DNA of 20,000 nt from an uncultured virus (IMG/VR IMGVR_UViG_3300045240_000158) (lineage: Duplodnaviria; Heunggongvirae; Uroviricota; Caudoviricetes), in the IMG/VR virus record IMGVR_UViG_3300045240_000158, one strand, 5' to 3'. Positions 1 to 20,000 of the stretch are shown here, piece by piece. A model generated the notes under the pieces. That model did no database searches. It was not told the origin of the DNA and was given only the letters and a program-made list of their open reading frames with translations. The position numbers and the translations under genes were made by a program. Each line of letters starts with the position of its first letter. The first letter of the stretch is position 1.

Positions 1-1
1 A

Positions 2-253
2 AACGACGGGCTCGATGATCCCGATGTCGAGCGCGCGAAGTGGCTGCTTGAGCGATCTGCGGATGGCCTCGCGACAGCTCGGGCACGCGCCCTTGGAACA
101 GGGCATGCGTGCGCTGACTGCGGCTGTTCGAGCAAGACCTGGTCGGTTCCCGACTGGGAGAATGGCGGTTTCGCCTGGATCTGTGTCGATGAAGGGGCCT
201 GTGCCGCGCGTCGCGCTCATCGAGAGCGGAATCCTGGAACAGATGCTGTATAG
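2..253 (+). CDS. 3' end of a Cys-containing hypothetical protein (partial, starts before the window)
   Basis: Own translation of frame 2: NDGLDDPDVERAKWLLE...HACADCGCSSKTWSVPDWENGGFAWICVDEGACAARR...TDAV*, TAG at 251-253; CxxC plus distal Cys pair. Confidence 0.65.
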   Translation, partial: NDGLDDPDVERAKWLLERSADGLATARARALGTGHACADCGCSSKTWSVPDWENGGFAWICVDEGACAARRAHRERNPGTDAV

Positions 254-391
254 TGAACCCAGCTCGCGCTCCGCGCTTCGGCTTTGGGAGATCGAGACAT
301 CGAGGGCAGCCGCGCCGCAAGGTTTTGGGCTTCTCCTCATCGGACGAAGTAACCCGTCGAGGACTCCAGGGATGGACGTCCGAACCTCCGC

Positions 392-425
392 GTTCTCGAC
401 GTTGACCCCCAACGGTACGGAGAAC
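392..425 (+). promoter_or_regulatory. Hairpin covering the ribosome-binding site of the vWA gene
   Basis: GTTCTC(392-397)/GAGAAC(420-425) and CGTTG(400-404)/CAACG(410-414) are complementary; SD-like GGAG at 419-422 precedes GTG at 431. Confidence 0.4.
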
Positions 426-430
426 CCACA

Positions 431-1945
431 GTGAAGATCCAAACTCGTTTCACGCACGACAAGGTGCGCTTCGACAAGACCAACGACGTCCACCTCGTGG
501 TGAGCCTCAAGGCTCCCAAGATCGACTGGGAGACCAAGCGTCCCCCGGTCTGCATCATCCCCATCATCGACATTTCGAGCTCGATGATGGGGGAGAAGCT
601 CGACTACGCGAAGAAGACCCTGCTCAAGCTCGTCGATCACCTCAGGCCCGGCGACTACTGCGGGCTCGGGGCGTTCGCGACCGAGATCCACGAGATCCAG
701 GCCCCCGTCGAGATGACGCAGGCGTCGAAGGACGCGCTGAAGAATCGCATCGGTGACCTCCACACCACGAGCAGCACGAACTTCTCGGGCGGCCTCGAGC
801 TGGGCCTCAAGTGGGGTGCCAAGGTCGACGTCGGCAAGGACATGCTCGTCCGCGTCATCATGCTGACCGACGGCTGCGCGAACCACGGGGTCGTCAGCTC
901 CGAGGGTCTCGCGAAAATCATCGATACCCGCGGCAAGACCACGGTGTCCTGCTTCGGCTACGGCACCGACGCGAACCAGGAGCTGCTCGCGGACCTCGCG
1001 AAGCGTGGTGGAGGCAACTACGCCTTCATCAAGCACCCGGACGAGGCGCTCTCGGCCTTCGGGAAGGAGCTGGGTGGCCTGCTCTCGACGTACGCACAGG
1101 GGATCGTGCTCGATCTCGCGCCGCACAACGGCCACAAGATCGAGGAGATCATCAGCGACGTCGACGTCGAGGAGAAGGACAACAAGGTCCTCATCAAGCT
1201 CGGAGACATCCTCTCCGAGGAAGAGCGCCACGTCGTCGTCGCGCTGAAGCTCGCGGAGCAGACCCAGGCGCTGCCGCGCGAGATGAACATCGTGGACGTG
1301 AAGATCGACTTCGATCTGCTCGTCGACGGCAAGCGCGAGCACCGGCAGGTGGAGCAGAAGGGCAAGCTCCGGTTCGTGAAGGAAGGTGATGAGCAGGACA
1401 AGCCCACGCAGGAGGTCGACCAGATCGTCGGTCTCGCTCAGGTCGGCCAGGCGCAGGTCGAGGCCGAGGAGCTGGCCAAGAAAGGCGACTTCCGCGGCGC
1501 GGTCGGGCGTATGAACGCGATGGCGACCGCGCTCAACAGCCGCGGTCACGACAAGCTCGAAGCCTTCGCCAAGGGCATCCAGTCACGCGTCGTGAGCGCG
1601 GGGAGCTACGCATCGAGCCAGGGCTACCTCAGCAGCTCGAGGGGCTACGCAGCACGTGGCATGAGCGTGTCGAAGATGGACAGCGCCCTGGAGCATGAGA
1701 TCGTGTCGTCAGGGCTGGGCGCAGAGTTCGCGATGGCGAACACCGCGCAGTCCAGCACGGCGAACAGCTTCTCGGCTGGCGTCGATGACCAGAAGGGCAG
1801 CAACGATCTCGCGTCGATCGCCGGCTCGCTGGTGATCCCCGGGACCCTGCCTCCTCCTGCCGCGGCCTCGGCCGGCGCCGCGAAAGCCGAGAAGAAGGAG
1901 AAGCCGAAGAAGGGCGTCTCGAAGTCCAAGTCGAGCCGCTGGTAA
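431..1945 (+). CDS. von Willebrand factor type A (vWA) domain protein with C-terminal extension
   Basis: MIDAS motif DISSS, TNFSGGL, VIMLTDG, GYG..NQELLADLA..GGGNYAFI; strong GC3 bias; low-complexity basic tail. Confidence 0.92.
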   Translation: MKIQTRFTHDKVRFDKTNDVHLVVSLKAPKIDWETKRPPVCIIPIIDISSSMMGEKLDYAKKTLLKLVDHLRPGDYCGLGAFATEIHEIQAPVEMTQASKDALKNRIGDLHTTSSTNFSGGLELGLKWGAKVDVGKDMLVRVIMLTDGCANHGVVSSEGLAKIIDTRGKTTVSCFGYGTDANQELLADLAKRGGGNYAFIKHPDEALSAFGKELGGLLSTYAQGIVLDLAPHNGHKIEEIISDVDVEEKDNKVLIKLGDILSEEERHVVVALKLAEQTQALPREMNIVDVKIDFDLLVDGKREHRQVEQKGKLRFVKEGDEQDKPTQEVDQIVGLAQVGQAQVEAEELAKKGDFRGAVGRMNAMATALNSRGHDKLEAFAKGIQSRVVSAGSYASSQGYLSSSRGYAARGMSVSKMDSALEHEIVSSGLGAEFAMANTAQSSTANSFSAGVDDQKGSNDLASIAGSLVIPGTLPPPAAASAGAAKAEKKEKPKKGVSKSKSSRW

Positions 1946-1953
1946 CCAGCGCG

Positions 1954-2700
1954 TCAGGTATCCACGCCACGCGCACGCAGCTTCGCGAGGAGCTTGTCCG
2001 CAACTGCTGTCGGGATAGAACCCCCTCGCTCGTGCCGCACGGCGAAGGCGATGTCTTCGAGGCGCTCGTAGCCTTTCAGCGGCCTCCGCCCAGCGAGCAC
2101 GTCTTGCGCGTAGCGAACCAGCTCGCTGCCAACGCGCAGCGCTGACGACGCGTCCACCAGTACGGGTCCGCGCCCACGCGCCATCACATAGCTGTCCTCT
2201 TTGAATTCCGGCGAGAGCCAACCGTACGTCGACATCCCTTTGCGAATGTCTTTGTGGAGGCCGAACAGCTTGGAGGTTTGTGCCGGGGTGCCGCTCGGTC
2301 CGCGCACGCATTCGCGGATGAGGACATCGTGCTGCTTGTTGTAGCGCGTCCCGCGCGCCACGTGATCACGCACACCGGGCACCTGTGCGGCCTTCGTGAG
2401 CCACTCGGCCTCCTCGGCGACGGAGTCTTCGCGCCCGCGGCGGGCCACCTTGTAGGCGGTTTGGCGCTGGTCGCAGAACACGATGCCGCTCGCGCCTGCG
2501 CCTTGGTACTCCAGATCCCCGATAGCGCCCGCAGCTGCCGCGCGCTTCGCGGCCTCATCGAGCTCGTCGCCGAGCGCGTTCAGCGCGCGGGCAGAGATCT
2601 CGCCCCGGTTCGAGATCGTGGGCGTGTCCGACGGCTCCTTGGAGGCAAGAGCTTCTGCGATCTCACGATCGAGCTGGGCAGCCGTCTTCCTCTTGGCCAT
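1954..2700 (-). CDS. Protein-kinase-like fold protein, degenerate catalytic motifs, with N-terminal AAQLDREIAEAL tag
   Basis: Gly-rich loop GAGASGIV, AYKVAR Lys strand, helix-C Glu (EEAEWL), PEFKEDSY at catalytic-loop position, PVLVDAS at DFG position. Confidence 0.65.
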   Translation of the reverse strand: MAKRKTAAQLDREIAEALASKEPSDTPTISNRGEISARALNALGDELDEAAKRAAAAGAIGDLEYQGAGASGIVFCDQRQTAYKVARRGREDSVAEEAEWLTKAAQVPGVRDHVARGTRYNKQHDVLIRECVRGPSGTPAQTSKLFGLHKDIRKGMSTYGWLSPEFKEDSYVMARGRGPVLVDASSALRVGSELVRYAQDVLAGRRPLKGYERLEDIAFAVRHERGGSIPTAVADKLLAKLRARGVDT

Positions 2701-2744
2701 ACCCTATTCTACCGTTAGTCTCTGGGTGACCGCAGGGTACTGAA

Positions 2745-3014
2745 ATGAGCACAGCCTCGAAGGAACCGGAGCCGACCTACACACGCAGCTGCGAGGGCTA
2801 CGTCTACTTCGCTGACCAGGGTATCGAGGTCTGCGAGACGTGCGGCGGCTGCACGTGCTGCGATTACGACGACGTCGATCACCGCAAGGCTCGCTACCGG
2901 TGCCTGCTCGATCGCGAGGGCAAGAAATGTTTGCTCGGAAAGAGCAGCAAGCTCAACCACGACTGCGAGAGGGACCAGCAGCCGCGGCCTGTCGCTGAGG
3001 ACGCGAAGCCGTGA
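2745..3014 (+). CDS. Cys-rich hypothetical protein
   Basis: 89 aa, CETCGGCTCC and further Cys/His; GTGA overlap with next ORF. Confidence 0.7.
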   Translation: MSTASKEPEPTYTRSCEGYVYFADQGIEVCETCGGCTCCDYDDVDHRKARYRCLLDREGKKCLLGKSSKLNHDCERDQQPRPVAEDAKP

Positions 3015-3205
3015 ATGGTTGGCGCGTGTGGCTCGCATTTGAAGTGAAGCCAGGCGTCACGATCACTTCAACGCAGGACAAATCTGATCACTGGCGGGGG
3101 CTCGCGGAAGCGTGCAGAGGGGTAGACGGCTTGATCGACGCGCGCGATTTCGATCGTTGGCTGACGTGCCTCATCGAGCACGCCCACTTGTGGGGCGAGG
3201 CGTGA
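3011..3205 (+). CDS. Hypothetical protein
   Basis: 64 aa, 4-nt overlaps with both neighbours. Confidence 0.6.
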   Translation: MNGWRVWLAFEVKPGVTITSTQDKSDHWRGLAEACRGVDGLIDARDFDRWLTCLIEHAHLWGEA

Positions 3206-3615
3206 TCGCTCCCAGCAGGGTGATCGTCGAGCGTCTCTGGGAGCTGTATCCGTGGCCCGAGCGGAACCTCCCCATGCGCTCGATGACCGTCGAGAAGCTC
3301 ATGACGTACCCCTCGCAGCCCGTGTACGTGAGCGACGAGGCTCGGACCCGGAAGCAACCGACGCGCGCATGGGACTACGGTCGGATCCGCTTTTTTTACG
3401 AGCAGCTCGGCGCGGGTGTGACGCTCGATGCGATCGAGGTCGACAACGAGTGCGACTGGGGGCGGATCTATCCGATACCCGTCCTGCTCGACGGACACCA
3501 TCGGCTAGCGGCGTCGCGCCTCGCGCCCGCCCGGATCATACGCGTCAGCTACGGCGGGCGCCTCGATCTCTTGCGGTACCTCACCGGCGCGCGGAAGACG
3601 TGCCCGGCGGGGTAG
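3202..3615 (+). CDS. ParB/sulfiredoxin-like N-terminal domain protein
   Basis: LDAIEV...VLLDGHHRLAA signature; start reassigned to GTG 3202, overlapping the upstream stop. Confidence 0.7.
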   Translation: MIAPSRVIVERLWELYPWPERNLPMRSMTVEKLMTYPSQPVYVSDEARTRKQPTRAWDYGRIRFFYEQLGAGVTLDAIEVDNECDWGRIYPIPVLLDGHHRLAASRLAPARIIRVSYGGRLDLLRYLTGARKTCPAG

Positions 3616-3635
3616 GCGTCGACTTCACCTACCCT
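3610..3635. terminator. Stem-loop between convergent genes
   Basis: GGGTAGG...CCTACCC inverted repeat spanning the stops at 3615 (+) and 3625 (-); no U-tract. Confidence 0.35.
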
Positions 3636-3831
3636 CAGCGACGACGATGAGGAAGTTGATCGCAGCGCGCTGCGCGGACGTGATGCCGTCTCGTCGAGCG
3701 TAGTGCCGCGCGATCCCAACGAGAGTCAGCCACTCGACGCTGGCAGCTTCGTCGGTGTTTGGCGCGTTGATGACGATCGATGGCGTGGGGCCTTCGTCGC
3801 TGTAGAGCGTAACTTTGATCGATGCGGTCAC
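3625..3831 (-). CDS. Hypothetical protein
   Basis: 68 aa, ATGA overlap with upstream ORF. Confidence 0.6.
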   Translation of the reverse strand: MTASIKVTLYSDEGPTPSIVINAPNTDEAASVEWLTLVGIARHYARRDGITSAQRAAINFLIVVAEGR

Positions 3832-4184
3832 TTGTCATACCCCTTGATCCCGAGAAGCTTCGCGGTGCCCGCCGGGCACCAGACCTCGACCTTGACGAAC
3901 GTTCCGTGGAACATGACGACCTCGCCACGCGTTTCCGCCGCCTTCCAGTCGACGATCAGCCTGAGCGCGAGGTCCTTGAGCGCCGAGTGGATCTTGCGCT
4001 CGGCCTCGACGATCTCGCTGACGCGAGGCGATGCCGGGGTGAGGAAGGCGATCAGCTCGCGGTCCCACCAGATCTTGGGGCTCGGGTCCGTGAACCGTCC
4101 CGATGGCGGTCGGCCATCGAGGCGCTCGATGCGGACGCGGATGCCCTCATGCCCGGCGAGGTCGACGTACTTGTCCTTTGCCAC
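3828..4184 (-). CDS. Hypothetical protein
   Basis: Start reassigned to GTG 4184 after SD GGAGGAGG; GC3-biased codons. Confidence 0.7.
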   Translation of the reverse strand: MAKDKYVDLAGHEGIRVRIERLDGRPPSGRFTDPSPKIWWDRELIAFLTPASPRVSEIVEAERKIHSALKDLALRLIVDWKAAETRGEVVMFHGTFVKVEVWCPAGTAKLLGIKGYDK

Positions 4185-4186
4185 GA

Positions 4187-4375
4187 CTACGCCTCCTCCG
4201 ACCACGCGATGATCTCGCGGCGTGCGGCGCGGCGCGCGGCCTTCTTGGGCGCCCGCCGCGAGGCATCGCGATCGAAGCGCGCGCCACGCGAGGCGTGCTT
4301 CGACTGAACCGCCCAGCGCGTGGGGCCGGGGCAGCAGTCCACCGGAGCTCTCATCTTGTGCCCGTACGCCTTCAT
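4187..4375 (-). CDS. Small basic protein (MKAYG...CCPG...KKAARRAARREI)
   Basis: 62-aa Arg/Lys-rich ORF from ATG 4375, directly downstream of the leftward promoter module. Confidence 0.6.
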   Translation of the reverse strand: MKAYGHKMRAPVDCCPGPTRWAVQSKHASRGARFDRDASRRAPKKAARRAARREIIAWSEEA

Positions 4376-4457
4376 GCTTCTACCGTAGATACAGGGAGCG
4401 TGCCGCTTCGGAAGTAGTGTAAGTGCACTCGGAGCGATAGTGGGTAGATTGCTACCC
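4376..4457 (-). promoter_or_regulatory. Promoter module copy C: GGGTA-N6-TACCC palindrome plus sigma54-like element
   Basis: Palindrome 4442-4457; 37 nt further on the - strand CGGCACGCTCCCTGTA (4405-4390, GT in place of the -12 GC); ATG at 4375. Confidence 0.45.
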
Positions 4458-4555
4458 GTCTCTGGAGGTTCCCACAGCTCGAGGTCAGGGGCTCGAGGCG
4501 TCGACGGGTTCCGGCGCAGGTTCCCAGTGCGTGACGCCAGAAGACACCTCCTGCT

Positions 4556-4571
4556 GGGTAGCTGGAGACCC
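4556..4571. promoter_or_regulatory. Additional palindromic site GGGTA-N6-GACCC
   Basis: GGGTAGCTGGAGACCC, one mismatch to the motif, in the same intergenic region. Confidence 0.45.
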
Positions 4572-4630
4572 GGTATCTGCCACGCCACTCGGGCTTGTCG
4601 TCGAGGCCTGCCACGTGAAGCTCGAGACAC

Positions 4631-4714
4631 GGGTGCCCGATTACCCAGGCTCAGCGATCAAGATCTTGCGAGCCAGCCGGCTCGGGCACGCTGCCCGCAA
4701 TACCCGGGTTCATC
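4631..4714 (+). promoter_or_regulatory. Promoter module copy A: palindrome, IHF-like site, sigma54-like -24/-12
   Basis: GGGTG-N6-TACCC 4631-4646; GATCAAGATCTTG 4656-4668 (IHF consensus WATCAANNNNTTR); GGGCACGCTGCCCGCA 4684-4699 (GG-N10-GC); ATG at 4715. Confidence 0.55.
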
Positions 4715-4981
4715 ATGCAGTCTCTCGCACTGACCGCCGACCAGGCGGCCCTCCTCGAAGCGACCGCGACCGCACCCGCCGCCCCGTCGCTCACCGACGA
4801 CGACGCGCTGATGTCGATGCCGCTCGCCGAGGCCAAGCACCTCGTCGCGGCCAAGTTCGAGCGCCGCTACCTCGTTCGCGTCATGGATCGGGCGGGTGGA
4901 TCGGTCTCCGAGGGCGCGCGCGTGGCGGGTATCGATCGCACCAACTTCCGCCGCCTGCTCCAGCGGCACGGGCTCCGCTAG
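4715..4981 (+). CDS. Stand-alone Fis-type helix-turn-helix protein resembling the C-terminal DNA-binding domain of sigma54 enhancer-binding proteins
   Basis: PLAEAKHLVAAKFERRYLVRVMDRAGGSVSEGARVAGIDRTNFRRLLQRHGL fits the FERxYL...GxVSxxARxAGIDR..xxxLLxxHGL pattern; no AAA+ or receiver domain. Confidence 0.88.
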   Translation: MQSLALTADQAALLEATATAPAAPSLTDDDALMSMPLAEAKHLVAAKFERRYLVRVMDRAGGSVSEGARVAGIDRTNFRRLLQRHGLR

Positions 4982-4983
4982 CC

Positions 4984-5244
4984 GTGAGTTACGCCGACAA
5001 GAAGCAGCTCGTCGCGAGCATCGAGCACTGGGAGCGCCTGGCAACCGAAGCGGAGGAGCAGGCCAAGTGGAACCGCGACCATGGGCGCGATCTCTCCAAT
5101 CCCGGGGGCTCCGCTGGCGATTATCAGGCCCAGACCTTTCGCCGCACGGCGGAGGCGCTCCGCCGCGAGCTTGCAACCGGGCGGCCTCACTGCTCGACCT
5201 GCCTCGGCGATCACCCCAACCACCAGCACCCGCATCGCGGGTGA
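4984..5244 (+). CDS. Hypothetical protein with C-terminal Cys/His cluster
   Basis: Start reassigned to GTG 4984; HCSTCLGDHPNHQH. Confidence 0.7.
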   Translation: MSYADKKQLVASIEHWERLATEAEEQAKWNRDHGRDLSNPGGSAGDYQAQTFRRTAEALRRELATGRPHCSTCLGDHPNHQHPHRG

Positions 5245-5259
5245 TCTCGGAGAACCGCG

Positions 5260-5529
5260 ATGAAGATCAACGTCACCATACAGCACGGCACGTGCGTCGT
5301 GCGCCTCGACGCACTCACGATGGAGAATCACGAGCGCGAGGTCTGGATCGTGTTCGCGACGTGCGTCATCGCGGCCGATCATGTCATCCCGTCGAGCGAG
5401 ACCTTCGGAGCGTTTCCACACGAACCCGCGCTCTTGTTTCCGCCGGCCTACGCTGACGCGTTCGTGGCCGAGTTTCGCTCGCTGACCCATGACTGGACGA
5501 TGCCGGTACAGATCACGGAGACACCATGA
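5260..5529 (+). CDS. Hypothetical protein
   Basis: SD GGAG upstream; ATGA overlap with next ORF. Confidence 0.7.
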   Translation: MKINVTIQHGTCVVRLDALTMENHEREVWIVFATCVIAADHVIPSSETFGAFPHEPALLFPPAYADAFVAEFRSLTHDWTMPVQITETP

Positions 5530-5885
5530 AAGACACCAAGAAAGACACGCTCGGACTGTCCGCCACCGACAAGACGCCCAAGCCCAGCGGCTGGGGCTTC
5601 GACTTCCCGCACACCGATCCGCAGCGCCGCGTTCCATGCGTTCTCGGCGACATGCTCTGCCCGCGCAGCGCGGACGACATCCCGCCGATCACGCCCAAGG
5701 CGATGGCCTCGGTGCAGGCCGCGATCGCGCTGCTCGCAAACCTCGTTGCTGATCGCGACCACAACCTGTTCCTTGCCTACGGTGATCGTCAGGCAGAGAT
5801 GGTCGGCAAGGCACGCGACATCTTGCTCGTCGCCAAGGGGCTCGCGGGGATCCTCCGCGTCGTCTCGCAGAAGGAGTCGCCGTGA
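5526..5885 (+). CDS. Hypothetical protein
   Basis: 119 aa, coupled to both neighbours. Confidence 0.7.
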   Translation: MKDTKKDTLGLSATDKTPKPSGWGFDFPHTDPQRRVPCVLGDMLCPRSADDIPPITPKAMASVQAAIALLANLVADRDHNLFLAYGDRQAEMVGKARDILLVAKGLAGILRVVSQKESP

Positions 5886-6076
5886 TTCGGGCTATCGCGA
5901 TCATCGAGGTCGGCGCCTTCCGCATCTTGACGTGCCCGGCCAACCCCGAGATGGAAGGCATCTTGTTCGCCACGCCTCGCGCGGCTGGACGCTTGCGCCT
6001 CGGTCAGTACACCGTCGTGAAGTTCTGCCCGAACGACCAGTTCGCCTACGAGTGCCAGGAGGCCCTCCAGCCATGA
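5882..6076 (+). CDS. Hypothetical protein
   Basis: 64 aa, SD AAGGAG, coupled to both neighbours. Confidence 0.65.
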   Translation: MIRAIAIIEVGAFRILTCPANPEMEGILFATPRAAGRLRLGQYTVVKFCPNDQFAYECQEALQP

Positions 6077-6402
6077 ACCGCTACACCCCCATCGTCGACG
6101 ACGTCGACGAGACCGCTGTCACCGGGAGCTTCGCGCGCCTCGATCCCGACGCCACCTCGTCCTACGACATCCACGACATCGATACTGCGCCGATTCGGCA
6201 CATCGGCCGCTCGCAGAACGACATCGACACCGCGCCGATTCGGCACATCGGCCGCTCGCAGAACGTCGCGGTTCGTCGCCGCCAGATCCGCGATACCCGC
6301 GAGAACCTCCTGCGTCTCCGCGAGGCGCTCGCGGCGGGCTGGGACATCAGCCACGAGCTGGCGCACGAGGAGCGCTGCCTCGCGGAGCTGGAGGCCATCT
6401 GA
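6073..6402 (+). CDS. Hypothetical protein with internal 15-aa duplication
   Basis: Start reassigned to ATG 6073 (SD GGAGG); DIDTAPIRHIGRSQN twice. Confidence 0.7.
   Translation: MNRYTPIVDDVDETAVTGSFARLDPDATSSYDIHDIDTAPIRHIGRSQNDIDTAPIRHIGRSQNVAVRRRQIRDTRENLLRLREALAAGWDISHELAHEERCLAELEAI
6175..6264 (+). repeat. 45-nt tandem duplication
   Basis: 6175-6219 and 6220-6264 differ at two synonymous positions only. Confidence 0.95.
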
Positions 6403-6734
6403 TGAAGACGCTCGATCCGACGTGGTGGCGTCGGCACAGTAGCGGCGAGTTCTACGAGCAGCAGAACGATGCTGCACGGCTCGTGAAGCGTCGTACGGGC
6501 CGTCGCGTGACGGCGTGGATTCTCTACATCAGCGGCGAGTACCGCGGCGAATGGTCGACGCTTGCCGAGGCCAAGGAGCAAGCGAAGGAGATCACGAGCC
6601 GCGTTGCACACGGTCTGCACCCCGAGCCCGGACCCCACTGTGTGCGGTGCAGCAAGCGCCTCACGCCGGCCGAGGTAGCGTCGCAGCTTCCCGACCACGA
6701 CGAGTTCTGTGACGGCTGCCTAGAGAAGTCATGA
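6402..6734 (+). CDS. Hypothetical protein with C-terminal zinc-ribbon-like motif
   Basis: HCVRC...FCDGC; SD GGAGG. Confidence 0.75.
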   Translation: MKTLDPTWWRRHSSGEFYEQQNDAARLVKRRTGRRVTAWILYISGEYRGEWSTLAEAKEQAKEITSRVAHGLHPEPGPHCVRCSKRLTPAEVASQLPDHDEFCDGCLEKS

Positions 6735-6958
6735 GCGAAAGAGATCACGGTATGACCAAGCACTGGATCATCAAGAACCACCACGACGAGTTCCTGATCG
6801 GCTTCTTCGCGAACGGCAGGGCGCGCTGGCGTACGTCAGACGAGCCGATCGTGGGTTCGGAGGCCCTCGTCTACTCGACCGAGGACCTCACCCGCGTCGC
6901 TATCCCGGCGCTGGCGAATGCCGGCGTCGATGTCTTCACCGTCGAGCGTTACAGCTAG
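6731..6958 (+). CDS. Hypothetical protein
   Basis: 75 aa, ATGA overlap, GC3 bias. Confidence 0.7.
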   Translation: MSERDHGMTKHWIIKNHHDEFLIGFFANGRARWRTSDEPIVGSEALVYSTEDLTRVAIPALANAGVDVFTVERYS

Positions 6959-6969
6959 CCGAAGCCCTC

Positions 6970-7305
6970 ATGACCAACATCAAACGCCATGTCATCCCTG
7001 ATCCGTACCCCGAGACGGTCGGGGCCACTGCCCTGACGATCTATATCCCCGAGGACTTCCGCGGCGATGCCGAGGTCATCTGGTGGCGGCCCGGCAAGAG
7101 CGCCGACAAGGACAAGCAGCGCATCACGTGTAGCGCATCCGCGTTGCTCCAGGGCGTGTTTCGCGACCTCCGCGGCTCTCATCCGGGCGAGCTGTTCTAC
7201 CCACGCATCGTCGCGCTCGTGCTCCACACGTTCTATCGCGCGCGGATCGAGGCGGCGGCACGTCCGGACGAATGGCAGCCCTACTCGCTGGAGCCCCTGA
7301 AGTGA
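6970..7305 (+). CDS. Hypothetical protein
   Basis: 111 aa, GC3 bias, coupled to next ORF. Confidence 0.7.
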   Translation: MTNIKRHVIPDPYPETVGATALTIYIPEDFRGDAEVIWWRPGKSADKDKQRITCSASALLQGVFRDLRGSHPGELFYPRIVALVLHTFYRARIEAAARPDEWQPYSLEPLK

Positions 7306-7832
7306 TGGACGAAGATCTGCTCAACCGCGCGCTGCCGAAGTGGCCTCAGATGATCGTCACCGGGTCGCGCCTTCGCGAAGATCTCGCGCTGGAGGTCATC
7401 CGGCGTACCGATTCGTGGTTCGTGTCTGGATCCGGCTGCAATGATCACGACGGTGATCGCCGCCTCGCGCGGCGCTTCCGCATGCCGCACTACCACGATC
7501 GCAGCTGGCGCGCCCCCGACGGCTACGACTGGCGGGCGCACTACGATCGCGAGCAGCGCTGGAAGGAGGCGTGGGGTGCGGTCGAGACCCAGTACGTGCA
7601 CAACCACTGGATCGGATCGTCCTTCATCCACGGTCCGCACGGCTGGTGTCACCCCGATGGTCAGATCTACTACATCGACAACGTCGGCAAGTGGCCCTCC
7701 ATCGAGGACATCCTCGCCGACTGGCGAACGCCTCGCGCCAGTATCATCGTTTCGATACGGGTAGCTTCTTACCCAGGGCTTTGTAATCGCGGACTTGACG
7801 CCCGCGAGGCCTGGTGCGCTACTCGCATCTAA
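7305..7832 (+). CDS. Trp/His/Gly-rich hypothetical protein, probably 3'-truncated near 7730
   Basis: PKWPQMIVTG...GPHGWCHPDG...NVGKWPSIEDILADW; after about 7730 codon bias is lost and the frame runs through promoter module B. Confidence 0.65.
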   Translation: MDEDLLNRALPKWPQMIVTGSRLREDLALEVIRRTDSWFVSGSGCNDHDGDRRLARRFRMPHYHDRSWRAPDGYDWRAHYDREQRWKEAWGAVETQYVHNHWIGSSFIHGPHGWCHPDGQIYYIDNVGKWPSIEDILADWRTPRASIIVSIRVASYPGLCNRGLDAREAWCATRI

Positions 7833-7840
7833 GAGCCCTC
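7759..7840 (+). promoter_or_regulatory. Promoter module copy B: palindrome, weak IHF-like site, sigma54-like -24/-12
   Basis: GGGTA-N6-TACCC 7759-7774; AATCGCGGACTTG 7785-7797; TGGTGCGCTACTCGCA 7812-7827; same 38-nt spacing as copy A; ATG at 7841. Confidence 0.55.
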
Positions 7841-8236
7841 ATGACGACGAGCACCGAGCGCCGCGACTTCACCCACGGTTTCGACAAGCTTTTCACAGTG
7901 ACGCTGTGGGGGTCCAACCCCGACGAGACCGACAACGACGATTGCTGGACCGGTGACGACTACGCGACGCGCGAGGAGGCGATCGCCGCCTACCGCGAGG
8001 TCGTGATGTTCCCCGATCACAGCCAGATCGCGAAAGTGTGCGGTCGCGGCGGCTGGGAGTACGTCATGATCGACGGCCCCGAGACGCACGAGGTCACGCA
8101 GAACCCCGATCGTCCGTCGTGCGATCGTCACCGCCGCGAGCTGGCGCGTAGCGATCGCGAGTGGCAGCGCGAGCGCGCGATGGAGGCCGGCATGCTCCAC
8201 GGCGTCGAGGCGTACAACGACGAGATGGCACAATGA
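7841..8236 (+). CDS. Acidic hypothetical protein
   Basis: Start reassigned to ATG 7841; LWGSNPD..NDDCWTGDD...EWQRERAMEAGMLHGVEAYND; strong GC3 bias. Confidence 0.8.
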   Translation: MTTSTERRDFTHGFDKLFTVTLWGSNPDETDNDDCWTGDDYATREEAIAAYREVVMFPDHSQIAKVCGRGGWEYVMIDGPETHEVTQNPDRPSCDRHRRELARSDREWQRERAMEAGMLHGVEAYNDEMAQ

Positions 8237-9192
8237 TCAAGACACCGGCTGCTCAGCTGGATCGTGAAATTGCCGAAGCGTTGAGCGGCTCAGGATCCGC
8301 GACGTTCACGGTTGCCGATCGATTCATGCGTGCCATCAACCGCAGCAACCTATCGGATTCACGCATCGCGCACACCCAACGGGCACTCGACGTGATCCTG
8401 CATGGGAAGCTCGACGGCATGATCTACGGCCCGGAGTACAAGGACGCGAAGGACACCCTGAGTCGCCGATTCGACGACGCGTACAGCGCGCTCCGATCGC
8501 CGTACATGACCGGAAAGGGGCTCACGCCGGACAGTGAATGGGAGGACAAGCTCGGATCGACCTACGGACTGCACAGTGCGATCTCTGTCGCCAAGCGGCT
8601 CGCTAAGCTACCGCCTGCGCCAACGCCGCAGTTCGATCAAGAGGTCCGCGAGTTCTTCGCTGCCACCCAACCGATCGCCGTCATGATCGCCGACCTCAAG
8701 TCCAAGGTGATCAAGGGACGCAAACCGAACCCCGACGTTGTCGCGAAGAAGGCCGCTGTGGCAGCCTCACGCGTTGGTCGTGACGGGGAGTGCCAGATCT
8801 GCCAGCGTCGGCACATCCTTGACAGCCGGGGAAACCTCGTACTGCACGGCTACCAGCGCCCAGGCCACGGCTACATCGTCGGTGATTGCTTCGGCGTGGG
8901 ACACCCGCCCTGGGAGGTGTCGAGCGACGCGCTGGCGACATGGATCGAGCAGCTCAAGGCGCAATCGGGGCAGCTCGCTCAAGAAGCAGATCGGACCACC
9001 AAGCTCACGACAATCAACGTCAACCGCGGCTCAGAGAGGAATCCGAAAATCGTGACGCTGACCAAGGACAGTCCCAGTTTCGTGGGTGAGATCGAGAAGC
9101 GCGTGCGTGCCCTCAAGCAGCAGTCCAAGTGGCTCGCCGACGACGCGACGACTGCGACCCGGCGCCTGAAGACGTGGAAGCCGGCATCATGA
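8233..9192 (+). CDS. Hypothetical protein with N-terminal AAQLDREIAEAL tag and CxxC-H-C metal-binding domain
   Basis: Start at ATG 8233 (ATGA overlap); GECQICQR...LHGYQRPGHGYIVGDCFG followed by predicted coiled coil. Confidence 0.8.
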   Translation: MIKTPAAQLDREIAEALSGSGSATFTVADRFMRAINRSNLSDSRIAHTQRALDVILHGKLDGMIYGPEYKDAKDTLSRRFDDAYSALRSPYMTGKGLTPDSEWEDKLGSTYGLHSAISVAKRLAKLPPAPTPQFDQEVREFFAATQPIAVMIADLKSKVIKGRKPNPDVVAKKAAVAASRVGRDGECQICQRRHILDSRGNLVLHGYQRPGHGYIVGDCFGVGHPPWEVSSDALATWIEQLKAQSGQLAQEADRTTKLTTINVNRGSERNPKIVTLTKDSPSFVGEIEKRVRALKQQSKWLADDATTATRRLKTWKPAS

Positions 9193-9890
9193 CACCCGCA
9201 AAGACCGACAAGCTCGCCGGCACGTGCAGCGTCTGCCTGCGCACGATGCAGCTCCACGGGGACCACCCGATCCGCCACGGTTTCTCCGCGGTCGACGTAC
9301 GCCACGGGCAGCACAGCGGCTACCACACAGGCCCCTGCCAGGGCACGCGCTTCCCGCACCTGGGGATCTCGCCCGAGGGCACGAAGTGGGCGCTCGACAA
9401 CGCACGCGATCGACTGACCTCTGTCGAGACCGAGCTTGCCCGCCTCGCCGGTAACCCTGACCTCACGTGGTACCCGGACACGTTCGTCAGGGGTCGTCCG
9501 ATGAGGGATCCGACGCGCCCGGTCAAGCTTCGTTACGGCGAAGACGTCGCCTATGCGGGCGATGGCCGACCCACGTACGCGTGGGAGCACAAGCGCCAGG
9601 TCACCCGCCAGGAGGACATCAAGAAGGAGCTGGAGAGGGCGATCGGCGCCTACGAGAAGGTGATCGAGACCTGGGCCCCGGGAAAGTACCCGACGACCGG
9701 CGCGGCCCAGAAGGTCGAGACCACGCACATGGCGACGCCACGCAAGAACAGCCGCGGCGAGGAGTGGACCGGCGTGCTTTGCCGCTTCACGAGGAAGGGT
9801 TTCGCGTCGGACAAGATCGTGAAGACCGATGACCCGAGCAAGGTCACCTGTAAGAAGTGTCGCAAGGATCTGGGGCTGCCTCCGCTGTGA
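9189..9890 (+). CDS. Hypothetical protein with CxxC-H-C domain paralogous to the upstream gene, plus C-terminal Cys/His cluster
   Basis: Start at ATG 9189; GTCSVCLR...RHGF...GYHTGPCQG; C-terminal H..C..VTCKKC. Confidence 0.8.
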   Translation: MTPAKTDKLAGTCSVCLRTMQLHGDHPIRHGFSAVDVRHGQHSGYHTGPCQGTRFPHLGISPEGTKWALDNARDRLTSVETELARLAGNPDLTWYPDTFVRGRPMRDPTRPVKLRYGEDVAYAGDGRPTYAWEHKRQVTRQEDIKKELERAIGAYEKVIETWAPGKYPTTGAAQKVETTHMATPRKNSRGEEWTGVLCRFTRKGFASDKIVKTDDPSKVTCKKCRKDLGLPPL

Positions 9891-10108
9891 CGACGAAGCG
9901 CAAGAAGACGCCGTTTCGCGTCGGTGATCGAGTCGTCCGCAACAAGGCCGTCGGCTCAGCTGGAGCGGCTGGTGATGTCGTCGGCACGATCGTCAAGGTG
10001 ACGCCCGTGAAGGCCGGCTCGGGCGGCACCCGCGCACGGATCCGGGTTCACTGGGACAACGGCTACGAAGGATCCGTCGAAGATCGTCAGCTTGTGCGGG
10101 CGATCTAG
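9887..10108 (+). CDS. Small SH3/KOW-like beta-barrel protein
   Basis: FRVGDRVV...GTIVKV...IRVHWDNG...L pattern; GTGA overlap at 9887. Confidence 0.65.
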   Translation: MTTKRKKTPFRVGDRVVRNKAVGSAGAAGDVVGTIVKVTPVKAGSGGTRARIRVHWDNGYEGSVEDRQLVRAI

Positions 10109-10635
10109 ACGACCCCGACGGTCGCCGACACGTCCAGCGGAATCGCGATCGTGTTGGAGCTGACCTCCACATCGAACGTGTCGCCGATCGCGTACGCCAC
10201 CGGCCCCGCCAGCGCGGTCTTGATGCCGGTTTGTCCTCCGGTGTACGTGGTGACGAACCCAGGAACCGCCACGCCGTTCTTGAGCAGCGTGATCGTGAGT
10301 ACGCCGTCGATCGAGACGGTTTCCAGCACGTTGGTGGCGAAGTTGACCAAGCTGCGCGCGATCGCGACAGGGTAATCCGGGGGCGTCGCGATGACAGGCA
10401 CGAGGCCCACACCGACACCCGTGTCAGCCAAGTAGCTGACCACGATACCTTCCACACCAGGCGCGGCTACGCCGGAGAATTTGAGAAGCCCGCCCCCACC
10501 TGGAGCTCCAGCAGGTCCAGTAGGTCCCGTCGGGCCACGATGGCCACGCTTGCCGCGCTTGCCTCGCTCGCCGCGCTCTCCGCCGTCGCCATCGTCTGAC
10601 GTGCAATCAGGAAGGTTGATCTTGATGTCGGCCAT
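10105..10635 (-). CDS. Collagen-like protein with beta-rich C-terminal domain (possible virion surface protein)
   Basis: GERGERGKRGKRGHRGPTGPTGPAGAP = 9 Gly-X-Y triplets followed by a Val/Thr/Gly-rich globular domain. Confidence 0.8.
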   Translation of the reverse strand: MADIKINLPDCTSDDGDGGERGERGKRGKRGHRGPTGPTGPAGAPGGGGLLKFSGVAAPGVEGIVVSYLADTGVGVGLVPVIATPPDYPVAIARSLVNFATNVLETVSIDGVLTITLLKNGVAVPGFVTTYTGGQTGIKTALAGPVAYAIGDTFDVEVSSNTIAIPLDVSATVGVV

Positions 10636-10670
10636 GAAGCTAATGCTAGAGCTTCACGTCCCGTTACACC

Positions 10671-10690
10671 AAAAAACGGCAGGGTGCCCG
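10671..10690 (-). terminator. Weak intrinsic terminator candidate
   Basis: On the - strand GGCA-CCC-TGCC then GTTTTTT, just after the stop at 10694. Confidence 0.35.
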
Positions 10691-10693
10691 CGA

Positions 10694-11419
10694 TCAACCC
10701 TTCTTCCAGCTTGCCGCTGCGATCCGGATCGCCGGGTTGTCCTGCCACCTCCGGCCCGAGGTCCAGCCGAGGCGCGCCGCGAGCGCGGTGAAGTCGCCAT
10801 CGAAGCTCGGGTCACGTTGCGCGTGCTCGAGCAGCAGCTCGACGCCCCTTCGCTTGCGCTGGGCCTTGGAGAGGCTGGGGCGCTCCGCGGCGACCTCCAG
10901 ACCCGCGGGAGAGATCGTCTCGGGCGCGTCGCGCCCACGCCCCTCGATGCTCAGGCGGTGCGCGAGGAGGTACGCTTCGGCGCGCGCGTTTGGTTCGAGG
11001 TAGTGCACGATGACGTGCGGGTTGATGCGGACCATCATCGCGGGCAGATCCTTCGCATCGGTGTAGATCGCGACGCCGGTCGCCCACCGGGACGCACGGA
11101 TGATCGCCTGGAACTCGGCGTCCGCGGACCCCGCCGCGCGGAAGCCGCACGCGCGCGAGGCCAGGATCTCGCCATTTAGGACCGTCCCAGTCGTCTTGAC
11201 CAGCACGAGTCCAGCACCGCCATGCCCGATGCCACTGTGCTGCACGAACGATCCGTCGACCACGAGGGACAGCTTCGCGTAGCCGTGGATCGCCACGAGC
11301 TGCTTGCCGCGCGCGCACTCGTCGCAGTGGACACCACGTATGCCGCACACGCGGCAGCCGCGGTAGCGGTCGCGGCGACGGCGGCGCTGGCCGGAGATGT
11401 CACCCTTGCCGATTTGCAT
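10694..11419 (-). CDS. RNase H-like fold protein with N-terminal Cys4-type motif
   Basis: LVVDGS..GGAGLVL, SADAEFQAI, AIYTD match RNase HI motifs; last motif is AHRLS rather than ADxLA; N-terminal CRVC...HCDEC. Confidence 0.75.
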   Translation of the reverse strand: MQIGKGDISGQRRRRRDRYRGCRVCGIRGVHCDECARGKQLVAIHGYAKLSLVVDGSFVQHSGIGHGGAGLVLVKTTGTVLNGEILASRACGFRAAGSADAEFQAIIRASRWATGVAIYTDAKDLPAMMVRINPHVIVHYLEPNARAEAYLLAHRLSIEGRGRDAPETISPAGLEVAAERPSLSKAQRKRRGVELLLEHAQRDPSFDGDFTALAARLGWTSGRRWQDNPAIRIAAASWKKG

Positions 11420-11425
11420 GGAAGG

Positions 11426-11854
11426 CTAGGGTTCCTCGTCCTTCCAGACGACCGATCGTGCTGTGAGGTCGCGGTTCGTGAAGTACGCCGTCAGCGTCGT
11501 CTGCATCGTACGCCTCAGAATCGCGCATTGGGTTCGGTTGACGCGGTACCAGCCGAAGGCACTGAATAGGCACACGCAGGCAAGCGCGAGTTGCCAGAGG
11601 TGCCAGTAGGCCATGCCCGTGTTTGCGATCGCGGCGACGATCGACCAGACAAAGGCGCGTCGCGACCACCGCTCGGCAGAAGCCAAGCTAGCAACTGCGG
11701 GCGCCTCCACAACGCCGATGTCGTCTGCGAGCGGCTCGCGATTGCCGTCGGCGTAGCGCAGCTCCCCGTCGGTGTCAGCGAACACGGCTCGGCCGGTCTG
11801 GATCGTGGCCATGATCGCGCGATCGCGGCGGTGCTCCCAGTCGTCGTCGGTCAC
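11426..11854 (-). CDS. Hypothetical membrane protein
   Basis: Two hydrophobic stretches AFVWSIVAAIANTGMAYW and LALACVCLFSAFGWY. Confidence 0.65.
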   Translation of the reverse strand: MTDDDWEHRRDRAIMATIQTGRAVFADTDGELRYADGNREPLADDIGVVEAPAVASLASAERWSRRAFVWSIVAAIANTGMAYWHLWQLALACVCLFSAFGWYRVNRTQCAILRRTMQTTLTAYFTNRDLTARSVVWKDEEP

Positions 11855-12408
11855 GACAGCCTCGTGTCGTCGGGACAGATCGGCCCTCGCCCGGTCGACC
11901 AGTGCGGATCATCGTCGGCTATCCGAAAGTTCTGCCCGCAGATCCCACAAACATTCACGATGTCGATCGGTCCGATCTCGTGACCGCCGTCGCAATCTTT
12001 GCCGCGGTTGCACCAGCACGCCTCGCCGGGATCCAGCGTGAAGGGCCGCGGCGCGAGCTTGATGTGTATCGCACCCCTCGGCAAGACGGTTTGCTCTGGC
12101 GGTGTGTAGGGTGGCCGAGGTGCGAGACCTCGATCCTGGAGATGCCGCAGCATGCGCTTGGCGACGAGCGCGCTTCGATGCTCTTTCATCACCTCGATCG
12201 AGTGACCGTGGTACGCGGCTTCGGCTTCAAGGCACGCAGGCTTGCCGCAGTGGCGCCACTGCACGACGGGGTTGGTGACGTGAAGCCCCTCGTGCCAGGC
12301 GATTGTGTCACCGCAGATCGAGCATAGGTAGTCGCGACAACAGCGGCAGATCGTGATCGCGGTGCTTCGCGTGCGGCCCATGCCGCGCGTGTGATCGCAG
12401 CTAGTCAT
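11851..12408 (-). CDS. Cys-rich multi zinc-finger-like hypothetical protein
   Basis: CRCC, CSIC, HCGKPAC, CWC..C..H, CGIC...CPD. Confidence 0.7.
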   Translation of the reverse strand: MTSCDHTRGMGRTRSTAITICRCCRDYLCSICGDTIAWHEGLHVTNPVVQWRHCGKPACLEAEAAYHGHSIEVMKEHRSALVAKRMLRHLQDRGLAPRPPYTPPEQTVLPRGAIHIKLAPRPFTLDPGEACWCNRGKDCDGGHEIGPIDIVNVCGICGQNFRIADDDPHWSTGRGPICPDDTRLS

Positions 12409-13265
12409 GGTGATCTTCCGAGCGCCGCCGCGACGACTGCTCCGAACGTCGCCGTCAACGCCGCGTCAGCGCGGCCGTCGCTCTCGTCGCCGAACGGGTT
12501 CTTGTAGCGCATGATCCCGAGATCGTGCCACGCGCCCTTGCTGTCTTGCTGAAGGACGGTCGCCTCGTTGCGCAGCCACGCCTCGCGGTGCTCGAGGATG
12601 AGCTTGGCCGCGAGGACTTCTTCTTCTGGCGGCACCGTCCAGTCGTGGAAGTGCAGCACGCAGTGGTCGTCGACGTCATAGCAGATCTTCTTGTTGAGCA
12701 CGGCGGTCCGCGAATGCCGGTGCGACAGCAGGTACCGGTGGCCCGATCGTCCTCCCGTCACCATGATCGAGCGATGTTTCGCCCAGTCGGCGTGCTCCTG
12801 CTCGCTCAGGAACGACAAGAGGACGTCGCTCGCGAGCTCGACCGACCCCGGCACGCACGACGGGCAACACGGCGTGGGCCGGGCGACGCTGACGGCCTTG
12901 GATTCGGTGTCACCTTCCGCCTTGGCGATCACCGTCTCGATCGCACCCGTCTCGGCGACCTCCAGCTGGCCGTCTTTGAACGAGACCGCCGTCAGCGTGC
13001 GGTCGGCCGGCTTGGAGATCTTGACGAGCGCCGGACCCACCTTCGTCAGCGGCGCGCCGAGGACGATCGTCCGCGTGTCGATCACGTCGTCCTCAACCAG
13101 CTTCTCCTTCGTCCACTTCTTCTTGCGCGCCGCCGCCATGAACGCTGCGAGCAGCTTCATCTCGTACGGGGTCGGCGCCATGACGAGGAGCTTGCTCGTC
13201 CCCTCCTCGTCACCTGGAACGAGGCGGAAGTCGCCGTTCCAAGAGGGCACGTACCACGCTTTCAC
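12405..13265 (-). CDS. Hypothetical protein
   Basis: Start reassigned to GTG 13265 (GTGA overlap); strong GC3 bias; CCPSC linker; C-terminal domain with GGRSGHRYLL...C..HFHD...PPEEEVLAAKLILE. Confidence 0.8.
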   Translation of the reverse strand: MKAWYVPSWNGDFRLVPGDEEGTSKLLVMAPTPYEMKLLAAFMAAARKKKWTKEKLVEDDVIDTRTIVLGAPLTKVGPALVKISKPADRTLTAVSFKDGQLEVAETGAIETVIAKAEGDTESKAVSVARPTPCCPSCVPGSVELASDVLLSFLSEQEHADWAKHRSIMVTGGRSGHRYLLSHRHSRTAVLNKKICYDVDDHCVLHFHDWTVPPEEEVLAAKLILEHREAWLRNEATVLQQDSKGAWHDLGIMRYKNPFGDESDGRADAALTATFGAVVAAALGRSP

Positions 13266-14026
13266 AGCACGTCCCCGCTGGGAAGGCTGTGCTGACCGTT
13301 CGGCGCGGTGAGGGTTGCCACGATGTTCGGCTGCTCGGCTTCCTTGAGCTGGCGCCGCGCCCGTCCCGCCTCGAACCCTTCGCGGTACGCGGGCGACCAT
13401 GCTTTCGGATCAAGGCCGTAATGACCATTGACGGTGCCTCGCTCGAAGTTGTCCTTCATCGATCCGTCGATGAAACCGTGCTCGTAGCTGTTTTCGACGA
13501 TCTCGGCGTGCGTGATCTTCGGTGGCTCAAACGGCGTACCAAGCAGCTTCTGCTCAAGCTTGGCGGCAACGTCGGGCATCCCCCGATCTCGGGCGTCGGC
13601 GATCGCGGCGACGATCGTGAGCGGATCTTCGTTCTTACGCACCGTCGGCATCAGGGCGAGCAGCTCGCGCATGATGCGCGCGCCGAACGTCTCACTCGCG
13701 ACTTCGGGCGGTAGTGGATCGCTCGGGCCTGTCAGGGACTCCATCGCGCCCTGGTTGTCGGCGACGACGCGCATCGCGTCCTCGACGGTCTTGACGGACA
13801 CCGTGAGCAAGTCCTTCGCGGCGATCGCGAAGTCGTACATGTGCCGCGCGACCTGGAGGTCGAAGGGCTTGCCGTCGTTGTCGAGGATGGCGCGGAGTTC
13901 CGCGCGGAGTGTTTCTGCGAGCCGCTCTGATGCCACTGGTAGTTTCCCTTCGTAGCCGCGCTTGTTGAGCTCTTGGCGCCAGCGCGTCTTGGCGAGCAAG
14001 TCTTGGACGTAGGCTGGGAGCGTCAT
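13262..14026 (-). CDS. Hypothetical helical protein
   Basis: 254 aa, coupled to both neighbours, GC3 bias. Confidence 0.8.
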   Translation of the reverse strand: MTLPAYVQDLLAKTRWRQELNKRGYEGKLPVASERLAETLRAELRAILDNDGKPFDLQVARHMYDFAIAAKDLLTVSVKTVEDAMRVVADNQGAMESLTGPSDPLPPEVASETFGARIMRELLALMPTVRKNEDPLTIVAAIADARDRGMPDVAAKLEQKLLGTPFEPPKITHAEIVENSYEHGFIDGSMKDNFERGTVNGHYGLDPKAWSPAYREGFEAGRARRQLKEAEQPNIVATLTAPNGQHSLPSGDVL

Positions 14027-14232
14027 CGGAAAACCAGCTGCCGGATGCGGCCTTTGTTGTCTTCGACGAGAACCTTGCCCTCGCCCTCGTGCACGTCGTC
14101 GATGAACTTCTCGGTGCTGATCGCCTGCCGCAGCACATCCGTCATCGTGACCCCACGCCTACCGGCCAGCTCCTTCAACACCTTCACGGTGGAGGCTGGA
14201 AGGTTCACGCTCATCTTGACGACCTTGGTCAT
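14023..14232 (-). CDS. CopG-like ribbon-helix-helix DNA-binding protein
   Basis: KMSVNLP..TVKVLKELAGRRGVTMTDVLRQAI strand-helix-helix pattern. Confidence 0.85.
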   Translation of the reverse strand: MTKVVKMSVNLPASTVKVLKELAGRRGVTMTDVLRQAISTEKFIDDVHEGEGKVLVEDNKGRIRQLVFR

Positions 14233-14289
14233 GCGGAAGCAGCCTATACGAATTCCATACGGCTTGCTACGGAGAGATCTCTACGAACC

Positions 14290-15150
14290 TCACGCTCCAC
14301 GTCCTGCCACGTAGCGCGCCCGCGGCTTACCCTGACCGAGCAAGACCCGCTGGTACTTGTCGGTCTCGCACAAGATGTTTGGGACGTCCGAGAAGTCCAT
14401 GGCGACGCCCGTCTCCTGCTCCACGAGAGCGTAGATCGCGCTCATCTCCTGACGCGCCTGAGGCTGTGAGAGGGACGCATCCACGGGACGTTCGTGCAGT
14501 CGGTTGAGCCCGCGAATCGTTCCCGGTCCCGCCGCGGCCCAGGACAACGCGTCGGCTGCGCTGGAGAGTAGTGACGTGAAACGCATGTCGACGACGGCCT
14601 GATAGGCCAAGAAGTCACCCCATCCAAAGGAGCTGGTGATCCGAGCGTGAACCCCCTCAAGCGTCGCACCAGACCAGTCGGTGAATTCGGCGCGGCGGCG
14701 CCAGAGATCGCCGACCACCGTGCCGGCGATGTGCCTTTGCTTGTCTGCGCCGCGGTCATGCGGTGCCGGGATCATGTACGCGCCCGTGTACACCTTATCG
14801 CCGCGTGCCTTGCGCGCGTTGAGCGCGTCCCCCATCGCGATCGGCGAGAAGTCATCGCCGATGGGCCACGCGCCCGGGGCGGCGATCAGCTCCGCTAGCG
14901 TGTCAGGCCAGTTGATCTGGCGCGCCGCGCAGAGCATGAGCCATAGGTACGGATGACCCGCGAAACGATCGCGGATGTGCTGGCGGACCCAGATCGTCAC
15001 ACGATCGTCTTCGCGACGCACGCAACAGAAACGGTAGTCGCGGAGGATCGGATCGGCCGTCCAAGGGAAGGGCTCACCCCGCTCCTTGCGCAGGCGGATC
15101 GCCTCGCGCTCACGGACCCAGCGCCAAAGTGGTGTGTAGTTCGGCGTCAT
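14290..15150 (-). CDS. Amino acid:DNA transferase (aGPT-Pplase1-like, HhH-glycosylase fold), thymidine hypermodification enzyme
   Basis: PWTADPILRDYRFCCVRREDDRVT, YTGAYMI, GWGDFLAYQAVVD, GPGTIRGL, LCETDKY; start at ATG 15150 preferred. Confidence 0.85.
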   Translation of the reverse strand: MTPNYTPLWRWVREREAIRLRKERGEPFPWTADPILRDYRFCCVRREDDRVTIWVRQHIRDRFAGHPYLWLMLCAARQINWPDTLAELIAAPGAWPIGDDFSPIAMGDALNARKARGDKVYTGAYMIPAPHDRGADKQRHIAGTVVGDLWRRRAEFTDWSGATLEGVHARITSSFGWGDFLAYQAVVDMRFTSLLSSAADALSWAAAGPGTIRGLNRLHERPVDASLSQPQARQEMSAIYALVEQETGVAMDFSDVPNILCETDKYQRVLLGQGKPRARYVAGRGA

Positions 15151-15157
15151 CTGCTGG

Positions 15158-15484
15158 TCACGGTGAAGGCTCTTCGACGGCAATCTTCTTGAACGTTACA
15201 GCGCGCGACGGTACGAGCCCGACGTCCGGCTCCCAGATGAAGCTGATCTCGCCGCACACGAAGACGCGCTCTGGGGCGACGCCGCACGTACACGAGAAGC
15301 ACAAGGGACACGAGTCCCGACGGTGATCGTCACACGGGATGCTGATCCACGATCGGGTAGCGATCCGCAGACGGCATTCGATCGCATGATGATCGACGAA
15401 GCACGCACAGGGTGTCACCGGCCCGAAGGCATCGTCCTGGCGGATGATGTTGCACTTCGAGCAGAAACCGACCTCGGTCGTCAT
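15158..15484 (-). CDS. Cys-rich hypothetical protein
   Basis: Start at ATG 15484 (SD GGAGG); CSKC, CAC..HH..C, C..H..CPLC..CTC. Confidence 0.7.
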   Translation of the reverse strand: MTTEVGFCSKCNIIRQDDAFGPVTPCACFVDHHAIECRLRIATRSWISIPCDDHRRDSCPLCFSCTCGVAPERVFVCGEISFIWEPDVGLVPSRAVTFKKIAVEEPSP

Positions 15485-15756
15485 GCGCGGCCTCCAGGTT
15501 GTTGAACGATTCGAGAGGCCGTCGTCCGGGACGCGACCTTCGCACGGCATTGACACTCGCCGCAGATGCACTTGCGCGCGGCGCGACGGCGCTTGACCCA
15601 CGCAGCCGCATCAAACTCACGAGGCGGCAACGGCGAGTCGACCTCCGGTGTCTTGGGGAGTGGATGTTTCCACCACTGCTTTTCGTAGGGAAGCGCGTCG
15701 CACCCTTGGCAGGAGCCCCCACGAAAGTCGTTCCCGCAGCGCCGGCACTTGCTCAC
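15481..15756 (-). CDS. Cys-rich hypothetical protein
   Basis: Start at GTG 15756 (SD GGAGG); CRRC..CQGC, CICGEC. Confidence 0.65.
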   Translation of the reverse strand: MSKCRRCGNDFRGGSCQGCDALPYEKQWWKHPLPKTPEVDSPLPPREFDAAAWVKRRRAARKCICGECQCRAKVASRTTASRIVQQPGGRA

Positions 15757-16073
15757 ACGTCCTCCATCGCGCACCGGTTGCAGCAGTAAACCGCCGGCCA
15801 CTGCGGATGCAGCGCGCTGCGGCAGTCCTCGTTCTCGCACAACCGGCCAGGCGACTCGGCAACCCCGCACATGAGGCAGCGGTGTCCCATGAGGCAGCGG
15901 TGTCCCATGAAGGCTGCCAGGTTCGCGGGGACCTCTTCGACCGTCGGATCACAATCGATCTGCCGCAGGTGATCGAGGCAGATGATCATGCCTTCGTGCG
16001 GGTGGCGCCTGTAGATCGGCAGCGTCGGATCGGGCGGCGTGACGACGCGGACGAGAGCGCTCGTGGACGTCAC
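15753..16073 (-). CDS. Cys-rich hypothetical protein
   Basis: Start at GTG 16073; CLMC, CENEDC...YCCNRC. Confidence 0.7.
   Translation of the reverse strand: MTSTSALVRVVTPPDPTLPIYRRHPHEGMIICLDHLRQIDCDPTVEEVPANLAAFMGHRCLMGHRCLMCGVAESPGRLCENEDCRSALHPQWPAVYCCNRCAMEDV
15870..15910. repeat. 18-nt perfect tandem duplication
   Basis: CATGAGGCAGCGGTGTCC at 15870-15887 and 15888-15905, plus partial CATGA; encodes MGHRCL twice. Confidence 0.95.
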
Positions 16074-16486
16074 TGCACGTCCTCCAGCTCCCACGTGGCG
16101 TAGAAGTACGCGGGGACGTCGCCGACATTCGTGGCCCGGATCGCCACCCGCGCGCCGACGCCGAAGTTCCCGTGCACCACAATCACGGTCCCGGCCTCCA
16201 GGGCGTCGACGTAGTCGACCACAGCTTCATCGATCGTGATCTCGTCGATCATGACCTCGTCGATACGCCATTCGCCCGGCCTACCGCGTACCGAGCCGCT
16301 AGGCCCGAGCACCCACAGTCGGTGATCGGGCCCGACGCGGAGGCCGGTGAAGGCCATCGGCGCAGCGGTTTGCAGCTCCGCCTCGACGCGCACCGTTTCG
16401 CCGGGCAGCGACGGTGGCGTGGAGGCAAAGTCGCCGCGGAGCGGCCAACCGCCGGCCGGATCGGTCGTCATGGGGAGCAGCTTCAC
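16070..16486 (-). CDS. Hypothetical beta-strand-rich protein
   Basis: Start at GTG 16486; alternating hydrophobic strands (TVRVEAEL, WRIDEVMID, RVAIRATN, YFYATW). Confidence 0.7.
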   Translation of the reverse strand: MKLLPMTTDPAGGWPLRGDFASTPPSLPGETVRVEAELQTAAPMAFTGLRVGPDHRLWVLGPSGSVRGRPGEWRIDEVMIDEITIDEAVVDYVDALEAGTVIVVHGNFGVGARVAIRATNVGDVPAYFYATWELEDVQ

Positions 16487-17106
16487 GGCGCCTTCTCCGC
16501 GGGCGTCTCGAGGTCGCAACCCGGCCTCCAGGTCGGATCCTCGTCGCATCTCGCCCACGACCGGCACAGCATCGCCGCGGTCGCCAGGTTCGCGGCGAGC
16601 CGTTGCAGGTTCTCGGGCCGAAGCGGCGAGTGACACTTCCAGCAGTCGGGGTCACAGCAGCCCGAGTCTCCACAGAAGTCGCAGGAGGTCAGGTTGGTGT
16701 CGCGCACGAAGGCGTAGAACGCTTCCCGCTCCTCGGGCGTCATCGAGACCTCCTCGTGGTTGGGTGAGTCCGTAGGGGAGCTGTTGTCGTCGGCCAGCTG
16801 CTTGGCCGCGGCTTTGATCTCGTCGTTACGTCGCATCCACTCGTCCGTGTTGAGATCGTGCAGATGGTGAAGTTGCACGATCGCATCGTGCAACTTCTGC
16901 TCATCATCGGTCATGGCCTCACGAATCGTCACATCGAGAACCGCTCGACGAGCCTCGTCGCAAAGGCGATCAGCTTCGAGATAGCGCTGCCACAGATCTT
17001 CGTTGTCGCGCAGGACGACGCAGAACGAGCTGTCCCAGCTGTACGGGCTATCCGAGCAATCTTCGAGACTGCCGGACTCGGGGTCGACGTAGAGACGACG
17101 CTTCAC
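16483..17106 (-). CDS. Hypothetical protein, possibly two in-frame cistrons (internal start 16743)
   Basis: Start at GTG 17106; internal SD GAGGAGG before ATG 16743; Cys-rich C-terminal part. Confidence 0.7.
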   Translation of the reverse strand: MKRRLYVDPESGSLEDCSDSPYSWDSSFCVVLRDNEDLWQRYLEADRLCDEARRAVLDVTIREAMTDDEQKLHDAIVQLHHLHDLNTDEWMRRNDEIKAAAKQLADDNSSPTDSPNHEEVSMTPEEREAFYAFVRDTNLTSCDFCGDSGCCDPDCWKCHSPLRPENLQRLAANLATAAMLCRSWARCDEDPTWRPGCDLETPAEKAP

Positions 17107-17453
17107 GACGCGGCCGTTCCCGTCCAGCAGCTGCGCACGATCGCGAATACCTCGTCGAGGCTCGCGCACTCCTTGCTGTAGTGTGTCGCGCCCTGCGTGG
17201 TGGTGTCTTTGCTCACGCCGTGGACGTGTACGAAGAAGTGGACCTTGCCGTCGAAGACCCCGACCGTCATCCGGTAGACGTGGTCCTTTTTCCGTGGCTC
17301 TGGGTCCTCGATCAGGAGTGCGACGTGGCGATCGCGCGTCTCGGTGTGCTCCAGCTCGCCCAGCTCGATCGTGAGCTGGGGCAGCGCCGCACGCAGGCGA
17401 TCCCGCAGGGCGCCGAGGTCGTCGACGATCACACTTTTCATGGCGCGGCTCAT
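17103..17453 (-). CDS. Hypothetical protein
   Basis: Start at ATG 17453 (TGATG overlap); GC3 bias. Confidence 0.7.
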   Translation of the reverse strand: MSRAMKSVIVDDLGALRDRLRAALPQLTIELGELEHTETRDRHVALLIEDPEPRKKDHVYRMTVGVFDGKVHFFVHVHGVSKDTTTQGATHYSKECASLDEVFAIVRSCWTGTAAS

Positions 17454-17677
17454 CAGTTCGCGCCCTGCCCTGCCAGAAACGCCGGCAACAGCGGGTCGTG
17501 AACGCATTCGTCGCAGATCACTACGTACATGGCCGACGTGTGCTGGGTCTTCTTGAGCGACGCGGGTGTCACGTGGATGTCGTGCGCACAGCGCTCGCAC
17601 GTTCGTATGACCGTGCCTCCCGTCTCACTGATCAGCGACGACCCGACGCGGGCACACCGCAAGATGGTGCGGGTCAC
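17453..17677 (-). CDS. Small zinc-ribbon-like protein
   Basis: CERC...ICDEC. Confidence 0.7.
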   Translation of the reverse strand: MTRTILRCARVGSSLISETGGTVIRTCERCAHDIHVTPASLKKTQHTSAMYVVICDECVHDPLLPAFLAGQGAN

Positions 17678-17853
17678 TTGGGTACCCCGAGCACGTCAGC
17701 CGTGTCCTCGACCGCCGCGGCTTCCGCTTCCTCTCGCGACATCCCGCCGAGGTACTCGCGGATCGCGGCCCGCTCGGCGTGCTCCTCGATGACACGTGCG
17801 ATCGACAGACCGCCACGGTGGGCGATCCCCTGGAGCTGCTGACGAATAGTCAC
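17674..17853 (-). CDS. Small protein with ERAAIREYxGGMSREEAE motif
   Basis: Start at GTG 17853; helical-hairpin motif I recall from phage hypotheticals (unverified). Confidence 0.7.
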   Translation of the reverse strand: MTIRQQLQGIAHRGGLSIARVIEEHAERAAIREYLGGMSREEAEAAAVEDTADVLGVPK

Positions 17854-18128
17854 CGTTTCTCCCCGACGGTGACGTCGGTCCGCTCCTCGAACCAGGGGCA
17901 CGAGAAGCAGGGCACGGCAGCATTGTCGTAGCGCGTGAACCTGTGGGAGCAGCTCAGGCACCCGTGTCCGGCCGACGTGCCAAACGTGTAGTTCTCGCAG
18001 CGCTTCTCCATGTTCCGATCGCACACCTCTTTGTGGATGCACTTACCGCAATCGGTCTCCTCATCGACCTCGCGCTTGAAGTCGAGGATCTTGTCGGGAC
18101 CGCGGCCGAACAGCCAGTGTGTCTTCAT
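17850..18128 (-). CDS. Cys-rich hypothetical protein
   Basis: CGKCIHKEVC, C..Y, CLSCSH, CFSC. Confidence 0.75.
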   Translation of the reverse strand: MKTHWLFGRGPDKILDFKREVDEETDCGKCIHKEVCDRNMEKRCENYTFGTSAGHGCLSCSHRFTRYDNAAVPCFSCPWFEERTDVTVGEKR

Positions 18129-18274
18129 CGTCTGCCTACCCGGCTACCGCCCATGTCGTTCTCTTTCCACCACTTTAGGATCGCGCAATGCTCTTGATGA
18201 AGCGTAGGACGCCGCTCTCTCGCGACGTCACCTTCGGGCGTGCAGTTACAAACAGGTTTGGGTTTGTCATGCAT
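18125..18274 (-). CDS. 49-aa microprotein (not in the ORF track)
   Basis: MHDKPKPVCNCTPEG...LHQEHCAILKWWKEND...; stop overlaps the next ATG (ATGA). Confidence 0.5.
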   Translation of the reverse strand: MHDKPKPVCNCTPEGDVARERRPTLHQEHCAILKWWKENDMGGSRVGRR

Positions 18275-18299
18275 CACGCGCCTCGACTAGGTTGGGCAT

Positions 18300-18509
18300 T
18301 CATCGTCTCCTCCGATGCCCGCAGCGCCACCCGAGGCCCGGGTACGCGCAGTCGCTCCCGAACTCGCACGGCACGCCGAGGAAGGCGAGCACAATCCCTC
18401 CGCGCGTTTCCTGCTGCGGCGATGGATGAATGCGCGGCCCCTTCGGGAACGGATTGCGAGGGCGCTCACCACGCAGCTCGCGCACGAGGTCGACGACACG
18501 CTGGATCAT
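18300..18509 (-). CDS. Hypothetical protein
   Basis: Start at ATG 18509 overlapping the HicB-like stop; C-terminal C..C..CGH. Confidence 0.55.
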   Translation of the reverse strand: MIQRVVDLVRELRGERPRNPFPKGPRIHPSPQQETRGGIVLAFLGVPCEFGSDCAYPGLGWRCGHRRRR

Positions 18510-18754
18510 CGGTCTTGCCCTCCTCGGAAGCGCCGGATCGTCAGCGGCACGGGAGGCTCCTCCTTCGAGGTGCGCATGTCCACGAGCATGCTGCGAACGA
18601 GCCCGATAACGCCGTCGAGCGCCTCGTCGTGCGAGCTCGCCAGGTGAGAGAGCGACGGAAATTCCGTGCACACCCCGACGTAGCGCTGATCGTCCTCGGA
18701 CCAGACCACGCGGTAGGTGTACTTCTCGGCCGGATAGAGGGGCGTGGTCTTCAT
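18506..18754 (-). CDS. hicB: HicB-like antitoxin N-terminal domain without DNA-binding domain
   Basis: YTYRVVWSEDDQRYVGVCTEFPSLSHLASSHDEALDG...PPVPL; stops shortly after the linker. Confidence 0.8.
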   Translation of the reverse strand: MKTTPLYPAEKYTYRVVWSEDDQRYVGVCTEFPSLSHLASSHDEALDGVIGLVRSMLVDMRTSKEEPPVPLTIRRFRGGQDR

Positions 18755-19002
18755 GGGCTGCGCTTCTTCGCGAGGACCTTGTCCATCTTGCAGCCTCGAA
18801 CGATCGCGGCCAGGGACCGGTACCGCTTGTGACGGTAGCCGTAGCCAGGGAAGTTGCCGCTGACGACGTAGCCGGTCTTGCTGTAGACCGTGTCCCAGCG
18901 CCCGTCGCGGCCGAGGTCAGTGAGAGAGCCGCCGCGGTGAAGCTTGAGACCCCATTCCGCGTTTAGGGCCGCGCGGACTTCGTCGAAGGCATAACGAGTC
19001 AC
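18751..19002 (-). CDS. Basic hypothetical protein
   Basis: 83 aa, coupled to both neighbours. Confidence 0.7.
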   Translation of the reverse strand: MTRYAFDEVRAALNAEWGLKLHRGGSLTDLGRDGRWDTVYSKTGYVVSGNFPGYGYRHKRYRSLAAIVRGCKMDKVLAKKRSP

Positions 19003-19244
19003 CGACGGCGCTTCTTCCGCAAAGGGACTGTCGGATAGCGTTCGATCAAAAGATTGTTGAGCACGTCCGCGAGGCTGCGCCGTTCTGCCTTAGCTTGCGC
19101 ATCGAGCGCCTTACGGATCCGCTGAGGAATGCGGAGTGTCAGCTGATGGTCGCGAGGTTCTTGCGTCACGAGAAGGGTCACATTGTCATGCGTCACCCAG
19201 TGAATGTCTAGCGCCGACGGTGCTTCGCAGCCCCAAGGGATCAC
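18999..19244 (-). CDS. Ribbon-helix-helix DNA-binding protein
   Basis: QLTLRIPQRIRKALDAQAKAERRSLADVLNNLL; true start uncertain. Confidence 0.75.
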   Translation of the reverse strand: MIPWGCEAPSALDIHWVTHDNVTLLVTQEPRDHQLTLRIPQRIRKALDAQAKAERRSLADVLNNLLIERYPTVPLRKKRRR

Positions 19245-19429
19245 TTTCGAGGCGCCGAGCCCCTTGCAACCGGCAGCTTGCTGTCGAGCCGTCGAAGCGC
19301 GTTATCGCACGGGACGATCAGACCGCAGTCTCGGCATCCGCGCTGCCGGCACCGCGCACTCTCGACGCAGCCAGGCCACGCCCATCGCGCCATGACCGTG
19401 ACGAAGAGGGTGAGCGCGAGGCTTATCAC
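19241..19429 (-). CDS. Small protein with N-terminal hydrophobic segment and Cys cluster
   Basis: Start at GTG 19429; ISLALTLFVTVMARWAW then C..C..CRDC. Confidence 0.5.
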   Translation of the reverse strand: MISLALTLFVTVMARWAWPGCVESARCRQRGCRDCGLIVPCDNALRRLDSKLPVARGSAPRK

Positions 19430-19596
19430 CGCGCTTCCTTCGTACGCTGCGCCAAGCCTTTGGCCTTGCGGTACTTGTAGACGCACCTGTTGGAGACGCC
19501 GAGCCGTGCACTTGCCTCCCGCACGCTCGTGCCGGCATGGCTTTGCCTTTTTCCGCCTTGAACGCCTTCGGTAAAAGGGCAGCACGCCTCGTTCAT
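19426..19596 (-). CDS. 56-aa helix-turn-helix microprotein (not in the ORF track)
   Basis: Own translation: MNEACC...GTSVREASARLGVSNRCVYKYRKAKGL...; stop overlaps next GTG. Confidence 0.55.
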   Translation of the reverse strand: MNEACCPFTEGVQGGKRQSHAGTSVREASARLGVSNRCVYKYRKAKGLAQRTKEAR

Positions 19597-19614
19597 AGGC
19601 ACCAGCTAATCCAG

Positions 19615-19999
19615 CTATCGGATGACGCGAATTTCATCATCCGGCTTGCCATCACCGTAAAACGCATCGCGCGCAACTCGGCCGTCAACGGTGTCAATCG
19701 GTTGGTCAAAGGCTACGCTCACGAGCGGCCAGTCTCCCAAACCTCCGACGTCGTTGACCGATCACCGTTCCCTTCGCCCCAACATAATCGTCAATGTCAC
19801 TGCTAACGATGCGCACGCGCGCCCCCTTTGAGAAGCGCTGCTCAGCCTCGCGAAGCCACAAGACCTTCTTGGCAGGAGACTCTTGCAGCGGCGCCTCGTC
19901 GAGACTGGCTTCCAACTCGGGATGATCGCGAAGCAGGGCGAAGAAGCGCGCACGCACGTCTGAAGAGGCATCTTTCATCACGGACGCGAACGCCGACGA
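19615..19999 (-). pseudogene. Frameshifted gene with SH3/KOW-like domain (partial; starts beyond window)
   Basis: FSKGARVRIV..YVGAKGTVIG continues after skipping one base (about 19756) as NDVGGLGDWPLVSVAFDQPIDTVDG...EIRVIR*. Confidence 0.6.
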
Positions 20000-20000
20000 T

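Follow-up and report, generated by a model that had tools for sequence, protein, structure and literature searches.

This locus raises the question of why two proteins of one virus should carry, close to their N-termini, the same short peptide. Within the window (the whole stretch of 20,000 nucleotides analysed here), AAQLDREIAEAL is encoded twice and exactly, at 2682-2647 on the minus strand (residues 7-18 of a kinase-like protein) and at 8248-8283 on the plus strand (residues 6-17 of a CxxC-H-C protein), and six-frame translation of the window offers no better further match to this tag than one scoring 29 versus 54, with 6/12 identical residues. The two copies differ in seven of their 12 codons, by eight bases, and every change is synonymous, which bears out the proposal of the sequence-only reading that conservation acts at the peptide level and does not reflect a recent DNA duplication. 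The other shared peptides of at least 12 aa in the window all come from a 45-nt DNA duplication at 6175-6264. Outside the tag the two proteins are unlike each other, as had also been claimed, with a best alignment of 15.8 bits and an E of 1.1. Copy 1 was recovered unchanged in contigs from the independent runs X2 and X3, and copy 2 in a contig from the independent run X4.

The start codons assumed upstream of both tags are supported by their surroundings. A -10-like hexamer, TAGAAT (2706..2711, minus strand), ends 5 nt before the ATG at 2700 and fixes the start of the kinase-like ORF, which probably yields a leaderless transcript if the hexamer functions as its sequence suggests. Between this start and copy 1 lies a basic lead-in, M-A-K-R-K-T (2683..2700, minus strand), which corresponds to K-K-[ST] in the consensus of the lineage. 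In the case of the CxxC-H-C protein, an ATGA start/stop overlap (8233..8236, plus strand) with the ORF at 7814-8236 supports the ATG at 8233. By contrast, there is no conserved Ser-containing linker behind the tag, as had been thought: the lineage has A, S, G or R at the position that follows.

The first of these proteins, a truncated protein-kinase-like protein of 248 aa (1954..2700, minus strand), was assigned from sequence features and language-model neighbours. It keeps GxGxxG, K84, E97 and D183, together with an atypical loop, E165-x-K167-x-x-S170, and its nearest neighbours by language model are OspG, T7 and PolyVal kinases (0.94). It gave no match in Pfam, PHROG or NCBIfam, nothing in the PDB better than E 0.016, no family match among cultured phages and, as a single query in IMG/VR, no relative. 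The second, of 319 aa (8233..9192, plus strand), belongs to phrog_11549, a family also present in untagged form in phiCbK-like and Serratia phages.

Outside the window, a 21-position profile (E<=0.001), seeded on the same metagenome loci that were counted, found the tag in 536 protein clusters. It sits on metagenomic contigs of 59-72% GC and up to about 500 kb, which represent very large viruses of an uncultured lineage from soils and sediments. The scored loci hold 79 tags on 56 cargo clusters, once 15 matches judged by eye to be chance (scores 20-37, overlapping the weakest matches kept) and seven duplicates had been removed, and one locus of 5.3 kb contains ten tagged genes, ParB-like and ART-like cargo included. 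IMG/VR returned no locus for the exact motif, 19 for a loose pattern (none with the basic lead-in among the matches listed), six for a GC-biased pattern (one of them true) and 15 matches to HATKK[ST]P, none of them tagged. Among the 185,579 species genomes of GTDB, 43 pattern matches included a single true tag, on a 5.4-kb contig holding the only two matches in its bin. The best hit in cultured phages had an E of 7, plasmids gave none, and the open literature yielded no paper naming QLDREIAEAL. Loose versions of such a motif do arise by chance in helices, as judged for 8/61 scoring metagenome loci and 7/8 scoring GTDB loci; even so, with 536 clusters, ten copies in one locus and both window copies found again in independent runs, chance or an assembly artefact may be regarded as already refuted. 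That the tag is a portable, peptide-level element on unrelated proteins, as first suggested from the two copies, is thus strongly supported throughout the lineage.

The scan of relatives did reveal further N-terminal copies, many of them directly after the start codon, so the N-terminal placement originally ascribed to the tag stands for many proteins. As a general description it is too narrow, since 108 of 153 tags in the top matches are internal and seven C-terminal (a ranking that favours internal copies), and 20 and nine, respectively, of the 79 tags in the loci. The fuller unit reads R-(H/S)-H-A-T-K-K-S-P-A-QLDREIAEAL, and its H-[A/S]-T element behaves as a junction in its own right. H[AS]T occurs 149 times, compared with 8.8 in shuffles (maximum 19), a 17-fold enrichment, and 75 of these occurrences have no tag following. 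H[AS][TR] precedes 76/108 internal tags, with a spacing to the Gln that is almost invariably 8-9 residues, whereas HAT lies within 25 aa downstream of just 27/153 tags. Internal homology ends lie no more than 10 aa from HAT or the tag in 109 of 157 cases, versus 49 expected at random (maximum 64), showing that domains of about 80 aa have been recombined into small polyproteins at H-[A/S]-T junctions. Each of the 54 module families with more than one member has several partners, a count partly built in because the representatives are <50% identical, and the clustering of homology ends is therefore the evidence relied upon. An x-R-E junction seen in G002-G004 was dropped, as it showed no genome-wide enrichment.

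This clustering might indicate that the repeat is kept mainly as an island of DNA homology for cassette recombination, the peptide being a tolerated linker. Three central codons are indeed skewed relative to background (CTC 0.74/0.48, GAT 0.59/0.34 and CGC 0.76/0.46). However, codon use within the tag is near background overall, the 79 tags are 79 different DNA sequences encoding 54 peptides, and pairwise codon differences comprise 12,518 synonymous versus 7,037 non-synonymous. Moreover, every copy kept is in frame in a plausible gene, often right after the start codon, and the window copies themselves diverge in most codons. Such a role seems very unlikely, recombination at the tag being more probably a by-product than what is selected for.

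The tagged proteins also have features in common as a set. From the best 150 profile matches, two resembling translated CRISPR arrays were removed; none of the remaining 148 proteins exceeds 398 aa, none has a membrane segment, and 139 are net basic, with a median of +9. As many as 140/150 lack a Pfam match and no MuF or portal domain was matched among the 150. Where domains were found, PARP and SprT scored above the cut-off and ART-PolyVal and ParB_N below it, kinases being assigned by language-model features alone, and variable combinations from this ART, kinase, ParB and peptidase pool concern a minority of the cargo. Three features would suit a DNA-binding or self-associating core element, in which the K-K stretch and the helix let these proteins coat the genome and enter the particle along with it, with no specific receptor groove involved: the basic charge, a doubled tag in 19/76 of the closest kinase relatives, and the resemblance of the tag to nothing in the PDB but designed coiled coils (E>=0.012). 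On the other hand, eleven residues make a short stretch for a stable coiled coil, and the near-invariant Q, D, R and E of the polar face suggest one specific contact surface, making this alternative improbable. The hydrophobic moment of the tag is borderline, 5.5% of shuffles reaching its value.

Most likely, the tag addresses proteins to one shared viral partner, which is probably the assembling particle. In the mechanism that we slightly favour, the tag is a docking helix loading effector mini-domains into the virion, with HAT as the probable processing site. The helix would dock by its L/I/L face into a single groove of a common assembly partner, be it the scaffold, the core or the inner wall of the capsid, and would thereby bring effector domains that are small, basic and soluble (kinase-like, ADP-ribosyltransferase-like, ParB-like and many of unknown type) into the particle, to be delivered together with the DNA. 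With less confidence, a viral protease may cut HAT, separating the domains both from one another and from the tag; cleavage at H-A-T would leave ends resembling the M-(A/T)-K-K with which N-terminal tags start.

Short, position-free helices are typical docking motifs, and the partner might also lie outside the particle: a viral replication compartment or hub protein, RNA polymerase or another host machine, a chaperone, or a protease adaptor, in which last case the tag would act as a degron. Counting against loading into the particle, the window copies lack HAT and are surrounded by non-structural genes. A TAnnnT hexamer 4-8 nt upstream of the start in 14/47 N-terminal tags (0-3 in five control windows) suits transcription by the host polymerase and not a late head operon, and in cultured phages the relatives of the CxxC-H-C protein (phiCbK gp233, Serratia phage Kevin) have small hypothetical genes, not those of the head, as neighbours. 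Against this, HAT junctions and the polyprotein layout fit maturation processing, and the same cargo gains other leaders elsewhere: seven of 33 distant CxxC relatives start with MK and an acidic-hydrophobic stretch, which we take to resemble the T4 leader, and further relatives bear RRNP or hydrophobic leaders. The tag is also effectively absent from cellular genomes, and so is not a copy of a common host motif. A partner outside the particle therefore seems rather unlikely.

Loading into the particle would have several parallels. The capsid-targeting sequence (CTS) of phage T4 is, according to PMC5694885, a short peptide common to unrelated small proteins, ADP-ribosyltransferase-type cargo included, and portable to foreign proteins, and the tag is likewise a short peptide common to unrelated proteins of one phage lineage. 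In T4 internal proteins and Alt, this sequence is an N-terminal propeptide of 10-20 aa cut after Glu by the prohead protease gp21, whereas the tag is also internal or C-terminal, spans hundreds of families, has a separate HAT junction and lacks a conserved Glu: that of I-A-E is retained in just 43/79 tags, which makes T4-type cleavage within it unlikely. Under the slightly favoured reading, the two would be alike in how they work but apparently not homologous. The head propeptides of SPN3US and phiKZ also combine identical termini on diverged proteins (the N-terminal 15 residues of SPN3US gp53 and gp54, again from PMC5694885) with repeated three-residue motifs, theirs being A/S-x-E; gp53 and gp54, however, are paralogues with long propeptides, while the tag has unrelated cargo and the motif H-A/S-T, and no phiKZ-type protease was found in the few kb per contig of tagged loci scanned. 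In polyvalent proteins, according to Iyer et al. 2017 (PMC5512222), ART, ParB, metallopeptidase-type and truncated kinase domains are shuffled in a similar way; these proteins are virion-linked and proposed to be delivered with the DNA. They are described there as large, with 2-15 domains, and as fused to MuF or portal domains that anchor them; the tagged proteins reach at most 398 aa, and a short peptide would be their anchor. A last parallel is adenovirus, where, according to bioRxiv 10.1101/857581, short peptides of the basic proteins VI and VII compete for one cavity of the jelly-roll hexon and are released by maturation. It is an analogy only, between a eukaryotic virus with two fixed proteins and a lineage known from metagenomic contigs.

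A candidate for cutting HAT is a transglutaminase-like putative Cys protease adjoining tagged genes in three loci. It has G-D-C-D plus a later His, matches Pfam transglutaminase below the cut-off (E 0.0064) and matches PDB 4u65, presumably LapG, at E 0.001 with a profile that included a distant untagged member; both queries with it in IMG/VR found no relative. Neither an HK97-fold head nor a gp21-like protease appeared among the tagged-locus ORFs scanned (few kb per contig). A capsid-like candidate was seen in G004, an untagged virus with the same kinase cargo; its jelly-roll leads are weak (0.85-0.86, Z<=4.1) and its alignment fold (pLDDT 58) gave no clear structural match; among 120 of its 375 relatives inspected by eye, none was tied to a tagged contig. 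Another untagged virus, G005, encodes a PHROG major head protein. Searches of the open literature found neither jelly-rolls with transglutaminase or with Myxococcota, nor DUF6496 with phage. Taken further, and still unlikely, the lineage might be one of bacterial viruses that lack a tail, contain a membrane and reach genome sizes of about 500 kb, in which a position-free helix docks in a pocket inside the particle, HAT is cut by a transglutaminase-fold maturation protease, and dozens of effector mini-domains per genome, shuffled at the tag, are co-packaged and released on entry. Were this two-part grammar true, the injected proteome could be read from sequence.

Under the alternative explanations as well, the tag marks a lineage rare in the viral contig collection (one tagged contig) and common in raw metagenomes. 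H-A-T is proposed as a new three-residue processing motif. If the tag does load cargo, capsid targeting would no longer mean a fixed N-terminal propeptide only, but also a module free of position that doubles as the hinge of domain shuffling. The delivered proteins of an uncultured giant-virus lineage could then be listed on sequence alone, in at least 536 protein clusters, nearly all unannotated, which would be likely effectors of host takeover or counter-defence.

Both copies of the QLDREIAEAL peptide with its flanks were confirmed in the window, at 2647..2682 (− strand) and 8248..8283 (+ strand), on a kinase-like protein (1954..2700, −, 248 aa) and a CxxC-H-C protein (8233..9192, +, 319 aa) that are unrelated outside the tag (E 1.1). 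As the sequence-only reading had noted, seven of the twelve codons differ between the copies, every one synonymously. The next-best match to the peptide inside the window has only 6/12 identities. Both translation starts are supported, one by a TAGAAT hexamer ending 5 nt upstream of ATG 2700 and the other by the overlap of ATG 8233 with the stop of the upstream ORF. A −10-like hexamer in the same placement as at ATG 2700 stands before 14 of the 47 tags at N-termini; control windows gave 0-3. Both tags are present without change in independent soil sequencing runs. Elsewhere in the window, a direct duplication of 45 nt (6175-6264) doubles a 15-aa peptide; the source-run assembly breaks there, and a short contig at this point has about twofold depth.

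The tag extends well beyond these two genes. Its loose form occurs in 72 of the 76 closest kinase-like relatives (19 with two copies) versus 3 of the 33 others (n=109), a stricter profile finds it in 53 of the 109, and 26 of 64 CxxC relatives carry it, all within the closest 31. A DNA-pattern scan of metagenomes gave at least 124 loci, 61 of them scoring; once 8 had been discarded as chance and 6 as duplicates, 47 were retained among the matches listed (GC 59-72%). When the window and a single contig each from GTDB and IMG/VR are added, the set holds at least 79 tags on 56 cargo clusters, with ten tags on consecutive small genes within 5.3 kb in locus L022. The proposed portability on unrelated proteins is thus strongly supported, with at least 56 cargo clusters, whereas the restriction to N-termini is not: 49 tags are N-terminal, but 20 lie internally, 9 are C-terminal and 1 is ambiguous. 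A 21-position profile search of 1.84 billion representatives placed the tag in 536 protein clusters (E≤0.001); two matches, P0186 and P0316, look like translations of CRISPR-like repeat arrays in a frame that mimics the tag.

A second motif, the H-[A/S]-T junction (HAT), is enriched in the tagged proteins. In 148 true top profile matches, H[AS]T occurs 149 times versus 8.8 in shuffles, and this enrichment is not a profile artefact because 75 of the 149 copies have no tag after them. Of the 108 internal tags, 76 have an H[AS][TR] site ahead of them, in nearly every case 8-9 residues upstream of the Gln, the fuller unit being R-(H/S)-H-A-T-K-K-S-P-A-QLDREIAEAL. The two copies in the window have no HAT; H/G/Y-[AS]-T is found in the first 70 aa of 42/53 tagged kinase-like and 16/26 tagged CxxC relatives. 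Three untagged viruses sharing the kinase cargo show no HAT enrichment (1-3 copies each). Proteins are laid out as domain-HAT-tag-domain-HAT-domain, with a median module of 81 aa. When proteins were compared without masking, 109 of the 157 homology ends inside them lay no more than 10 aa from a HAT or tag (random 49, maximum 64); P0180, for example, matches P0189 in its front half and P0198 in its back half. A recombination island, to which such ends might also be ascribed, is a very improbable reading of the tag. Among the matches listed, no two of the 79 DNA copies are identical and 54 peptides are encoded; synonymous differences exceed non-synonymous ones, and codon use is close to background apart from three skewed central codons: selection acts on the peptide. 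Q, I, L, D, R, E and the final L are conserved at 90% or more. The L-I-L spacing suits a single helical face, as in the amphipathic helix proposed earlier, although the hydrophobic moment is only borderline (5.5% of shuffles reach the tag's value).

The cargo is diverse. In the best 150 of the 536 profile matches, Pfam gave no domain for 140, DUF6496 in five and SprT in one. DUF6496 recurs as a tagged module (P0235, P0238, P0292, P0299, P0311; L056:2751-3791), and no paper in the literature search pairs it with phage. L022 includes PARP/ART-PolyVal-like and ParB-like domains. By language-model features (0.94), the kinase-like protein lies near OspG, T7 and PolyVal kinases; 106 of 109 relatives have the loop E-x-K-x-x-S instead of the canonical D-x-K-x-x-N, which suggests that the family may be an atypical kinase, a pseudokinase or of other chemistry. 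Host-like genes adjoin tagged genes in L084, L092, L066 and L024, one being IF-3 and others presumably DnaJ-like (two loci) and TROVE-like. Tagged proteins are small, basic and without membrane segments. A DNA-coating or self-associating element, with which the basic charge would agree, is a quite unlikely reading of the tag. In other lineages the same cargo takes other leaders, RRNP or hydrophobic segments, and 7 of 33 distant CxxC relatives have an MK-acidic-hydrophobic start, which we take to resemble the T4 leader. Cultured CxxC relatives sit among small hypothetical genes, which counts against a virion role; that the tag docks cargo on a non-virion hub or acts as a degron is nonetheless unlikely.

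Somewhat more probable than its negation is that the tag is a docking helix, which would bind a single shared assembly partner and so bring effector mini-domains into the particle, HAT being a processing site. Cleavage at HAT would produce (A)T-K-K termini resembling the M-(A/T/P)-K-K sequences with which N-terminally tagged proteins begin. As the HAT-cutting protease we infer a candidate, the product of a transglutaminase-like gene adjoining tagged genes in L065, L088 and L097, with a G-D-C-D motif and weak similarity to both Transglut_core and PDB 4u65. In L088 (550-2058, +) a LAGLIDADG intein splits this gene next to the Cys of the G-D-C motif, which suggests that the putative enzyme is essential. 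The tag would work much like the capsid-targeting sequence of T4 and the N-termini that SPN3US gp53 and gp54 have in common (PMC5694885); however, these are strictly N-terminal and have a conserved Glu site, and the tag is not classed with them because it lacks both features. Adenovirus VI and VII, which share a hexon pocket (10.1101/857581), offer an analogy only. The domain types of polyvalent proteins (ART, kinase, ParB; PMC5512222) match those of tagged cargo.

With regard to the virus type, tagged loci contain membrane-protein and spike-like genes, and no capsid gene was seen among their scanned ORFs (few kb per contig). In the untagged 117-kb virus G004, which shares the kinase cargo, a transglutaminase-like gene lies close to that for a conserved, unannotated capsid-like protein of 431 aa (L199:5641-6936, +; 375 relatives, contigs up to 252 kb) with only weak jelly-roll leads. 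The N-terminal peptide of this protein recurs in L198:18338-18979, and its gene comes after one for a basic repeat protein of 1,112 aa that has hydrophobic segments. Since a second untagged virus with the kinase cargo encodes a major head protein of conventional type, a tailless, jelly-roll identity of the tagged lineage is a lead and not a result, and its combination with a HAT-cutting protease is rather unlikely.

The window is part of a 137.5-kb contig, which points to a virus through a 5-hmdU DNA kinase helical domain (14290-15183, −, E 7e-44), so that thymidine hypermodification is probable, and through a short collagen tail-fibre-like protein (10105-10635, −), two relatives of which adjoin a tagged gene in L026. 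A VWA-domain protein (431-1945, +) adjoins the kinase-like gene and is also present in the close relative L077. The untagged ORF directly after the CxxC-H-C gene (9189-9890, +) has a similar, weakly matching arrangement (E 0.022), and possibly represents a paralogue and internal control. A stand-alone Fis-like HTH protein (4715-4981, +), which we take to resemble Myxococcota regulator tails, and one Myxococcota bin label on an untagged relative are the only hints of a Myxococcota host.

The QLDREIAEAL motif does not occur in the literature searched, and tag and HAT constitute a real, lineage-wide motif system, apparently undescribed so far. Contigs that carry tagged proteins include some of 202, 333, 461, about 410 and about 502 kb; the tag was not found in 50,697 cultured-phage records or 72,556 plasmids, and appears on only one 5.4-kb contig in 185,579 species genomes. 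This distribution indicates that the tag is a marker of a single lineage of very large, uncultured viruses.
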